Counted from the first letter of the stretch, positions 1-64,000 are shown. The stretch is 64,000 bases of DNA from Bacteroidota bacterium (GCA_033854175.1 JAWOKN010000096.1:73725-137724), one strand, 5' to 3'. Notes: generated from the sequence alone by a model not told the origin. Numbers and translations: made by a program.

Positions 1-1
1 C

Positions 2-586
2 AAGGAATTTGCTACGCTCATGAAGGAATACACCGATGGGGTGGTTCTCTATAAGGCAGAGCAACTTGAGGTGTGGAACAGGACTTCGGTCACCGATTCC
101 GCTCTCAGGGTATTCTATGAACAGAACCGTGAGAAGTTTATGTTTCCCGAACAAGTCAAGATCAATGAGATCATTTTCGATTCAGATACTACTGCAATGA
201 TGATTTACGATTCACTCGTTCACGGTACCGACTTTACCGGACTTGCATCCCGCTGGAATACCGATACGAAATTGCGTGAAGATAAAGGTGCACGCGGCCT
301 GGTGAGCGTCGATGCTGATTCTGCGACTCGACGGGCTGCGCATCTCGGAGTCGGGGAATATTCTGATCCTGTAGAAATAGATCGTGGTGAGTATGCCATT
401 GTACAACTTCTGGGCAAAGAGGCGCCGCGTCAGAAAACATTTGAAGAAGCAGGTGCAGAAGTTTCAAATCTCTATCAGGAGTATGAATCTAAGCGGCTCG
501 AAGACGCTTGGATTGACAAAATTCGGCAGCGATATCCAGTTAAACAGTATAAAGAAAATCTCAAGGTTGCATTTCAATCCAACTAG
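2..586 (+). CDS. PpiC/parvulin-type peptidyl-prolyl isomerase, C-terminal part (5' end lies outside the window)
   Basis: The frame is open from the window edge (K-E-F-A-T-L precedes the listed Met at 20). It has a parvulin-like core, VKINEIIF...GTDFTGLASRW...GARGLVS...YAIVQLL. The stop is TAG at 584-586. Confidence 0.7.
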   Translation, partial: KEFATLMKEYTDGVVLYKAEQLEVWNRTSVTDSALRVFYEQNREKFMFPEQVKINEIIFDSDTTAMMIYDSLVHGTDFTGLASRWNTDTKLREDKGARGLVSVDADSATRRAAHLGVGEYSDPVEIDRGEYAIVQLLGKEAPRQKTFEEAGAEVSNLYQEYESKRLEDAWIDKIRQRYPVKQYKENLKVAFQSN

Positions 587-651
587 AGGGCATATTTATA
601 GATCAGCGTGTTCAACGAACGGTTGTTATTGCTGTTGTTCTTCTCGTAGTC

Positions 652-1467
652 TTGTTGCAAGATTGCGGCAAGCGGTTACCCCCCTCTACGGTCATTGCAC
701 GCGTGGGGAGCGATACACTCACGCTTGAGGAAGCAGTTCGTCATATCGATACCACCCGCAGTGACAAGAATATCCAATTACGTCAGTATGTTGCTTCTTG
801 GATAAATGTGGACTTAGTGTATCAGGAAGCCCGTCGGAAGGGGATTGAAAATTCCGCATCTGTGAACCGCCAACTTGAAGATATACGCCGACAGCTGGCA
901 ACCCAATCCTTTCTTGAACAATATGTCTATAATGACACAACAGCGATCCCTGACGATACTCTCCGGTCATATTTTGGGAATCATGCAACTGAATTTTTTA
1001 TCCGTGAGGATGTAAAACAACTAAATATTGCGCTCATAAACAGCCGGGAAAAAGCCAGCGCATTTTCGGCAACTATCGCGCAAGGAACACCATGGGGAGC
1101 CGCACTAGCAGCTTTTGTAAAAGATTCTTCTTCCGCTTCAACACTCCTCTCAGTGTCTACAGGAAAATATTACACCGTGCACACCATTGTTCCGCAGGAA
1201 ATCTGGAAAGTTACCCAGTCGCTCTCACCTGGGGAAGTTTCCTATCCCGTGCGGACGGCCGCTGGGTACATCGTGGTTCAGACGGTCCGGACATTTAAAC
1301 AGGGAGGATCATCCCCCTTTGATCTCGCGAAGGATGAAATATTTCAGCGCATCCTCTTGGACCGGCGTCGAAAAAATTATGATGAATTTCTCAGAACGTT
1401 ACGTAACCGGTATCCGGTTCAGGTGTATTTTTCCCCATCAATTGATTCGGCTGCTCACCATGAATAA
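652..1467 (+). CDS. SurA_N/parvulin-like periplasmic chaperone, probable lipoprotein; the true start is probably upstream of 652
   Basis: 271-aa ORF with a SurA-N-like helical region (YVASWINVDLVYQEARRKG, RRQLATQSFLEQYV) and a degenerate parvulin C-terminus. An in-frame signal peptide is encoded upstream of the listed TTG start (see finding). Confidence 0.65.
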   Translation: MLQDCGKRLPPSTVIARVGSDTLTLEEAVRHIDTTRSDKNIQLRQYVASWINVDLVYQEARRKGIENSASVNRQLEDIRRQLATQSFLEQYVYNDTTAIPDDTLRSYFGNHATEFFIREDVKQLNIALINSREKASAFSATIAQGTPWGAALAAFVKDSSSASTLLSVSTGKYYTVHTIVPQEIWKVTQSLSPGEVSYPVRTAAGYIVVQTVRTFKQGGSSPFDLAKDEIFQRILLDRRRKNYDEFLRTLRNRYPVQVYFSPSIDSAAHHE

Positions 1468-2740
1468 GATATTTTATTTGTCGATCCTGCTCCTAGGATT
1501 GCGTGCTTTATCGCCTTCGCAGGAAACGGTCCTGGATAAAATCGTTGCAGTTGTCGGAAAAGAACCAATTTTACTTTCTGATCTAAACGCCCAGGTGGAA
1601 TTTTATGCACTCAATAATCGTGCCGATCCATCGGCGCCGGGCTTGAAGGAACAAGTGCTCGATGCGATGATAAATGAGAAGCTGATGCTCGCGCGGGCAC
1701 TTGAGGATACAAACGTCTCGGTAAAGGAAGATGATGTGACCGCGCAACTCGATGCACTGATCGCGCAAAGGGTCCAACAGGTCGGTTCGGAAAAACGCCT
1801 AGAAGAGATTTACGGTATGCCAATATCCAGGATGAAACGGGAGTTCAGGGATGAGACCCGCAAACAACTTCTTATACAGGATCTTCAGCAGTTAAAGTTT
1901 GGATCTCTCGAACCGACGCGTCATGAAGTGGAAGAATTCTATCAACAGTTCAAAGACAGCCTGCCGAAAGTTCCCGAAGAAGTCGAGCTCTATCATATTT
2001 TTGTCACCCCGAAGGTTAGTCCGACTATGAAAGCCATCGTGAGGGCAAAGGCGCAGAAGATTTTAGATTCGATCCGTGCAGGAGGTGATTTTGCGGATTT
2101 TGCGAAAAGGTATTCCGAGGATAAAGCGACTGCGGCAGCCGGGGGAGATCTCGGGACATGGCGGCGGGGACAGTTCGTAAGTGAATTTGAGGAAGCTGTT
2201 TTTGCTTTAAAGGATAGTGCCATTTCAGATATCGTGGAAACCTCACGGGGGTTTCACATCATTCAGCTCCTTGAGCGCCGCGGGGAATCTATTCATGCGA
2301 GGCAGATTTTGTTTAAACTGGGTCTCGATAGCACGAGTGCGGAAACGACGAAGGCATTTTTGATAAAATTGAGAGACAGCGTGCTCCAGGGCCAGGCGAA
2401 GTTTTCCGATCTGGCAAAAAGGTACTCTGAGGATAAAGAAACCGGTCCCATGGGTGGATATGTAGGGGAATTTCCTTTTGAACAGCTTGAAAAGTCTATG
2501 CAGGAAATCGTGAAATCTCTGAAGGATGGCGAGATTAGCCAGCCTGAGCCGATCGCGTCCTCGACGGTGTCCGGGTACCAGATTGTTCTTCTTAAAAAAC
2601 GGTCTCCCGAGCATGCGATGAATCTTAATGATGACTGGAAGCGGCTTGAGCAACTTGCGACATCGTATAAACGCAACGCAGAATATCAGAAATGGATCAA
2701 ACGTCTTCGTTCGGAAATTTATTTGGACATACGATTATAA
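1460..2740 (+). CDS. surA: SurA-like periplasmic chaperone with two parvulin PPIase domains
   Basis: The ATG at 1460 (ATGAATAA overlap with the upstream stop) gives the signal peptide MNKIFYLSILLLGLRALSPSQ. It has a SurA_N-like DKIVAVVGKEPILLSDLNAQV and two parvulin cores (FADFAKRYSEDKATAAAGGDLG, FSDLAKRYSEDKETGPMGGYVGEF). The listed 1187 start lies inside the previous gene. Confidence 0.8.
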   Translation: MNKIFYLSILLLGLRALSPSQETVLDKIVAVVGKEPILLSDLNAQVEFYALNNRADPSAPGLKEQVLDAMINEKLMLARALEDTNVSVKEDDVTAQLDALIAQRVQQVGSEKRLEEIYGMPISRMKREFRDETRKQLLIQDLQQLKFGSLEPTRHEVEEFYQQFKDSLPKVPEEVELYHIFVTPKVSPTMKAIVRAKAQKILDSIRAGGDFADFAKRYSEDKATAAAGGDLGTWRRGQFVSEFEEAVFALKDSAISDIVETSRGFHIIQLLERRGESIHARQILFKLGLDSTSAETTKAFLIKLRDSVLQGQAKFSDLAKRYSEDKETGPMGGYVGEFPFEQLEKSMQEIVKSLKDGEISQPEPIASSTVSGYQIVLLKKRSPEHAMNLNDDWKRLEQLATSYKRNAEYQKWIKRLRSEIYLDIRL

Positions 2741-2754
2741 TCTGAGATAAAATT

Positions 2755-3762
2755 ATGGAGAGTACTACAAAGGCTCAATTGGTGGATAACGACATTGAAA
2801 AAGTCGATAGTCTGAAGAAGAACTTCCTCTCGCTCAAGAGCGAAATTGCGAAGGTTATCATTGGTCAGGAAGACACTATTGAACACCTTCTGATCTCACT
2901 TCTCGCCCGGGGGCATTGCCTTCTTGTCGGAGTTCCGGGTCTAGCGAAGACGCTTCTGATTAAAACACTCGCCGAGGTTCTCGATCTGAAATTCAACCGA
3001 ATTCAGTTTACACCAGATCTGATGCCGAGTGATATTACCGGCACAGAGATTATTGAGGATAACCGGACAACGGGAAGCAAATCGTTTAAATTTGTCAAAG
3101 GCCCGGTCTTCGCGAATATCCTCCTCGCGGATGAAATTAACCGGACTCCCCCCAAAACGCAGGCGGCCCTGCTTGAAGCGATGCAGGAACATCATGTAAC
3201 AGCGGCGGGACAGAAGTACATCCTTGAGGAACCATTCTTCGTTCTTGCCACGCAAAATCCTATCGAACAGGAAGGTACATATCCCTTACCGGAAGCACAG
3301 CTTGATAGATTTATGTTCAATCTCTGGCTTGATTATCCGTCCCAGAGCGAGGAACAGGAAATCGTCCGTTCGACAACGAGCATGTACATTCCGCAGCTCC
3401 ATCATGTTCTTGCGAAGGAGGAAATTTTGTCGTACCAGGATGTGGTACGTAGGGTCCCGGTTGCAGATAATGTCATTGAGTATGCCGTCGATCTCGTGAC
3501 GCGGACCCGTCCAAAGATTAACACGGCTCCGCAATATATAAAAGACTGGTTAAGCTGGGGCGCCGGTCCTCGCGCATCACAGTACCTCATTCTCGGTGCA
3601 AAGACCCGGGCCATTCTCGACGGACGGTATTCTCCGGATATCGAGGATGTTCGGCAGGTGGCTGGTATTGTGCTCCGTCACCGGATAGTTCCGAATTTTA
3701 ACGCCGAAGCTGATGGCGTCACAGCCATGCAGATTGTGGAAAAGCTTCTCGGACAGAGCTGA
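2755..3762 (+). CDS. moxR: MoxR-family AAA+ ATPase
   Basis: Walker A is GVPGLAKT and Walker B is LLADEINRTPPKTQAALLEAMQE. At 335 aa it is the typical MoxR size. Confidence 0.9.
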   Translation: MESTTKAQLVDNDIEKVDSLKKNFLSLKSEIAKVIIGQEDTIEHLLISLLARGHCLLVGVPGLAKTLLIKTLAEVLDLKFNRIQFTPDLMPSDITGTEIIEDNRTTGSKSFKFVKGPVFANILLADEINRTPPKTQAALLEAMQEHHVTAAGQKYILEEPFFVLATQNPIEQEGTYPLPEAQLDRFMFNLWLDYPSQSEEQEIVRSTTSMYIPQLHHVLAKEEILSYQDVVRRVPVADNVIEYAVDLVTRTRPKINTAPQYIKDWLSWGAGPRASQYLILGAKTRAILDGRYSPDIEDVRQVAGIVLRHRIVPNFNAEADGVTAMQIVEKLLGQS

Positions 3763-3771
3763 GGAAATATT

Positions 3772-5841
3772 GTGCTGATCCATTCAGGATTGGTTCGTTC
3801 GTTGATCCTTACTTTCCTTGTCATCTGGCTATTAAACCCTGGAAAAATCCTTGGGCAGAAAAAATACTGGATTTATTTTGCCGACAAAGGACCCACATCA
3901 ACGGCTCCCGCATCACTGGCCACGGGTTCACCGCTGTATAACAACCTCATCTCAGAGTTCAATCCGCATGCGCTCGTACGGCGGGCCAAAGTTCTCCCGC
4001 ACTCTGTGCTGTTCACAACTGCCGATCTGCCGATTTATCAGAGGTACATTGATGCCGTAAATGCATCAGGAGCGGTCATCGTTCATCAGTGCAGGTGGTT
4101 CAATGCGGTAAGTGCCCTGATGATGCCATCCCAGCTTAAATATGTCCGATCGCTACCCTTTGTTGTGGGGACAGAACCTGTAAAATCATTTTCTCGTAAG
4201 TGGATTAAGGGTCAATTCCCAGGAGCGCATCAGCCGCTTTCTGATCTTTCGATTGATACAACCGCCTGGCTGACTCAGCTTCAGGCCGTCAACATTATTC
4301 CTCTTCATTCCCTCGGCATTACGGGAGAAGGAGTTTTGATAGGAATGCTCGATACCGGATTCCGGTGGCGCGTGCATGAAGCGTTGAAGACCAGGCATGT
4401 GATTGACGAGTACGATTTTGTTTTTCATGATGACACAACGGCGAACCAGACTGGCGATAATCCGTATCAGGATTATCATGGAACAATGACGATGTCACTA
4501 ATCGGTGGATATAAACCCGGCTTGTTGATAGGAGCCGCATATGATGCGTCATTTATTCTGGGAAAGACCGAGGATATCAGAAGTGAGAAAGAGATCGAGG
4601 AAGATAATTGGGCCGCGGCAATTGAATGGATGGAAAGAAATGGTGTTGATGTCGTCAGCAGCTCACTGGGGTATAATATCTTTGACGATGGCACGGGTTA
4701 TACTTGGGAAAATGGTGATTTTAATGGTCGGACTTCAATTACCGCCAGGGCCGCTGTCCGAGCGGCGGAGCTCGGGGTTGTTGTTTGTAATTCAATTGGG
4801 AACGAGGGTAATGGCGATGGTGTCATCGGTACTATGCTCACTCCCGGTGATGCCGACAGCATTCTATCTGTCGGAGCCGTCAGTCTCACCCGTCAGCTTG
4901 AACCGTTTAGTTCGACAGGGCCGACCAATGACGGCAGGATAAAACCGGATGTCGTGGCACCCGGTGATCTGGGTATCATTTTTGCCGTCCCACCTGACGG
5001 TTACAGCCAGGGGGAAGAGGGAACGTCACTTTCGACACCTTTTGTCTCAGGTTCTGCGGCATTATTACTTTCTGTCCGTCCTGAGTTAACACCTATTCAA
5101 ATACGTGATGCTCTGCGCAATACGGCTGATACCGTAGATGTGGCCACTTATCCCTCCATCCCGAATAACTTTACCGGATGGGGTCAGGTGAATGCTTTCC
5201 ATGCCGCGCTATCCTTTGGTCCGATTTTCAGTAACCATCCGTCAACGTTCGTCATACATGGTCAGAACGTCATCGAAACGGATGTCGTTTCCAAGTTTGG
5301 CATTAACCGCGATAGCGTCATCCTTCATTTTACACTTGGGAAAAGTAAAGTTTTTCAATCGATACCGATGGATCTTGATTCGTCAATGTTTTTCATGACA
5401 TCGGGGCGCTATCGCGTAGCTGTTCCGGTGCAGACATATGACACTCTTGTCCAGTTCTATGTCGATGTTGTTGACAGCGCTGGTAACCAGTACCGCAGTC
5501 CTTCGCCCGCAAGTACACATCTTTGGCAGTTCAATTATGGTATCGACTCTGTCAGATTATCTCCCACGCTCCCATCACACTATACGCTGTATCAAAACTA
5601 TCCTAATCCGTTTAATGGATATACAACAATCGAGTACGATCTTCCAACAGGAGGGTTTGTCTCCCTGAAAATCTATACTATTCTTGGAGAAGAGGTAGCG
5701 ACGCTTGTCGACGGGAGGCAGGATGCGGGAACGAAAATCAAGAAGGTATTCGACGGTACACATCTTCCATCTGGAGTTTATTTCTATCGTCTCCGGACCT
5801 CTTCGTTTGAAACGACGAGAAAAATGCTTATCCTGAAATAG
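3772..5841 (+). CDS. Secreted S8 (subtilisin-family) serine peptidase with a T9SS C-terminal sorting domain
   Basis: The catalytic triad contexts are GMLDTGF, HGTMTMSL and GTSLSTPFVSGSAALL. It has an N-terminal signal peptide and the C-terminal Por_Secre_tail pattern YQNYPNPFNGYTTIEYDLP...GVYFYRL. It starts with GTG. Confidence 0.9.
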   Translation: MLIHSGLVRSLILTFLVIWLLNPGKILGQKKYWIYFADKGPTSTAPASLATGSPLYNNLISEFNPHALVRRAKVLPHSVLFTTADLPIYQRYIDAVNASGAVIVHQCRWFNAVSALMMPSQLKYVRSLPFVVGTEPVKSFSRKWIKGQFPGAHQPLSDLSIDTTAWLTQLQAVNIIPLHSLGITGEGVLIGMLDTGFRWRVHEALKTRHVIDEYDFVFHDDTTANQTGDNPYQDYHGTMTMSLIGGYKPGLLIGAAYDASFILGKTEDIRSEKEIEEDNWAAAIEWMERNGVDVVSSSLGYNIFDDGTGYTWENGDFNGRTSITARAAVRAAELGVVVCNSIGNEGNGDGVIGTMLTPGDADSILSVGAVSLTRQLEPFSSTGPTNDGRIKPDVVAPGDLGIIFAVPPDGYSQGEEGTSLSTPFVSGSAALLLSVRPELTPIQIRDALRNTADTVDVATYPSIPNNFTGWGQVNAFHAALSFGPIFSNHPSTFVIHGQNVIETDVVSKFGINRDSVILHFTLGKSKVFQSIPMDLDSSMFFMTSGRYRVAVPVQTYDTLVQFYVDVVDSAGNQYRSPSPASTHLWQFNYGIDSVRLSPTLPSHYTLYQNYPNPFNGYTTIEYDLPTGGFVSLKIYTILGEEVATLVDGRQDAGTKIKKVFDGTHLPSGVYFYRLRTSSFETTRKMLILK

Positions 5842-5854
5842 GATCATTTGATGC

Positions 5855-8035
5855 ATGCTGGAGATGCCAGGGACTATTTCTATATCGTTGACGGGAGGAT
5901 ACGGAATTTTTCTCTTACTGACGGGGCTTGCTATCCTCGCCGCGTTTGTTTTTTATCGATTCACGCTCCCCCCGCTCTCACCCGGCCGGAGGGTGGCATT
6001 GGCGCTTCTGCGTGGTATTGCCCTCGCTCTTCTCATCCTTCTGTTATTTGAACCTCTCCTGCGAAATATTTATCACACGCAAACGCCACCCTGTATCGCT
6101 GTTGTCGTCGATAATTCTCAGAGCATGTCGCTTCGCGACGGTACCGGAGACCGTGCATTGATGATGAGACAACTCCTGCACGACAAACAGTTCAAGAACC
6201 CACTTCCGGGCTGGAAGTTGAGGTATTACACATTTTCATCAGCCCTCTCACTGCCGTCGGAAAATCTGCCAGATTCATTAAGTCTGAACGGGGAGACAAC
6301 GGATCTCAGCGATGCTCTGAACACTCTCAGGTACAAAACCGATGAGGAGAACATCCGCTCGGTAGTCATAATCACCGATGGGGATTATACGACCGGGAAA
6401 AATCCCCTCTATGCTGCTGAGGCCCTCGGGATTCCTGTGTATACTGTTGGAGTCGGTGATACAGCGGAGCAAAAGGATGTGCTAATCGAAGATGTAAACA
6501 CAAACAATCTTGTTTATGCTGGTGAACGAGTGCCGGTCGATGTCAGCGTTAGAAGCTCTGGTTTCCAGAATGAAAATGTGACCGTGAGTATCTCGGGCGG
6601 TGGAGCAGTAGTGGACCATAAAAATCTTACATTGGGAAGTGGAACCCGATCTTATATCGTTCGGTTAGAGGTTGAACCAAAAGAGGAAGGTATTCAGAAA
6701 TTTACCGTTGATGTCTCGAAACTACCGGGCGAATTGACTGATAAAAACAATGTTCGGTCGATATACATGAGGGTATTGAAAAACCGGCTGCGTGTAATTC
6801 TTGTAGGAGGGGCTCCCAATCCTGATATCTCTTCGATCTATCAGATCTTAAAAGAGGATGAACATAACAATGTCACGGAGTTTGTACAGAAAAGTTCATC
6901 GGAATTTTACGGTGGTGATCTGACAACCGGTGTCCTCGACAGTGCAGATTGTCTTGTGCTGGTCGGATTTCCTACTACTACGACGAACCCATCAGTTATT
7001 GAGCGGCTTGTTCAGGGCATTGACCGGAAAAAGATACCCCTCTTGTTTGTTGGTGGAAAGTTCATCGATTGCGGAAAGTTGACCTTGATAGAACCCATAC
7101 TTCCCTTCATTTGCAAGGGTGTTGCGTCAGGGGGAGAGATGACTGTTTTTCCCGCGATTCCAGATAAGGCAAAAAATCAGGAGTTGATACTTCTGGACGG
7201 AGATGCCACAGTACCCGACTGGCAGAAGCTCCCGCCAATCTACAAAGCGCAGATGACTTTTCAGGCAAAACCTGAATCGGACGTATTGGCTACTCTTTCC
7301 GTGCATAATATTGTTTTGCCCGAACCTCTTATTGCCACACGATCGGTGGCTCGGCAGCGTTCACTGGGTATTACGGGCTACGGGCTTTGGCGATGGCGAT
7401 TGATGACGCAGGACGATGAAAGAGTTGGACGACTTTTTTCATTGTTCATGACAAACGCGGTGCGGTGGCTGACAACGGATGAGAATGAAAAGCATGTGAA
7501 AATCGTTCCCGTGAAAGATGCCTTCATCACGGCAGAGCCTGCTAAATTTACCGCCCAGGTATACAATGATCAACTCAGACCCGTCGACAATGCCGAAATG
7601 GTTGTCGAGGTATCAAGGGGGACTGAAAAAACTCCATTGGTCATGACACCGGTCGGTAACGGCAGATATGAAGGCTCGCTCGGGGGACTTCCGGAAGGTG
7701 ACTATGCATTTTCCGGCAAGGCAGCCCTCAATGGTATTGTCCTTGGGGAGGATAGGGGTCATTTTTCCATTGGGCAATTAAACGCAGAATTTCTCGAAAC
7801 GCGGTTGAACAAACCCCTCTTGGAACAGATAGCATATCGAACCGGTGCGAAATACTATCCTGTCCAGAAAGCTGAATTCCTCCTCACGGATTTGCAGTCT
7901 TCTCTGCGTCCAGTTCCAAAGGATCTGATCCATTCAAGTGAAATTGAAATGTGGAATTGGAAATACTTCGCTGGGATTATCATCTTGCTCTTCGCAACAG
8001 AATGGTTGTTCCGGAAGCGAAGCGGCATGATCTGA
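5855..8035 (+). CDS. Large membrane protein with a BatA_N-type double-TM N-terminus and a VWA domain
   Basis: The N-terminus has two TM helices (GIFLLLTGLAILAAFVFY, ALALLRGIALALLILLLFEPLL). A MIDAS-like VVVDNSQSMS is present, and there is a C-terminal TM helix (YFAGIIILLFATEWLF). It sits 13 nt after the protease gene. Confidence 0.75.
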   Translation: MLEMPGTISISLTGGYGIFLLLTGLAILAAFVFYRFTLPPLSPGRRVALALLRGIALALLILLLFEPLLRNIYHTQTPPCIAVVVDNSQSMSLRDGTGDRALMMRQLLHDKQFKNPLPGWKLRYYTFSSALSLPSENLPDSLSLNGETTDLSDALNTLRYKTDEENIRSVVIITDGDYTTGKNPLYAAEALGIPVYTVGVGDTAEQKDVLIEDVNTNNLVYAGERVPVDVSVRSSGFQNENVTVSISGGGAVVDHKNLTLGSGTRSYIVRLEVEPKEEGIQKFTVDVSKLPGELTDKNNVRSIYMRVLKNRLRVILVGGAPNPDISSIYQILKEDEHNNVTEFVQKSSSEFYGGDLTTGVLDSADCLVLVGFPTTTTNPSVIERLVQGIDRKKIPLLFVGGKFIDCGKLTLIEPILPFICKGVASGGEMTVFPAIPDKAKNQELILLDGDATVPDWQKLPPIYKAQMTFQAKPESDVLATLSVHNIVLPEPLIATRSVARQRSLGITGYGLWRWRLMTQDDERVGRLFSLFMTNAVRWLTTDENEKHVKIVPVKDAFITAEPAKFTAQVYNDQLRPVDNAEMVVEVSRGTEKTPLVMTPVGNGRYEGSLGGLPEGDYAFSGKAALNGIVLGEDRGHFSIGQLNAEFLETRLNKPLLEQIAYRTGAKYYPVQKAEFLLTDLQSSLRPVPKDLIHSSEIEMWNWKYFAGIIILLFATEWLFRKRSGMI

Positions 8036-8225
8036 GGTTCGAGGAGGAAGTATTCCCGTTACGGAGGGGGGATATCAATCCTTCATTGCATTTCCGTGCT
8101 GAAAGCTGTATCTTCGATACAGTCAGGTCCTTTTCCTTTCCGGCAATAATCAGAGATGCTTGAAGTTATTGTATCCTCGTTTGCCGGATAACGACCCTGG
8201 TTAGTTTCACGGAATGAGATAGAGT

Positions 8226-8867
8226 ATGGCGAATGGACATTCCCCCGATAATACGCCAAAAGTTATCCGCAATCATCGTATTCCCCACATTCCTGAATTG
8301 CGTGTTGCGGATAATCTCTTTCATTCGAGATTTTCTCCCTCATGTGCAATGGCAAAATGTCCAAGCTCATGCTGCAAGTTTGGCGTATATGTAGATATCT
8401 CGCACCGCGATGAGATTTTGGCTAATCAAGATCGTATCCGAAACCAAATGGATGATCGGCAGGAACATGATGAGCACCAATGGTTTGAGGATAAAATCTA
8501 TGACGATACAGATTTCCCGAGCGGGAGGGCCATAGGAACCCGAGCGATGTGGTATGGCTGTGTATTTCTCGACGCGGCCGGAAAGTGTGTACTCCAGAAA
8601 ACCTCGGATGAAAATGGCCCGGGACAAGATTCACTGAAGCCGTTTTATTGTATTGCCTATCCGATCACCATCCATCAGGGTGTTTTAATGTATGACGAGG
8701 AAAATTTTTTAAATAGCCCAGAATGTTGCCGTCCTACTCCGGGGGGCACACAGAATGTACTTGATATCTGCGAGAAGGAATTGTTGTTTGTACTTGGAGC
8801 AGACGGACTGCAAGAATTCAGGAATTTGATGAAGATAGAACTATCCCGCCGACCTGAACAACACTGA
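8226..8867 (+). CDS. Cys-rich hypothetical protein, DUF3109-like
   Basis: The cysteine motifs CPSSCCKFGVYVD, GCVFLDAAGKCVLQ and KPFYCIAYPI resemble my memory of the DUF3109 pattern. The start may be an internal Met. Confidence 0.55.
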   Translation: MANGHSPDNTPKVIRNHRIPHIPELRVADNLFHSRFSPSCAMAKCPSSCCKFGVYVDISHRDEILANQDRIRNQMDDRQEHDEHQWFEDKIYDDTDFPSGRAIGTRAMWYGCVFLDAAGKCVLQKTSDENGPGQDSLKPFYCIAYPITIHQGVLMYDEENFLNSPECCRPTPGGTQNVLDICEKELLFVLGADGLQEFRNLMKIELSRRPEQH

Positions 8868-8983
8868 ACTGCCGCCAGGGTTGAAAGCTCGTGATCATTT
8901 CCCGTATTTCCATCCCCGTTCCGATAAAATGCTACAGGACAGGTGCCAACGGGATTTTCAGCAATAGATTTTACGGGCTAAAT

Positions 8984-9002
8984 AGTGGCCTCTGCCACTT
9001 TT
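8984..9002 (+). terminator. Weak hairpin plus T-run (AGTGGC-ctct-GCCACT-TTT)
   Basis: A 6-bp perfect stem (8984-8989/8994-8999) is followed by TTT. It lies between the DUF3109-like gene and the convergent small ORF. Confidence 0.35.
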
Positions 9003-9037
9003 GAGTATTGGTTAGGGGGGAGTGAGATGAGGTGCAG

Positions 9038-9154
9038 TCAGCCAAACATGACCATGATTGTGTCGAGGACACCGAGAAAAAGATACACTGTAATCCCGAT
9101 GGCAACAACCCACCACAAACTTAAGGAAATCCTTTCTTGTAGAACAAGTTCCAT
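9038..9154 (-). CDS. Unlisted 38-aa single-TM small protein (MELVLQERISLSLWWVVAIGITVYLFLGVLDTIMVMFG)
   Basis: Hand translation gives an ATG at 9154 preceded by AAGGA 6 nt upstream, and a TGA stop at 9038-9040. A sigma70-like promoter lies about 40 nt upstream, and the core is hydrophobic. Confidence 0.35.
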   Translation of the reverse strand: MELVLQERISLSLWWVVAIGITVYLFLGVLDTIMVMFG

Positions 9155-9192
9155 AATATCCTTGTAACGGATTTATCTTACTCTTCCATACC

Positions 9193-9221
9193 AATATACT
9201 TCCATCAATGATGAATATCAA
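9193..9221 (-). promoter_or_regulatory. Candidate sigma70-type promoter TTGATA-17-TATATT
   Basis: On the minus strand the -35 is at 9216-9221 and the -10 at 9193-9198, with an exact 17-nt spacer, upstream of the 38-aa ORF. Confidence 0.4.
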
Positions 9222-9310
9222 CACCAAAATGCGAACACCCCGAAATCGGGGGAAATGCCGGGGTTATTGTAAAAGAAAATCAGGGAAAATGATGCTGTGC
9301 GGAGGGGTGG

Positions 9311-9691
9311 CTATTCAGCTTTCGCGACCGTATTACGGATGGTCTGATGAATCTCGTGCATATCGACACGGCCTTTCCTGAGATACGGGATACCATAAAT
9401 TTTGAGCTGGGTGATATCCTTTACGTCAAGATCCCGCCCTGTGATAACGATGACGGGGATTGTCTTATGGCGTGCATGCTCTTTCAATTCGCGGATGAGG
9501 TCAAAACCGCTTAATCTGTTTAACGCGAGATCCATGAGGATTGCCGCAGGTTTTTCATGATCGACCCATTGAAGGAAATTCTCTTCAAGTGGAAAAACAA
9601 CACCGCGGAATCCTTCATCCTCCACTACAAATTTCATCAATTCCGAAAACCCCGGGCTGTCTTCGACAATGAGTATTGTTTTTTTCTTCAT
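9311..9691 (-). CDS. Stand-alone response-regulator receiver domain (CheY-like)
   Basis: The sequence MKKKTILIVEDSP...AILMDLALNRLSGFDLIRELKE...IPVIVITGRD has no output domain. The listed ORF extends to a TTG at 9742, but the ATG at 9691 fits receiver-domain N-termini. Confidence 0.8.
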   Translation of the reverse strand: MKKKTILIVEDSPGFSELMKFVVEDEGFRGVVFPLEENFLQWVDHEKPAAILMDLALNRLSGFDLIRELKEHARHKTIPVIVITGRDLDVKDITQLKIYGIPYLRKGRVDMHEIHQTIRNTVAKAE

Positions 9692-9825
9692 GGATGATAC
9701 AGATGATGCTCGTGATGACAAGTTGCTCCGAAGTGCATTCAAAACATAGAGAAAATTGAATTAAAAGTCAAACAAATGACGTCATGAATGATGTTCACGA
9801 CATTGCTCAACCGACATCTTTTCCA

Positions 9826-9854
9826 TTGACTTTATTCCAGAAGTTTCTTAAATT
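9826..9854 (+). promoter_or_regulatory. Candidate rplU promoter TTGACT-17-TAAATT
   Basis: The -35 is at 9826-9831 and the -10 at 9849-9854, 47 nt before the rplU ATG. Confidence 0.3.
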
Positions 9855-9900
9855 TACGATACAGATTTTTAAAATCTCACCAAATTAAGGTAATTTCGCA

Positions 9901-10209
9901 ATGTTTGCTGTTGTCGATGTGCTTGGGCAGCAGGTCAAGGTCAGCCCGGCAGAGAAAGTTTACGTCCCAAGACTGATGGACGAGGTAGGAAGCAATGTAA
10001 AATTTGATCATGTCCTACTTATCGCGGATGACGACAAGGTCAAAGTCGGGAATCCGTATCTGAAAAATCTAACTGTAGCAGCCAAGGTTCTCGGCCACGT
10101 GAAGGATGAAAAGGTCATTGTCTTCAAGAAAAAGAAACGGAAAGGCTACCGGGTCCGACGAGGTCACAGACAGCAATATACTCAAGTTGAGATTACAAGT
10201 ATAGGATAA
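9901..10209 (+). CDS. rplU: 50S ribosomal protein L21
   Basis: [14 protein letters not shown]...[20 protein letters not shown], 102 aa, immediately upstream of rpmA. Confidence 0.97.
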
Positions 10210-10223
10210 GGAGTCGGCATTGT

Positions 10224-10478
10224 ATGGCACATAAAAAAGGCGGTGGTAGTTCGAGAAACGGACGGGACAGTAATTCCCAGCGACTTGGCGTGAAACGCTT
10301 TGGCGGTGAGAAAGTCAGCGCAGGAAGTATTCTAGTCCGCCAACGGGGGACAAAGTTTTCTCCCGGCCGTAATGTCGGCCTTGGCAGTGATGACACTCTT
10401 TTTGCATTATGTGACGGCACGGTGAATTTTAAGCGTTTCGGCAAGTCGAGGAGCGTGGTTAGTATATTTCCGTCTTAA
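10224..10478 (+). CDS. rpmA: 50S ribosomal protein L27
   Basis: [29 protein letters not shown]..., 84 aa. Confidence 0.97.
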
Positions 10479-10511
10479 TCGATTTATCAAATGCTTTTCG
10501 TTGAGAATGTT

Positions 10512-10542
10512 CCAGAAAGCCCGCTCTGCGCGGGCTTTCTGG
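10512..10542 (+). terminator. Rho-independent terminator after rpmA
   Basis: A perfect 13-bp stem, CCAGAAAGCCCGC (10512-10524) with GCGGGCTTTCTGG (10530-10542), and a 5-nt loop. Confidence 0.7.
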
Positions 10543-10559
10543 TTATGATAGCAAATTAG

Positions 10560-11525
<966 letters not shown>

Positions 11526-11723
11526 TCCCGGAGCAATAATTATCGGACTAGATCATTGGATGTCGGATCGGCGAGGTAGCATTTTGGATGAGCGAGTACA
11601 TGACCTTTTGCCCGCGACTGTCCTATCGTGAACTGCAGGCATTCTCCCTGTTTCTATCTGGATTGATAAATTGATGTAGTGATTTTCCGGAGGCGCACTG
11701 CCGGTAAAGCCCCCATGATTGGA

Positions 11724-12161
11724 TTAGGAGGGGATGGACATTTTCATGATGACCCGCGATCCTCCAGGGAAGCGGGAAAACTCAACACTATCCATCAGCG
11801 AGCGCATGAGGAAAACCCCGCGTCCGTTTTCGCGGAGGATGTTTTCCTCTGAAAGAGGATCCGGGAGGGTTTCAGGGTTGACCCCTTGTCCTTCATCCTC
11901 CACCGTGATGAGTAAAAGTCCGTTGTCTGTTTCGCAAACGAGAACGACTTTCTTGTGCGGATCTCGATTATTGCCATGAAGAATGCCGTTATTCACGGCT
12001 TCTGTGGTTGCAATGAGAAGTTTATTAAACGAGGAATCATCGAGATGGAGCTGTTCGTTGAGTTTCTCAAGAAATCCTTCTACTTTCATAATTTCATTCG
12101 GTACGCTGGTGAGGACCAGACGCACATGAATTTGATTATTTCTCCGCGTAATCTTTTTCAT
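11724..12161 (-). CDS. RsbW/SpoIIAB-like anti-sigma-factor serine kinase (HATPase_c)
   Basis: The N box is TTEAVNNGILHGN, the G1 box is DEGQGV and the G2 box is GRGVFLM. The ATG at 12161 overlaps the upstream stop as TGATG. The listed ORF starts one codon earlier at a TTG. Confidence 0.8.
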   Translation of the reverse strand: MKKITRRNNQIHVRLVLTSVPNEIMKVEGFLEKLNEQLHLDDSSFNKLLIATTEAVNNGILHGNNRDPHKKVVLVCETDNGLLLITVEDEGQGVNPETLPDPLSEENILRENGRGVFLMRSLMDSVEFSRFPGGSRVIMKMSIPS

Positions 12162-14083
12162 CAAATATGAACGATGAGGTTCATGGACATATTCGTAAAG
12201 CCACGATCGGGTTCTCCGGTCTGATGTTGAGTTTCATACCACCCTTTGAGTGAAAAGGATGCATTTTCACCGGGTATCCATGCAATTTCCGTCGATGGGC
12301 CGATGCTGCGAAGGAAATGGTCAACATATTCTTGAGAATCCTGATAGCTATAACGTAATTGACTAAAATAACGAAACCCTACCGAGAAAAGCAAACTTGA
12401 ACGGAGCCTGTACCGTATTGAAAAAGCGTAGAGCTTATCTTGGAAGGAGTTTACAGGACGTTCAGAAAAGTCGCTCCAGCGGAGTTGGCCCTGTTCGTAA
12501 AACTTAATCTGATGCATCCAGTGGAGAGTCATCCTTGGTGTCAGGGTATATGTTGATGAATCATGCCACGCAAATTCCCGATAAGCAAAGCTCTGGATAG
12601 GGGAGCTCGGGAATTCATAATCATATGCTGTGTAATTTGCGGTGACCTCAAAAGTATTTGAGGTTGTCAATGACAGAGAGGGACTGTAATCGAGTGTCGG
12701 GGCTAACCGTAGAATTCGGTTCCAAGTGTTGCTTGCGCTTCGTGTTGATGCAAGGTAGACGAGATGCATCATGTTCAGATCGCCTGTCAAGCGTGCGACA
12801 AGATACCGGTTTATCCGGTGGAGACCGCTAAAATTAAACGCGTACCAGAGCTCATCCCTATCATCATCATTTTCTTGGCTCGGCGTATCGTACCGGAGAA
12901 GGTTCTCGGAGCCGGAGATTAGAAGAGAATTATCAGATGAAGATGTAATGGCAAATTCCGCCGTCAGTCCGGTTCGGCGAGAGTGATTATTTTTTCGTTC
13001 TTCTTCCTGGGTCAGTGAGTTGAAGAGGAGGACATCCACACCCGGGTTGTCGAGTGTATGGCGTTCGTCCCGTTCAGCATAATCAAACCGTACCGATGTG
13101 CGAACACTGTCGTAGGGTTTGAACGAGAGTTTGGCCGAACTTTCCAGGCGAAGCTCATCGATGGTTGTTGGAAGTGACGATCCCAGTGGATTGGTGAGAG
13201 CCCGATATAATGTGGTTCGTCCAATCTCCCTTCCGGCCACCGCACCACTCAGCGAAAACAACGTCTGCTTGCTGATGGCGTAACCCAGCGTGTCAATGAA
13301 TCCGACAAAATCTTCTGTTCTTGATTCAATATTGTAGATGACGTTATACTGCCTGCGGAGAGCGGAATCGGCTGAAATGTAAATGTCACGGCGCAAGAAC
13401 GAGTAAAATATCTGCAGAGAATTCTTGGTGTCTTCGATAAACGTTTTATCGACGGTTAAGAACAGATTGCGGGTGTCTGCCCGTCGTGGGGTGATCTGAT
13501 CATATCTCCATTTCCCCGAAAGGGCCGTTTGATAACCGTTATAATCAACCGTATCGAGGGAGGTCGATAGCAGATACGATAATCCCTTGTCGGTGGGTTC
13601 CGTTTGTTTGTCAAATGTAACACCGATGAGGGGTTCGAGTGTAAAGCGGGACATAGGTCGGAGTTCGATTCCTCCGAACACAGATTCAGCTGAGGTTTTC
13701 CCCAGATCAATACTTCGGTCATCTGAGAGAATGAACCCGGAAGCTTTTATGGTCCCTGATAGCAGAGTCGAAATTCGCTGGCGTAGAATAAGATCAAATT
13801 GTTCCTGATCAGTAATATACGCGCGATCTGTCCGGATAACGGATGAGAGAAATTCTTCGTTAAGGGAACAAAATAATGACCCAAAAAGGTTCTGGTATGC
13901 TCCGTGGCTATCCCAATGGTAGGTGTTATAAACATTGTTGAAGTAGAATGCAATATTGTTCCTGTTATGGAGGGAATCAATGGTGGACGGCTGAATATGA
14001 ATATCAGTGATTTCCTGTCCAGAGGATCGTATGGCAAAGATGAAACAAGTACAGCCGATGAGGAGCAATAAGCGGATCACCAT
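12161..14083 (-). CDS. Hypothetical secreted protein, probable outer-membrane beta-barrel
   Basis: The signal peptide is MVIRLLLLIGCTCFIFAIRSSGQ. The protein is 640 aa, rich in S/T/Y/R/N, with alternating beta-strand-like patterning to the C-terminus. I recognise no enzyme motif. Confidence 0.6.
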   Translation of the reverse strand: MVIRLLLLIGCTCFIFAIRSSGQEITDIHIQPSTIDSLHNRNNIAFYFNNVYNTYHWDSHGAYQNLFGSLFCSLNEEFLSSVIRTDRAYITDQEQFDLILRQRISTLLSGTIKASGFILSDDRSIDLGKTSAESVFGGIELRPMSRFTLEPLIGVTFDKQTEPTDKGLSYLLSTSLDTVDYNGYQTALSGKWRYDQITPRRADTRNLFLTVDKTFIEDTKNSLQIFYSFLRRDIYISADSALRRQYNVIYNIESRTEDFVGFIDTLGYAISKQTLFSLSGAVAGREIGRTTLYRALTNPLGSSLPTTIDELRLESSAKLSFKPYDSVRTSVRFDYAERDERHTLDNPGVDVLLFNSLTQEEERKNNHSRRTGLTAEFAITSSSDNSLLISGSENLLRYDTPSQENDDDRDELWYAFNFSGLHRINRYLVARLTGDLNMMHLVYLASTRSASNTWNRILRLAPTLDYSPSLSLTTSNTFEVTANYTAYDYEFPSSPIQSFAYREFAWHDSSTYTLTPRMTLHWMHQIKFYEQGQLRWSDFSERPVNSFQDKLYAFSIRYRLRSSLLFSVGFRYFSQLRYSYQDSQEYVDHFLRSIGPSTEIAWIPGENASFSLKGWYETQHQTGEPDRGFTNMSMNLIVHI

Positions 14084-14865
14084 ATGCCAAGAAGTGATCC
14101 AGCGTCGATCGTGATGGAGGTACCGCTGATTGCCCGTGCAGCATCGGAGGCAAGATAAAGGACTGTTTGGGCCACGTCCTCGGGGTTGATCAGGGAGCCG
14201 TTCAATCTCTGCTCAACCTGCCGTCGTAATTCCTCCGGAGGTATTTGTATGATTGTGGAGATCGCCTTGAATCTTTCTGCAGTCAATGGTGTGTCCGAGG
14301 TAGCCGGATTGATGCAATTTAACCTGATCCGGTCCGCGGCCAGTTCTTTCGAAAGGGATTTTGTAAGATTTGACAAGGCGGCATTGATAACGCCGGCAAC
14401 CATGGACAAAGGTTCAGGCTCCAATCCGGCAGTACCAGTGATATTGATAATTGTCCCGCCGCCTCGTGCCTTCATTGATTGTACGACTTCTCTGCACATC
14501 CGAATATATCCGAGGAGCTTGAGCTGAAGATGATATTCCCACTCCTCATCGTTTGTCGCGAAGATGCCACCGACATGCACCCCGCCTGCGTTGTTGACCA
14601 GAATGTCTATTCCACCATATTTTTTCAGTGCAGCCCCCACAAATCTTCGTATGTCGTTGATCTTTGTCATGTTTGCCTTTATCGCCAGCACATCAGTGTG
14701 AGTGTTAACGCGGATTTCCTCGGCGGTAAGTTTCAGATCGGTTTCTTCGCGGGCGCAAATGGCAAGCCGGGCTCCTTCCGAGGCAAGCGCGAGTGCAATG
14801 GTTTTGCCGATGCCATGACTTGCCCCTGTTATGACGGCAATTTTACCAGTGATTCCTTTATACAC
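14077..14865 (-). CDS. SDR-family oxidoreductase (FabG-like)
   Basis: GKIAVITGASHGIGKTIA (TGxxxGxG) and NNAG, 262 aa. Confidence 0.9.
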   Translation of the reverse strand: MYKGITGKIAVITGASHGIGKTIALALASEGARLAICAREETDLKLTAEEIRVNTHTDVLAIKANMTKINDIRRFVGAALKKYGGIDILVNNAGGVHVGGIFATNDEEWEYHLQLKLLGYIRMCREVVQSMKARGGGTIINITGTAGLEPEPLSMVAGVINAALSNLTKSLSKELAADRIRLNCINPATSDTPLTAERFKAISTIIQIPPEELRRQVEQRLNGSLINPEDVAQTVLYLASDAARAISGTSITIDAGSLLGIW

Positions 14866-14904
14866 GATATTCCTCGAGAGATTTTTTGATCCTGTGGACT
14901 CCGG

Positions 14905-16299
14905 TTAAAGTGTAAATTTTTGTCCCCTGACGGGAATTTCGACATGATCAAATCCATTTTGCTTCAACCCGTTTTGAAAGCAAAGTTGTCGCTCGTATTC
15001 TCCATGGACAAGAAAAACTGTTTGGAGCTTTTGCCGGTCAAACTGACGGGCATATTTTAATAACTCGTTCCCGTCTGCATGCGCGCTGAAAGAGTTATGG
15101 ACAATGACCTCAGCTCTGCGTTTATATACTGAGCCAAGGATCTTCACCTCGTCTGCATTATCGACAAGTTTTTTCCCGAGCGTGTTTTCAGCCTGATATC
15201 CCACAATAAGAATTGCATTGCGGGAATCCTCGATAGTGTTCGCAAGGTGATGGAGAATGCGGCCTGCCTCGCACATGCCGGATGCCGAGATTATCATGAT
15301 GGGGTCCGTTCTATCGTTGAGTCTTTTCGAATCTTCAGATGTGCGAATGTATTGTATCTGATTCAGCCCGAATGGATCATGATGCTGTTGGAGATGGGTC
15401 AACACATCCTCGTCAAAGCATTCAGGGTGGTGTTTGAAAATATCTGTTGCGTTAACAGCAAGCGGGCTGTCAACGTATATGGGTATGCGAGGAAGTTTTC
15501 CGGAGTCGAAGAGAGTATGGAGAGTATAGACGATATCCTGTGTTCTCCCCACGCTGAAAGCCGGGACAACGATTTTGCCATTGCGGGCGATTATACGCAT
15601 GATATCCTGTGCGAGCTGGGTTCCCATATCTTCGGGGGGATCATGAACAATTCCGCCATAGGTGCTTTCGGAGAGGAGAAATTCAACGTTGCCCATGAAA
15701 ATAGGGTCTTTGATGATCGGCATATTCCATCTCCCGATGTCCCCCGTGAAACCAAGAGATTTCTCTGTACCGTGTTCTCTGATGCTGAGGACGACTGAGG
15801 CCGAACCGAGAATATGTCCGGCGTCAATGAAGGTTGCGCTCAGATCCGGAAAGAGATTAAACGGTGTGTTATAGGGTATACCAATGAACTGTTCTATGGC
15901 CTGTTGGGCTTCGACGAATGTATAGAGCGGTTGAATCGGCTGGCCATGGTGCTGTGCCAGCTTTTTGTTGAGATATTCCGCGTCCTTTTCCTGGATATGC
16001 CCGCTGTCTGCCAGCATGACTGAACAAAGATCCTTTGTTGCAGGTGTACAGAAAATCGGGCCGTGATAACCCTGTTTTACCAATCCAGGGATATTTCCAC
16101 TGTGATCAATGTGCGCGTGGGAAAGGAGTACCGCATCGATTGAAGAGGGATCAAAGGGGAAGTTTCTGTTGCGATCGGTTGCTTCACTTCGTTTTCCCTG
16201 AAACAAGCCGCAATCGAATAAAATATTCCTATTGTTGATGTGAAGCAGGTGCATCGAGCCGGTGACGGTTCGGGTTGCACCTTGAAATTCAATGATCAT
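14905..16299 (-). CDS. MBL-fold beta-CASP metallo-hydrolase (RNA-processing type)
   Basis: HAHIDHSG (HxHxDH) and the C-terminal motif FSAHADGNEL typical of beta-CASP, 464 aa. Confidence 0.85.
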   Translation of the reverse strand: MIIEFQGATRTVTGSMHLLHINNRNILFDCGLFQGKRSEATDRNRNFPFDPSSIDAVLLSHAHIDHSGNIPGLVKQGYHGPIFCTPATKDLCSVMLADSGHIQEKDAEYLNKKLAQHHGQPIQPLYTFVEAQQAIEQFIGIPYNTPFNLFPDLSATFIDAGHILGSASVVLSIREHGTEKSLGFTGDIGRWNMPIIKDPIFMGNVEFLLSESTYGGIVHDPPEDMGTQLAQDIMRIIARNGKIVVPAFSVGRTQDIVYTLHTLFDSGKLPRIPIYVDSPLAVNATDIFKHHPECFDEDVLTHLQQHHDPFGLNQIQYIRTSEDSKRLNDRTDPIMIISASGMCEAGRILHHLANTIEDSRNAILIVGYQAENTLGKKLVDNADEVKILGSVYKRRAEVIVHNSFSAHADGNELLKYARQFDRQKLQTVFLVHGEYERQLCFQNGLKQNGFDHVEIPVRGQKFTL

Positions 16300-16330
16300 T
16301 CAACCCTCGTAATGATTTCATAATGGGGAG

Positions 16331-18433
16331 TTATCGCTTCATGAATATCATCCCTGTTGTCGGCGGGATGTTCACGGTTTTACCCTTTAGGATCTTCATG
16401 GGTTTGTTGGGGTAGATCTGTGACCCATCGGCGATGATTCCCCACACACCCCGCGGCAGAGTTATCTGAGATGATTTCGCCGGGTGGCCGTTCATGAGTA
16501 CAAAAAATGATTTGCCTTGATGGCCTGGAGGGGATAGGAGAGTGTAAGCGATCAAAAATTCATTTCTCGTATTTTGAAATTTAATGGCGTTTTTCGAAGC
16601 GTTGCTGAAAATTGGATACATCTTCCTTAACCGGATAAGGCCGCGATAGTAATTGTAGAGCTCGATATTCAGATCTTTGTGGTGATAATTCAACCAGTTA
16701 GTTTCATTGTCTTTTGCATAACTGTTATGATCGATCCGCCCGATATCCGTATCGGGAACATCGGTACGGGCAATAATTTTTCCCCGTGCATATTCCTGAC
16801 CCTCATCAATCATGACTGGTCCCTGTGAGGTCAGTAAGAACATAGCGGCGAGTTTACTGATCGCGAGCTGCCGCGGAGTAAGGCGGACAAATCTATCAAG
16901 ATCGGTAATTCTGTCGGTGTCATGGACGTCTCCCATACCAAGGCGGACAAAATCGCCGAGCGTGTTATCATCGTGTGATTCAAGATAATTGATGCTCTCA
17001 TCCTTTTTTTGAAAAACACCGCCGTTCTCACGAAGGGTCCCGGTGACATAACTCATGAAAGATTTTTTTGTATTTGTTCCCTGATACTTGCCGAAGATGA
17101 AGCCAAGCCCGTTTTGCGGATTCTGGCCCTTCACACCGTTCCTGAATAGATCATTCCAGGCTGCCCATCCGATATCGCTGAAACCTGCCGGGTCGTACTT
17201 CCCGCCACCCCAAGGTTCAGCAATCAGAATAACATTCGGGTTCACAGCTTTTGCGGCGGCAAGGATCTGTTTGCAGGTTTCTTGATCGATCAGAGTTGCT
17301 ATATCGAAGCGAAATCCGTCGACGTGATATTCCTTCATCCAGTACAAAACACTTTCGATAATGAGGCGGCGAGCCATCGGCCGTTCAGTGAAAAAATCGT
17401 TCCCGCAGCCTGAATATTTTAGAAAATTCCCGGTGGAATCTGTTCGGAAATAGTAGTATTTGTCGATGTATTTAAAGGGATTGTAATCGTATTGGGAGAC
17501 ATGATTATAGACAACATCCATGAGAACAGCAAAACCCTCTCGATGAAGTATTTTTATCATATCCTTCATCTCTTTCACTGCACGCCCGTCGGTTCCGTTA
17601 TAACGGCCCCGTTCCATCGTACCGTCGCTTGCATAGTAAGTTTCAGGAGCAAAATAATAGCTTGTCATGTATCCCCAGTGATTACGCTCATAGGGGTTCC
17701 AGGTATTCATTTCGCCCAGATTGTTAAGATGATGGGGATCGCGGAAGGGAAGTTCAATTGTTCCGAACTTTTGGAGGGGTAAAAATTCAACCGCGTTGAC
17801 ACCCAGATTCTTAAGATAGGAGAGACCACCCGTCCGCCCCTTTTCGGTGAGGCCGATAAATGTACCGCGGGCGGATACACCCGAGGAAGGATGTGCGGTG
17901 AGGTCTCGTAAATGTGTCTCATAAATGATCAGTTTGGAATGATCAGAGGGCGCGCGGGAGGTGTCGTTCTCCCAATCATAGCGAGTATCGAGAATAAGTG
18001 TTTTTGCCGCATGATGATAGGAATTAAATGTTGTTACAGCGCGTGAATAAGGATCACCGATGACAATTGAAGAATCAAACATTTCTCCTTTCCCCTCAGG
18101 TCCGCTGACCTTGTAACCGTAAAATTTACCGTAGAGGTTTCCCGGGGCAATATATTCCCAGACGCCGTCGGTGGTATCTTCGTTCATCAGGTATTCGGAA
18201 CCCTGCTCTTGATCGTAACGATCAAAAAGGATAAGCATAACGGCCGTCGCCCGGGGAGCGAAGAGGCGGAAAATGGTTTTTTGGCCCTCGATAATGCATC
18301 CGAGTTCCTTTCGAGAGGCGAGGTTGTTGAATAATTTTTGATTCTCAGGTAATGAGGATGATTGTGCCCAACCCATTGTGATCCCAATAAATAAAAATAT
18401 GGATAAAGTGATGTTATGGTGTGTCATAACCAT
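16331..18433 (-). CDS. GH13 pullulanase-type glycoside hydrolase
   Basis: The GH13 regions are MDVVYNHV, DGFRFDIATLI, IAEPWGG and YLESHDDNTL. The ORF is open to 18505, but the Met at 18433 gives a plausible signal peptide (MVMTHHNITLSIFLFIGITMGWAQ). Confidence 0.85.
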   Translation of the reverse strand: MVMTHHNITLSIFLFIGITMGWAQSSSLPENQKLFNNLASRKELGCIIEGQKTIFRLFAPRATAVMLILFDRYDQEQGSEYLMNEDTTDGVWEYIAPGNLYGKFYGYKVSGPEGKGEMFDSSIVIGDPYSRAVTTFNSYHHAAKTLILDTRYDWENDTSRAPSDHSKLIIYETHLRDLTAHPSSGVSARGTFIGLTEKGRTGGLSYLKNLGVNAVEFLPLQKFGTIELPFRDPHHLNNLGEMNTWNPYERNHWGYMTSYYFAPETYYASDGTMERGRYNGTDGRAVKEMKDMIKILHREGFAVLMDVVYNHVSQYDYNPFKYIDKYYYFRTDSTGNFLKYSGCGNDFFTERPMARRLIIESVLYWMKEYHVDGFRFDIATLIDQETCKQILAAAKAVNPNVILIAEPWGGGKYDPAGFSDIGWAAWNDLFRNGVKGQNPQNGLGFIFGKYQGTNTKKSFMSYVTGTLRENGGVFQKKDESINYLESHDDNTLGDFVRLGMGDVHDTDRITDLDRFVRLTPRQLAISKLAAMFLLTSQGPVMIDEGQEYARGKIIARTDVPDTDIGRIDHNSYAKDNETNWLNYHHKDLNIELYNYYRGLIRLRKMYPIFSNASKNAIKFQNTRNEFLIAYTLLSPPGHQGKSFFVLMNGHPAKSSQITLPRGVWGIIADGSQIYPNKPMKILKGKTVNIPPTTGMIFMKR

Positions 18434-18557
18434 CGGAATTTCAAAATGGATATGCAAAATTAAATAGAATAAGTGCGAGATGCAAGCATTTTGCATGATT
18501 TCCATGAGAGGGGGCAGAATGGCCCATCCTACGGGGAGGAAATATTTTCAGCAACTA

Positions 18558-20957
18558 TTAGAGTAAAGTTGCAATACCAAAAGTGAGAAAAAATTGTTGC
18601 GGCTTTGTGAAGCGGTATGTCAGGTCGAGACGGAAAAGATCAAGGACCCGGCTTATACCGAGACCTCCTTCAGAATACCACCCAGGAATGATTCGGGTCG
18701 GACCAGACCATGTTTGTGCGACCGAGGTATGCACAAGAAGTTCAAGATTTTTTTTATAGAGAAATGGGATACCAAGAAGCAGGAACGGGATTGAGCGGAA
18801 ATTGTGTTCAATGTTGAGCATGACGAATCGATCACCCTGAAATTCCCGCGTATCGGATCCCCGCAAGGTACCGAATACCGACAGCCCTGACGCCCGGGCA
18901 TCGGGGGAAAAGGTCCTTTGCGGCGGAGCAGTACCGGATGTTGTTCCCGCTGACAGATTGATGCGGAGCGATGGAGGAAACAATAATTCACCGAGGAACG
19001 TCCTAATATTCCACGTTAGGAGTGCATGGTATTGAGTAAAGTTGTACGCACTATGGTCGATTCCTGGTGCCGTGTGTTCGACGGAAAATTCGACCGCATC
19101 GCGTGATATGAGGTCGATCGGCTCGGGTGGGTCTCCAAAGCGGACATCCCAGCGAAAACCGCGGTAGGCGCCCTCCAGAATCTCCGGGTTCGGGCGATAG
19201 AATGATGAAGGTCGGATCAGGCTGTAGTTTGTTACAACGCTGAGAGAAGACTGATGTTCCATGATATAACTCATCTCCGCTGACACCCAGCGCTGCGGCT
19301 GGAATTGCAGGTAGGTTCTTACTCCGTGTGCCAGATAGTAGTCGCGGTAGTCATTCTTACCCAGGAGGGAGGTGAAGGTAATAATCAACGGTCCGTAATA
19401 TCCCTCATCGGGAAAATGCCGGAGAGCGTTATATGTTTCAGCACCGAACCCGAGTGTGTGAGCTTTGCTACTGTAGAGGGTAATACCAATGTCGTGTTTG
19501 ATGCGGTGGTCGGATAATCCGATCCCCGCGCTTCCGTTGATTTGCACGTGTTGAAAAAGATCTTTAAATGTTTTCGATGCACCGAGATATAACCCTTCGA
19601 CACGGTTGAAATGGATATCCGCGAAATCTGTGATCGCCTCAGTACTATTTCCGGCAAGTGTCGCAAGTGGTCCCTTGGGCTCAAATTGCTTTTCGATGGT
19701 CTGCGAACTATCCAATGTTGCGTACGCCCGCTCTTCCTCACTCGTGAGTGGAACCACTACTGTAGTTTTCCAGAAAGTGGTATCAAATTTTGCTGCTGCT
19801 GAATCTATTGTCAATCGGCGTTTTTGAAATATGGAATCTGGCAATTGGGCATTAATCGTATAATCGTAAATCGAGGATAGGAGATCAATCCCGATATGTG
19901 GAAGAGATATCCCCACAATGCTGACGCTAAATCCTCCGGTAATGTGAATATTCGTCGGCATCCAGAAAATTGAATCGTAGAGGGAAAATTGTTGCTGATA
20001 CCTGACATCAACGTCGGAAAGAAATGGAATGGAGAACACGTCATTCGGCTTGACGTCGACCCCCATGACGGCATAGGTCCCGTTGGCGATCGAGATTGTA
20101 CCCTCCAGGAGGGGTTTGATACGGCTCTTGGGCTTCATCTGGATTTCATAGGTCTCAATATCGTTGATTCTTCTTGTTGCGAGCAATTTATAATCGTAAT
20201 TTTCCAGTGCGTTTGGTGCCGTGGGGCCGACGAAAGTAAATCTCGAGGAATTGTTCCCGGCTCGCACGGAAAATAGATCGATATCGTCATCGTTGAAGTT
20301 TACGATCCGCCTGACTGAGGCAAAATTCTCATTGACGGGGACATTTAGCGTTTGTCGCTTCTGCCGGACAACTTCCCGGAGGGTATCTCCGCGTTTCGCA
20401 TAACCTGTCGTATAAGATTCTGTAATACCGGCTATTGCTGTATCGCGCCGCATGACTTGCCGTGTGTATGCATCAAACTGATATGAAAAGAGTTTATCCA
20501 TCCATTGATGTTTGGTAGCGATCGCCCTACGGATAATCTCCAGGGCAGGGTCTTCCCCTACGACCACCACCTCAGGAATTTTTATCGGGGCGGGTGACAG
20601 CTCAATGTTTCGTGTCAGTTTTTTGTTTACAAATACCGATAATGTGTCTGGTTGATAACCCAGATAACTGAAGAGAAAGACGTGGGCACCGGAATCAACC
20701 GACAAGCTATATTCCCCCAGAGCGTTGGAGATTGTGCCTTTTGAGGTCCCGATCAGACGGATATTGGCTGCTACAAGTGGATCATGAGTTGCTGAATCGA
20801 CAACGACTCCGCGGATGATGAAGGACTGTTGGCTCAGGAGACTCCAAGAGGGAAAAAGCTGAACGAAGAGCAACATGATCATTGTGATCGTTCGATCTAT
20901 CCGGCGGTCGATTGTCGTCCGTTCAATGCGGTAGGTCTGTCTATCACGACTTCGCAT
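18558..20957 (-). CDS. CarboxypepD_reg-like domain protein with a large beta-rich C-terminal domain (DUF5686-like)
   Basis: IIRGVVVDSATHDPLVAANIRLIGTSKGTISNALGEYSL matches the carboxypeptidase-regulatory fold. At about 800 aa it is typical of FCB DUF5686 proteins. The start may be the internal Met at 20882. Confidence 0.6.
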   Translation of the reverse strand: MRSRDRQTYRIERTTIDRRIDRTITMIMLLFVQLFPSWSLLSQQSFIIRGVVVDSATHDPLVAANIRLIGTSKGTISNALGEYSLSVDSGAHVFLFSYLGYQPDTLSVFVNKKLTRNIELSPAPIKIPEVVVVGEDPALEIIRRAIATKHQWMDKLFSYQFDAYTRQVMRRDTAIAGITESYTTGYAKRGDTLREVVRQKRQTLNVPVNENFASVRRIVNFNDDDIDLFSVRAGNNSSRFTFVGPTAPNALENYDYKLLATRRINDIETYEIQMKPKSRIKPLLEGTISIANGTYAVMGVDVKPNDVFSIPFLSDVDVRYQQQFSLYDSIFWMPTNIHITGGFSVSIVGISLPHIGIDLLSSIYDYTINAQLPDSIFQKRRLTIDSAAAKFDTTFWKTTVVVPLTSEEERAYATLDSSQTIEKQFEPKGPLATLAGNSTEAITDFADIHFNRVEGLYLGASKTFKDLFQHVQINGSAGIGLSDHRIKHDIGITLYSSKAHTLGFGAETYNALRHFPDEGYYGPLIITFTSLLGKNDYRDYYLAHGVRTYLQFQPQRWVSAEMSYIMEHQSSLSVVTNYSLIRPSSFYRPNPEILEGAYRGFRWDVRFGDPPEPIDLISRDAVEFSVEHTAPGIDHSAYNFTQYHALLTWNIRTFLGELLFPPSLRINLSAGTTSGTAPPQRTFSPDARASGLSVFGTLRGSDTREFQGDRFVMLNIEHNFRSIPFLLLGIPFLYKKNLELLVHTSVAQTWSGPTRIIPGWYSEGGLGISRVLDLFRLDLTYRFTKPQQFFLTFGIATLL

Positions 20958-20975
20958 AGTTAACGACGCCGGTTT

Positions 20976-22613
<1,638 letters not shown>

Positions 22614-23246
22614 TCATTTGACGGAGAGATGTTCGGGAGTCACAATTCCGCCAGAAAGAGCGAGTTTGAGCCCCTCTTCGACCGAAATGTCGAGGACACG
22701 GAGATTTTCTCTCGGGGCGAGTATCAGCAAGCCCGATGTCGGATTTGGCGGATTGAGTATATAAACGCTGACAAGTTCCTTCACGGGTGCGGCATTGAGA
22801 AACGTTAATTCGTTCGTAACGAACCCGATTGTCCAAAGGTCCTTGCGAGGATATTCAACGAGGACCACCTGTCGAAACGATTTTCCTTTTTTCCCCGATT
22901 GAAATGCATTGAGGAGATCCTTCATCGCGCTATAAATCGTTCGTGCAAGCGGGATCGAAGAGATGAGCCGTTCGAAGGATTTTAATAACGTCAGACCAAA
23001 AAGATTCCTTGTTTGGAGTCCGATGAGAAGGATAAGGATAAACATGGCAATGAAACCCAGACCGGGGATGTGTCGGGCGAGGATATGATCGAAGATTGGT
23101 GAGATGATGCCGTCGACCGCGTTGAATAAGCCTTGCAGGACCCAGATGGTTATGACGACGGGGACGGTAACAACAAGTCCGCGTCCGAACGTCGTCCGGA
23201 AAAATTGCCACACAGTTATGTGTTCCCGTTCATGATCGTCGTTCAT
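22614..23246 (-). CDS. DUF502-family membrane protein
   Basis: Two TM helices and the IPLARTIYSAMKDL...VVLVEYPRKDLWTIGFVT pattern. Confidence 0.75.
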   Translation of the reverse strand: MNDDHEREHITVWQFFRTTFGRGLVVTVPVVITIWVLQGLFNAVDGIISPIFDHILARHIPGLGFIAMFILILLIGLQTRNLFGLTLLKSFERLISSIPLARTIYSAMKDLLNAFQSGKKGKSFRQVVLVEYPRKDLWTIGFVTNELTFLNAAPVKELVSVYILNPPNPTSGLLILAPRENLRVLDISVEEGLKLALSGGIVTPEHLSVK

Positions 23247-24058
23247 GGTGTACTCCTGATTGATTTGGTCCGTAAAATAGCGCGCACGCGCTCAGCATCC
23301 TCAGGGGTGTCAACCGGCATGCTGTCGAATGTTGTGACACGAGTTTTAACCTTTATTCCGTGCTCCAGCAATCTGAGCTGTTCAAGCTTTTCAGCACGTT
23401 CAAGTTTTGATTCATCCCATCCTGCGAATCTCAGCAGGACTCCGCGCCGGTAGACATAAAGGCCGATATGTTTGTAATATGTGTGGTATAAGTGCCATTG
23501 TTTACTGTTGTGATCGTCCCGGATGTGTGGAATGGGCGAGCGGGAGAAGTAGAGTGCAAAACCATCCTGATCAACCACAACTTTGACAACGTTCGGATTC
23601 AGCAGTTCACTCGCTGAATTCATTTCCCGAACGAGTGTGCTAGCTTGAATCTGTTCGTCGGTGAGCAGCGGTTCGACGGCCTCATTGATCATCGGGGGAG
23701 GGATAAGGGGTTCATCACCCTGGATATTCACAAATATGTCGCCTTCAGGATGCTGAGAGGCTGCAAAAGCGACACGATCGGTGCCCGAGCGTAGCTCGAT
23801 TGGGGTCATCATGGCTTTTCCACCGAACGAAGCGACAGCATCGGCAATTTCCTGGTGGTCAGTTGCGACGATGACCTCGCTGAGAGATGCCGCTTTCGAT
23901 GCCTGCTCATAGACATGCTGGATCATCGGCTTTCCGCAAAGGTCGAGAAGAGGTTTGGCGGGAAGGCGGCTTGATCCATACCGCGCTGGAATAATACCTA
24001 TGACCGATCTGGATTTGCTTTTTTGTTTTTTCTCCACCATCAGAAAATCCTTGAGCAA
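23243..24058 (-). CDS. kdsB: 3-deoxy-manno-octulosonate cytidylyltransferase
   Basis: IGIIPARYGSSRLPAKPL and VNIQGDEPLI. It has a 4-nt overlap with the DUF502 gene. Confidence 0.9.
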   Translation of the reverse strand: MLKDFLMVEKKQKSKSRSVIGIIPARYGSSRLPAKPLLDLCGKPMIQHVYEQASKAASLSEVIVATDHQEIADAVASFGGKAMMTPIELRSGTDRVAFAASQHPEGDIFVNIQGDEPLIPPPMINEAVEPLLTDEQIQASTLVREMNSASELLNPNVVKVVVDQDGFALYFSRSPIPHIRDDHNSKQWHLYHTYYKHIGLYVYRRGVLLRFAGWDESKLERAEKLEQLRLLEHGIKVKTRVTTFDSMPVDTPEDAERVRAILRTKSIRSTP

Positions 24059-24103
24059 ATTTTTACCACGTTAAATAGATCTGTCTTGTTTCCCATGTGT
24101 GTA

Positions 24104-24814
24104 TTATTGTGTTTTGTAGTTTTTCGTGATCACACTGTGGACACGATCTCTTAACTCAAGTTCATTCTCCTTACCGTTTTCGCCCGGTGGCTCAATAGGT
24201 TTGTCGATGATAACCGTGACGGTCCCGGGGTTTAGACGGAAAGATCCTTTTTTCAGAATGTTGAAAGTTCCATTAAGAGTGACCGGTACGACGGGGGTGT
24301 GTGCTTTCATGGCGAGGTTGAACGGTCCCCGCTTGAATGGTTGAAGTTTTCCGTCCTTGGTCCTAGTTCCTTCGCCAAACAGGAGGATGGATGCACCGCC
24401 TCCAATTTTGGAAATCGCATCTTCGATACTCCGCATAGCATCAGTTCCCTTTTTCCGATCGATCGGAATATACGTTTTACCGAATTTTAAACCCCAGCCG
24501 AATATGGGTAGATAATGCAATTCTTTTTTATAAATAATACGTATATCGTAAGGAATAGCCGCAAGAACCACCGGAATATCAAAAAGGCTCGCGTGGTTTG
24601 AAACGTAAACATAACTTTGATGCGGATCAAGAAGTGGAAGCCCTTGTACAGCGAGCGTGATCCTCGCGAGTTTCAGTGTCCCGCGGGCATGAAAACGGGC
24701 GAGTTTTTGATATATTCTCCCATTTGTGTCAAACGGTGAGCAGATAATGACGAGCGACGCCGAGATAATGCTGTGCAGAATAATGATGATAAGCCGTATG
24801 GCGGATATGATCAT
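24104..24814 (-). CDS. plsC: 1-acyl-sn-glycerol-3-phosphate acyltransferase
   Basis: NHASLFD (the HX4D block) and FGEGTRT, with an N-terminal TM helix. Confidence 0.85.
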   Translation of the reverse strand: MIISAIRLIIIILHSIISASLVIICSPFDTNGRIYQKLARFHARGTLKLARITLAVQGLPLLDPHQSYVYVSNHASLFDIPVVLAAIPYDIRIIYKKELHYLPIFGWGLKFGKTYIPIDRKKGTDAMRSIEDAISKIGGGASILLFGEGTRTKDGKLQPFKRGPFNLAMKAHTPVVPVTLNGTFNILKKGSFRLNPGTVTVIIDKPIEPPGENGKENELELRDRVHSVITKNYKTQ

Positions 24815-25276
24815 GGGATGATGGTACGGCAGTTTATTCGGGAATGGCCATTCATCGGATCGTGAAAAGGGTCAGTCGGGGGAGGGAGAGGTACCTCTGC
24901 TTGGTTAAAAAACACATAAGCAAACGTTGGCACCGATGAATCCTCACGAAGAAATGAACTACATCATGGTTTACACAACATACAAAATGTGCGAATGATT
25001 TGCAAAACATCGCTGCCCCGTTTACTTTGCAAATTATGTTCCCCGTGGCATAGCGATACCGATCTCGCTGCTGCTGATTTCTCAGGTGGACATATCAATC
25101 TGAGCAAAAGCAGGGTCACAACCCGCTCAAATACATTAGTCAGTTTTCGAATGCGGATGTCGATTTATTCGGTGAGGTGGGTAGAACTTTCGCTCGCGAG
25201 AATTTTCTGCCGGATTTCATGAGTATTCCCTAGAATAATTCCGGCAATGACATCGGATCTATTTTTCAGCAGTAAC

Positions 25277-25310
25277 AAAAAACCCTCTGTGGTCCTCACA
25301 GAGGGTTTTT
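25277..25310. terminator. Bidirectional rho-independent terminator
   Basis: A6-CCCTCTGTG-ggtcct-CACAGAGGG-T5. The perfect 9-bp GC-rich stem (25283-25291/25297-25305) is flanked by an A-run and a T-run. Confidence 0.65.
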
Positions 25311-25512
25311 CTCGTGTTCCCTAATCCACAACTTCCTGCGGTGCTCTTTAAGGAGAAATGAAGTCATCATCATCATCCAACGCCGTGCCTGCGCCGTTGG
25401 CACCACAAGCAGGAGGGTAAAAAATTCCACTTCTAATCGATAATCTCCCAAGTTATCAAAGTAGAAGCTTGGTTTTCATACTCTCCTTACCATATATTCA
25501 TTACATTCGGAA

Positions 25513-26942
25513 TTATCTGCGGAAAATTTTATCATAAAATTTTAAAAGGTGAATTTCTCCGATCATAATATGATGAATTCGCGATTCCCTGGGCATGGTA
25601 TCGGACTGTTTTCTCTTATATCTTTCAAGCTCGGGATTTATGAAATGGACATGCCCGAACTTGGAAGAAATTCTCAGGCGGCAGCAATGGGATACGCGAA
25701 GAAAGCTACTCCGGATGAATAACGGAGGATTAAAGTTTAGCGTGGCTCGAGAGGAGGATAGTTCATTCCGTAGACGCACTCAATCGATGTCGACCTTTCG
25801 TAACGACACGGACCCATTCAATTCCATTCCAATATTGAATATGATCTCGCAGATTGGAGAGGCAGGTCAGAGTGATGAGCCCCGTCAGCTTACTTTCTTC
25901 AACAAGGTTTTGATGAAACGCGTCGATATTATTATCGGATTTTATCCGGAGCAATTTCAGGATATGATAAAAATAATAATGAAAATCGAAGTGAATCCCG
26001 CCTAAGGATCCGCTTACAACCGTGATCTGGAGGGTTTGTTCATAGGTTTCAGTAATCCGGGCCACGATGCCGTGGGTATGGAAAAGCGTGTCGAGATCTG
26101 AGAGAGGGAGTCGGTTATAATAGAATTCGGCATCTGAGGGCCAAGTAGAAAATTCCTGCACGGTGTGGCTTTCCTGCGGTCGAGGATGCCATCCGGCCGG
26201 AGAACGGCGAGCATTGGGAACTCCTCGTGCGTGATATCTTTTGTGTCGTTCTATCCGCCTGCAAGTAATTCTTCAGCACCTGTGTGGTCGAGATCCCTGA
26301 AGAGCATTGGGCTGAATTGGCCGAAGTGCCAGTATTCATCGAGTGTATTTCCATCAGGGTCCAGCCTGCACAACACCGAAGGTGATCTTCCAAGGCTATT
26401 TCCTACGACAAATATTTCACTCTTGCCGTCAATAACTTTCCGGGTCAGAAGATAAGTAAGGTTGATATACGGACTGTATTCGTCCACTCTACCGGCGAGA
26501 TGCACTGTTCGCCGGATCGCTCTGTGACGATGAAGTTTTGCAGAAATTGAACGGAGAGGTTCATATTGCGCAAGATCTTGCTGAGACCGGGATCGGTCTC
26601 ATGATAGATCCGGAATATGCTCTGATTCATGCGGAAAAAAACAAGTCTCCGGAGATGTACGAGGAACTACTCAACGTTCGAACTTTCGGGTGATATTCCA
26701 TTGAAGTAAAGTTTGATCTGCAAAAAAGTGCCCGTGGTATCCCTGTTACATAGATCGGCGATACAATCGAGGACTAAATCTTCCAGCCTTAGTGCAGAGA
26801 AATCACGATACATCTGACCCGTAGACACTTTTTTCCTGAGATAGACGAGAGCGGTTTTTCTGCAAATAAAAGTGAGTTCTCTGCCAGCATTGTCGTCAGG
26901 ATGGGATGAGAAGATACTCTCAAGTATTTTCTTTATCTCCAC
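25513..26942 (-). pseudogene. Decayed gene: a chain of five or six overlapping minus-strand ORFs broken by two in-frame TAG codons and at least three frame changes
   Basis: ORFs 26667-26942 and 26445-26630 share a frame and are separated by TAG 26667-26669. The frame switches near 26505. TAG at 26251-26253 interrupts ...DLDHTGAEELLAGG*NDTKDITHEEF.... The frame switches again near 26170 and 25770. Confidence 0.5.
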
Positions 26943-27026
26943 GAGGCTTATAATTAATCAAGCGATGCTCCCCCGATTGTTGCAGGTAGTGTAGAAAAGT
27001 GATAAAAAATCAAGGTGATAAAATGC

Positions 27027-27962
27027 TTAAATCGAGCGAGATTCCACTTTTTTATTCCATTGCATGATAAGTTTCGGGGCTGTCCTGATGGTAAAAATCA
27101 TGAAAAGTGCGCCGCCCAGAAGATCGGCAACGTAGTGATATCGAAGATAGACTGTGCTGATGATGAGAAGTGTGCCGAAGATATAAAGCCACCACCGTGA
27201 GCTGATTCTGAATTTGTGTGCAAGATACATGACGATGAGCGTCATTTGTGTGTGTCCGCTCGGAAATGCATCGCGTTGTGCGAATGCAATCGGATTTGGC
27301 ACATGCTGCGGAATAGATTCACCAGAATTGATGAAATCTCGGAGGGGGTTAGTGAAGATAATACCGGGAAGATCGGTGTTCAATTTATCAAACTCGTGAA
27401 GTGTGAACCGGGGTCCAACGGCGGGAAAGATCATATACCCCACATACGATAACAGGAAACCGTAGGTTATGGTAAATACAGTGAACGAAAATTTCTGATA
27501 TTCCTGTCGTGCATAAAGCTCGGCACCAAGGGTGATCATTAACAGGTAATAACTTACATAGGCGACCTGAAGTATTTCTGTTATCAAGGGAGACGAGAAT
27601 TTCGTTAACCAGACGGTCGGATCGGTGTGAAAAATGTACCGGTCGCACTCTATAAGAAATTGATCCCAATCTTTCAGCCCCAATCCCTGAATAACGAAAT
27701 AGATTTCTTTAAAAACAAAAAAGATAACCGGAACCGGATACCAGTCATGAATAACCCGAAGGAATTTCCGCTGTGGATCCCGAGCGATCCGGGCCAGGAA
27801 TACAATCACGGATGATCCGGCTATATTGGCGATGATGACATAGGGCCATTCGGGAATTGTTCCGCTTCTGAAGACAATATAGATTCCCAGAGAACAGAGG
27901 AAGATAATAATCAGGGCATCGACAGGAGCAAGTTGCCGCCACCATGCTAATCGTTTAGTCAT
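27027..27962 (-). CDS. PAP2-superfamily membrane phosphatase/phosphotransferase
   Basis: It is multi-TM, with PAP2 motifs PSGHT (DAFPSGHTQM) and YHYVADLLGGA. Confidence 0.75.
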   Translation of the reverse strand: MTKRLAWWRQLAPVDALIIIFLCSLGIYIVFRSGTIPEWPYVIIANIAGSSVIVFLARIARDPQRKFLRVIHDWYPVPVIFFVFKEIYFVIQGLGLKDWDQFLIECDRYIFHTDPTVWLTKFSSPLITEILQVAYVSYYLLMITLGAELYARQEYQKFSFTVFTITYGFLLSYVGYMIFPAVGPRFTLHEFDKLNTDLPGIIFTNPLRDFINSGESIPQHVPNPIAFAQRDAFPSGHTQMTLIVMYLAHKFRISSRWWLYIFGTLLIISTVYLRYHYVADLLGGALFMIFTIRTAPKLIMQWNKKVESRSI

Positions 27963-28024
27963 GAAGTTATCTCACCCGGACTGCAAGATATCAAAAGGGG
28001 TTGAAAAAGGGACGGGCGCATACC

Positions 28025-30658
28025 TCATATCCAGGATTTTCGGATGAGGATCGTTTTCACGACCTGGGTCAGAGTGACATAGCAGAGAAGAGTCAGGAGC
28101 AAGAGAGGCCAGTACAGCACCGGCAGCTCGGTAAAACCCAGCGATGGTGCCAGTCCGGAGTGTGGCAACAACAAACCGACTCCCATGATAATCGCTGATG
28201 TGAGGATCAGTGGGACACTCGGGATGCTTTGTAGAAATGGAATTTTATTAGTGCGGATAATATGAATGATGAGAGTTTGCGTCATAAGGGATTCGACAAA
28301 CCATCCCGTCTGAAACAGCGATGCGCGCTGGGGGTCCCAGCAGTTGAAAACATACAGCATGATGAAATATGTCGTGTAATCAAATATTGAGCTGATCGGG
28401 CCGATGAAGAGAATAAACCTTTTAATTTCATCCATCGACCATGGCCTCGGCTTTGCGACCTGCTCAGGATCAACATTGTCCGTTGGAATCGGTACTTGTG
28501 AAAAATCGTACATCAGATTGTTGGTAAGAACCTGTATGGGGAGCATGGGCACAAAGGGGAGGAAAGCACTGGCCCCCAAAACGCTGAACATGTTACCGAA
28601 GTTTGAACTCGCACCCATTCTCACATACTTGACGATATTGGCAAAGACTTTACGGCCTTCGAGGACTCCCTCTTCGAGGACCATCAGGCTTTTTTCAAGG
28701 AGAATGACATCAGCGGATTCCTTGGCGATATCGACGGCGGAATCGACGGAAATACCAACATCAGCGGCACGCAGGGCCGGTGCATCATTGATCCCGTCTC
28801 CCATGAATCCGACGACATGTTTTTTTGCCCTTAGCACCTCGATAATACGTTGCTTGTGCGCAGGGGAAAGGCGTGCGAAAATTGTTGCCTTTTCAGCTGC
28901 CTCAAGCAACTCTTCGTCTGACATTTTTTCGATGTCCGTACCGATAACAAGGTTTTCAGTCGGCAGGCCTACCTCATGGCATACTTTTTTACTGACGAGA
29001 TCGTTGTCTCCCGTGAGGATCTTTACGGTGACACCATGTTTTTGCAGCGCCGCGATTGCCGGGCCGGCGCTTTCCTTCGGTGGATCAAGGAATGCCACAT
29101 ATCCCTTCAGGACGAGATCATTTTCATCATCCCGTGAATAAGCCGGTTTGCGTTCAAGATCCTTGTACGCTACTGCGAGGACGCGGAATCCATCTTCACT
29201 CAGACGCTCGTGCTCATCACGAAGATCCTGAATGAGTATCTGATCCATCGGAAGAATTTCTTCCTCAAGCTCAAACCGCGTGCAACGGCGGAAAATTTCT
29301 TCCGGTGCACCTTTTGTCAGAAGCCGGTGGATTCCATCAGGTCGTTCGACAACCACCGACATCATACGTCGCGAAAAATCAAAAGGAATTTCATCCACCT
29401 TCTTATAGTCGTCGATTTTCAGCTGTTGCAACACTTTATCACGGAAATCGAGAATTGCCCTGTCAAGAACATTCTTCAATCCTGTCTGAAAATGGCTCAC
29501 AAGGAAGGCATCCAGTAAAACGAGATCATCTTCTTTCCGCACAACATCGCAGTGCCGCTCGAGAACAACATGATCCATGGTCAGGGTTCCCGTTTTGTCT
29601 GTGCAAAGCACATCCATCGCCCCGAAGTTTTGTATGGAATTCAGCCTTTTGACAATAACCTTTTTCCTCGACATCAGTATTGCACCCTTGGAAAGACTGA
29701 CCGAAACAATCATCGGCAGCATTTCGGGGGTAAGTCCGACGGCAACAGCAAGGGCGAAGAAAAATGCTTCTCCCCAGTTACCCTTTGTTAATCCATTGAT
29801 GAGGAATACCAGTGGGACCATGACCGTCATAAAACGGATCATCAGCCAGGTGAAGCGCTTGATTCCTTTGTCAAAACTTGTTTCCACCTGCTGACCAACA
29901 ATGCTGCCTGCCATTGTGCCGAAATATGTTTGTCGACCCGATGCGACCACAACCGCCAGCGCAGTTCCGCTTTCCACGCTCGTGCCGAGGAAACAGATAT
30001 CTGAAAATTCTAGCGGTGTGATGTTTTCCCGCGTCTCTTTTATATCAAATTTTTCTATTGGAAGCGACTCGCCGGTGAGGCTGGCCTGAATGATGAACAG
30101 ATCCTTCGAGGAGACAACCCGCAGGTCGGCGGGGATCATATCACCCGCGGAGAGTTTCACAATATCCCCTGGTACGAGGTCTTTCAGAGGTACTTCAATC
30201 GCCTGTCCGTCGCGGATGGCGGTTGCCGTGACCTTGATCATCGCTTTTAATTTTGTCGCTGCTGTATCAGCCCGGTTTTCCTGGATGAATCTGAGGAGAA
30301 CGCCAAGAATGACCATTAGGCACATGACGATGCCCGCGCGAATATCGCCGGTTGCGAATGAAATAATTGCGAGAGCTGTGAGTAGGATAACAAGGGGATT
30401 CCGCGTTGTTGTCATGAGACGCCAGAACCAGCCATGTTTCACTTCCTGGGCAACCTCGTTCAGACCGAAGGTCACTTTCCGCGATTCGACCTCTGATTCT
30501 GTTAATCCCTGCAGACTTGTGCCGAGTTTCTCCATTACTTCCCGGGCTTCGGATCTAGCGGCATCAACGATTTGGGGAGATACCTGAATACCCGTTGCGA
30601 ATTTTTTCAGTGGGATTGATATTCGCGAGACGACATTATTGATTATTGGTGTCGGCAT
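28025..30658 (-). CDS. mgtA: Magnesium-translocating P-type ATPase
   Basis: DKTGTLT, TGES and MGDGINDAPAL. The 877-aa size and the C-terminal TM pattern fit MgtA/MgtB. Confidence 0.93.
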   Translation of the reverse strand: MPTPIINNVVSRISIPLKKFATGIQVSPQIVDAARSEAREVMEKLGTSLQGLTESEVESRKVTFGLNEVAQEVKHGWFWRLMTTTRNPLVILLTALAIISFATGDIRAGIVMCLMVILGVLLRFIQENRADTAATKLKAMIKVTATAIRDGQAIEVPLKDLVPGDIVKLSAGDMIPADLRVVSSKDLFIIQASLTGESLPIEKFDIKETRENITPLEFSDICFLGTSVESGTALAVVVASGRQTYFGTMAGSIVGQQVETSFDKGIKRFTWLMIRFMTVMVPLVFLINGLTKGNWGEAFFFALAVAVGLTPEMLPMIVSVSLSKGAILMSRKKVIVKRLNSIQNFGAMDVLCTDKTGTLTMDHVVLERHCDVVRKEDDLVLLDAFLVSHFQTGLKNVLDRAILDFRDKVLQQLKIDDYKKVDEIPFDFSRRMMSVVVERPDGIHRLLTKGAPEEIFRRCTRFELEEEILPMDQILIQDLRDEHERLSEDGFRVLAVAYKDLERKPAYSRDDENDLVLKGYVAFLDPPKESAGPAIAALQKHGVTVKILTGDNDLVSKKVCHEVGLPTENLVIGTDIEKMSDEELLEAAEKATIFARLSPAHKQRIIEVLRAKKHVVGFMGDGINDAPALRAADVGISVDSAVDIAKESADVILLEKSLMVLEEGVLEGRKVFANIVKYVRMGASSNFGNMFSVLGASAFLPFVPMLPIQVLTNNLMYDFSQVPIPTDNVDPEQVAKPRPWSMDEIKRFILFIGPISSIFDYTTYFIMLYVFNCWDPQRASLFQTGWFVESLMTQTLIIHIIRTNKIPFLQSIPSVPLILTSAIIMGVGLLLPHSGLAPSLGFTELPVLYWPLLLLTLLCYVTLTQVVKTILIRKSWI

Positions 30659-30685
30659 ATCATAAGATGATTGAATCTGTCCTAG

Positions 30686-31552
30686 TCACAGTGAGACGTC
30701 CCCGGCCGGCGAACCAAGGCGAGCACTGGATATTCCACGCAGATGCAATCCGGTTTCCTCGGTCAAGGTAATAAAATCATCGGTATCCAATTCCTCGGGT
30801 CGCTTATTAAGCGGAAACTTGATCATTCCAAGCAATTTGTTGACTGTCTGTTCATCATACGGAAGATAATGTAAACTGTTGCGAAGTGTCTTCCGGCGTT
30901 TGCCGAAGGTTGTCCGGATAATTGTCCGAAAAAGTTTCTGATCGACATTATACCGCACCTGACCGAAGATCCGCAGCTGAATGACTGAGGAGGTCACACG
31001 TGGTTTGGGATAAAAGCATTCAGGTGAAACATCGAAAAGGATAGCAGGTGAGCTGTAAAATTGAGTAAGAACGCTCAAAATCCCATATGCTTTTGTGTTC
31101 GGCCTAGCGATTATACGCTGCGCAACCTCCCGTTGTACCATGAAGGTGCAGTCGGTGATATCTGCTGTGTGATCGATAATCTTAAAGAGGATCGGGCTTG
31201 TGAGATGATAGGGAATATTCCCGACAATTCTAAATTTTTGATGGAATTTTTTCCGCCAGGAGGTAAAATCGGTGTTTAGGATATCCTCGTGCACGACGGT
31301 AACTTTGGTGCAATTGAACTCGCGTCGAAGGCTTTCAACGATTCGACCATCGATTTCAATAAGAGCGATGGCTTTGACCAATGGAACCAGGGAACGGGAG
31401 AGAGCGCCATTTCCGGGACCGATTTCAAGGAAGCAATCGTTTCCGGTCGGAACTAGGTGGCGGAGAGTTTTCCGGATAATATTATCATCGACAAGGAAAT
31501 TTTGACCGAGAGATTGTTTAGGCTTGAACGTCAGGTGTCGCGGCGACATCAC
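30686..31552 (-). CDS. rsmA: 16S rRNA (adenine1518/1519-N6)-dimethyltransferase
   Basis: KQSLGQNFLVDDNIIRK, LEIGPGNGALS and NIPYHLTSPI. Confidence 0.93.
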   Translation of the reverse strand: MMSPRHLTFKPKQSLGQNFLVDDNIIRKTLRHLVPTGNDCFLEIGPGNGALSRSLVPLVKAIALIEIDGRIVESLRREFNCTKVTVVHEDILNTDFTSWRKKFHQKFRIVGNIPYHLTSPILFKIIDHTADITDCTFMVQREVAQRIIARPNTKAYGILSVLTQFYSSPAILFDVSPECFYPKPRVTSSVIQLRIFGQVRYNVDQKLFRTIIRTTFGKRRKTLRNSLHYLPYDEQTVNKLLGMIKFPLNKRPEELDTDDFITLTEETGLHLRGISSARLGSPAGDVSL

Positions 31553-31554
31553 GA

Positions 31555-34053
31555 TCAGGGTTTTTTAAAGAGATTCTTCAAACCTTCTTTGACTTTGTTT
31601 TTCAGGGCATCTTCACCCTTCTGTTGAAGGGCTTTTCTGGCCATTTCCTGCTGTGCCTGGGTGTCAAGCTGCAACGCCGGATTCGAAGATGTACCACCGA
31701 CGTGGAACGGCAGGTTGAGTCTACCATCTTTGTCCTTGAAATACTCTAGAAGATTTCCCGCAACGCCGGGTAAGTTTATTTTGCCCGACATTTCAGGAGG
31801 AAGCTTTACCGTCAGTGCGTAGTCAAGCGTGCCATCAAGCCCCTGGGAACCATTGAGAGCGAAGCTGGTGGTACCTGCGTCCACCTTTAAATCCTTCACG
31901 TTTAATCTTCCATTTGCGACGGAAAAAGAATTGGTCCAGTCCTTGAAATTGATCACTTTGAGCTGATCCGCACCGGTAAGAGATGCAAGTTTTTGTGTAA
32001 GCGGAAACCCGGTCAGTTTGCCCTCGAAAACTTTTGCGAGGCCATCGCCCGTCAGAGATTGTGTGTTGAGCCCCATCGTGTCGTTCAGATCGCCCCGTAA
32101 TTTTGTGTTCATGGTAAGCTTGCCGAAGAGATACTGCCCAAATGATGTGAAATTTGACAGCAGGGCATTCGATTCGACATTATTGATCGCGAGATCAAGA
32201 TTAAACGGCCGGTTATTTTCGTTGCGCAGATCGAGGGTTCCCTTTGTCTGAATCGATCCCTGGAAGGCGTTGACAGAAAATGATTTCAGATCGGCGATCC
32301 CATTACTTAGTGTCAGAGAACCCTTTGCATTCGTGAAGGAGAATTTATCCGTGACAAGTTTGTCAACGGCAACATCGGCTGCGACATCGAATCCTGGAAG
32401 AAGGCTCCCCTGTTTTTGATATGTTTTCTTTGACTCTGCTGTCTTCGGTGGCGCAGGTGATCCGGTGGCCAGATCCATAGTCCTGAGTTGATGGGAGATC
32501 AGTTTCACCGTTGCTGATGGATTTACACCGGATTTCTCACCTCTTGGAAATACCAGGGGAAGATAGTTCTTCAAAGCGAATGAAAGATTGAGATCAGACT
32601 CGCCGATGTTCAGAGCTATCTGTTTTGATTCAACTATCTGGTTGTTGATAGTGATCGTACCATTAAGGTTGCGGATGGGTTTTGGTGTCCCGGAGCTCTG
32701 AATGGTGACGTTCTGAAAATTGATCGTCCCTTTTCCGTTCAATGACTGCGGATTGTTTACTTTTCCGTCAATGGAGATATTGGTCTGAATTATCCCGTTG
32801 TACTCTGATCCCTTCTCAAGTGGATAAAATTCCTTTATCTCTGCGAGATTGAGTTTACCGGCTATCGAGGCGGAAACGAGGGGATCATCGAAATGAGAAA
32901 CATGAACCTTTCCGCTGATATCGTTCGACCCAATCCGAGCAGCAAACTGTTCAATCGAAAAATTTCCTATACCAGTTGCCCCCACCGGCGCAGAAGGTTT
33001 TTCGAATAAGCCACTCATGGTCATGTTCGTGATCGATTTCGGAAGAGATGAATACTGAATTTTTCCATTAGTTACACTGAAGGAAGCAGTTGTAGCCGGA
33101 TTAACGGTTGCACTGGACGGTCCCGCCATTTTTACGGAAAATTTTACATCTCCGGAGGTTGTCAGACCGGCTGTCTTTTTCAGCATATCGGGAGGAATAA
33201 GCGAGAGCAGTTGTTCCATCGTGGCACCTGGCGATGTGATCGTCAGATCCATGATGTTGGTGGTTTGTTGTAGCTGTGCAATGGTGCCTGTCGCGGTGAT
33301 TGGGAGATCACGCACGTGGCCATTGACATTGTCAAGCGATAGAACATCTTTATCGAGAGCGTAGGATATCCGGGAGTCAGCTTTCAACGGTTGATCGGAT
33401 AAATACCACGCCTTTGTTGTGCCATAGCTGATTTTGTCGATGGATGACAAGGCGTCAATAACAATGGTATTCTCACTCTGCCTGGATTCCGCCGATGCTT
33501 TTACATTGATTCCCTCAAATAGCATACGGCTGTCGAACTTGTTGTCCACCATTTCAAATTCACCGTCGTCAATCTCAAGATCGGAAACCAGCAATCCGCC
33601 GCCGACAGATGTCGGGGACCCACCTTTTTGAGGCTGGGGGGAGGTTGAACCTGAAGAATAATTTTTTATTCCGCCCTTGGTTACCTCAAGATAGATAATC
33701 GGACGTTGGAGTATAATTCTCCCAATTTCTATCTTCCCCGAAATCAGCGGAAGGAGTTTAACATTGATGGAGAGATGATCGAGGGAGATGAATGTATTAC
33801 GGTCGAATTTTGCTCCATCCGGATTTGAAAGGGTCAGACTATCGATAGAGACTGCGAGGGATGGAAAAACCGAAAGAGAGATCTCCTTCACTCCGACCTG
33901 TCGATGGGTTGTCTCTTCAATCCTTGGGAGGACCATCGCTTGAAGCCGATCGCTTGTGAAATAGAGTTTTGCTGCGATGATGATGATGAGAAGTAAGATA
34001 ATGGGGACTGAAATGATGATAATCCAGATTTTTGCCATTTTACTTATCGCCAT
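31555..34053 (-). CDS. AsmA-family outer-membrane biogenesis protein
   Basis: An N-terminal TM anchor (IWIIIISVPIILLLIIIIAAKLYF) is followed by about 800 aa of repetitive beta-rich sequence. The stop is 2 nt before rsmA. Confidence 0.7.
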   Translation of the reverse strand: MAISKMAKIWIIIISVPIILLLIIIIAAKLYFTSDRLQAMVLPRIEETTHRQVGVKEISLSVFPSLAVSIDSLTLSNPDGAKFDRNTFISLDHLSINVKLLPLISGKIEIGRIILQRPIIYLEVTKGGIKNYSSGSTSPQPQKGGSPTSVGGGLLVSDLEIDDGEFEMVDNKFDSRMLFEGINVKASAESRQSENTIVIDALSSIDKISYGTTKAWYLSDQPLKADSRISYALDKDVLSLDNVNGHVRDLPITATGTIAQLQQTTNIMDLTITSPGATMEQLLSLIPPDMLKKTAGLTTSGDVKFSVKMAGPSSATVNPATTASFSVTNGKIQYSSLPKSITNMTMSGLFEKPSAPVGATGIGNFSIEQFAARIGSNDISGKVHVSHFDDPLVSASIAGKLNLAEIKEFYPLEKGSEYNGIIQTNISIDGKVNNPQSLNGKGTINFQNVTIQSSGTPKPIRNLNGTITINNQIVESKQIALNIGESDLNLSFALKNYLPLVFPRGEKSGVNPSATVKLISHQLRTMDLATGSPAPPKTAESKKTYQKQGSLLPGFDVAADVAVDKLVTDKFSFTNAKGSLTLSNGIADLKSFSVNAFQGSIQTKGTLDLRNENNRPFNLDLAINNVESNALLSNFTSFGQYLFGKLTMNTKLRGDLNDTMGLNTQSLTGDGLAKVFEGKLTGFPLTQKLASLTGADQLKVINFKDWTNSFSVANGRLNVKDLKVDAGTTSFALNGSQGLDGTLDYALTVKLPPEMSGKINLPGVAGNLLEYFKDKDGRLNLPFHVGGTSSNPALQLDTQAQQEMARKALQQKGEDALKNKVKEGLKNLFKKP

Positions 34054-34358
34054 AAGTCACCATGCGGTAATTCATCGAAGGGGAATATAGTCTTGTGTAC
34101 AAAATATACCTAAATCGTGAGAGAATATCAATGAATTGGAGATGGTGCTCTGGTTATTCTACCGTCATACTTTGGAATTTTGTTCACGCGCATATATTCT
34201 CCAAATTTGCTCCTGGGGGGAAAGCGGGATTTTCTCTTTACAGAGAAAACCGGTGCGACGATCATGCAGGTTGACTTGCGTGATATGGAATTTTGCTAAT
34301 GATCGGTTTGAATTTCATTAGAATTTTCTGCATTTTAACAGCCAGAGATCGGTTTCCC

Positions 34359-35111
34359 ATGCTTCTTATCATTCCGGCAATTGATATCAAAGGCGGAAAA
34401 TGCGTCCAGCCAATTCATGGACATGAGGGCTTTACGTATTCCGATGATCCAACGGAAATGGCAAAACTCTGGAGGAAGGAAAATGCCAAGTCTCTTTATG
34501 TCACCGATATCGACGGTATAAGGGAAGGCCGGCTCATGAATTTCGAGGTCATAGATCGGATGGTAAAATCTGTAGATATTCCTGTTACCCTGGGGGGTGG
34601 TATACACACTCTGGAAGAGGTCCAACGGGCTTTCGACGCGGGTATCTATCGAGTTATGGTTCGCACCGTCCTTATTGAAGATCCTGACGAGGCCAAACGG
34701 ATCCTTGACAAGTTCAGCGCGAGCAAAGTCAGCCTTGGTATTGACGCCGAGAATGGTATCGTCATTTCGCCTTTGGATATGCAATCGACCGGAGTCACAG
34801 CCGTGAGCTTGGGATTAAACGCGAAAGAACTTGGTTTCAGGCGGATTATCTACTCCGATGTCGCTATTCAGGGGACAGGGCGTGGACCCAATTTCACGGC
34901 CATTCGTCGGCTAGGCGAAAAGACCGGTCTAAAGATTACCGCCGCCAGTGGCGTGACCGGATTATCGGATCTTCTGCGTCTCCAGGAGCTTGAGCCATAC
35001 GGAATTGATTCTGTTGTCATTGGAAGAGCTCTTCATTCCAATAACTTCGCCTGTCAGGGTTTGTGGCGGTTATGTGAAGCTGGAAACTTTCCCTACACAG
35101 CGAGAGTGTAA
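34359..35111 (+). CDS. HisA/HisF-family (beta/alpha)8 isomerase, HisA-like
   Basis: The ATG at 34359 gives MLLIIPAIDIKGGKCVQ...LYVTDIDG...TLGGGIHT...IYSDVAIQGTGRGPN...ASGVTGLSDL...VVIGRALH. The listed 34293 start adds a non-conserved extension. Confidence 0.75.
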   Translation: MLLIIPAIDIKGGKCVQPIHGHEGFTYSDDPTEMAKLWRKENAKSLYVTDIDGIREGRLMNFEVIDRMVKSVDIPVTLGGGIHTLEEVQRAFDAGIYRVMVRTVLIEDPDEAKRILDKFSASKVSLGIDAENGIVISPLDMQSTGVTAVSLGLNAKELGFRRIIYSDVAIQGTGRGPNFTAIRRLGEKTGLKITAASGVTGLSDLLRLQELEPYGIDSVVIGRALHSNNFACQGLWRLCEAGNFPYTARV

Positions 35112-35116
35112 AAACC

Positions 35117-36052
35117 ATGAAAATTCTCGTTCTCGGCCACCTTTGCCTCGATGTCATCCATCATGCTGACGGAAGCGAGACACAGAGCCCCGGGGGAATT
35201 TACTTTTCCGTTGCGACGCTTGCAAATCTTCTTCCCCGATCGGACTTAATCGTTCCGATATTTGGCGTGGGAAAGAATGACTATGAGCGGATTATAGGAT
35301 TACTTGACAGATATCCGAATGTTGATCCGGCGGCTATTTTCAGAATGAATATTCCGACAAACCAGGTCCACCTCCATTACAAGGATGAAAAAGAGCGCCT
35401 TGAATGTTCAAAAAATATATCTGAACCGATTCCCCTGAAAAAAATCCGTCCACATCTGGATGCCGATATGATTCTCGTGAACATGATATCGGGATTCGAT
35501 CTGACTCTCGAAACGCTTGATGAAATCAGGATGGGGATCCGTGATGCTCATACTCCGCTCTATATGGATATCCACAGTCTTACGCTCGGAATCAAAGAGG
35601 ATTTTACCCGGTTCCACCGCCCGGTGGAGGCGTGGAGGCGGTGGCTTTTCATGCTTCACGCTGCACAGATGAACGAAGAAGAGGCTGCGGTTCTTTCTGA
35701 AGAACGGTATGACGAACAGGGGCTATCGAAACAGGTTCTTGCCCTCAACACAAAAGCACTTATTATTACACGAGGGGAAAGGGGATGCACGGCGTTTGTC
35801 GACAGCCATAAGCACATCCAGCGGTACGATTGTGCTGGTATTCCATTGGGAAAGACGGTCGATCCTACAGGTTGCGGGGATGTTTTCGCCGCAGCATACT
35901 GCGCTTCGTATATGCAGACGAAGGATATTGTCGGTTCACTCACGTTTGCGAATAAAATTGCGGCCAGGAAAGCCGAGCTTGCCGGTTCGGATCATATCGA
36001 TCTGCTTTCGTCACATGCCCTTGTGGAAGAACATGGAGGATCCTCCGTATGA
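35117..36052 (+). CDS. PfkB-family carbohydrate/nucleoside kinase
   Basis: The C-terminal signature is DPTGCGDVFAAAY, with GG near the N-terminus (SPGGIY). Confidence 0.85.
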   Translation: MKILVLGHLCLDVIHHADGSETQSPGGIYFSVATLANLLPRSDLIVPIFGVGKNDYERIIGLLDRYPNVDPAAIFRMNIPTNQVHLHYKDEKERLECSKNISEPIPLKKIRPHLDADMILVNMISGFDLTLETLDEIRMGIRDAHTPLYMDIHSLTLGIKEDFTRFHRPVEAWRRWLFMLHAAQMNEEEAAVLSEERYDEQGLSKQVLALNTKALIITRGERGCTAFVDSHKHIQRYDCAGIPLGKTVDPTGCGDVFAAAYCASYMQTKDIVGSLTFANKIAARKAELAGSDHIDLLSSHALVEEHGGSSV

Positions 36053-36780
36053 ATATTGCACTCATCGGTTATGGAAAAATGGGAAAAGAGGTTGAGCAGG
36101 CGGCGGAACGCCGAGGTGTCAGGATTAAACACATCTTTCCCACAGACAGGGAATTAATTTCTATCAATAAAAAATCGCTTCACGATGTTGATGTCTGCGT
36201 TGATTTTACATCACCGCTCGCGACACTCGATATTGTTCAGCGTGTTGCGGAATGCGGAAAAAATATTGTCATCGGCACAACCGGCTGGTATGATCAGCTC
36301 GAGCAGATAAGTTCGATTGTGGCAAAGAAAAAGATCGGTCTGCTCTATTCTCCAAACTTTTCTCTTGGGATGAATCTTTTTTTCCAAATTGCCGCAGCTG
36401 CTGCATCGTCGATTAATGAGTTTGATGAATACGACGTCGCCGTGCATGAAATACATCACCGTGAGAAAACCGACAGCCCAAGCGGTACCGCACTCACGAT
36501 CGGCCGCATCCTGCTCGATCATTGCAGAAAGAAACGTGAGTTGCTGACAGAAACCTCCCATGAAAAAATTCCCCAGGCAAAGCTGCATGTGACATCGGAG
36601 CGGGTGGGTCGTGTTGTCGGTACGCATACCGTCCTGTTCGACTCGGAAGCCGATTCGATTGAACTTGTCCACAGGGCCAAGAACCGGAGCGGGTTCGCAC
36701 TTGGTGCTGTCATTGCGGCAGAGTGGCTCGTTGGGAAAAAGGGTGTATACACTATGAAGGACGTCCTGGAAGCATTATGA
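36049..36780 (+). CDS. dapB: 4-hydroxy-tetrahydrodipicolinate reductase
   Basis: MNIALIGYGKMGK, IGTTGW and EIHHREKTDSPSGTA. It has an ATGA overlap with the pfkB-like stop. Confidence 0.9.
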   Translation: MNIALIGYGKMGKEVEQAAERRGVRIKHIFPTDRELISINKKSLHDVDVCVDFTSPLATLDIVQRVAECGKNIVIGTTGWYDQLEQISSIVAKKKIGLLYSPNFSLGMNLFFQIAAAAASSINEFDEYDVAVHEIHHREKTDSPSGTALTIGRILLDHCRKKRELLTETSHEKIPQAKLHVTSERVGRVVGTHTVLFDSEADSIELVHRAKNRSGFALGAVIAAEWLVGKKGVYTMKDVLEAL

Positions 36781-37673
36781 AAAGAAAATTACTGTTTCGT
36801 GGAACTGGTACAGCCCTGGTTACGCCTTTTAGGCATGATGGCAGTATCGATGAACGTGCCATCAAAACTTTGGTCGATTTCCAGCTAAAGGGGAAGGTGG
36901 AGGCAATTTTACCGACCGGAACAACGGGGGAGAGCGTTACCCTGTCAGATGACGAGCAACTGCGCGTCATCGAGATCGTTGTGAAGCGGGTGGATGGTAA
37001 GATACCGGTGATTGCCGGCGCTGGAAGTAATTCCACCCAGAGGGCGATTTCCTTGTCGAAGCTTGCCCTGGAAGCGGGTGCCGACGGTATCTTGTCGGTC
37101 GCGCCATATTATAATAAACCGACGCAGGAAGGATTGTTCCGGCACTTTGCAGCTATTGCCGATGCTGTTGATGCGCCCATTATTGCCTACAACGTCCCCG
37201 GTCGGACATCCAGTAATATCGAGGCCCGGACGGTACTCCGTATCGCCAAGGAAATTCCCTCTGTGGTCGGCGTCAAGGAGGCATCTGGAAATCTATCCCA
37301 GATTATGGAAATCCTGAGGAGCAGGCCGCATGGTTTTGGCGTCTGGTCGGGAGACGATGCCATAACATTGCCCATCGTGGCACTCGGGGGTGATGGTGTT
37401 GTATCGGTTGTCTCGAATGAAATTCCGAAAATATTCTCGGATATGATCCGGTTGTGTCTGGGGAAAAAATTTGACCAGGCAGTAAAGCTTCATCATAAAC
37501 TTCTTCCGCTGATGAATATCAATTTCGTTGAATCGAACCCGATTCCCGTGAAAGCCGCCCTTGCGATGATGGGATTAATCGAAGAAGTGTATCGATTACC
37601 GCTCGTTCCGCTGAGCGATAAACACCGACCTGCATTGAAAAAGATCTTACGGGAGCTTCATCTTGTCAAATAA
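36777..37673 (+). CDS. dapA: 4-hydroxy-tetrahydrodipicolinate synthase
   Basis: The ATG at 36777 (ATGA overlap with dapB) gives [18 protein letters not shown]...TGTTGES...YNVPGRT...VGVKEASG. Confidence 0.93.
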
Positions 37674-38508
37674 AAATTCGCTTCAGCAACGGATTGAGGA
37701 ACTGTTCAGTCAGCCAACCAGTAAATTGGATCGAAAGAAAACTCTTCTGGTCGTCAGGCAGCTGAAGCAGCTGCTCAATAATGGGACAGTCCGTTCCGCA
37801 GAGCGTATCGACGATGAATGGAAAGTGTGCGAATGGGTAAAGATGGGTATTCTTCTCGCGTTTCGGATTGGGATCCTCAAACGTCAATCTGCAACCAATA
37901 TATTTCCATTTCTCGATAAGGACACGATGGCGTTGAAGAAAATCATACCCAGGGATGGGGTACGCATTGTTCCCGGGGGGAGTGCAATCCGGGATGGTTG
38001 CTATATCGCGCCGGGAGTGGTCGTGATGCCGCCGGCATATGTTAATATCGGGGCCTATGTCGATTCACAGACATTGATTGATTCACATGCTCTCGTCGGT
38101 TCGTGCGCACAGGTGGGAAAACGTGTTCACCTCAGTGCCGCCGCGCAGATCGGTGGGGTGCTAGAACCGATTGGTTCTTTGCCCGTAATTGTGGAAGATG
38201 ACGTGTTTATTGGAGGAAATTGCGGGATATATGAGGGAACAATCGTCAGACAGGGTGCTGTCATTGCGGCGGGGGTGATTCTGACTGGCTCGACGCCGGT
38301 GTACGATATCATCCGCCAGACAGTTTATCGCCGGCAGAGTGGTTCTCCGCTCACGATTCCTGAACGAGCGGTTGTTATAGCCGGTACCAGGGTACTGAAT
38401 CACCCATTTGCCGGCGAGCACCGCCTTTCTATCTATTCGCCTGTTATAATAAAATACCGGGATGAGAAGACGGACGCCTCGACCGTTCTTGAAGAAAGTT
38501 TGCGTTAA
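37663..38508 (+). CDS. dapD: 2,3,4,5-tetrahydropyridine-2,6-dicarboxylate N-succinyltransferase
   Basis: It has hexapeptide-repeat LbH segments ([37 protein letters not shown]). The TTG start overlaps the dapA end by 11 nt. Confidence 0.88.
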
Positions 38509-38510
38509 TC

Positions 38511-39434
38511 ATGACGCGGATTCTCATTACGGGGAGCAACGGATTGCTGGGTCAAAAGCTTGTGGAGCTTCTATCCCGGTCGACAAATTATTCTTTATTT
38601 CTCACTTCGAAGCACGAACGATCGGTTTTTCAGGATGAAAATATATCCTACCGGCAGCTGGATATATCCGATAAGACCAACGTGAGAAAAGTAGTTGACG
38701 AGGTGGAACCCGCGTTTATTGTAAATACCGCGGGGATGACGAACGTTGACCAATGCGAAACGGACCGGGAGCTTGCGTGGCGGTCAAATGTTGTGAGCGT
38801 GGAAAATCTCGTTCACAGCGCAAAACTCGTTGGCGCACATTTGATCCAGCTATCCACCGATTATATCTTTGACGGCAAGAATGGACCTTATGATGAATTT
38901 GACCGGCCAAACCCGTTGAACTATTATGGCAGAACGAAGCTTGCTGCCGAGAATGTGCTTCGTACCAGCGAAATTCCCTCCACAATCGTCCGGACAGTTG
39001 TATTGTACGGGATCGGCTATGGTGTAAAGATGAATTTCGCACTCTGGGTGTTAAAATCCTTGAGTGAAGGGAATCATATTCATGTTGTCGATGATCAGAT
39101 GAGTAGTCCGACCCTTGTCGACGATCTTGCCTATGCTCTGTCGAAAGTTATTGAGCTCGGGCGCACAGGAGTCTATCACATCTCCGGACCTGATATCGTC
39201 AGCCGTTTTGATTTTGCGAAAACTCTTGCCTCCATTTTCGGACTGGACGGAAAACTGATAATTCCGGCAAAAACCCAGGCACTCAAACAGGCGGCATCAC
39301 GCCCTCTAAAGTCTGGCTTTATTATCTTAAAGGCGGAAACGGAACTCAGCATCAAAATGTCCGGGGTAAAGCAGGGTTTATCGATCTTCAAAAATCAGAT
39401 TTCAGTCAGCATGAAACAACATTCACATCACTGA
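38511..39434 (+). CDS. rfbD: RmlD-type SDR (dTDP-4-dehydrorhamnose reductase-like)
   Basis: ILITGSNGLLGQKL, STDYIFDG and YGRTK (YxxxK). No rmlABC genes are nearby. Confidence 0.7.
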   Translation: MTRILITGSNGLLGQKLVELLSRSTNYSLFLTSKHERSVFQDENISYRQLDISDKTNVRKVVDEVEPAFIVNTAGMTNVDQCETDRELAWRSNVVSVENLVHSAKLVGAHLIQLSTDYIFDGKNGPYDEFDRPNPLNYYGRTKLAAENVLRTSEIPSTIVRTVVLYGIGYGVKMNFALWVLKSLSEGNHIHVVDDQMSSPTLVDDLAYALSKVIELGRTGVYHISGPDIVSRFDFAKTLASIFGLDGKLIIPAKTQALKQAASRPLKSGFIILKAETELSIKMSGVKQGLSIFKNQISVSMKQHSHH

Positions 39435-39446
39435 GCACAGATCGTT

Positions 39447-40718
39447 ATGCTTGATATGCGATTTATACGGGAACACCCTGATCTAGTTAAGGAGGGTATC
39501 CGGAAGAAGGGAGAAACCGATTCTGTCGATGAAATTCTATCGCTTGATACCCGACGCCGGGATTTGCTGCAACGCGGGGAAGCTCTGAAAAGCCGCCGGA
39601 ATGTTGTCTCTGAAGAAATAGGAAGGCTAAAACGTTCAGGGCAGGATGCTGCGAAGGGGGTAGCAGAGATGGAGATTGTGAAGAACCAGATTAAAAGTAT
39701 CGATGATGAACTCAAGGGAATTGAAGAAGTCCTCTCCCAGCTCCTTTTGACCGTTCCCAACGTGCCTCATCCTTCAGTGCCTGAAGGAAAAACGCCGGCT
39801 GATAATCAGGTAATTTTCACCTGGGGTACGCCTCCTGTTATCGATTTTAAGCCGAAGACGCATTGGGAGCTTGCCCACAAACTTGACATCATCGATTTCG
39901 AGCGTGGAGTGAAGATTACCGGTGCGGGTTTCCCATTGTACAAGGGTTCTGGAGCGAAACTTCAGCGCGCGCTTATCAATTTCTTTCTTGACGAAGCAGC
40001 CCTGAAAGGATATCGGGAGATTCAGCCCCCGCTCATGGTCAATACCGAAAGTGCTCGAGGTACGGGTCAGCTACCAGATAAAGAAGATCTCATGTACACG
40101 GTACCAAAAGACGCACTCTACCTTGTTCCGACTGCAGAAGTTCCTGTAACGAACATCCACCGGGACGAGATACTTCCCGAAGAGGCGCTGCCGATACAAT
40201 ATTGTGCCTATACTCCCTGTTTCAGACGGGAGGCAGGGTCATATGGCAAAGATGTACGCGGACTGAATCGTCTTCACCAGTTTGATAAGGTGGAGCTTGT
40301 TAAGTTCGTTCATCCAGCCCTCTCGTATAATGAACTGGAAGACTTGAGATCGGATGCGGAAGCAGTATTGCAGAAGCTCGGCCTCCACTATCGTGTGCTG
40401 CTCATGTGTACGGGCGATATGGGGTTTACGCAGTCGAAGAAGTATGATCTCGAAGTTTGGTCATTGGGGCAGGAACGGTGGCTTGAAGTGTCGTCGATCA
40501 GCAATTTTGAATCATTTCAAGCACGGCGGATGAACATCCGTTTCAGGCCGAGGGGATCCGGAAAACCAGAAATTGTTCACACCCTCAATGGCTCAGGTCT
40601 TGCTCTCCCGCGTGTGGTTGCTGCCATCCTGGAGCATTATCAAACTCCCGAAGGAAAGGTGATCATTCCCAAGGCGCTCCACAAGTACATGGGCTGCGAA
40701 GTGATCGGTGAGATGTGA
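39447..40718 (+). CDS. serS: Serine--tRNA ligase
   Basis: An N-terminal coiled coil is followed by the class II motifs FRREAGSYGKDVRGLNRLHQFDKVE and GSGLALPR. Confidence 0.97.
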   Translation: MLDMRFIREHPDLVKEGIRKKGETDSVDEILSLDTRRRDLLQRGEALKSRRNVVSEEIGRLKRSGQDAAKGVAEMEIVKNQIKSIDDELKGIEEVLSQLLLTVPNVPHPSVPEGKTPADNQVIFTWGTPPVIDFKPKTHWELAHKLDIIDFERGVKITGAGFPLYKGSGAKLQRALINFFLDEAALKGYREIQPPLMVNTESARGTGQLPDKEDLMYTVPKDALYLVPTAEVPVTNIHRDEILPEEALPIQYCAYTPCFRREAGSYGKDVRGLNRLHQFDKVELVKFVHPALSYNELEDLRSDAEAVLQKLGLHYRVLLMCTGDMGFTQSKKYDLEVWSLGQERWLEVSSISNFESFQARRMNIRFRPRGSGKPEIVHTLNGSGLALPRVVAAILEHYQTPEGKVIIPKALHKYMGCEVIGEM

Positions 40719-41041
40719 TTTCGCCCACTGGTTGGAATCTCTGTATGTAAGACATCTTTTGCGATAAAAAAAAGGGACTAATTCAATGTCTATACTCTGC
40801 CCACGCCTGTTTTCCAGCCTCCCTCCTGTTTAACAAAGGAGTCGTTTTTTTACTTCGACTCACGCAATGGAAACAGTCCCCCCTATGACCGTGATCGAAT
40901 TTATCTTAACATTCATGGCGTATCAACCAATCAAACTCTTATGTCACGACGACTCTGTGATGCCCCCGTTGTTACTGCTACCATTTCTCCTTACTGTTTC
41001 TTATCTTAAAGAGTGATATTTTTCTTTGGTCTGAATCTGCG

Positions 41042-42802
41042 ATGAAATCCTTACTCCGGTTGTTGCCATATCTAAGAAAGTACAGGATTCCCCTGTTCTG
41101 GGGATTTTGTACTGTTGTGATGAGTAATATCCTGACGGTCATCCAGCCGAGAATTATTGGTCAAGCAATAGACACCTTAAAGGCAGGACTTGAGACGCAG
41201 CACGTCGATTCAGCTGCGTTGATGTATTATGGCCTGCTTGTGGTTGGGCTGTCTCTTGTCTCCGGTTTTTTTACATTTTTGACACGGCAGACGATTATTG
41301 TAACGTCACGCCACATTGAATTCGACCTCCGGAACGATTTTCTTGCGCACATCCAGAAATTATCGCTGTCGTATTTTCAGAACACTGCCACTGGTGATAT
41401 CATGGCACACGCGACGAACGACATTAATGCGGTGCGCAATGTTCTTGGGCCGGGTATCATGTATCCGACAGACACGTGTATGACCTTCACGATGGTTCTT
41501 GTTATGATGCTGTTGAGTGACTGGAAACTTACTCTTATGGCGCTGATTCCCCTCCCGGTGGTATCATACGTGGTGTATCGTCTCGGGAAATTGATTAATG
41601 AAAAATTTGAGGGGAGACAGGAACAGTTTTCCCGTCTCACCATGCGCGCACAGGAAAATTTTTCCGGCATCCGGATCGTGAAAGCCTATGTCCGCGAAGT
41701 ATATGAGATCGGAGTTTTCAGAGACATGAGTCAGGATTATCTCGAAAAGAACCTCGTCCTCGCCAAAATTCAGTCGGTGATGTGGCCGCTCATGTTTTTG
41801 CTGGTTGGATCTTCACTTGTTCTCACTGTCTATTTCGGTGGGCTACAGGTGATTCGTGGTACGATATCCCTCGGTACCTTGACGGCATTTTTCGGGTACT
41901 TGACGCTGCTCATCTGGCCCATGATCGCCTTTGGGTGGGTGACGAATATCCTTCAACAGGGAGCCGCATCGATGGAGCGTCTTGCGAAAATATTTGATTC
42001 AGAACCGGAAATTCAAAACCAGCCTGATATCCGCTCCGAGATGACCTCCATTCGGGGCGAAATCTGTTTTCGGAATGTTACGTTTTCCCATCTGGGGGCA
42101 AGATCGCCGACATTGAAGAATATCGATCTGACGATCCCTCAGGGAATGACGATTGCGGTCGTGGGTTATACAGGATCTGGAAAGTCAACGCTTCTTAATC
42201 TCATACCCCGTCTCTATGATGCAACGGAAGGCGAAGTATTGATTGATGGAGTCAACATCAAACAAATCCCTCTACAGAATCTACGCTCCGCCATCGGATA
42301 TGTTCAGCAGGAGACATTTCTCTTTTCTGACTCTTTACTGGAGAATATCTCGTATGGGACGGACAATGGGACGGCTGATCATGCCCGTGAAGCAGCTGAG
42401 GTTTCGCAGGTGGCCAAGGATATCGGTGAATTTCCGATGGGGTATGAAACGATCATCGGTGAGCGTGGTATAACCCTTTCAGGTGGGCAGAAACAGCGAA
42501 CGAGTATAGCGCGCGCAGTTATGCGGAATCCCAAAATCTTAATTCTGGATGACGCTCTCTCTGCTGTGGACACCTACACGGAGGAGGAAATCCTGCAGCG
42601 GCTTCGGACCGTGATGAAGGATCGGACGAGCATCATCGTCAGCCACCGTATCTCAACAGTCAAGGATGCTGATATGATTGTTGTTATGAATGAGGGGTGT
42701 ATTGCCGAACGCGGCACACATGAAGAACTGGTTGCGTTCGGAGGGATTTACGCTGAGTTGTATGAAAAGCAGCTCCTGGAGGAAGAACTGGAACAGCTCT
42801 AG
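41042..42802 (+). CDS. ABC exporter, fused permease/ATPase (type I exporter, half of a heterodimer)
   Basis: A six-TM N-domain, GYTGSGKST (Walker A), LSGGQKQR and ILILDDALSAVD. Confidence 0.9.
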   Translation: MKSLLRLLPYLRKYRIPLFWGFCTVVMSNILTVIQPRIIGQAIDTLKAGLETQHVDSAALMYYGLLVVGLSLVSGFFTFLTRQTIIVTSRHIEFDLRNDFLAHIQKLSLSYFQNTATGDIMAHATNDINAVRNVLGPGIMYPTDTCMTFTMVLVMMLLSDWKLTLMALIPLPVVSYVVYRLGKLINEKFEGRQEQFSRLTMRAQENFSGIRIVKAYVREVYEIGVFRDMSQDYLEKNLVLAKIQSVMWPLMFLLVGSSLVLTVYFGGLQVIRGTISLGTLTAFFGYLTLLIWPMIAFGWVTNILQQGAASMERLAKIFDSEPEIQNQPDIRSEMTSIRGEICFRNVTFSHLGARSPTLKNIDLTIPQGMTIAVVGYTGSGKSTLLNLIPRLYDATEGEVLIDGVNIKQIPLQNLRSAIGYVQQETFLFSDSLLENISYGTDNGTADHAREAAEVSQVAKDIGEFPMGYETIIGERGITLSGGQKQRTSIARAVMRNPKILILDDALSAVDTYTEEEILQRLRTVMKDRTSIIVSHRISTVKDADMIVVMNEGCIAERGTHEELVAFGGIYAELYEKQLLEEELEQL

Positions 42803-42894
42803 CCGGGTAACACCTGAGGGTAAAAAGGAAGTTCCATTAGGACATTCGGATGAATCCGGCTTATCAAGAGTAATTTTTTGCTTGTCATTGTCTC

Positions 42895-44676
42895 ATGCAG
42901 GACGAAGAAATACTGGGTAAAGCATATGACAGCCGTTTGATGAAACGGTTGCTGCACTATCTCCGACCCTACCGGGGATACGTTGCAATGGGAATCGTTT
43001 TGAGCATAGCCGTATCGGGCCTCGAAGCTGTCCGGCCATGGTTTACCAAGCACGCAGTCGATGTCAATATCAGCTCGCATGATGAAAAAGGATTGTTGTT
43101 GACTACGGTGGCGTTTCTCGGTGTCCTCGTTGTCAGGGGCGTTATTCAATATGCGAACGCCTACCTCACGCAATGGATCGGTCAGAAAACAATTTTTGAT
43201 CTGCGCATGGAGCTCTATGAACATATCCAGCGCCTGGGACTGAAGTTCTTTGACCGGAATCCGATTGGCCGCCTGATCACCAGGGTAACAAATGACATCG
43301 AAGTGCTGAATGAAATGTTTTCGTCGGGTATCGTGATGGTGTTCAGCGATGTATTTACAATCCTTGGCATTCTTTATTTTATGTTCTCGATGAGTGTCTC
43401 GCTTGCGCTCATTTCACTGAGTGTGCTTCCGTTGCTGTTTTACGGGACATTTCTCTTCCGCAAGAAGGCCCGGGAGGCGTACCGCGAAGTGCGTATACAA
43501 CTTGCCCGGATCAATACCTTCATGCAGGAACATATCACCGGAATCGTTGTCGACCAAATTTATAACAGGGAAGAAAAATCATTCAGACAATTTTCGTCCA
43601 TCAACGCAGCCCATCGTGACGCTAATATCAAATCGATCTTTTATTATGCGGTATTTTATCCCGGTGTGGATCTCATCAGTGCGTTGGCTATCGGAATGAT
43701 TGTGTGGTACGCCGGATACGGGGCGCTCCACGGTAGTATCACCATCGGAACGGTCATGGCATTTTTCCAGTTCAACGAAATGTTCTGGCGCCCAATCAGG
43801 GATCTATCGGAAAAATACAATATTATGCAGACGGCGATGGCTTCATCGGAACGGATTTTTAAACTCCTTGACGACAGGACATTTGTCAAAAATCCCGCCA
43901 CGCCGGTGGCTCTCCCCGATTTTAAGGGCGATATTGAATTCCGCAATGTCTGGTTTGCGTACAATAATGAGGAGTGGGTCCTGAAAAACATCTCATTCAG
44001 AATCCAGCAGGGAGAAACCATTGCGTTTGTCGGCCATACGGGTGCGGGAAAAACCTCAATTATTAACCTGATGACACGCTTTTATGAGTTTCAAAGAGGG
44101 GAAATTCTCGTTGATGGTGTCGACATAAGGAAAATCCGTCAGGAAGATCTCCGTCAGCACATGGCGATTGTCCTTCAGGATGTTTTCCTCTTCTCGGGTG
44201 ATATAAAAACGAATATCAGTCTGGGGAATGAGACTATTCCCTCCGACCGGATTAAAGCTGCGGCGAGGGTGGTCGGTGCACACCACTTTATTGAAAAACT
44301 GCCAGGTCAGTATGATGAAGCAGTGAAGGAACGGGGGGCAACGCTCTCGGTAGGGCAAAAACAGCTTATATCTTTTGCCCGCGCTCTCGCAGTACATCCA
44401 AAAATCCTTATTCTGGATGAAGCGACATCGAGCATAGATACTGAAACGGAGATCATCATTCAGCAGGCAATCAGAAAACTTCTTCAGGGACGGACCTCCA
44501 TCGTCATCGCCCACCGGTTATCGACCATCCAAAGGGCAAATAAAATTATCGTGATGCACAAAGGCGAGATCCGTGAAATGGGAACCCACCAGGAACTCCT
44601 CGCGCACGGAGGTATTTATTTCAAACTGTACAAACTCCAGTACAAGGGGCAGGAACGCATCATTGAAAAAGTCTAA
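42895..44676 (+). CDS. ABC exporter, fused permease/ATPase (partner half)
   Basis: GHTGAGKTS, LSVGQKQL and ILILDEATSSID. Confidence 0.9.
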   Translation: MQDEEILGKAYDSRLMKRLLHYLRPYRGYVAMGIVLSIAVSGLEAVRPWFTKHAVDVNISSHDEKGLLLTTVAFLGVLVVRGVIQYANAYLTQWIGQKTIFDLRMELYEHIQRLGLKFFDRNPIGRLITRVTNDIEVLNEMFSSGIVMVFSDVFTILGILYFMFSMSVSLALISLSVLPLLFYGTFLFRKKAREAYREVRIQLARINTFMQEHITGIVVDQIYNREEKSFRQFSSINAAHRDANIKSIFYYAVFYPGVDLISALAIGMIVWYAGYGALHGSITIGTVMAFFQFNEMFWRPIRDLSEKYNIMQTAMASSERIFKLLDDRTFVKNPATPVALPDFKGDIEFRNVWFAYNNEEWVLKNISFRIQQGETIAFVGHTGAGKTSIINLMTRFYEFQRGEILVDGVDIRKIRQEDLRQHMAIVLQDVFLFSGDIKTNISLGNETIPSDRIKAAARVVGAHHFIEKLPGQYDEAVKERGATLSVGQKQLISFARALAVHPKILILDEATSSIDTETEIIIQQAIRKLLQGRTSIVIAHRLSTIQRANKIIVMHKGEIREMGTHQELLAHGGIYFKLYKLQYKGQERIIEKV

Positions 44677-44827
44677 GCATGTACTGGGAAGTATTCCTTT
44701 TGTCGACGGATCGTTAGTTCGTGGTTTCTTTTAACCGGAGAAGTCGGTATCTTGCAGGGGGAATTGCGACGGGTGAAAATCCTGGCGCTCTCATTCTCCA
44801 CTAATTTTCGATGAAAAGAGGTGCTAT

Positions 44828-46330
44828 ATGAAATCGATCATGATGTTTCTCTTCTCCTGCCTGATATTTTCACATTTTGTCACGTTAACACAATCCCAGG
44901 AGAAAAGCCGTACGGCAGGGGATCGCACACACGTTGATCTGACTATCTACAACCAGAATCTCTCCCTTATCAGGGAAGAACGGATCATGAATTTTGAGAA
45001 AGGGATAGGCAGGATTGTCATTCCTGATATTCCGGCGACGATTGACGGAACATCGCTCCACTTTTCCAGCCGGACTGATCCATTGGCAGTCCGGGTTCTG
45101 GAGCAGAATTACCAGTACGATCTCGTCAGCCAGTCAAAAATTCTCGAAAAATATATCGGTAAGGAAATCCAATTCGTACGTCAAAATGAAGAGACGAAGA
45201 AGGAATATACCGTCACCGGAAAACTCCTAGCAGCCGGAATGCAGTCGCCGTACCAGCCTAACAGACGCTATTCATTAGCCGATGGTATGGTGGCTGAAAT
45301 CAACGGAAAACTCGAAATCAATCCGGACGGCCGTCTGATTCTTCCTGATTTGCCTGAAGGATTAATTCTGAAGCCTCAGCTTGAATGGCTGGTAGAATGT
45401 ACGCACCCGGGGAAACATGAGACGGAAATCAGTTATCTCGCGGGTCAGTTATCCTGGAGCGCGGATTATGTTGCTCTACTGGACAGTAACGATACACATC
45501 TTGATATGACTGGATGGGTAACAGTTACAAATAATTGTGGAACAAGTTTTAACGATGCTGGTCTTAAGCTTGTGGCCGGCGATGTCAATCTTGTCCAGAA
45601 GGAATTCGAAGGTGTCCGTCCGATGGCCAAAGGATTAGAGACAGCTGAAAACGCCCCGCAGTTCAAACAGAGTGAGTTGTTTGAATATAAGCTCTACACA
45701 TTGCAACGGCGGACCAACCTCAAGAATGATGAAACAAAACAGATTGAACTTGTGAGCGGAAAACGCATTCCGTCAGTGAAGCAATTTATTTATGACGGGC
45801 TTGCAGATCAGTGGCGTTATTGGTTTCAGAATCCGTCGTACCGCAACAATGAAACTTTCGGCCAACAGTCAAACACTAAAGTCGGCGTCTATGTGACGTT
45901 CAGGAATGATGGGAAATCGGGCCTTGGAATTCCATTACCAAAGGGGAAAGTGCGGGTCTACAAGCGTGATGAGGAGGGGAAGGAGCAATTTATCGGGGAA
46001 AATCAGATTGATCATACACCGAAGGATGAAGAGCTCCGGCTCTATCTCGGTAATGCTTTCGATATCGTTGGGGAACGGGCACAGGTAGATTTTAAATCGT
46101 CTCAATCGGGAAGAATGGTCGAGGAAACCGTCCGCATCAAGGTCAGGAATCATAAATCGACTGGGGTCGAAGTACAGATCTATGAACACCCGTGGCGTTG
46201 GAGCCAGTGGGAAATCACGAGCAAGTCAGTGGATTTTGTGAAGGTGGATCAGTCGACGATAAGATTTCCCGTAAGGATCGCGAAGGATGAGGAAAAGGTC
46301 GTTACCTATACAATCCGTTACACCTGGTAA
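44828..46330 (+). CDS. Secreted hypothetical protein, DUF4139-like
   Basis: It has a signal peptide. The DLTIYNQNLSLIREER opening and the about 500 aa of beta-rich sequence resemble DUF4139 proteins as I recall them. Confidence 0.55.
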   Translation: MKSIMMFLFSCLIFSHFVTLTQSQEKSRTAGDRTHVDLTIYNQNLSLIREERIMNFEKGIGRIVIPDIPATIDGTSLHFSSRTDPLAVRVLEQNYQYDLVSQSKILEKYIGKEIQFVRQNEETKKEYTVTGKLLAAGMQSPYQPNRRYSLADGMVAEINGKLEINPDGRLILPDLPEGLILKPQLEWLVECTHPGKHETEISYLAGQLSWSADYVALLDSNDTHLDMTGWVTVTNNCGTSFNDAGLKLVAGDVNLVQKEFEGVRPMAKGLETAENAPQFKQSELFEYKLYTLQRRTNLKNDETKQIELVSGKRIPSVKQFIYDGLADQWRYWFQNPSYRNNETFGQQSNTKVGVYVTFRNDGKSGLGIPLPKGKVRVYKRDEEGKEQFIGENQIDHTPKDEELRLYLGNAFDIVGERAQVDFKSSQSGRMVEETVRIKVRNHKSTGVEVQIYEHPWRWSQWEITSKSVDFVKVDQSTIRFPVRIAKDEEKVVTYTIRYTW

Positions 46331-46378
46331 AAACGACGGTCGGAAAAAGGGAATCGGGGAGATATCTGAGCGCAGGCT

Positions 46379-47395
46379 TCATTTTTCCCCCCTCAAAAAT
46401 GATTCACAGAGATTCATATCTTCTTCACTTCCCAGAAAAACAGGGGTGTGCTGGTGAAGTGACTGGGGCTGGACCTCGAGGAGTCGTTGTTTTCCGTTGG
46501 TCGCCCTTCCCCCAGCTTGCTCGATAACAAAAGCGACGGGATTGCACTCGTACATCAGGCGGAGTTTTCCCTCAGGATTTTTTTTATCAGCCGGGTAGGC
46601 GAATATGCCTCCGTATAATAATGTGCGATGGGTATCACCGACCATGGTGCCGATATATCGGTGGGAGTAAGGCCGATTGCTGGCCGGGTCGTTTTGCTTC
46701 AGGTGGGCAATGTACTTTTGCATTCCGGGATCCCACTGGTGGAAATTACCCTCATTAATGCTGTAAATTTTTCCCTTCTTCGGGATTCTGATGTTTTGGT
46801 GAGAGAGAAGAAATTCCCCGACGCTTGGATCAAGGGTAAATCCGTGGACACCCTGCCCTGTTGTATAGACAAAAATCGTGCTTGATCCATAGATAATATA
46901 TCCAGCTGCCACTTGATTGAGTCCCTGCTGGAGGCAGTCTGTGAGTGTTCCTTTGCCGCCTGTAGAGACCCTTCGATAAACGCTGAAAATGGATCCGATG
47001 GTAATATTTGCATCAATATTTGATGAACCGTCAAGCGGATCGTAAAGGAGGACGTATTTACCTGAAGGATACATTTCAGGAATATGGAGGATATCCTCAT
47101 TTTCCTCAGAAGCCATGCAGCAGAGATGCCCACCGTGATCCACCGATTTATAAATTGTCTCATCTGCAAATTCGTCGAGTTTTTTAACTTCATCCCCACT
47201 GACATTCATCCGGTCTGTGGTCCCGAGGATATTGACAAGGCCGGCTTTACTCACTTCACGCCACACGAGCTTTGCTGCAAGCGAAAGATCGTGCAGAAGA
47301 CCGGAAAAATCCCCTGTCGCGTTTCTATACTTCATCTGTTGTTCATTGATGAATCGCTCGAGCGTCATGAATTTTTTCGATGTCGGTGATATCAT
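46379..47395 (-). CDS. fbp: Class 1 fructose-1,6-bisphosphatase
   Basis: DPLDGSSNIDANITIGSIF and YIGTMVGDTHRTLLYGGIFAYP. Confidence 0.93.
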   Translation of the reverse strand: MISPTSKKFMTLERFINEQQMKYRNATGDFSGLLHDLSLAAKLVWREVSKAGLVNILGTTDRMNVSGDEVKKLDEFADETIYKSVDHGGHLCCMASEENEDILHIPEMYPSGKYVLLYDPLDGSSNIDANITIGSIFSVYRRVSTGGKGTLTDCLQQGLNQVAAGYIIYGSSTIFVYTTGQGVHGFTLDPSVGEFLLSHQNIRIPKKGKIYSINEGNFHQWDPGMQKYIAHLKQNDPASNRPYSHRYIGTMVGDTHRTLLYGGIFAYPADKKNPEGKLRLMYECNPVAFVIEQAGGRATNGKQRLLEVQPQSLHQHTPVFLGSEEDMNLCESFLRGEK

Positions 47396-47809
47396 ATTCT
47401 TTTCAGCGCAAAGGTAATATCATAAAATTTTAATCTGAAAAATGTAAAGAAAACCCCATCGAGTTGCAATAGTAATTCTCAAGAAGTGGACTGTCCAGCC
47501 GCTTCGTGGCTGCCACCGATTTCTCAGATACGGATAACCCTCATGGACTATTCGTGACCGGCAAAATACAGTTCAGGCCGATATTAGAATTTTGTTTTTA
47601 TTCCGGAATGTGGGTATATTTCACATAGAAGGTCTTTCGACTCCCGATATAACCTTCAGATCTCGTTTCGAGCACCAGGGAGATCTTGAAGTTGACCACG
47701 ACCAGGAACAGATTCACCCGTGTCAAGTGTCTATATGTACCTGGAGGATCATGCATCGCGCCTGAGGGTCGGGACACCGTATAATACCACTCATCCAGAA
47801 AATACCTAT

Positions 47810-48556
47810 ATGAAAATTGTTGTTTGCGTAAATCACGCCCCCGACACGGAAACGAAGGTGAAAATTGGTAGCGACGGTAGGACAATTGATCCTACAGGTG
47901 TTAACTATATCCTCAATCCGTATGATGAATTTGCCATTGAGGCGGCGCTGCGTTTGAAAGAGCAGCACGGTGGTGAAACGTGTGCCCTCACTCTCGGTCC
48001 GGATGTGCATAAAGAAACCCTCCGCAAGGCACTCGCAATTGGTATTGAAAAGGCAATTCTTTTGAAAGATGCAACGCCGCGCGATTCATTTTCCATCGCG
48101 AGGGCACTCGTCGGAGAATTAAAGACTATTGCTCCTGATTGCGTGCTCTTTGGCAAACAATCGATCGATTATTACGACGAACAAATTCCCGGTCTGGTTG
48201 CAGAACTGCTTGGATGGCCTTCGGTATCAGTGGTCATCAAACTCGAAGTTGAAGCCGGTAAAGTTCATTGTGTCAGGGAGATCGAGGGGGGGCATGAGAT
48301 CGTCGAGACAAGCTTACCGGTTGTCATTACGACCCAAAAGGGGCTGAATGAACCCCGTTATCCCTCGCTGAAGGGGATCATGGCAGCAAAATCCAAACCG
48401 ATTGAAGAGAAGACACCCGCAGTGTTCACTCCGGTGGTGGAAACGCTCGAAATGAAGAAACCTCCGGCGAAACAGGCAGGCAGGATTATTGGGATGGATG
48501 CAACCGCCGTCCCTGAGCTTATCCGTCTTCTTCATGAAGAGGCCAAGATTATTTAA
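47810..48556 (+). CDS. etfB: Electron transfer flavoprotein subunit beta
   Basis: The ATG at 47810 gives MKIVVCVNHAPDTETKVKIG...NPYDEFAIEAALRLKE. The listed 47720 start adds a non-conserved extension. Confidence 0.9.
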   Translation: MKIVVCVNHAPDTETKVKIGSDGRTIDPTGVNYILNPYDEFAIEAALRLKEQHGGETCALTLGPDVHKETLRKALAIGIEKAILLKDATPRDSFSIARALVGELKTIAPDCVLFGKQSIDYYDEQIPGLVAELLGWPSVSVVIKLEVEAGKVHCVREIEGGHEIVETSLPVVITTQKGLNEPRYPSLKGIMAAKSKPIEEKTPAVFTPVVETLEMKKPPAKQAGRIIGMDATAVPELIRLLHEEAKII

Positions 48557-48576
48557 CATCGATTTAACTTGATTCA

Positions 48577-49557
48577 ATGTCTATGAAGATTCTCGCATTT
48601 GCAGAACAGCGTGAAGGAAAGTTTAAGAAGTCAGCCTTTGAAGTAACGAGTGCTGCGAAACGCATTGCCGGTGAGTTGAAGGCGGAGCTCATTACTCTTG
48701 TGATCGGTCACAATGTCGATGGAATTACCCGCGACCTCGGTGCGTATGGCGCGACCCGCATTCTGGTGGCTGATGATCCGCGGTTGCACTTCTATTCAAC
48801 GACCGCCTATTCCCGCATAGTCGCGGATACCGCGAAACGTGAAAATGTCTCGATAATCTTTTGCCCGGCAAGCCAGATGGGCAAGGATCTTACTCCGCGA
48901 GTCGGTGCGATCCTTTCAGCCGGTATCGCCTCGGATTGCACAGGTTTGGCGGTGAAGAATGGCGAGATTGTTGCCACTCGGCCCGTTTATGCCGGAAAAG
49001 CCCTTATCGAGGTACGGATAACGTCCCCAGTGAAGATTTTCACCCTGCGTCCCAATGTGTTTACCGCCGCATCGATCGACGGGATGTCCCCGACGCGTGA
49101 AATGATCAGCGTGCAGCTGGATGATGCTGCTTTTTCATCTCGAGTAACCGGTGTTCAGATTGCTGAAGGAAGACCGGATGTGACAGAAGCGACTGTTGTT
49201 GTATCGGGCGGACGAGGAGTGAAAGCCCCTGAACATTTTCAGCTCATCGAGAAACTTGCGGATGTTCTTGGAGGGGCGGTTGGGGCATCACGCGCAGTCG
49301 TCGATGCAGGATGGCGGCCTCATGACGAGCAGGTTGGACAAACCGGGAAAACGGTATCTCCGACACTCTATGTCGCATGCGGAATATCGGGTGCGGTTCA
49401 GCATCTTGCAGGAATGTCATCTTCTAAGTATATTGTTGCAATCAACAAGGACAAAGACGCTCCGATATTTCAGATTGCCGATTATGGTATCGTGGGCGAT
49501 TTGTTTGAGGTGGTACCGGCACTGACGGAAGCGTTAAAGAAGACATTGGGTAAATAA
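48577..49557 (+). CDS. etfA: Electron transfer flavoprotein subunit alpha
   Basis: The FAD-binding C-terminus is VSGGRGV...GASRAVVDAGW...QVGQTGKTVSPTLYVACGISGAVQHLAGM. Confidence 0.92.
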   Translation: MSMKILAFAEQREGKFKKSAFEVTSAAKRIAGELKAELITLVIGHNVDGITRDLGAYGATRILVADDPRLHFYSTTAYSRIVADTAKRENVSIIFCPASQMGKDLTPRVGAILSAGIASDCTGLAVKNGEIVATRPVYAGKALIEVRITSPVKIFTLRPNVFTAASIDGMSPTREMISVQLDDAAFSSRVTGVQIAEGRPDVTEATVVVSGGRGVKAPEHFQLIEKLADVLGGAVGASRAVVDAGWRPHDEQVGQTGKTVSPTLYVACGISGAVQHLAGMSSSKYIVAINKDKDAPIFQIADYGIVGDLFEVVPALTEALKKTLGK

Positions 49558-49573
49558 GAGGAGTCTGGACACG

Positions 49574-50134
49574 GTGGATAAAATACAGGTAGATATTCTT
49601 GGATTATCAACTAGCCCTGCGAGCGGCGGTGCCTATGCGCTCATATTGAAGGAGGTTAACGGTAACAGGCGGCTTCCCATTATCATAGGAGCCTTTGAAG
49701 CGCAATCAATCGCCCTTGAAATGGAGGGGATTAAACCACCGCGACCCCTGACACATGACCTCATGAAGAATATAATTGAAAGCATGGGTACTGAGTTGGC
49801 TGAAATCACCATTAGTGAGCTGAAGGATGGCACATTCTACGCAAAGTTATCGTTCGACACACAGGAGATAGACGCACGACCGAGCGATGCGATCGCCCTC
49901 GCGGTCAGATTCGGGGCGCCCATTTATGTTGCTGAACGTGTGATGGATGAAGCGTCGTTTTTACCTGAGGAAGAATCTGAAACAGCAGACGGAACACAAC
50001 GGAAGACGAAAGAGACAAAACTTACCCGCATTGAAGCACTTCGTGCTCAGCTCAAAGACGCGGTTGAGCGTGAAGATTACGAAAAGGCCGCAAAAATTAG
50101 GGATGAATTGCGGAACATTGAACAACGTCATTGA
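49574..50134 (+). CDS. Bifunctional nuclease (DUF151) with a C-terminal UVR motif
   Basis: LPIIIGAFEAQSIALEMEG...RPLTHDL...ARPSDAIALAVR and EDYEKAAKIRDEL. It starts with GTG. Confidence 0.75.
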   Translation: MDKIQVDILGLSTSPASGGAYALILKEVNGNRRLPIIIGAFEAQSIALEMEGIKPPRPLTHDLMKNIIESMGTELAEITISELKDGTFYAKLSFDTQEIDARPSDAIALAVRFGAPIYVAERVMDEASFLPEEESETADGTQRKTKETKLTRIEALRAQLKDAVEREDYEKAAKIRDELRNIEQRH

Positions 50135-50850
50135 TATCTTTTCTTTACCAACCTTACCATCTCCTTAACCGCACGATCCAGACCGACGAAAAGAGCACGC
50201 ACGATAACCGCGTGACCGATACTCACTTCTTCAATCTGTCCGATACGGGCCAGCGGAGCTGTGTTGGAATAATTCAGTCCATGTCCCGCGTTCACACCAA
50301 GCCCGACAAGCTGGCCGTACGCCGCCATGGTCTTGATTGTCCGGAGCAAATGCTTCCGGGCTGAATCCGTCCGTGCATTCGCATACTCACCGGTATGGAG
50401 TTCGATCATGTCGGCTCCGACCCTCACTGCAGCATCGATCTGTAATTTTACGGGATCGATGAAAAGGCTGACGGGTATTCGGGCGGAATGAAATTTCCTT
50501 ATTGTTTTATCGAGGGAGGACTGCAGCCGCACTACATCCAATCCCCCCTCGGTTGTAAGCTCACGGCGTTTCTCGGGTACGAGGGTAACCAGGTCGGGTT
50601 TGAGACGGAGTGCAATGGCGACAATTTCCGGAGTGGCGGCCATTTCCAGATCAAGTTTTGTAGAAATTACGGAACGTAGGAGCCGGAGATCACCGTCCCG
50701 CATATGACGGCGGTCTTCCCTGAGATGACAAACAATTCCATCGGCCCCAGCGTGTTCGACTATTTTTGCGGCTTCCAGGGGCGATGGTTCCGTTCCACCG
50801 CGGGCATTGCGCAACGTGGCCACATGATCGATGTTGATTGATAATCGCAT
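50128..50850 (-). CDS. pdxJ: Pyridoxine 5'-phosphate synthase
   Basis: LSINIDHVATLRNARG, CHLREDRRH and ELHTG. Confidence 0.93.
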   Translation of the reverse strand: MRLSINIDHVATLRNARGGTEPSPLEAAKIVEHAGADGIVCHLREDRRHMRDGDLRLLRSVISTKLDLEMAATPEIVAIALRLKPDLVTLVPEKRRELTTEGGLDVVRLQSSLDKTIRKFHSARIPVSLFIDPVKLQIDAAVRVGADMIELHTGEYANARTDSARKHLLRTIKTMAAYGQLVGLGVNAGHGLNYSNTAPLARIGQIEEVSIGHAVIVRALFVGLDRAVKEMVRLVKKRYQ

Positions 50851-50864
50851 CTCGGGATAGTCGG

Positions 50865-51788
50865 TTATAGTCTTTTCCGGATAATGAAGCGCACGTGCTC
50901 GGGTTTTATACTTACGATTTTTACGCCATCAAGATCATTGAGGTGAGGTGCGACGGATGTGACGGTGTCCTGGACAAGATCGCTGTATGGGACTGTCGGT
51001 TGAAAATCGGTATCCGTCAGCCGTGCGAGCTGATCGATTCCTCCGCGTGCGATGAGATCAATTTTAGGGGGGATGAAAATGACTTCCCTGTTTGTAGGGG
51101 CCCCCTGGCAGTTCATCGTGATCCCGCTGAATGTTTTCTCCGCGAAGGGCTGAACGTTGAGCCGCAGGTGCGTTACTGATGTGAAAAGTTCGATTGAATG
51201 GGTTGTGGGCACTTCAAGAGGGATATCGACATCGAGCGGCGAGTGAAGATTGTCAAATTTCCGGTATTCTGTCGGCCAGCCGGAGATGTTCCCTAGAATG
51301 GTCTGTGAACCCCCTATACGGAGGCTATCGGGGAGGAACTGCATTTGACCGACCTGCCCGTAGCCATCGCGGAACTCGAGAACGATCCGTGGTTCGATCG
51401 GCACCTCTTTTTCTCCATACTCGTCAAGTGCGAGAACAAGCGTATCGGGTTTCACGTCAATGGGTTGCAATACGACCGGGAGCTTAATATGTTCAAGTAG
51501 ATCACGGCCGGTTATGATAAATTTTTCTTCTCCGATAGAGGAGACGTCTATAAAATATTTTACATCGGGTGACAGATAAAGTCCGGCTAGCTGCCATCCG
51601 TTACCCCGCAGACGGACATTGACATTCGTGGGGAGCGGATATTTCAGCGCCTGGCCTTCTTTCATGTTTTCAAGAACGACGGGGATTTGCTTCGTAATGG
51701 TATATTCATCACGCATGTTGATGGATAGCCAGGTCAGAATCGCAAAGATGACCGCTGCGACGATGATATGATAACGTTTCTGATCCAT
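50865..51788 (-). CDS. YbbR-like domain-containing membrane-anchored protein
   Basis: An N-terminal TM helix (IIVAAVIFAILTWLSI) is followed by repeated beta-rich modules (IPVVLENM..., VNVRLRG...), as in YbbR/CdaR proteins. Confidence 0.65.
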   Translation of the reverse strand: MDQKRYHIIVAAVIFAILTWLSINMRDEYTITKQIPVVLENMKEGQALKYPLPTNVNVRLRGNGWQLAGLYLSPDVKYFIDVSSIGEEKFIITGRDLLEHIKLPVVLQPIDVKPDTLVLALDEYGEKEVPIEPRIVLEFRDGYGQVGQMQFLPDSLRIGGSQTILGNISGWPTEYRKFDNLHSPLDVDIPLEVPTTHSIELFTSVTHLRLNVQPFAEKTFSGITMNCQGAPTNREVIFIPPKIDLIARGGIDQLARLTDTDFQPTVPYSDLVQDTVTSVAPHLNDLDGVKIVSIKPEHVRFIIRKRL

Positions 51789-51835
51789 CCTGGTGTTTCG
51801 TTATGACATCATGATGATAAATACATTTGCTCTAT

Positions 51836-51863
51836 AAAACAAAAAACTCCATTGCGGATGGAG
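51836..51863 (-). terminator. Rho-independent terminator of the BMC shell cassette
   Basis: On the minus strand, CTCCAT-ccgca-ATGGAG (51847-51852/51858-51863) is followed by TTTTTTGTTTT (51836-51846). It lies 24 nt after the stop of the 201-aa BMC gene. Confidence 0.65.
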
Positions 51864-51886
51864 TGATGGGAGAAAACATGATAATT

Positions 51887-52492
51887 TTATTTCCTAAACT
51901 TTGCCTTTACAAGTTCGTCAATCAATTCCTGGCGGTTAGCGCGGGAGATTTGCCTCCCGAATATCGCTAGACCGGGGACGGTTCGCGCATAATGTCGGAG
52001 GGCGTGAACGGTCAAATCTTCAAGTTGTTGACGGTAAGTCTTTTCATCCTCAGCCGATGGTTCCTGAATACCCGCATTCGCTTTATCTACCGTTGGGCCG
52101 GTCGTGGTCTCGTCGGCCGCCGCAGTCTGGGTGAATGGGGGAGTTTGTAGTGATTTTTTCTGGCGGGGTGGTGCTGGTCTGGATTCTTCGGGTGATGGTA
52201 CGGGGGGCATAGGTTTCACCGGTGGATAGATAAGGATTTCCGTTTCGTCATCGGGACGGGGGATGACGTGCACAGAAACAAGTTCACCGACGCGCTGGGC
52301 TGCTGCCGCACCGGCATCGACGGCGGCACGGACCGCAGCGACATCACCGCGGAGTTTTATCGTAATAAGTCCTGCTTCTGCCCTCTCCTTGCCGATCAGC
52401 TGAACGTCCGCCGCTTTGACGGCCGCATCCGCGGCCTCAATAGCGCCGACGAGACCCCGAGTTTCAATTAATCCTAAGGCGTAGTCGAGCAT
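51887..52492 (-). CDS. BMC-H domain shell protein with a Pro-rich linker and a Rho_N/HeH-like C-terminal extension
   Basis: Residues 1-85 match PF00936 (LGLIETRGLVGAIEAADAAVKAA...[22 protein letters not shown]). Residues 86-150 are P/T/A/E-rich. Residues 152-197 read LEDLTVHALRHYARTVPGLAIFGRQISRANRQELIDELVK. Confidence 0.85.
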   Translation of the reverse strand: MLDYALGLIETRGLVGAIEAADAAVKAADVQLIGKERAEAGLITIKLRGDVAAVRAAVDAGAAAAQRVGELVSVHVIPRPDDETEILIYPPVKPMPPVPSPEESRPAPPRQKKSLQTPPFTQTAAADETTTGPTVDKANAGIQEPSAEDEKTYRQQLEDLTVHALRHYARTVPGLAIFGRQISRANRQELIDELVKAKFRK

Positions 52493-52520
52493 ACCATACG
52501 AGCAGTTTTAAATTTTCGTG

Positions 52521-52552
52521 ATGAAGGGGAGCAGATGCTGTCTCCCCTTCAT
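52521..52552 (-). promoter_or_regulatory. Intercistronic stem-loop between the two BMC genes
   Basis: A perfect 10-bp stem, ATGAAGGGGA (52521-52530) with TCCCCTTCAT (52543-52552), and a 12-nt loop. No T-run follows on the transcribed strand. Confidence 0.5.
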
Positions 52553-52578
52553 ACGGTTACACATCAAGAGATGAAATG

Positions 52579-52875
52579 CTATTTCGTTTGTGGGCGCTTG
52601 GGGAGAATCATTTCAACATCCATGTGGGGACGCGGGATGACATGGACCGATACAAGTTCACCGACGCGCTGTGCTGCCGCTGCCCCGGCATCGGTTGCTG
52701 CCTTGACAGCTCCGACATCGCCGCGCACCATGACCGTGACATATCCACCCCCGATAACTTCTTTCCCAATGAGGGTGACCTTTGCGGCTTTCACCATTGC
52801 GTCTGCAGCCTCTATCGAACCTACCAGCCCTTTGGTTTCTACCATGCCAAGCGCATCGAGTGATATATCTGACAT
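52579..52875 (-). CDS. BMC-H shell protein (PduA/EutM/CcmK-type hexamer subunit)
   Basis: 98 aa: [75 protein letters not shown]. The PF00936 pattern is canonical. Confidence 0.92.
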
Positions 52876-52929
52876 GAAGATTTTCTCCTTTCAAGACTTT
52901 TGTATAGACACACCTATTTCAGCGAAGTG

Positions 52930-52958
52930 AATATAGCGAATCGGGAGCATATTGTCAA
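52930..52958 (-). promoter_or_regulatory. Near-consensus sigma70 promoter TTGACA-17-TATATT for the BMC cassette
   Basis: On the minus strand the -35 is at 52953-52958 and the -10 at 52930-52935, with a 17-nt spacer. AAGGAG (52885-52890) sits 9 nt before the ATG at 52875. Confidence 0.55.
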
Positions 52959-53058
52959 TCCATCGCAAAATAAATAAATTTAAGGGATATTTCATGCTCC
53001 CCTTTGTATTTGCTCTTTTTGCAGATTACCTCCCATATAGTTCCGTATCGCGGAAAAC

Positions 53059-54276
53059 TTAATATTCCTTCCGGTTTGCGTACATATTGAGGAGCAGTCC
53101 AGCCATAATCATATTTGTCAACATGTTTGATCCGCCGTAACTCATGAATGGAAGCGGAACCCCGATTACGGGCATGATGCCCATCGCCATCCCGGCATTG
53201 ATGATTGTATGGACCGCGAGGATTGCTACGATCCCGATGGAGACTATGCTGGCAAACCGGCTCTTAACCGTCGATGCTATCAAAACTCCCCTGACAAGGA
53301 GAGCTGTCAGAAGGGATAGAATGGCAAATGCGCCAAGAAAACCGAACTCTTCACTTGGAACGCAGTAAATAAAATCAGTCCATTGTGCGGGTAAAAAGTT
53401 CAATTGCGTTTGTGTTCCTTGGAGATACCCTTTCCCGAATAGTCCCCCTGAGCCGATGGCGATTTTCGATTGGATCACATTGTATCCTGCTCCGAGAGGA
53501 TCATAATCAGGATTAAGAAAGGTGAGGATCCGCTTCTGTTGATGAGGCGCGAGCTTCCCGAAAATAAATTGGACCGATACACCCATCAGGACGGTTGCAG
53601 AAAAAACGAGGGCGGATAATAGCCTGTTTTCTTTCAAAAAAACCAGGAGAACAACCGTTATGACAATAACGATGACAAATGCCGTGGTTCCGGAGAGCGT
53701 GGCGATGGTTGCCACACACGGTGCAATAATCATCAGAAGGATAAAATTTGAAATTCCGGCCCAGTAAACAATAATGAGAAACATACCGGCATAGACAACC
53801 GCCGTTCCCACATCCGGCTGAAGTACGATGAGGATTACCGGTAAAAGAACAATAGTTGAAGCGGTAAGAAGGTCTTTAAATCTGTTCAGGTTGACTTGCC
53901 TGTTTGAAAGAAATGACGCGAGTGCCAGGATAGTTGTAACCTTGACAATTTCCGAGGGTTGTAATCCGAAACCCCCGACACCAAACCAGCTCTTGGAACC
54001 GGCGACGACCTTTCCCGCCGCTAGTATAGCGAGAAGCACCAGCAGGGAGAATACATACAATGGATACGATACTAATTGTATCGTTCGGATGGGAATGAGC
54101 ATGATCGTAAACATCAGGAGTAAGCCCACCCCAGACCAGATGAGCTGCCGTTGGAAATAAATCGGGGCTCCGACATCATAGGTGGCACTGTAAACTGAGG
54201 CAACACCGATGACAACGAGGGAAAGAACGATTGCGATAATGCTGTAATCAATGTTAGCTTTTATCCAGCGATCCAT
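53059..54276 (-). CDS. rodA: Rod-shape-determining SEDS glycosyltransferase RodA
   Basis: It has the FtsW/RodA/SpoVE polytopic pattern, including QPSEIVK, PDVGTA and SYGGSNM, and it follows mrdA. Confidence 0.92.
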   Translation of the reverse strand: MDRWIKANIDYSIIAIVLSLVVIGVASVYSATYDVGAPIYFQRQLIWSGVGLLLMFTIMLIPIRTIQLVSYPLYVFSLLVLLAILAAGKVVAGSKSWFGVGGFGLQPSEIVKVTTILALASFLSNRQVNLNRFKDLLTASTIVLLPVILIVLQPDVGTAVVYAGMFLIIVYWAGISNFILLMIIAPCVATIATLSGTTAFVIVIVITVVLLVFLKENRLLSALVFSATVLMGVSVQFIFGKLAPHQQKRILTFLNPDYDPLGAGYNVIQSKIAIGSGGLFGKGYLQGTQTQLNFLPAQWTDFIYCVPSEEFGFLGAFAILSLLTALLVRGVLIASTVKSRFASIVSIGIVAILAVHTIINAGMAMGIMPVIGVPLPFMSYGGSNMLTNMIMAGLLLNMYANRKEY

Positions 54277-54281
54277 GCCGA

Positions 54282-56102
54282 TTACTCGTCCTCAAGCGCT
54301 TTCTCATCGTCTTTGGTCAGAACAAACATCTGTTTTTGTGAATTGCGGATTAATTCTCCATACAGGTACTGTTCAATGCACATGCTGGCGATGGGTGCCG
54401 CAACAACTCCTCCGAATCCAGAATTTTCAATGAGAACACAGATCGCGATTACCGGATGGTCTTCGGGTGCAAACCCGATAAACCACGCATGATCTTTCCC
54501 GTGGGGATTTTGTGCGGTACCTGTTTTTCCGGCAACGCGCACTCCCCGGACACGAGCTGTGAGAGCAGTGCCGCCGGGTTCATTCACGCATCGGTACATT
54601 CCTTCGTGAATAATATCCCAAACCCAGTCATCGAGGTGTATGGTCTTCGTTTCGGTCGAGATCTCCTGGATCTGACCTGTGCTTTTATCGCGGATTTTCT
54701 CCACCACATGCGGGCGGTGATAGATTCCACGGGTACCCAGGGCTGCAGCGTAACATGCCATTTGCAGGGGCGATACACCGAGTTCCCCCTGACCAATCGC
54801 GAGGCTGACGAGGTATCCCTGTGTCCACCGTCCTTTTCCGTAGATGCGATCAAAGTAATCCTGAGAGGGGAGAAGACCAGAGGTTTCCTCGAGGATATCG
54901 ATTCCCGTCGGCTGACCAAAGCCGTATTCCTCCCCGTAATGTGTCCAGAGTTCAAATCCGGTTTTTAGCATTACCTGATAGTAAAACACGTTGCAGGATC
55001 GTTGAATAGACTCAATCGGATCGGTTGAACCATGTGCTTGGTGGTCCTTAAACACTCTTGTCCCGAACCGAAACGATCCATTGCATTGGATTCTCCAGTG
55101 GGGTGATATGATCCCCTCCTGAAGGGCGGCGGATGCCAGCACCATTTTGAAGGTGGATCCGGGAGGATACCGGGTCATGGTAGCCCGGTTGAACATTGGT
55201 CGTGTGGAATCGTTGAGAAGGCTGTTCCAGACATTAACAGGGGTAACTCCTCCGAATTGTGTCAGATCGTAATCCGGTTTGCTGGCAAGCGCGAGAACGC
55301 CGCCATCATTAGGGTCAACCGCCACGATCGCTCCACGTCTACCGGTAAGGAGCGATTCCGCCAGAGCCTGTAGGTCCCCGTCAATAGCGAGAATGAGATC
55401 AGCACCTTCTTTTACCGGGATATCGTTTTTACCCTCATTGAATGCCCCGAGCGTCTGACCCTTTGCGTTGACAGTAAGAAATTCGTATCCTTTCCTCCCG
55501 CGGAGATATTTCTCATACGCAGCTTCAAGACCTGTTGCTCCGATGAGATCCCCGGGCCTGTAATCGGTTCCCATCTCCTGAAGTTGCTGGTCAGAAATTT
55601 CTTTGATATAGCCGAAGAGGTGTGTTGCTTTCGCTTTTGTCGGATAAAAACGCTTCGTCTCGATCTGATAGTCGACACCTGGAAATTTATCCCGATGTTC
55701 TTCGAGTGAGGTGAGCGTTTGAAAATCGATGTCCCGTTTGACCTTTGCCGGAGCGAAACGGTTGTATATCCTCCCCTTTCGTAGTTTATCCCAGATATAG
55801 GCTGTATCGATCTGAAGCAATTGTGCAAGCGCCGGAATCGTGCTTTCTCGGAATTCGGATGGTGTTATCGTGACAGTATAGGACGGGCGGTTGTCGACGA
55901 GCAATTTACCGTGACGGTCATAGAAATATCCGCGAATGGGATCCTGTGCGATTGGACGGATGCTGTTTTCCTCGGATTTCTTGCCATAGACATCTTGGTA
56001 GAGAATCTGCAGCTGGATAAGACGGCCGACAGCAATGATGAACAGTAAGCCCAAGACGGTCAGAAAAACGAACTTGCGCGACGATGGTTCCGGATTTTCC
56101 AT
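54282..56102 (-). CDS. mrdA: Penicillin-binding protein 2 (elongasome transpeptidase)
   Basis: STFK (PGSTFKM), SCN (QRSCNVFY) and KTGTA, with an N-terminal TM anchor. Confidence 0.92.
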   Translation of the reverse strand: MENPEPSSRKFVFLTVLGLLFIIAVGRLIQLQILYQDVYGKKSEENSIRPIAQDPIRGYFYDRHGKLLVDNRPSYTVTITPSEFRESTIPALAQLLQIDTAYIWDKLRKGRIYNRFAPAKVKRDIDFQTLTSLEEHRDKFPGVDYQIETKRFYPTKAKATHLFGYIKEISDQQLQEMGTDYRPGDLIGATGLEAAYEKYLRGRKGYEFLTVNAKGQTLGAFNEGKNDIPVKEGADLILAIDGDLQALAESLLTGRRGAIVAVDPNDGGVLALASKPDYDLTQFGGVTPVNVWNSLLNDSTRPMFNRATMTRYPPGSTFKMVLASAALQEGIISPHWRIQCNGSFRFGTRVFKDHQAHGSTDPIESIQRSCNVFYYQVMLKTGFELWTHYGEEYGFGQPTGIDILEETSGLLPSQDYFDRIYGKGRWTQGYLVSLAIGQGELGVSPLQMACYAAALGTRGIYHRPHVVEKIRDKSTGQIQEISTETKTIHLDDWVWDIIHEGMYRCVNEPGGTALTARVRGVRVAGKTGTAQNPHGKDHAWFIGFAPEDHPVIAICVLIENSGFGGVVAAPIASMCIEQYLYGELIRNSQKQMFVLTKDDEKALEDE

Positions 56103-56105
56103 TGT

Positions 56106-56594
56106 CTACTTAATCAGTCTTCGTGCAAAAAAGAAAAGCGGCAGAAGGGAGACGATCGCTGTATAACACGTTGTGGCAAGGCCGATGGCAAAAATTGCGC
56201 CCAGGAAACTCGTCTCGCTTCCGCGCGTATAGATAATAAAATACACAACATTATGGATAAATGATACTAGTAGGATAATAATTAAAAATCTATAACTGCC
56301 AAGTGTCATTGTTGTACGTTGTTCATCATAAAAATAGCCAGCAATGAATCCAGCAATCGTCTTTGTCAGTGCTGAAAGGCCGATAAAACTGCCTACGCTC
56401 AGATCGTAGAATAATCCCAGGGTGAATCCCCAGAGTGTGCCATTCATCTGGCCGCGTTTAACAGCAATATAGACAATCCAGATCGTCAGGAGGTCAGGGG
56501 TTATCCCCTCTAGGCTAAAGAACCGCATGATTTTGGTCTGAATGAGGACGAGGATGATCGAAATGAAAATATACCGGAAGTACCGCGAGATCAT
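56106..56594 (-). CDS. mreD: Rod-shape-determining protein MreD
   Basis: 162 aa, polytopic, lying between mreC and mrdA, with a 4-nt overlap with mreC. Confidence 0.8.
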   Translation of the reverse strand: MISRYFRYIFISIILVLIQTKIMRFFSLEGITPDLLTIWIVYIAVKRGQMNGTLWGFTLGLFYDLSVGSFIGLSALTKTIAGFIAGYFYDEQRTTMTLGSYRFLIIILLVSFIHNVVYFIIYTRGSETSFLGAIFAIGLATTCYTAIVSLLPLFFFARRLIK

Positions 56595-57424
56595 TTTTTA
56601 GAACCGACTTTCTTTTCAAGCGTATCACGTTCTTCATCATGCGTTGCAGTGGCGACAAATACTTGTTCGAGCGACGAGAAATCGACTGAGGGTTTGACAT
56701 CAACTTCCTGGAAAAGGCTTCCCGGCTTTTGCCAGATTTTTGTCACCACTCCGATTTTCGTATTTCTCGGGAAGACATTGCTGTAGTCAGAGGTTATCAC
56801 AACATCGCCCTCCTGCACATCCTGTGTTTTTGCGATATTCTTCATTTTTAGATTATCGCCACCTTCCCATATGATGATGCCATCTACACGGCTCCGCTGG
56901 ACTTTCGCGCTTGCACGGAAATCTTTGCTCAGCATGATCTGGCCGATTGAGTAATGTGCACTGGTGGCAATGATTTTCCCAACTAATCCGGATTCTGATA
57001 TCAGCGGCATGTCGGATTTTACACCATCCTGTTCGCCGACATTAAGGGTGACGGTATTCCGCAGGAGGAGTAGACTTTTACCCACAACATCGGCAGCCAC
57101 TAACGTGGAGGGTGAATGTTCTTTCAGTGTGAGCATCGACCGGAGTTTGGTGTTCTCGATCCGTGCTTCCCGGAGTAAATTTACTTCATTTGAGAGATTA
57201 ACATCTAGCTGTCGCAGTACAACGTTTTCTTTTTTCAGCTCGAAAATGTTCGGTACGATGGAAAGAACATCCTGTAGTGCACCAACAACGCCTATGGTGT
57301 AGGAGCGGATCGATCGAATCTGGGTGTTGTCGTTAGCACTGAGAACGAAGAGGGAAACGATAATCAGAATGGCAACAACAATGTATTCCTTAAAGAATAA
57401 AAGAATGTCGAGTAATCGCTGCAT
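56591..57424 (-). CDS. mreC: Rod-shape-determining protein MreC
   Basis: An N-terminal TM helix and coiled coil (LRQLDVNLSNEVNLLREARIENTKL), then beta-barrel domains (GLVGKII..., GDVVITS). Confidence 0.88.
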   Translation of the reverse strand: MQRLLDILLFFKEYIVVAILIIVSLFVLSANDNTQIRSIRSYTIGVVGALQDVLSIVPNIFELKKENVVLRQLDVNLSNEVNLLREARIENTKLRSMLTLKEHSPSTLVAADVVGKSLLLLRNTVTLNVGEQDGVKSDMPLISESGLVGKIIATSAHYSIGQIMLSKDFRASAKVQRSRVDGIIIWEGGDNLKMKNIAKTQDVQEGDVVITSDYSNVFPRNTKIGVVTKIWQKPGSLFQEVDVKPSVDFSSLEQVFVATATHDEERDTLEKKVGSKK

Positions 57425-57466
57425 TATTTACCAGCGGTATATGGCGAAATAAATCTTCCTCATCGT

Positions 57467-58492
57467 TTAATACCGCCTGCTCTTGATCAGGACTTTCGAG
57501 TAATGGCTAAGGTGTTCAAGAACCTTTCCGGTGCCTCGCACCACGGCGGTAAGCGGATCCTCGGCCACATGCACAGGAAGGCTTGTCTCGAGCCTGAGTC
57601 GTTCATCGAGTTGTTTCAAAAGAGCACCCCCGCCTGAAAGCATAATGCCTCTGTCAAGAATATCAGCGGAAAGCTCTGGTGGTGTGCGTTCAAGCGTCAG
57701 TTTCACTGCATCCACGATTTGCTGAATCGGCTCGCTAAGGGATTCCCTGATCTCAATCGAGCTTGCCTCAGTCGTTTTCGGTATTCCATTGACAAGGTCC
57801 CGTCCTTTAACCTGAATGGTAATCTCCTCCTTGAGTGGCATTGCCGATCCGACTTCGCACTTGATCGCCTCTGCGGTTCGCTCGCCGATAAGGATGTTGT
57901 GATTCTTTTTAAAGAACTGAATGATGGCGTTGTTCATTTCATCGCCGGCAATGCGGATGGATTCTTCGTTGACAATTCCGGAGAGTGCAATCACGGCAAT
58001 TTCCGTCGTCCCGCCGCCGATGTCCACGACCATGTTCCCAGCTGGGGCATCGACATCGAGTCCGATGCCAATTGCAGCCGCCATGGGTTCCGCTATGAGG
58101 TGGACTTCTTTAGCTCCCGCGTGCTCTGCCGCGTCGCGGACTGCACGTTTTTCGACCTCGGTAACACCGCTGGGAATACATACCACTATTCTCCGGCTGG
58201 GCATCCAGTTTGAGGAAACTTTTTTTATGAATTCCCTCAGCATGCCTTCAGCGATCTCAAAGTCAGCAATCACGCCGTCTCTCATGGGCCTGATCGTCCG
58301 GATGTCCCTGTGAGTGCGGCCGAGCATCTCACGGGCTTCATTCCCGATAGCGACGATCTTCTTTGTGTTCCGGTCGAACGCGACGATGGAAGGTTCGTCC
58401 AGGACAATGCCCTTGCCTTTCATGTGAATTAGCGTGTTGGCAGTGCCCAGATCTATTGCAAGGTCAGCAGAAAAAAGGGAAAATAAACCCAT
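57467..58492 (-). CDS. mreB: Rod-shape-determining actin homologue MreB
   Basis: DLAIDLGTANTLI, VVDIGGGTTE and MLSGGGALL. Confidence 0.97.
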   Translation of the reverse strand: MGLFSLFSADLAIDLGTANTLIHMKGKGIVLDEPSIVAFDRNTKKIVAIGNEAREMLGRTHRDIRTIRPMRDGVIADFEIAEGMLREFIKKVSSNWMPSRRIVVCIPSGVTEVEKRAVRDAAEHAGAKEVHLIAEPMAAAIGIGLDVDAPAGNMVVDIGGGTTEIAVIALSGIVNEESIRIAGDEMNNAIIQFFKKNHNILIGERTAEAIKCEVGSAMPLKEEITIQVKGRDLVNGIPKTTEASSIEIRESLSEPIQQIVDAVKLTLERTPPELSADILDRGIMLSGGGALLKQLDERLRLETSLPVHVAEDPLTAVVRGTGKVLEHLSHYSKVLIKSRRY

Positions 58493-58527
58493 GATGATCC
58501 ATTCTGATGATATATGAATATGTTGGT

Positions 58528-60081
58528 TTAATGTTTAAAATGTCGCATGCCTGTAAAGATCATGGCAATATGATGTTCATTAGCGGCATCAATCACTTCC
58601 TGATCCCGGACTGATCCGCCCGGCTGAATGACGGCGGTGGCTCCAGCGCGAACGGCCTCAAGCAGGCCGTCGGAAAAAGGGAAATAGGCATCAGAAGCCA
58701 CCGCTGTTCCCTTGATATCCAAACCCGCTTCCCGGGCCTTCATCACGGCAACCCGTGAAGAGTCGAGCCTGGACATCTGACCGGCACCGATACCGATTGT
58801 CCTGTCTGCGCGTGCGTACACGATCGCGTTCGACCGCACGTGTTTTGCCACGCGCCATCCAAATTCCATTGCCGCCCGTTCATCGTTTGTCGGTGCGCGC
58901 TGGGAAACAACCCGGAGATTTTCCTGAATGTAGAGTTGGTCATCCTGTGTCTGAAGCAAAAATCCTCCGGCGATCTGTTGTAATGCAAATCGTTGTTGCA
59001 ACCGGGTAGACTTGAGCTGTTGAATTAACCTCCGATCTTTTTTCTTCTGCAGGAGAGCCAGTGCCTCGCGTGAAAATTCAGGAGCGATGATGACCTCAGT
59101 AAAAATTCTATCGATCATCTGGGCGGTTGCAAAATCCATAGGTTTGTTCACCGCGACTATACCGCCAAATGCGGAGATTCTATCGGTGGCAACCGACTTT
59201 TGGTATGCCTCCGCCAGAGTTTCCGCCGAGCCTACCCCGCAGGGATTGTTATGTTTTACGATTGCGACTGTAGGATTATCAAATTCCTCAACAACCTCTA
59301 CTGCGGATTGGAGGTCGACAATATTGTTATAGGATAGTTCCTTACCGTGGATCTTTTTAAAGTAAGCTTCAAAGTCGCCGTAGAGCGCAGCCTTTTGGTG
59401 GGGATTTTCCCCGTAACGAAGATGTTCTTTATTTTGTAATACCAGTGCCAGCGTGCCAGGAAGCTCTTCACGCGCACCTGCTGGGTCCCGTTGGGATAAA
59501 TAATTTGCGATGATCGAGTCATAACGGGCGGTGTGGAAAAAGGTGTTCCTTGCCAGCCTGTAACGGGTTTCTTCTGAAACCGAGCCGTTATTTTTCTCAA
59601 GTTCACTGAGGATGGATGAATATTCACCGGGATGGACGACAACGGTTTTATATCTATAATTCTTAGCTGCGGAGCGAAGCATCGCCGGACCACCAATATC
59701 GATTTGCTCGATTGCCTCGTCAAGTGTGATACCGGTGTTTGAGATTGCCGCTTCAAAGGGATAAAGGTTCACGACGAGAAGATCAATCGATTTGATCCTG
59801 TGCCGGTCAAGTTCGTTTTTGTGGACGATTTTGTCAGGAACACCAAGTAATCCCGCATGGATCTTAGGATGCAATGTCTTTACACGCCCCTCGAGAATTT
59901 CAGGAAACTCCGTGATTTCAGAAACTGGTGTTGCTGGTATTCCGGCTTCATGGAGGGTGATCAACGTGCCTCCGGTGGAGATTATCTCGATGTTCCATTT
60001 CAGCAGACCACGTGCAAAGTCGGTCAGGCCGGTTTTATCCGAAACGCTGAGAAGGGCACGATGAATGGCAATAAGGTTCAT
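58528..60081 (-). CDS. purH: Bifunctional AICAR transformylase / IMP cyclohydrolase
   Basis: ALLSVSDKTGL, GRVKTLHPKIH and GIGAGQMSR...IQPGGSVRD. Confidence 0.97.
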   Translation of the reverse strand: MNLIAIHRALLSVSDKTGLTDFARGLLKWNIEIISTGGTLITLHEAGIPATPVSEITEFPEILEGRVKTLHPKIHAGLLGVPDKIVHKNELDRHRIKSIDLLVVNLYPFEAAISNTGITLDEAIEQIDIGGPAMLRSAAKNYRYKTVVVHPGEYSSILSELEKNNGSVSEETRYRLARNTFFHTARYDSIIANYLSQRDPAGAREELPGTLALVLQNKEHLRYGENPHQKAALYGDFEAYFKKIHGKELSYNNIVDLQSAVEVVEEFDNPTVAIVKHNNPCGVGSAETLAEAYQKSVATDRISAFGGIVAVNKPMDFATAQMIDRIFTEVIIAPEFSREALALLQKKKDRRLIQQLKSTRLQQRFALQQIAGGFLLQTQDDQLYIQENLRVVSQRAPTNDERAAMEFGWRVAKHVRSNAIVYARADRTIGIGAGQMSRLDSSRVAVMKAREAGLDIKGTAVASDAYFPFSDGLLEAVRAGATAVIQPGGSVRDQEVIDAANEHHIAMIFTGMRHFKH

Positions 60082-60704
60082 CAGGAAATTGACACCCGGT
60101 CGTGGTCATCAATCCTGATATTTCCTTCAGCGAAGAGGCGTATTGCCTCGGGGTATATCTGATGTTCGATTTCAAGAACTTTTGCGGCGAGGGACTCGGG
60201 CGTATCATCTTCCGCGACGTCGACATGTTTTTGTAGGATTATCGGACCCCGGTCATATTCTTCGTCGACGAGATGGACGGTTGCGCCGGATTGTTTTTGC
60301 TTTGCAGCAAGAACCGCCTCATGTACACGCAGGCCATACATCCCTTGTCCCCCGAAACCGGGTAAAAGGGCAGGATGGATGTTCAATATCCTGTGTTTGT
60401 ACGCTCTGACGATGACGGGATCGATTTTTTTCATATAGCCTGCGAGAACGATGAAATTAACATTATGGTCGGATAGCACTTTCTGGATCGCTGCAGCATA
60501 TGATTCATCTGTCTCATAATTTTTTCTGCTCATGTGAAGAGCCGGAACTCCGTATTCCCGGCCGACAGCCAGTGCGCCTGAATCTGAATTGTTGCTTATG
60601 ACGAGGACGATCCGTGCGTTGTGAATATGTCCACATCCGATTGCGTCGAGAATCGCCTTCAAGTTCGAACCTTTTCCTGAAGCAAATGCAGCGATGTTCA
60701 GCAT
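60081..60704 (-). CDS. purN: Phosphoribosylglycinamide formyltransferase
   Basis: FASGKGSNL, NIHPALLP and VHLVDEEYDRGPII. The Met at 60704 is preferred over the listed 60737. The stop overlaps the purH ATG (TGATG). Confidence 0.9.
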   Translation of the reverse strand: MLNIAAFASGKGSNLKAILDAIGCGHIHNARIVLVISNNSDSGALAVGREYGVPALHMSRKNYETDESYAAAIQKVLSDHNVNFIVLAGYMKKIDPVIVRAYKHRILNIHPALLPGFGGQGMYGLRVHEAVLAAKQKQSGATVHLVDEEYDRGPIILQKHVDVAEDDTPESLAAKVLEIEHQIYPEAIRLFAEGNIRIDDHDRVSIS

Positions 60705-60845
60705 ACAAAAAAATTTCTCGGTCGCGCAAAAATTCATCCAAATTTAGTGATATTCCTTTGAATAGTCAATAAAAGTGGAATCTCTATCACAAATGAAAAA
60801 GAATTAATCTTGAGAGGGATTGACCCTCGGCGGGTTTTCTACAGG

Positions 60846-61790
60846 TTATCTCACGACTGGCGCCTCGGAATATTCAAGTTGTCTTGAACGGCTATTCAGA
60901 GATGCAAGTATCCCGAGTGGTATCATGAATGAATTTTTCCGGTGTCCGTATTGAAATCCGCCCAGGACGGGGTAGGGGTATTCAGCAAAGACTTCCCGGA
61001 AGACCTGTGTGAGGGTCAGCGAGGGTTTTCCGGAATCCGGAGTGCAACCGATGAAGCGGCCAAGTGCAACTCCCCTTGATCTTTTCAGAATTCCTGCGAG
61101 ACGAATTTGCTGAAGGAGGCGATCGATCCGGTACGGCCGTTCATCAAGTTCTTCCAAAAGGAGAATGATATCGCGGATGGATGGAAAATACGTAGTACCG
61201 ACCAGTGCCGCTGTAAGAGAAAGATTTCCACCCACTATTCTCCCTGAAGCATTTTCTTTTCGTCGATATGATGGTGATGAAAGATCATCATGGCAGGCGA
61301 GTGGTTGCGGGATGGAGGGGGAAGTCAGCATTTCCCAGAATAACTCTTCCGCTTTTCCGCTCAACGTGGTTCCCATGTCTGAAGCGACCATAGGACCGGA
61401 GAAGGTGACCAATCCTGTCCGGGTGAATAAGGCCAGCTGGAGGGCAGTGATGTCGCTGTATCCGACAAAGATCTTTGGATTTTTTTGAATGTGGGGATAA
61501 TCCAGCATCGGAAGGATACGGTGCGAACCGTATCCGCCACGGGCAACGAAAACGGCCCGTACCTGATGATCGGAAAAAAGATCGTTGATATCCGCTGCTC
61601 GTTGCGTATCGGTACCCGCAAGATAACCATGTCGCCGATAGAGATTTTTGCCAAGCTTGACCCGATAACCGTTCCGTTCAAGATATCTGATCCCCCGGTT
61701 GAGATTTTCATTCACAGCTGGTGCACTTGCCGGTGCACAGATTCCAATGACGTCTCCCCTTTTCAACATATGTGGCCTATGGGTTTTCAT
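60846..61790 (-). CDS. ldcA: LD-carboxypeptidase (S66 family)
   Basis: GDVIGICAPASAP, GYSDITAL (the nucleophile Ser) and a C-terminal H/E region. Confidence 0.8.
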   Translation of the reverse strand: MKTHRPHMLKRGDVIGICAPASAPAVNENLNRGIRYLERNGYRVKLGKNLYRRHGYLAGTDTQRAADINDLFSDHQVRAVFVARGGYGSHRILPMLDYPHIQKNPKIFVGYSDITALQLALFTRTGLVTFSGPMVASDMGTTLSGKAEELFWEMLTSPSIPQPLACHDDLSSPSYRRKENASGRIVGGNLSLTAALVGTTYFPSIRDIILLLEELDERPYRIDRLLQQIRLAGILKRSRGVALGRFIGCTPDSGKPSLTLTQVFREVFAEYPYPVLGGFQYGHRKNSFMIPLGILASLNSRSRQLEYSEAPVVR

Positions 61791-61977
61791 TTCGGGTGGT
61801 ATAAATTAACGATCTTCTCTGTGAACTCAAAATGTTACTATGTCGGGCACAAGATGAAGTCCCATCGTGAGAATGCATGTGGAGGGCAATCTCTTTGGAA
61901 TTCGGGGATTTCTTCTGTACCTTTCCGCGACCATAATGTGCCTTGCGATAAAGTAACATTTTCCAGGAGGTAAAACC

Positions 61978-62868
61978 ATGATCTTTTTGTTTTTTCTCAT
62001 AATTGGTATCCTTGCATTTACGCTCTGGAGGTCAGCCCGGAAAAAAGTAGTTGAACAGCATAACATGATGTATAAGACCGGAATGATGCTCAGCGGCATC
62101 ATTGCTTTCGGGTCTTTTTTGCTCGCATTTATACAATGTTTTACAGTAATTCCTGCAGGACATGTGGGGGTGGTGGATTTTTTTGGAACCGTTCAGGAGT
62201 CGACATTAAAAGCGGGAATTAATTTTGTCAATCCCCTGGCCCGAATTGTGAAAATGTCGGTGCAGACACAGGAAATCAAGGAAACAATGGACACCCCGAG
62301 CAAAGAGGGATTGACAACCCAGATTGAGGTGAGTGTCCTTTATCATCTTCATCCCGAGAAGGCTGCGGACGTATACAAATCGGTGGGTGAATCGTACGAA
62401 CACATTGTTCTGGAGCCGCAGTTCAGATCCGTGAGCCGCGGGGTGACGGCTCTCTATGAGGCGAAAGCGTTGTACACATCCGAGCGAGGGATCCTTGAAA
62501 ACCTTATCTACCAGGATTTAAGCAAGCTCGTCGAGGGACGGGGGGTGGTTATCGAGTCGACCCCAATGCGAAGAGTTGGATTACCACCCGGATTATCAGC
62601 ATCGATTGAAGAAAAATTACGGATGGAGCAGGAGAGTCAGCGGATGCAATTTGTGCTGCAGAAAGAGCGCCAGGAAGCAGATCGGAAACGTATTGAAGCG
62701 CAGGGCATAGCAGATTTTCAGAAAATTGTCACGGCGGGAATCAGCGACAACCTCCTCCGTTGGAAAGGGATTGAAGCTACGATGAAGATTGCAGAGTCAA
62801 ATAATACGAAGGTCGTTATTGTCGGAAGTGGAAAAGACGGGTTACCGATCATCCTAGATACAAAATAA
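61978..62868 (+). CDS. SPFH/Band-7 (prohibitin-family) membrane protein
   Basis: An N-terminal TM helix, an SPFH core (VIPAGHVGVV...GINFVNPL...), and a C-terminal coiled coil (QKERQEADRKRIEAQGIADFQKI). Confidence 0.85.
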   Translation: MIFLFFLIIGILAFTLWRSARKKVVEQHNMMYKTGMMLSGIIAFGSFLLAFIQCFTVIPAGHVGVVDFFGTVQESTLKAGINFVNPLARIVKMSVQTQEIKETMDTPSKEGLTTQIEVSVLYHLHPEKAADVYKSVGESYEHIVLEPQFRSVSRGVTALYEAKALYTSERGILENLIYQDLSKLVEGRGVVIESTPMRRVGLPPGLSASIEEKLRMEQESQRMQFVLQKERQEADRKRIEAQGIADFQKIVTAGISDNLLRWKGIEATMKIAESNNTKVVIVGSGKDGLPIILDTK

Positions 62869-62918
62869 AATGCACGGGAGTTCATCTCGTTGGGAATGGT
62901 GGGATGATCGCGCAGATT

Positions 62919-63068
62919 TTATGAGTCGAGATCGCCCAAAAGTTCGTCGATGCAGTAGCGCTGATCTGGGTCTTTGATACTGATTTTGGTCTTTTGTTCT
63001 TTATGCCGAACAATGACCGTCAGCAGAAAAGCGCTCGCGAGCAAGCCTGCTATTGTCCAGAATTTCAT
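62919..63068 (-). CDS. Small single-TM protein (49 aa if started at MKFW)
   Basis: MKFWTIAGLLASAFLLTVIVRHKEQK..., with GGGAGAAG 3 nt before the ATG at 63068. The listed ORF extends to 63143 but overlaps the upstream small ORF. Confidence 0.3.
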   Translation of the reverse strand: MKFWTIAGLLASAFLLTVIVRHKEQKTKISIKDPDQRYCIDELLGDLDS

Positions 63069-63087
63069 AGCTTCTCCCATCGTGTAA

Positions 63088-63237
63088 TTATTGAACGGTA
63101 ATGAGCCCTTCTGATTTCCATAATTCAAGGTAGATGATCGCATACCAATGTTGTTTTGTCATCTCCTCATGGAGTATATATTCCAGGATCGTCCTCTGTT
63201 GTCTGGTAATACTCTGGAGTTGGTATTTCATGCGCAT
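63088..63237 (-). CDS. Unlisted 49-aa ORF with a winged-helix-like pattern
   Basis: Hand translation gives MRMKYQLQSITRQQRTILEYILHEEMTKQHWYAIIYLELWKSEGLITVQ, and the stop is TAA at 63088-63090. It ends 20 nt upstream of the MKFW small-TM ORF. It is antisense to the listed ORF 63148-63357. Confidence 0.3.
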   Translation of the reverse strand: MRMKYQLQSITRQQRTILEYILHEEMTKQHWYAIIYLELWKSEGLITVQ

Positions 63238-63273
63238 ATAGTTGATTCTCTGTTGTTCATTCTTCTGCCTTCA

Positions 63274-63326
63274 ATAAAGAAAGAAAATACAGGGGCACGT
63301 GTGCGTTTTGTCACAACGCGTGCCCC
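63274..63326 (-). terminator. Hairpin plus T-rich tract after the CPXCG gene
   Basis: An 8-bp stem pairs 63292-63299 with 63319-63326 (GGGGCACG and CGTGCCCC on the plus strand), with inner TGTG/CACA pairs. On the minus strand it is followed by TATTTTCTTTCTTTATT. Confidence 0.5.
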
Positions 63327-63381
63327 GTATCACTCGAATTCGAAGAAAATGAACTGAAGAAAGGTGCTAGGAGGGAAGTGC

Positions 63382-63573
63382 TTACCCATCAAAATCGACG
63401 ATAATGTCGATATTACCATCATATCCGAGGGAAAAGGATATACGATTAGGGCGGCAACAGACTGTGCAGTCTTCCGTCAATGTTTGTTTCGTCCCCGCGG
63501 ACAAATCGATCAGAATTTCATTCTCTTCTCCGCAGGATGCACAGCGGTACGAGAGCAGATATGAGGGATCCAT
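63382..63573 (-). CDS. CPXCG-motif cysteine-rich small protein
   Basis: MDPSYLLSYRCASCGEENEILIDL...EDCTVCCRPNRI, 63 aa from the internal Met. The longer listed form (to 63630) would overlap the divergent rluE-like start. Confidence 0.7.
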   Translation of the reverse strand: MDPSYLLSYRCASCGEENEILIDLSAGTKQTLTEDCTVCCRPNRISFSLGYDGNIDIIVDFDG

Positions 63574-63609
63574 AATGAAGGATTTCACAATTGTTTGAGT
63601 ATCCTCGTC

Positions 63610-64000
63610 ATGATAAGAAAAAAATACCATTCTATCATATTCAACAAACCCTTTGGGGTTCTCTGTCAGTTTTCAGATACCCGCGGGCGGAAAACCATAG
63701 CAGATTTTGGACCGTTTCCACCGGATGTCTATCCTGCCGGAAGGCTCGACGCGGATAGCGAAGGACTTGTCCTTCTTACGAATGACGGTATTTTACAGCA
63801 TTGCCTTATGGATCCTGGATACAGACACCCGAGGACGTACTTGGTACTTGTTGAAAGGATTCCGGATGCGACCGCGCTCGAGAAATTACGACACGGTGTG
63901 ATCATTGAGTCGCGAAAAACAAATCCCGCCACGGTGGATGTGGTAGTAGGGCAGCCAAAGCTCTGGGATCGTGAAGTTCCCATACGGTATCGTAAGAACG
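63610..64000 (+). CDS. RsuA/RluE-family pseudouridine synthase (3' end lies outside the window)
   Basis: Hand translation from the ATG at 63610 gives MIRKKYHSIIFNKPFGVLCQFSD...YPAGRLDADSEGLVLLTNDG...RTYLVLVE. The frame is open to the window end and is not in the ORF track. Confidence 0.85.
   Translation, partial: MIRKKYHSIIFNKPFGVLCQFSDTRGRKTIADFGPFPPDVYPAGRLDADSEGLVLLTNDGILQHCLMDPGYRHPRTYLVLVERIPDATALEKLRHGVIIESRKTNPATVDVVVGQPKLWDREVPIRYRKN

Follow-up and report, generated by a model that had tools for sequence, protein, structure and literature searches.

Two microcompartment hexamer genes in an Ignavibacteria-like genome probably belong to the fragmented FRAG1 type

Results

Two hexamer genes between cell-shape and vitamin B6 genes

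The window, by which we mean the whole 64-kb stretch of DNA analyzed, carries two adjacent minus-strand genes for microcompartment hexamer (BMC-H) proteins: a basal hexamer of 98 aa (52579–52875) and a tailed hexamer of 201 aa (51887–52492), both exactly where a preliminary description made from the sequence alone had placed them. The same description had assigned both to PF00936, which Pfam bears out with 100.3 bits for the basal and 98.8 bits for the tailed protein against a cut-off of 24.5, each match spanning the full model. The two proteins are 69% identical across 84 aa. Pfam also recovered the flanks that had been named, with RodA, PBP2, MreD, MreC and MreB upstream and a YbbR-like protein and PdxJ downstream.

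The 98-aa protein is EutM-like (NCBIfam EutM equivalog, 135.5 bits against a cut-off of 133) and is our proposed main facet hexamer. It carries a PRPH edge motif at residues 81–84, KAAK at 29–32 and a GGG pore loop at 42–44; KAAK is one residue off the KAAN that the published microcompartment catalogue calls 'standard' and that many basal hexamers share. Between the window and its ortholog in locus L001, the basal hexamer is 97% identical, as compared with 49–62% for AsmA, KsgA, the YbbR-like protein, PdxJ and the tailed hexamer, which indicates strong purifying selection and argues that the pair is not a remnant.

A 20-nt DNA block shared by the two genes had been read as a sign of local duplication. 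The block is indeed present twice, where none would be expected by chance, at 52652–52671 as given and at 52278–52297, one nucleotide from the position given for that copy, and it sits within a 120-nt direct repeat of 75% identity. The duplication reading itself fails, however: in eight relatives the longest stretch of DNA that the paralogs share without mismatch measures 9–20 nt and falls in differing places, and a recent local duplication was rejected on these grounds. Because this stretch varies in both length and place, the paralogy must be ancient; both paralogs occur throughout the lineage.

The pair has its own conserved transcription signals

All of the expression signals previously claimed for the pair are present in the sequence. 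A scan located a sigma-70-like promoter, TTGACA-17-TATATT, at 52930–52958 on the minus strand (11 of 12 consensus positions), and the Shine–Dalgarno sequence AAGGAG of the first gene can be read at 52885–52890 (minus strand), 9 nt before the ATG. The scan also identified an intrinsic terminator at 51836–51864 (minus strand), made up of a stem-loop at 51864–51846 and a T-run. In 10 of the 12 related loci compared, ATTGACA-17-TAT(A/T)TT is kept at a fixed distance, ~55 nt upstream of the ATG, and a GGAG-type motif occupies the same place in 12/12 (GGAG, or GGA in L001). A CTCCA...TGGAG hairpin with a T-run lies 3′ of the second gene in seven of the 12 (the window, L001, L085, L087, L007, L016 and L061), and the gene upstream is, in most relatives, transcribed away from the pair. 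The conservation of promoter and terminator in relatives leads us to regard the pair as its own transcription unit, as had been proposed.

A strong hairpin also lies between the two genes (52517–52555, minus strand; RNA fold −29.9 kcal/mol, z = −4.3), with no T-run after its stem. It cannot exist in L001 and L087, whose hexamer genes are only ~35 nt apart; in the window it may set the ratio of the two proteins. Antisense open reading frames at 52535–52930 and 52268–52471 were rejected as shadows of the GC-rich coding strand. A horizontal-transfer island was likewise rejected, the GC content of 0.55–0.57 versus 0.48 overall being explained by Ala/Gly-rich coding. Rfam and tRNA scans of the window returned no match.

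The tailed hexamer ends in a basic helical domain

We modeled the 201-aa protein with AlphaFold2 (AF2) using 120 homologs. Its BMC domain (aa 1–80; 52253–52492, minus strand), which accounts for the 98.8-bit PF00936 match, is predicted with pLDDT >90 and has altered edge motifs, KAAD and PRPD, and the pore loop RAEAG. It is followed by a conserved DDETEILIYPP segment and a disordered, Pro-rich linker (aa 81–146; 52055–52252, minus strand; pLDDT 43–55), which across the 120 homologs measures 33–88 aa and has ~20% Pro and a charge near neutral. The C-terminal domain (aa 147–201 and the stop codon; 51887–52054, minus strand) is net positive and is predicted as four helices at pLDDT ~90, with a Rho_N/SAP-like helix-extended-helix arrangement; modeled alone, the tail again gave four helices (pLDDT 88.7). 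This conserved domain comprises ~55 residues of an extension that measures 120 aa past the BMC domain, and a comparison of homologs puts the mean net charge of its core at +4.

Several comparisons bear on the identity of this tail. Against Pfam Rho_N (PF07498) the window tail scored 19.1 bits, below the cut-off of 24.9, and 21 of 22 tail family members matched Rho_N, all below threshold (best E 9e-5). The best Foldseek matches were the Rho N-terminus (TM 0.59, rmsd 1.7 Å over 44 columns; E >1) and the DEK SAP domain (TM ~0.6; E >1); no Foldseek match to the tail was significant, and EutK was absent from the match list. EutK_C (PF16365) found no match in the 201-aa protein at E up to 1–10, nor in any of the 22 family members, and a tail profile searched against PDB sequences gave 0 matches at E up to 10. 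The NCBIfam EutK model (NF012010) scored the 201-aa protein at 86.7 bits against a cut-off of 218 and covered the BMC domain alone. The tail thus appears to be a positively charged, Rho_N/SAP-like helical module, with a likeness that stays below threshold, and by sequence comparison it is not the EutK_C domain. Its two helices, the extended, G-rich loop that connects them and its basic surface recall Rho N-terminal, SAP and LEM modules; unlike these modules, the tail is mostly fused to a BMC domain, and its matches to them all fall below significance.

To survey the module we searched its profile against 1.84 billion proteins, which yielded 501 representative clusters. A recognizable BMC domain was present in 96 of the best 150 of these, so the module is largely BMC-associated; many of the remaining clusters among the best 150 are short and, as we read their sequences, look like fragments or divergent BMC domains.

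Relatives keep the pair but rarely its upstream neighbor

More than 100 full-length homologs of the tailed protein were 58–80% identical to it, and those with names came from Ignavibacteria or Bacteroidota MAGs. Taken together, homolog names and locus titles cover Ignavibacteria, Bacteroidota, Chlorobiales and Rhodothermales, and the window itself carries a T9SS sorting domain; by these sequence indications the window appears to come from an Ignavibacteria-like genome. The proteins that it encodes are recorded in assembly GCA_037917075.1. Gene neighborhoods were compared across 96 non-redundant, non-Bacillota loci with the tail. A profile scan of genome contigs, for which the full-length alignment was used, picked up generic BMC patterns: most of the 80 genome-contig loci listed were Firmicutes BMC loci with no relation to the pair, and cultured Ignavibacterium and Melioribacter did not appear among them.

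Within the 96-locus set, a basal hexamer lies directly upstream of the tailed hexamer in 52 of the 62 loci that reach far enough, and in 50 of 73 related loci the pair has a YbbR-like gene no more than 400 nt downstream. The usual order in Ignavibacteria is KsgA–AsmA (divergent), BMC-H, tailed BMC-H, YbbR-like, PdxJ and then BFN–ETF (convergent). The position of the cassette directly downstream of rodA, which the preliminary description had proposed checking in related genomes, is not kept: RodA is the upstream neighbor at only one of the 96 loci and AsmA at 14. In the window the KsgA–AsmA block sits at 30.7–34.1 kb, and this displacement implies that a rearrangement brought mreBCD–mrdA–rodA beside the cassette. 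A functional link to rodA or mreBCD was rejected on the same count.

The YbbR-like gene (50865–51788, minus strand) encodes a membrane-anchored protein that matches PF07949 in one weak stretch (27.4 bits against a cut-off of 22.3) and has no NCBIfam or PDB match. A K/R residue precedes its N-terminal transmembrane helix, so that its body is probably periplasmic. The YbbR/CdaR family is marked by YbbR domains and by linkage to the diadenylate cyclase CdaA; no DisA_N gene was seen in the window or in relatives. The terminator between the pair and the YbbR-like gene, which is kept in relatives, argues against a shared operon, and we regard this conserved downstream neighbor as probably not part of the shell system.

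No pentamer or cargo gene was found in the window

We ran Pfam on essentially all genes of the 64-kb window and found none for PF03319, aldehyde dehydrogenase, PduL, PduS, a class II or DeoC aldolase, a glycyl-radical enzyme or RuBisCO. A BMC-P (pentamer) HMM built from five PDB pentamers had no match when all six frames of the window were searched, and the same model detects pentamers in 58 other loci examined. A BMC-H HMM returned the two known domains and no third BMC domain in the window, and ~10 kb beyond it on one side held nothing BMC-related. The locus is therefore a true two-gene BMC-H cassette, as described, with pentamer and cargo not found in 64 kb by Pfam and the BMC-P HMM; because the genome runs to several Mb, this absence carries little information. 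Genes that Pfam identified elsewhere in the window include SurA-like PPIases, MoxR, an S8 protease with a T9SS tail, L21/L27, a lactate/malate dehydrogenase (Ldh_1 family), CTP synthase, a P-type ATPase, KsgA, AsmA, dap and his genes, SerRS, ABC exporters, FBPase, ETF and purine genes.

Relatives gave a similar picture. Among the matches listed, the BMC-P HMM found no pentamer within 10 kb in genome-derived FCB loci, and in the DNA examined around the pair a pentamer gene was present at only one of 80 metagenome loci. Searches with phmmer, using the aldehyde dehydrogenase, PduL and PduS of locus L026 as queries, found none of the three in FCB and metagenome loci. The near-absence of pentamers beside the pair in these loci fits a fragmented layout. 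When the HO BMC-P was used as the query to look for Ignavibacteria pentamers, the matches listed were all Myxococcota-type relatives.

The same tail occurs in pentamer-containing compartments

Hexamers with the same tail (~50% identity) are encoded in complete ethanolamine (EUT) loci of Candidatus Formimonas warabiya and two Bacillota MAGs, directly after an EutM-like gene in two of the three. All three loci include EutA, EutN, PduS, PduT and aldehyde dehydrogenase. The two MAGs were further confirmed to have EutB and EutC, and Formimonas to have EutQ and PduL. On the marine metagenome contigs L156, L165 and L159/L160, a tailed hexamer lies ~4 kb from other BMC genes, which in L156 include BMC-P, and an acetate kinase gene follows in all of them. 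L156 and L165 also encode a class II aldolase with a tail of ~100 residues ending in ...EEITRRVVESLRSQG or ...DEITRRVMEELQKRA, which resembles an encapsulation peptide.

Discussion

A published catalogue of microcompartment loci describes FRAG types, whose shell genes are dispersed among as many as six sites (Sutter et al. 2021, Nat Commun 12:3809, PMC8217296). One of these, FRAG1, comprises 57 shell-protein-only loci, is most prominent in Ignavibacteria and is also recorded in Kryptonia, Bacteroidetes, Chlorobi and Rhodothermaeota (PMC8217296, Supplementary Data 2). It has no main locus and often no identifiable enzymes; by definition its genomes carry a BMC-P triplet (green, grey and orange clades) at other sites, and no encapsulation peptides were found in FRAG genomes (PMC8217296). 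Among the entries listed in the catalogue tree is one FRAG1 hexamer, a 229-aa protein from Ignavibacteria in clade teal2c (PMC8217296).

The window agrees with this description in lineage, its relatives being Ignavibacteria and related FCB, and in having lone shell genes, with no enzymes or pentamers beside the hexamers in 64 kb. It also has the described arrangement of a near-standard BMC-H (PRPH and KAAK, EutM equivalog) followed by a BMC-H whose long C-terminal extension, here 120 aa, holds an ordered domain, predicted with confidence to be helical. Two differences stand out: the catalogue calls the FRAG1 tail 'analogous to EutK', whereas the window tail is Rho_N/SAP-like, lacks an EutK_C match and is homologous to the tail of the EutK-position hexamer in some Bacillota EUT loci; and FRAG1 in the catalogue has a BMC-P triplet and PduS/T, whereas here it is known from the hexamer pair alone. 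We conclude that the pair probably represents the facet-protein genes of a FRAG1-type microcompartment, Ignavibacteria-like and with its own conserved promoter and terminator, typed by its agreement with the published description (rough probability, 0.78). It is not a new kind of system, because FRAG1 already covers hexamer fragments of Ignavibacteria that lack pentamer and cargo genes, and the scattered layout was catalogued in 2021. What is new here is the identity of the tail, its homology to the tail in Bacillota EUT loci, the finding that adjacency to rodA is not kept, the ancient paralogy and the marine link to an aldolase and a pentamer.

In the assembly we envisage, the 98-aa EutM-like hexamer would tile the facets, and its 201-aa paralog would be built into them alongside it as a minor component. 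Each tailed hexamer would then present six basic helix-extended-helix domains, tethered through flexible, Pro-rich linkers of ~60 residues. In solved shells (the HO shell structures) the C-terminus of BMC-H lies on the concave, cytosol-facing side, and the tail would for that reason be expected to point outward. Most likely, it would bind nucleic acid or another cytosolic partner and so position and partition the compartments. The BMC-P triplet, together with cargo and in some genomes a PduS/PduT pair, would be encoded at other sites in the genome. The proposed role of the tail is drawn by analogy: deletion of eutK in Salmonella leaves Eut compartments static at the poles, and nucleotide binding, in a ParB-like manner, has been proposed for the positively charged tail of EutK (PMC12487888). 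The analogy would have to bridge different tail folds.

Several known systems help to place the pair. It shares with EutM/EutK the order of a basal and then a tailed hexamer, a pass of the EutM model and a positively charged tail of nucleic-acid-binding type, but the window has no eut enzymes and the 201-aa protein has no PF16365 domain and a much longer, disordered linker. Cyanobacterial ccmK3/ccmK4 satellites are likewise hexamer-only pairs that stand apart from other shell genes and are separately transcribed; unlike FRAG1, however, these carboxysome satellites have a defined main locus to serve, and its cargo is known. The preliminary description had itself offered a satellite locus as one of two alternatives. 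Its suggestion that the partners are encoded elsewhere fits published FRAG1, but FRAG1 has no main locus and the term is only loosely right; of the satellite definition of Axen et al. (2014), the first two parts apply to the window and the third concerns the whole genome.

Taken literally, the satellite reading supposes that the genome has a conventional main locus elsewhere, such as a MIC4 or PVM-like one that encodes aldehyde dehydrogenase, PTAC, a class II aldolase and acetate kinase, and that the pair does no more than add or tune hexamers for its compartment. Such an arrangement has precedent in the ignavibacterium Melioribacter roseus, which has seven BMC-P genes in five loci, one of them non-satellite (Axen et al. 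2014), and whose proteins are labeled both MIC4 (main) and FRAG1 (sat) among the entries of the catalogue tree (PMC8217296). The marine tailed hexamer that lies ~4 kb from BMC-P in L156, along with the class II aldolase and acetate kinase, points the same way. We nonetheless think this reading unlikely, given that the catalogue puts such a pair in FRAG1, a type without a main locus, and that the window contains nothing similar, nor do the genome-derived FCB relatives listed within 10 kb of their hexamers. The satellite reading overlaps with our preferred explanation. A bolder reading, in which FRAG1 hexamers build no closed metabolic organelle but a lattice or open shell without pentamers, which the six basic helix-extended-helix tails of each hexamer would fasten to the nucleoid or to RNA, strikes us as quite improbable; if true, FRAG1 would be a structural or organizing scaffold rather than a metabolosome.

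The other alternative in the preliminary description, a hexamer sheet, tube or scaffold free of pentamers and cargo, would have a structural, not a metabolic, role, with the tail perhaps anchoring it to nucleic acid. BMC-H proteins alone can form sheets and tubes, and the lack of pentamers and enzymes in the 64 kb, the autonomy of a cassette with a consensus-like promoter and the lack of encapsulation peptides in catalogued FRAG genomes would all suit it. These points are outweighed by the BMC-P triplet that FRAG1 genomes carry at other sites by definition and by the occurrence of the same-tail hexamer in complete, pentamer-containing EUT loci and in marine loci; moreover, 64 kb is too small a part of a genome of several Mb for the absence to mean much. 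A sheet or tube of this kind is accordingly a very doubtful reading. Least probable of all is that the pair, the ybbR-like gene and pdxJ make up one functional unit, such as a membrane-anchored or vitamin-B6-related compartment, even though the association recurs: the 50 of 73 loci with a YbbR-like gene after the pair include Rhodothermales at only 25% identity, both of the YbbR-like homologs examined on contigs outside the hexamer match list (2/2) also sit after the pair, and PdxJ follows in many Ignavibacteria. Against such a unit stand the conserved intrinsic terminator between the pair and the ybbR-like gene, the probably periplasmic body of the YbbR-like protein, a PdxJ with no extension past its Pfam domain (residues 2–234 of 240), and the Chlorobiales and marine relatives that have no YbbR-like neighbor.

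Read as FRAG1, the pair is one more case of a catalogued but uncharacterized microcompartment type, and the lack of any known cargo or function gives FRAG microcompartments a broader interest. The locus and its relatives provide three leads for FRAG1, namely the basic Rho_N/SAP-like tail, the conserved promoter and terminator, and the marine link to pentamer, aldolase and acetate kinase. That the tail is common to EutK-position hexamers of Bacillota EUT loci suggests a shared positioning device for microcompartments. The marine loci, as a lead only, make sugar-phosphate aldolase chemistry or catabolism a candidate FRAG1 function. In a milder version of the lattice proposal above, FRAG1 might conceivably be a closed compartment that is positioned on the nucleoid by the tail and whose cargo is the class II aldolase encoded beside the tailed hexamer in marine relatives, with its EITRRV-type C-terminal helix.

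Genomic setting of the hexamer pair

In most relatives, KsgA-AsmA abuts the hexamer pair in divergent orientation; in the window, it lies at 30686-34053, about 18 kb from the pair (51887-52875), with His, dap, SerRS, ABC-exporter, FBPase and ETF genes in between, and the upstream neighbour of the cassette is now mreBCD-mrdA-rodA. The displacement of KsgA-AsmA, together with the position of mreBCD-mrdA-rodA, is a lineage-specific rearrangement. Elsewhere in the window, a 640-aa ORF (12161-14083, minus strand) matched no Pfam family at E values up to 0.001. A 2.2-kb interval at 24815-27026 contains only small ORFs of 61-136 aa; none of the four checked against Pfam had a match, and the interval gave no Rfam or tRNA hits.

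On the 3' side of the pair, beyond a conserved terminator, is a gene for a YbbR-like protein of 307 aa with an N-terminal TM helix (50865-51788, minus strand). Among 73 related loci, 50 have a YbbR-like gene downstream of the pair, Rhodothermales included, where protein identity is only 25%. Carriers of the protein include the window, L001, L005, L007, L009, L013, L016, L034, L045, L056, L061, L085 and L087. The family, with 195 sequence hits, looks confined to the lineage of the window. No cdaA was seen near the gene.

Candidate regulatory elements

The promoter at 52930-52958 has the spacer ATATGCTCCC between its -35 and -10 boxes, which is almost unchanged across the four closest genomes (the window, L001, L085 and L087), whereas the intergenic DNA around it diverges. 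The spacer may be an operator. A strong, GC-rich hairpin (52517-52555, minus strand; -29.9 kcal/mol, z = -4.3) occupies the intergenic gap within the pair; it lacks a T-run on its 3' side and might cause the tailed hexamer to be expressed less than the basal one. Such a hairpin is impossible in L001 and L087 because their gap is only ~35 nt. Long plus-strand ORFs overlapping the hexamer genes in antisense (52535-52930, 131 aa; 52268-52471, 67 aa) were rejected as genes, being shadow ORFs of an Ala/Gly-rich, GC-rich coding strand.

Related tailed hexamers

Tailed BMC-H proteins were also encoded on marine metagenome contigs (L156, 81-4707; L165, 13-4092; L159; L160), together with acetate kinase and a Reg_prop protein, while BMC-P was found on L156 only. 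L156 and L165 further encode a class II aldolase whose long tail terminates in an amphipathic helix of the EITRRV type, resembling an encapsulation peptide. This marine gene set may hint at what compartments like FRAG1 enclose as cargo, FRAG1 being the catalogued fragmented type to which the hexamer pair was assigned. In Bacillota EUT loci (L012, L014 and L026), the hexamer at the EutK position carries a Rho_N-like tail in place of the EutK_C domain (PF16365), and the name 'EutK' therefore covers proteins whose tails belong to at least two unrelated folds.

What the first reader, a model, noticed from the sequence alone, without database searches (positions are those of the whole stretch)
51902..52237. 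BMC-H paralog with a degenerate pore loop, a 65-aa Pro-rich linker and a C-terminal Rho_N/HeH-like module
Seen in the sequence: in the 201-aa paralog the pore-lining loop reads KERAEAGLITI, whereas its 98-aa neighbour has the K-x-x-I-G-G-G-Y-V-T type loop ([11 protein letters not shown]). After the BMC fold comes PPVKPMPPVPSPEESRPAPPRQKKSLQTPPFTQTAAADETTTGPTVDKANAGIQEPSAEDE. That is followed by LEDLTVHALRHYARTVPGLAIFGRQISRANRQELIDELVK. Established knowledge: the helix-extended-helix pattern L..L.V..LR..A...G......R.ELI..L is characteristic of Rho_N/SAP/LEM-type modules, many of which bind nucleic acids. Inference: this shell subunit could display a nucleic-acid- or partner-binding domain on a flexible tether. 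I do not recognise that architecture from described BMC shell proteins.
Basis: partly seen in the sequence, partly recalled or inferred. Interest (0 to 1): 0.7.

Follow-up and report, generated by a model that had tools for sequence, protein, structure and literature searches.

The report
Microcompartment shell protein with tethered Rho_N-like domain
This gene encodes a bacterial microcompartment shell hexamer carrying a small folded, probably nucleic-acid-binding domain on a long flexible tether; the family is widespread and was briefly noted in a published catalogue, and it resembles EutK, which helps distribute microcompartments in the cell.

Summary
Window 51887..52492 (-) encodes a 201-aa protein with three parts: a BMC domain (residues 1-80), a disordered Pro-rich linker (81-145) and a confidently folded four-helix C-terminal module (146-201). 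A canonical 98-aa BMC-H lies just upstream.

The tail is strongly conserved. More than 120 full-length orthologues were found, 470 GTDB species genomes encode it, and there are 565 clusters at 50% identity, mostly BMC-H fusions. It is below threshold for Pfam Rho_N, but its profile retrieves certified Rho_N proteins, and its model superposes best on the N-terminus of Rho.

The pore loop is a conserved acidic variant, not a degenerate one.

The architecture is not undescribed. [quoted passage not shown]

New here:
- The tail is assigned a HeH/Rho_N-like fold.
- Canonical AT-hooks occur in many orthologue linkers, though not in this protein.
- The same module occurs inside complete EUT loci of Firmicutes.

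The most likely role is a minor shell tile that displays nucleic-acid-binding tethers on the cytosolic face, acting in organelle positioning as EutK does. Binding itself is untested. I rate this a new variant of a known kind, of moderate interest.

The parts
52930..52958 (-). Sigma-70-like promoter match (TTGACA-17-TATATT, 11/12) upstream of the two shell genes
   Evidence: This is a consensus match only, not proof of function.
52579..52875 (-). Canonical 98-aa BMC-H, the likely major shell hexamer, with a GGGY pore loop and IPRPH edge motif
   Evidence: Pfam BMC E 5.8e-29. NCBIfam EutM equivalog 135.5 bits against a cut-off of 133. A canonical BMC-H lies directly upstream of the tail-bearing gene in 68/74 related loci.
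52517..52555 (-). Strong GC-rich hairpin in the 86-nt spacer between the two shell genes
   Evidence: centroid stem, MFE z-score -4.0, 0/200 shuffles fold as well. It is not conserved: the spacer is only 34-54 nt in L001 and L003. A role in setting the ratio of the two proteins is speculation.
51887..52492 (-). Gene for the 201-aa BMC-H paralogue with linker and tail (stop codon included)
52253..52492 (-). BMC domain, residues 1-80
   Evidence: Pfam BMC residues 5-80, E 1.7e-28. pLDDT above 90. Edge lysine K26 is invariant.
52367..52387 (-). Pore loop ERAEAGL, residues 36-42: a conserved acidic variant replacing the G-G/S-G motif
   Evidence: Alignment. Among 77 species representatives: ERTDPAM 23, ERADAGL 14, ERTGGGL 4, ERAEAGL 2.
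52058..52252 (-). Disordered Pro/Lys/Arg/Glu-rich linker, residues 81-145
   Evidence: pLDDT 43-65 with no secondary structure. Variable in sequence and length among orthologues. Composition P 19%, E 13%, K+R 16%. This protein has no AT-hook (PRQKK at the aligned position), whereas 21/119 orthologues have [KR]RGRP.
51890..52057 (-). C-terminal four-helix Rho_N/HeH-like module, residues 146-201
   Evidence: AF2 pLDDT 90.6 for the tail alone and 93-96 in the full-length model. Pfam Rho_N 19.2 bits, below the gathering score of 24.9. Top PDB fold hit is Rho 9ff7_A, rmsd 1.6 A. The profile finds 565 clusters.
51846..51864 (-). Intrinsic-terminator-like hairpin followed by a T-run, 23 nt after the stop codon
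   Evidence: pattern match. Fold z-score is only -1.3. It suggests the two shell genes form their own transcription unit.
50865..51788 (-). Context: membrane-anchored YbbR-like protein (307 aa), a frequent downstream neighbour. No functional link is shown.
   Evidence: Pfam YbbR 27.4 bits. Orthologues follow the tail gene in 37/69 related loci.
50128..50850 (-). Context: pdxJ, a frequent downstream neighbour
   Evidence: Pfam PdxJ in L001 and L003. Found within 2.5 kb downstream in 47/61 loci.

Best explanation
The 201-aa protein is the specialised, minor BMC-H paralogue of a FRAG1-type bacterial microcompartment in an Ignavibacteria-like genome. It is co-transcribed with the canonical major BMC-H.

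Shown: it has an intact BMC domain with the conserved edge lysine, so it should tile into shell facets. Its pore loop is a conserved acidic variant. It carries a disordered linker of about 65 residues and a compact four-helix C-terminal domain homologous to the Rho_N/HeH group.

Inferred: BMC-H C-termini lie on the concave face, and that face points to the cytosol in solved shells. Each hexamer would therefore display six flexible tethers on the outside of the organelle. The terminal domain, helped in many orthologues by an AT-hook in the linker, would bind nucleic acid, most likely nucleoid DNA. This would couple the organelle to the chromosome and control its distribution or inheritance. That is the role recently demonstrated genetically for EutK, the other BMC-H with a C-terminal nucleic-acid-binding-type domain.
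For: - Domain architecture and disorder.
- Conservation of the tail against a variable linker.
- Tiling residue K26 present in 77/77 species representatives.
- Rho_N/HeH homology: 33/35 tails hit Rho_N (best E 1.5e-5). The tail profile retrieves P0218 and P0255 at about 1e-10 in 1.8 billion proteins, and these score 62.9 and 51.4 bits on Pfam Rho_N. Top fold matches are the Rho N-terminus and phage Rho_N-like or SAP proteins.
- The module is essentially specific to BMC proteins: 102 of the best 150 clusters carry Pfam BMC, and most of the rest are fragments.
- It is a genuine organelle component: the same canonical BMC-H plus tailed BMC-H pair sits between EutQ and EutE in complete EUT loci of Firmicutes.
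- DNA clue: canonical AT-hooks ([KR]RGRP[RPK]K) occur in 21/119 orthologue linkers against 0.3 expected from shuffled linkers, with varied flanks.
- Functional analogy: in Salmonella lacking eutK, Eut BMCs are polar and static (PMC12487888).
- The catalogue calls this FRAG1 domain 'analogous to EutK' (PMC8217296 supplement).
- BMC-H termini lie on the concave face (PMC5534457). That the concave face points outward comes from my own knowledge of Sutter et al. 2017, Science.
Against: - No binding assay exists.
- In Rho, the Rho_N helix bundle is not the main RNA-contacting element, and HeH/LEM folds can bind proteins instead of DNA.
- This protein lacks the AT-hook, and only 9-18% of orthologues have one.
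- The tail is only mildly basic, about +2 to +4 by my count from the sequence.
- All fold-search E-values are non-significant because the domain is small.
- The Pfam gathering score is not reached.
- The orientation of this paralogue in a shell is assumed, not shown.
- BMC-P and cargo genes are not in the window.
Confidence: 0.5

Rival explanations
1. The tail is a protein-protein docking module on the outside of the shell. It would bind, for example, a positioning ATPase or adaptor, a cytoskeletal or membrane partner, or another shell protein, rather than nucleic acid.
For: HeH relatives such as LEM bind proteins (established knowledge). In Rho, the Rho_N bundle is not the primary RNA site. 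The invariant residues R, R, G-R, S and N could form any polar interface. The tail has only a modest net positive charge.
Against: No conserved candidate partner gene accompanies the tail across FRAG1, orphan and EUT contexts. The repeated appearance of AT-hooks in the same linker points to DNA.
Confidence: 0.22
2. The tail faces the lumen and organises cargo or nucleates the enzyme core, working like an encapsulation or scaffold element.
For: Cargo of FRAG1 organelles is unknown. A related 250-300-aa subfamily has an extra amphipathic linker motif (TIERLRKEALG) that resembles encapsulation peptides.
Against: BMC-H C-termini lie on the concave face, which is cytosolic in solved shells (established knowledge). 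The same tail occurs with different cargo sets, in EUT and in FRAG1 loci. In Salmonella, shell-cargo linkage in EUT is assigned to EutQ.
Confidence: 0.08
3. The protein does not work as an organelle shell tile in this lineage. Instead it acts with the neighbouring YbbR-like envelope protein, or with pdxJ, in an unrelated process.
For: A YbbR-like gene follows in 37/69 loci and pdxJ lies within 2.5 kb in 47/61. In L007, a degenerate BMC-like domain that appears to lack the edge lysine still carries the tail and still precedes YbbR. Here the genes sit next to the mreBCD-pbp2-rodA operon.
Against: K26 is invariant in 77/77. A canonical BMC-H partner is present in 68/74 loci. The catalogue reports BMC-P triplets for FRAG1 genomes. 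A terminator-like site separates the shell genes from ybbR in this window. YbbR is absent from an Ignavibacterium album MAG locus (L047), from EUT loci and from orphan loci. PdxJ has no extension that could serve as an encapsulation peptide (240 aa).
Confidence: 0.07
4. The extension is a lineage-specific, functionless or purely steric tail.
For: The linker itself is poorly conserved and predicted to be disordered.
Against: The terminal 50 residues have many invariant positions across several phyla, 470 species genomes and 565 clusters. The tail is predicted to fold with pLDDT above 90.
Confidence: 0.02

Closest known systems
EutK (ethanolamine-utilisation shell protein; BMC-H plus C-terminal EutK_C domain, PF16365)
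   Same: A single BMC domain is followed by a linker and a small, positively charged helical domain of a nucleic-acid-binding type. It is a minor shell paralogue encoded beside a canonical BMC-H. In Firmicutes EUT loci the tailed protein sits among the shell genes, and those loci show no Pfam EutK_C hit on any listed gene. Loss of EutK mislocalises Eut organelles.
   Different: The fold and family differ. EutK_C is a helix-turn-helix-type domain (Tanaka 2010, my own knowledge), and no tail gave any EutK_C hit even at E<=10. Here the domain is Rho_N/HeH-like, the linker is much longer and Pro-rich, and some orthologues add an AT-hook.
FRAG1 BMC locus type (Sutter et al. 2021 catalogue, PMC8217296, supplementary locus descriptions)
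   Same: [quoted passage not shown]
   Different: The catalogue does not identify the fold of the domain, its distribution outside FRAG1, the AT-hooks or a function. Those points come from this analysis.
Rho_N (PF07498) and the wider HeH group (SAP, LEM, HeH)
   Same: Helix-extended loop-helix pattern. Consistent sub-threshold Rho_N matches. Profile-level links to certified Rho_N proteins. rmsd 1.5-1.6 A to the Rho N-terminus over 46-47 columns.
   Different: It scores below Pfam's gathering threshold. By my reading of the sequences, it has an extra short helix and a roughly 4-residue-longer loop (G-R-x-I-S-R-A-N) before the last helix. It is attached to a shell protein, not to an OB-fold or ATPase.
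[quoted passage not shown]
   Same: A minor BMC-H with a C-terminal extension, implicated in the subcellular location of Pdu organelles (as cited in PMC12487888).
   Different: The PduK extension has a putative metal-binding motif and no Rho_N-like domain (catalogue HMM table).

Membership tests
BMC-H (PF00936 single-domain shell hexamer) | One Pfam BMC domain above the gathering score | tested here: met
   98.8 bits against a cut-off of 24.5, residues 5-80.
BMC-H (PF00936 single-domain shell hexamer) | Edge motifs for hexamer-hexamer tiling: the lysine of K-A-A-N and (P/A)RPH | tested here: inconclusive
   K26 is present and invariant. The motifs read KAAD and PRPD rather than KAAN and PRPH. 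The catalogue calls this paralogue non-standard at the interface.
BMC-H (PF00936 single-domain shell hexamer) | Forms hexamers that incorporate into a closed shell | not testable with these tools
FRAG1 BMC type (Sutter 2021) | [quoted passage not shown] | tested here: met
   The closest homologues come from Ignavibacteria and Bacteroidota MAGs.
FRAG1 BMC type (Sutter 2021) | BMC-P triplet (and often a PduS/PduT pair) elsewhere in the genome | not testable with these tools
   Only 64 kb is available, and no BMC-P or further BMC domain was found in it (the BMC-P test used a single query and is weak).
Rho_N (PF07498) | Score at or above Pfam's gathering threshold of 24.9 bits | tested here: not met
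   14.7 bits for the full protein and 19.2 bits for the tail alone.
Rho_N / HeH superfamily (homology and fold level) | Profile-level link to certified members, and the same fold | tested here: met
   33/35 tails hit Rho_N. The tail profile hits P0218 and P0255 at about 1e-10, and these score 62.9 and 51.4 bits on Rho_N. The top PDB fold hit is Rho, rmsd 1.6 A, TM 0.64 normalised to the query, although E = 3.3 is not significant.
EutK_C (PF16365) | Pfam match of the C-terminal domain | tested here: not met
   No hit for any of 35 tails at E<=10, nor for the full protein at E<=1. The NCBIfam EutK match covers only the BMC domain.
SAP (PF02037) | Pfam match | tested here: not met
   Only 2/35 tails hit, at E 0.1.
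AT-hook DNA-binding motif | An R-G-R-P core flanked by basic residues | tested here: not met
   Absent from the window protein, which has PRQKK at the aligned position. Present in 21/119 orthologues against 0.3 expected and in 7/77 species representatives.
Nucleic-acid-binding protein (functional class) | Demonstrated binding to DNA or RNA | not testable with these tools
   Requires EMSA, anisotropy or ChIP.

The most novel reading that the evidence does not exclude
A widespread class of microcompartment shell hexamers carries its own nucleoid tether: a Rho_N/HeH-like domain, often with an AT-hook, on a flexible arm. This would give FRAG1 organelles and some EUT organelles a built-in way to be spaced and inherited by riding on the chromosome, without a ParA/McdAB-type system. 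It would have evolved independently of, and in parallel with, the helix-turn-helix tail of EutK.
Probability: 0.35. Interest if true: 0.65.

Novelty: new variant of a known kind. Interest (0 to 1): 0.45.

Why it matters
How metabolosomes are positioned and inherited is largely unknown. Only carboxysomes have a defined system (McdAB), and EutK was linked to Eut organelle distribution only in 2025. A second, unrelated nucleic-acid-binding-type domain has been fused repeatedly to a BMC-H, and it is conserved in hundreds of species and in at least two organelle types. That argues that displaying such a domain on the shell exterior is a general solution, and it provides a small, tractable module to test. 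The work also gives a first functional handle on FRAG1 organelles, whose cargo and role are unknown. Finally, it offers a natural example of a shell tile that tolerates a long exterior fusion, which is useful for shell engineering.

Tried and rejected
- A profile search of the tail against PDB sequences gave no hits at E<=10.
A one-sequence template is too weak, so I relied on Pfam and library searches instead.
- A search of the window for BMC-P or further BMC domains found none beyond the two genes.
- I considered a functional operon with the YbbR-like gene and pdxJ. The synteny is frequent but not universal (37/69 and 47/61). It is missing in an Ignavibacterium album MAG locus (L047), in EUT loci and in orphan loci. 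A terminator-like site also intervenes here. I therefore treat it as conserved gene order, not as part of the mechanism.
- I rejected the 'degenerate pore' reading. The loop is conserved as a few recurrent variants.
- I looked for the intercistronic hairpin in related loci. Their spacers are too short, so it is not conserved.
- Literature searches combining microcompartment or shell protein with 'Rho termination factor' or 'AT-hook' found nothing relevant. Many subscription-journal papers are not in the searchable library, so this is weak evidence of absence.

Full report
**1. What is in the sequence**

On the minus strand, window 51887..52492 encodes a 201-aa protein and 52579..52875 encodes a 98-aa protein. 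Both match the Pfam BMC domain, with E 1.7e-28 for residues 5-80 and E 5.8e-29.

The 98-aa protein is a canonical BMC-H with the pore loop [11 protein letters not shown] and the edge motif IPRPH. It even passes NCBIfam's EutM equivalog cut-off, 135.5 against 133 bits.

A full-length AlphaFold2 model of the 201-aa protein, built on 78 homologues, splits it into three parts:
- residues 1-80, the BMC fold, pLDDT above 90;
- residues 81-145, no secondary structure, pLDDT 43-65;
- residues 146-200, four helices, pLDDT 93-96.

The tail modelled alone on 35 sequences gives pLDDT 90.6.

**2. Conservation**

A search of 5.8 billion proteins returned at least 120 full-length relatives. They are 58-80% identical, cover 96-100% of the query (99-100% in all but one), and are 178-234 aa long. 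Where named, they come from Ignavibacteria/Ignavibacteriales and 'Bacteroidota' MAGs.

In alignments the BMC domain and the last ~50 residues are highly conserved. The tail consensus is SDDExTYRxQLExMTVHxLRRYARxVxGLxIxGRQISRANRxELIxEL. The linker varies in sequence and length.

A pattern scan of one genome per GTDB species found 470 genomes encoding a relative of the tail. The best 80 are labelled Ignavibacteria, Bacteroidota, Chlorobi/Chlorobiaceae or Latescibacterota.

**3. The pore loop is not degenerate**

Across 77 species-level representatives the loop falls into a few recurrent variants: ERTDPAM in 23, ERADAGL in 14, ERTGGGL in 4 and ERAEAGL in 2. The acidic residue is usually kept, and the edge lysine K26 is present in 77/77. 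This is a conserved, specialised pore in a protein that keeps its key tiling residue. The interface motifs read KAAD and PRPD rather than KAAN and PRPH. That agrees with the catalogue's distinction between the 'standard' paralogue and this one.

**4. What the tail is**

Pfam Rho_N is the best match but falls below threshold: 14.7 bits for the whole protein and 19.2 bits for the tail alone, against a gathering score of 24.9. The match is consistent, however. 33 of 35 orthologue tails hit Rho_N, with a best E of 1.5e-5. SAP hits are rare and EutK_C never appears.

An exhaustive HMMER search with the tail profile against 1.84 billion cluster representatives found 565 proteins at E<=1e-3 and 83 at E<=1e-10. 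Two of them, P0218 and P0255, are non-BMC proteins with repeated modules. They were retrieved at about 1e-10 and score 62.9 and 51.4 bits on Pfam Rho_N, above the threshold. This gives a transitive homology link.

Foldseek of the tail model against the PDB puts Rho first: 9ff7_A, rmsd 1.6 A over 47 columns, TM 0.64. Other Rho entries follow at rmsd 1.5-3.3 A. Against viral models the hits include proteins annotated Rho_N-like and SAP, with TM up to 0.83. All these E-values are non-significant because the domain is small, so the fold evidence supports the assignment but does not decide it.

My conclusion is that the tail belongs to the Rho_N/HeH group at superfamily level. It is a distinct, BMC-associated family rather than a member of PF07498 as currently defined.

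**5. The tail is essentially a BMC-specific module**

Of the 150 best clusters from the tail search, 102 carry Pfam BMC. Most of the others are short metagenomic fragments or very divergent BMC-like domains. The distance from the end of the BMC domain to the tail ranges from about 0 to 324 residues, with a median of 84.

A large 250-300-aa subfamily has a divergent BMC domain and an extra conserved linker motif, (S/D)TI(E/S)RLR(K/R)EALG.

**6. Genomic context**

In this window the gene order on the minus strand is:
- mreB, mreC, mreD, pbp2, rodA;
- a promoter-like site;
- the canonical BMC-H;
- an 86-nt spacer with a strong hairpin;
- the tailed BMC-H;
- a terminator-like hairpin;
- a YbbR-like membrane protein;
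- pdxJ.

No BMC-P and no further BMC domain is present in the 64 kb.

In 80 related loci the pattern is as follows:
- A canonical BMC-H lies directly upstream in 68/74.
- A YbbR-like orthologue follows in 37/69. Five compared examples, including the window, L006 and L007, share 25-66% identity.
- pdxJ lies within 2.5 kb in 47/61.

The gene upstream of the pair varies. It is rodA here and an AsmA-family gene in L001 and L003.

Elsewhere the tailed BMC-H appears in other settings:
- It is an orphan gene in a Zixibacteria genome and in another metagenomic contig.
- It lies inside complete EUT-type loci of Firmicutes. In Carboxydothermus ferrireducens the order is EutB, EutC, EutA, EutL-like, EutT, BMC-H, EutN, PduS-like, PduT-like, EutQ, BMC-H, tailed BMC-H, aldehyde dehydrogenase, PTAC. 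Two further loci keep the same core order.

The canonical-plus-tailed pair is thus a recurring shell cassette in at least two organelle types.

**7. What is already known**

The Sutter et al. 2021 catalogue (PMC8217296) assigns Ignavibacteriae to 'FRAG' organelles. In these, shell genes are scattered over up to six loci, a BMC-P triplet is present, and cargo is unknown.

[quoted passage not shown] The main text notes that BMC-H extensions of up to 200 residues exist.

I found no paper in the searchable library that links shell proteins to Rho_N or AT-hooks.

For the analogue EutK, a 2025 study showed that deleting eutK leaves Eut organelles polar and static. The authors proposed that its positively charged C-terminal domain binds nucleotides in a ParB-like manner (PMC12487888).

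**8. A new clue for DNA binding**

In 21 of 119 orthologues the otherwise fast-evolving linker contains a textbook AT-hook, for example KRRGRPPKK or PKRGRPRKK. Only 0.3 such cases are expected from composition-preserving shuffles of the same linkers, and the flanking sequences differ between orthologues. The motif also occurs in 7/77 species representatives and in fragments of other subfamilies.

The counts are inflated by relatedness among the sequences. Even so, an intact core with varied flanks indicates selection. The window protein has no AT-hook; it reads PRQKK at the aligned position.

**9. Mechanism**

Shown:
- a tiling-competent BMC domain;
- a conserved acidic pore variant;
- a disordered tether;
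- a folded Rho_N/HeH-like terminal domain with invariant Arg, Ser and Asn residues;
- membership of real organelle loci.

Inferred:
- BMC-H termini lie on the concave face (PMC5534457).
- That face is cytosolic in solved shells (Sutter 2017, my own knowledge).
- The hexamer therefore displays six tethers outward.
- The terminal domain, with AT-hooks where present, binds nucleic acid, probably the nucleoid.
- This governs organelle spacing or inheritance, as proposed for EutK.

I put this at about 0.5. The main rival is protein-partner docking, at about 0.2. Lumen-facing cargo organisation, a non-shell role with YbbR/pdxJ, and a functionless tail are each unlikely, for the reasons given under the rival explanations.

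**10. Verdict**

This is a real, strongly conserved feature. The description of the pore and the claim of novelty are not. I classify it as a new variant of a known kind: a BMC-H with a C-terminal nucleic-acid-binding-type domain, like EutK, but with an unrelated fold. The family has already been catalogued but is uncharacterised. Interest is moderate at 0.45. A specialist would not be astonished, but the finding makes microcompartment positioning in FRAG1 and some EUT organelles directly testable.

Noticed in passing
window 50128..51788 (-); L001, L003, L006, L007 and the 80 loci L010-L089: Conserved gene order: canonical BMC-H, tailed BMC-H, a roughly 305-aa membrane-anchored YbbR-like protein, then pdxJ. 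The YbbR-like gene follows in 37/69 loci and pdxJ lies within 2.5 kb in 47/61. In four loci pdxJ directly follows the tailed gene. No functional link is shown, and a terminator-like site separates the genes in this window.
   Followed up: partly
window 52517..52555 (-): A strong GC-rich hairpin (14-bp stem, z = -4.0) sits in the spacer between the canonical and tailed BMC-H genes. It could lower expression of the minor paralogue. It is not conserved in L001 or L003, where the spacer is only 34-54 nt.
   Followed up: partly
orthologues P0007, P0013, P0014, P0019, P0026, P0037, P0044, P0083 and others (linker region): Canonical AT-hook motifs ([KR]RGRP[RPK]K) are embedded in the disordered linker of 21/119 orthologues, against 0.3 expected by shuffling. 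The window protein has none.
   Followed up: yes
P0142, P0148, P0161, P0166, P0170, P0235 and others; locus L006 10001..10819: A 250-300-aa subfamily with a very divergent BMC domain carries the same tail plus a second conserved linker motif, (S/D)TI(E/S)RLR(K/R)EALG. This is an amphipathic helix reminiscent of encapsulation peptides. Its role is unknown.
   Followed up: no
L007 5379..6071 (P0145); also P0156, P0171: These proteins have a degenerate BMC-like N-terminal domain (Pfam BMC 21.6 bits, below threshold) that appears to lack the edge lysine. They still carry the tail. In L007 (P0145) the gene still precedes a YbbR-like gene, and no canonical BMC-H lies beside it. This may be a non-tiling derivative.
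   Followed up: partly
P0212 (205 aa, from the tail-profile search): A non-BMC protein combines an N-terminal hydrophobic segment, the tail module and a SPOR (peptidoglycan-binding) domain. The module is therefore occasionally used outside shell proteins.
   Followed up: no
L005 10001..10552 (Carboxydothermus ferrireducens), L090, L091: In Firmicutes EUT-type loci, the tailed BMC-H sits after a canonical BMC-H and before the aldehyde dehydrogenase. No gene with a Pfam EutK_C hit is listed in these loci. This suggests it stands in for EutK there.
   Followed up: partly
window 52579..52875 (-): The canonical 98-aa BMC-H passes NCBIfam's EutM 'equivalog' cut-off (135.5 against 133 bits), although there are no eut genes in the window. 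Automatic annotation would probably name it an ethanolamine-utilisation protein without support. Several JGI records label these BMC-H proteins 'CcmL/EutN', which is the name of the pentamer.
   Followed up: no
P0126, P0129 (metagenomic proteins): These ORFs run from the tail through the normal stop into the YbbR-like N-terminus. They are probably sequencing or assembly errors or read-through calls rather than real fusions.
   Followed up: no
L047 5602..6168 (Ignavibacterium album MAG); P0124, P0125, P0130: This subfamily has an acidic linker with a short conserved motif just after the BMC domain, (A/L)(K/R)SSR(S/T)xxEVExxLG, in place of the Pro/Lys-rich linker. The YbbR-like gene is replaced by a 563-aa gene on the opposite strand.
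   Followed up: no
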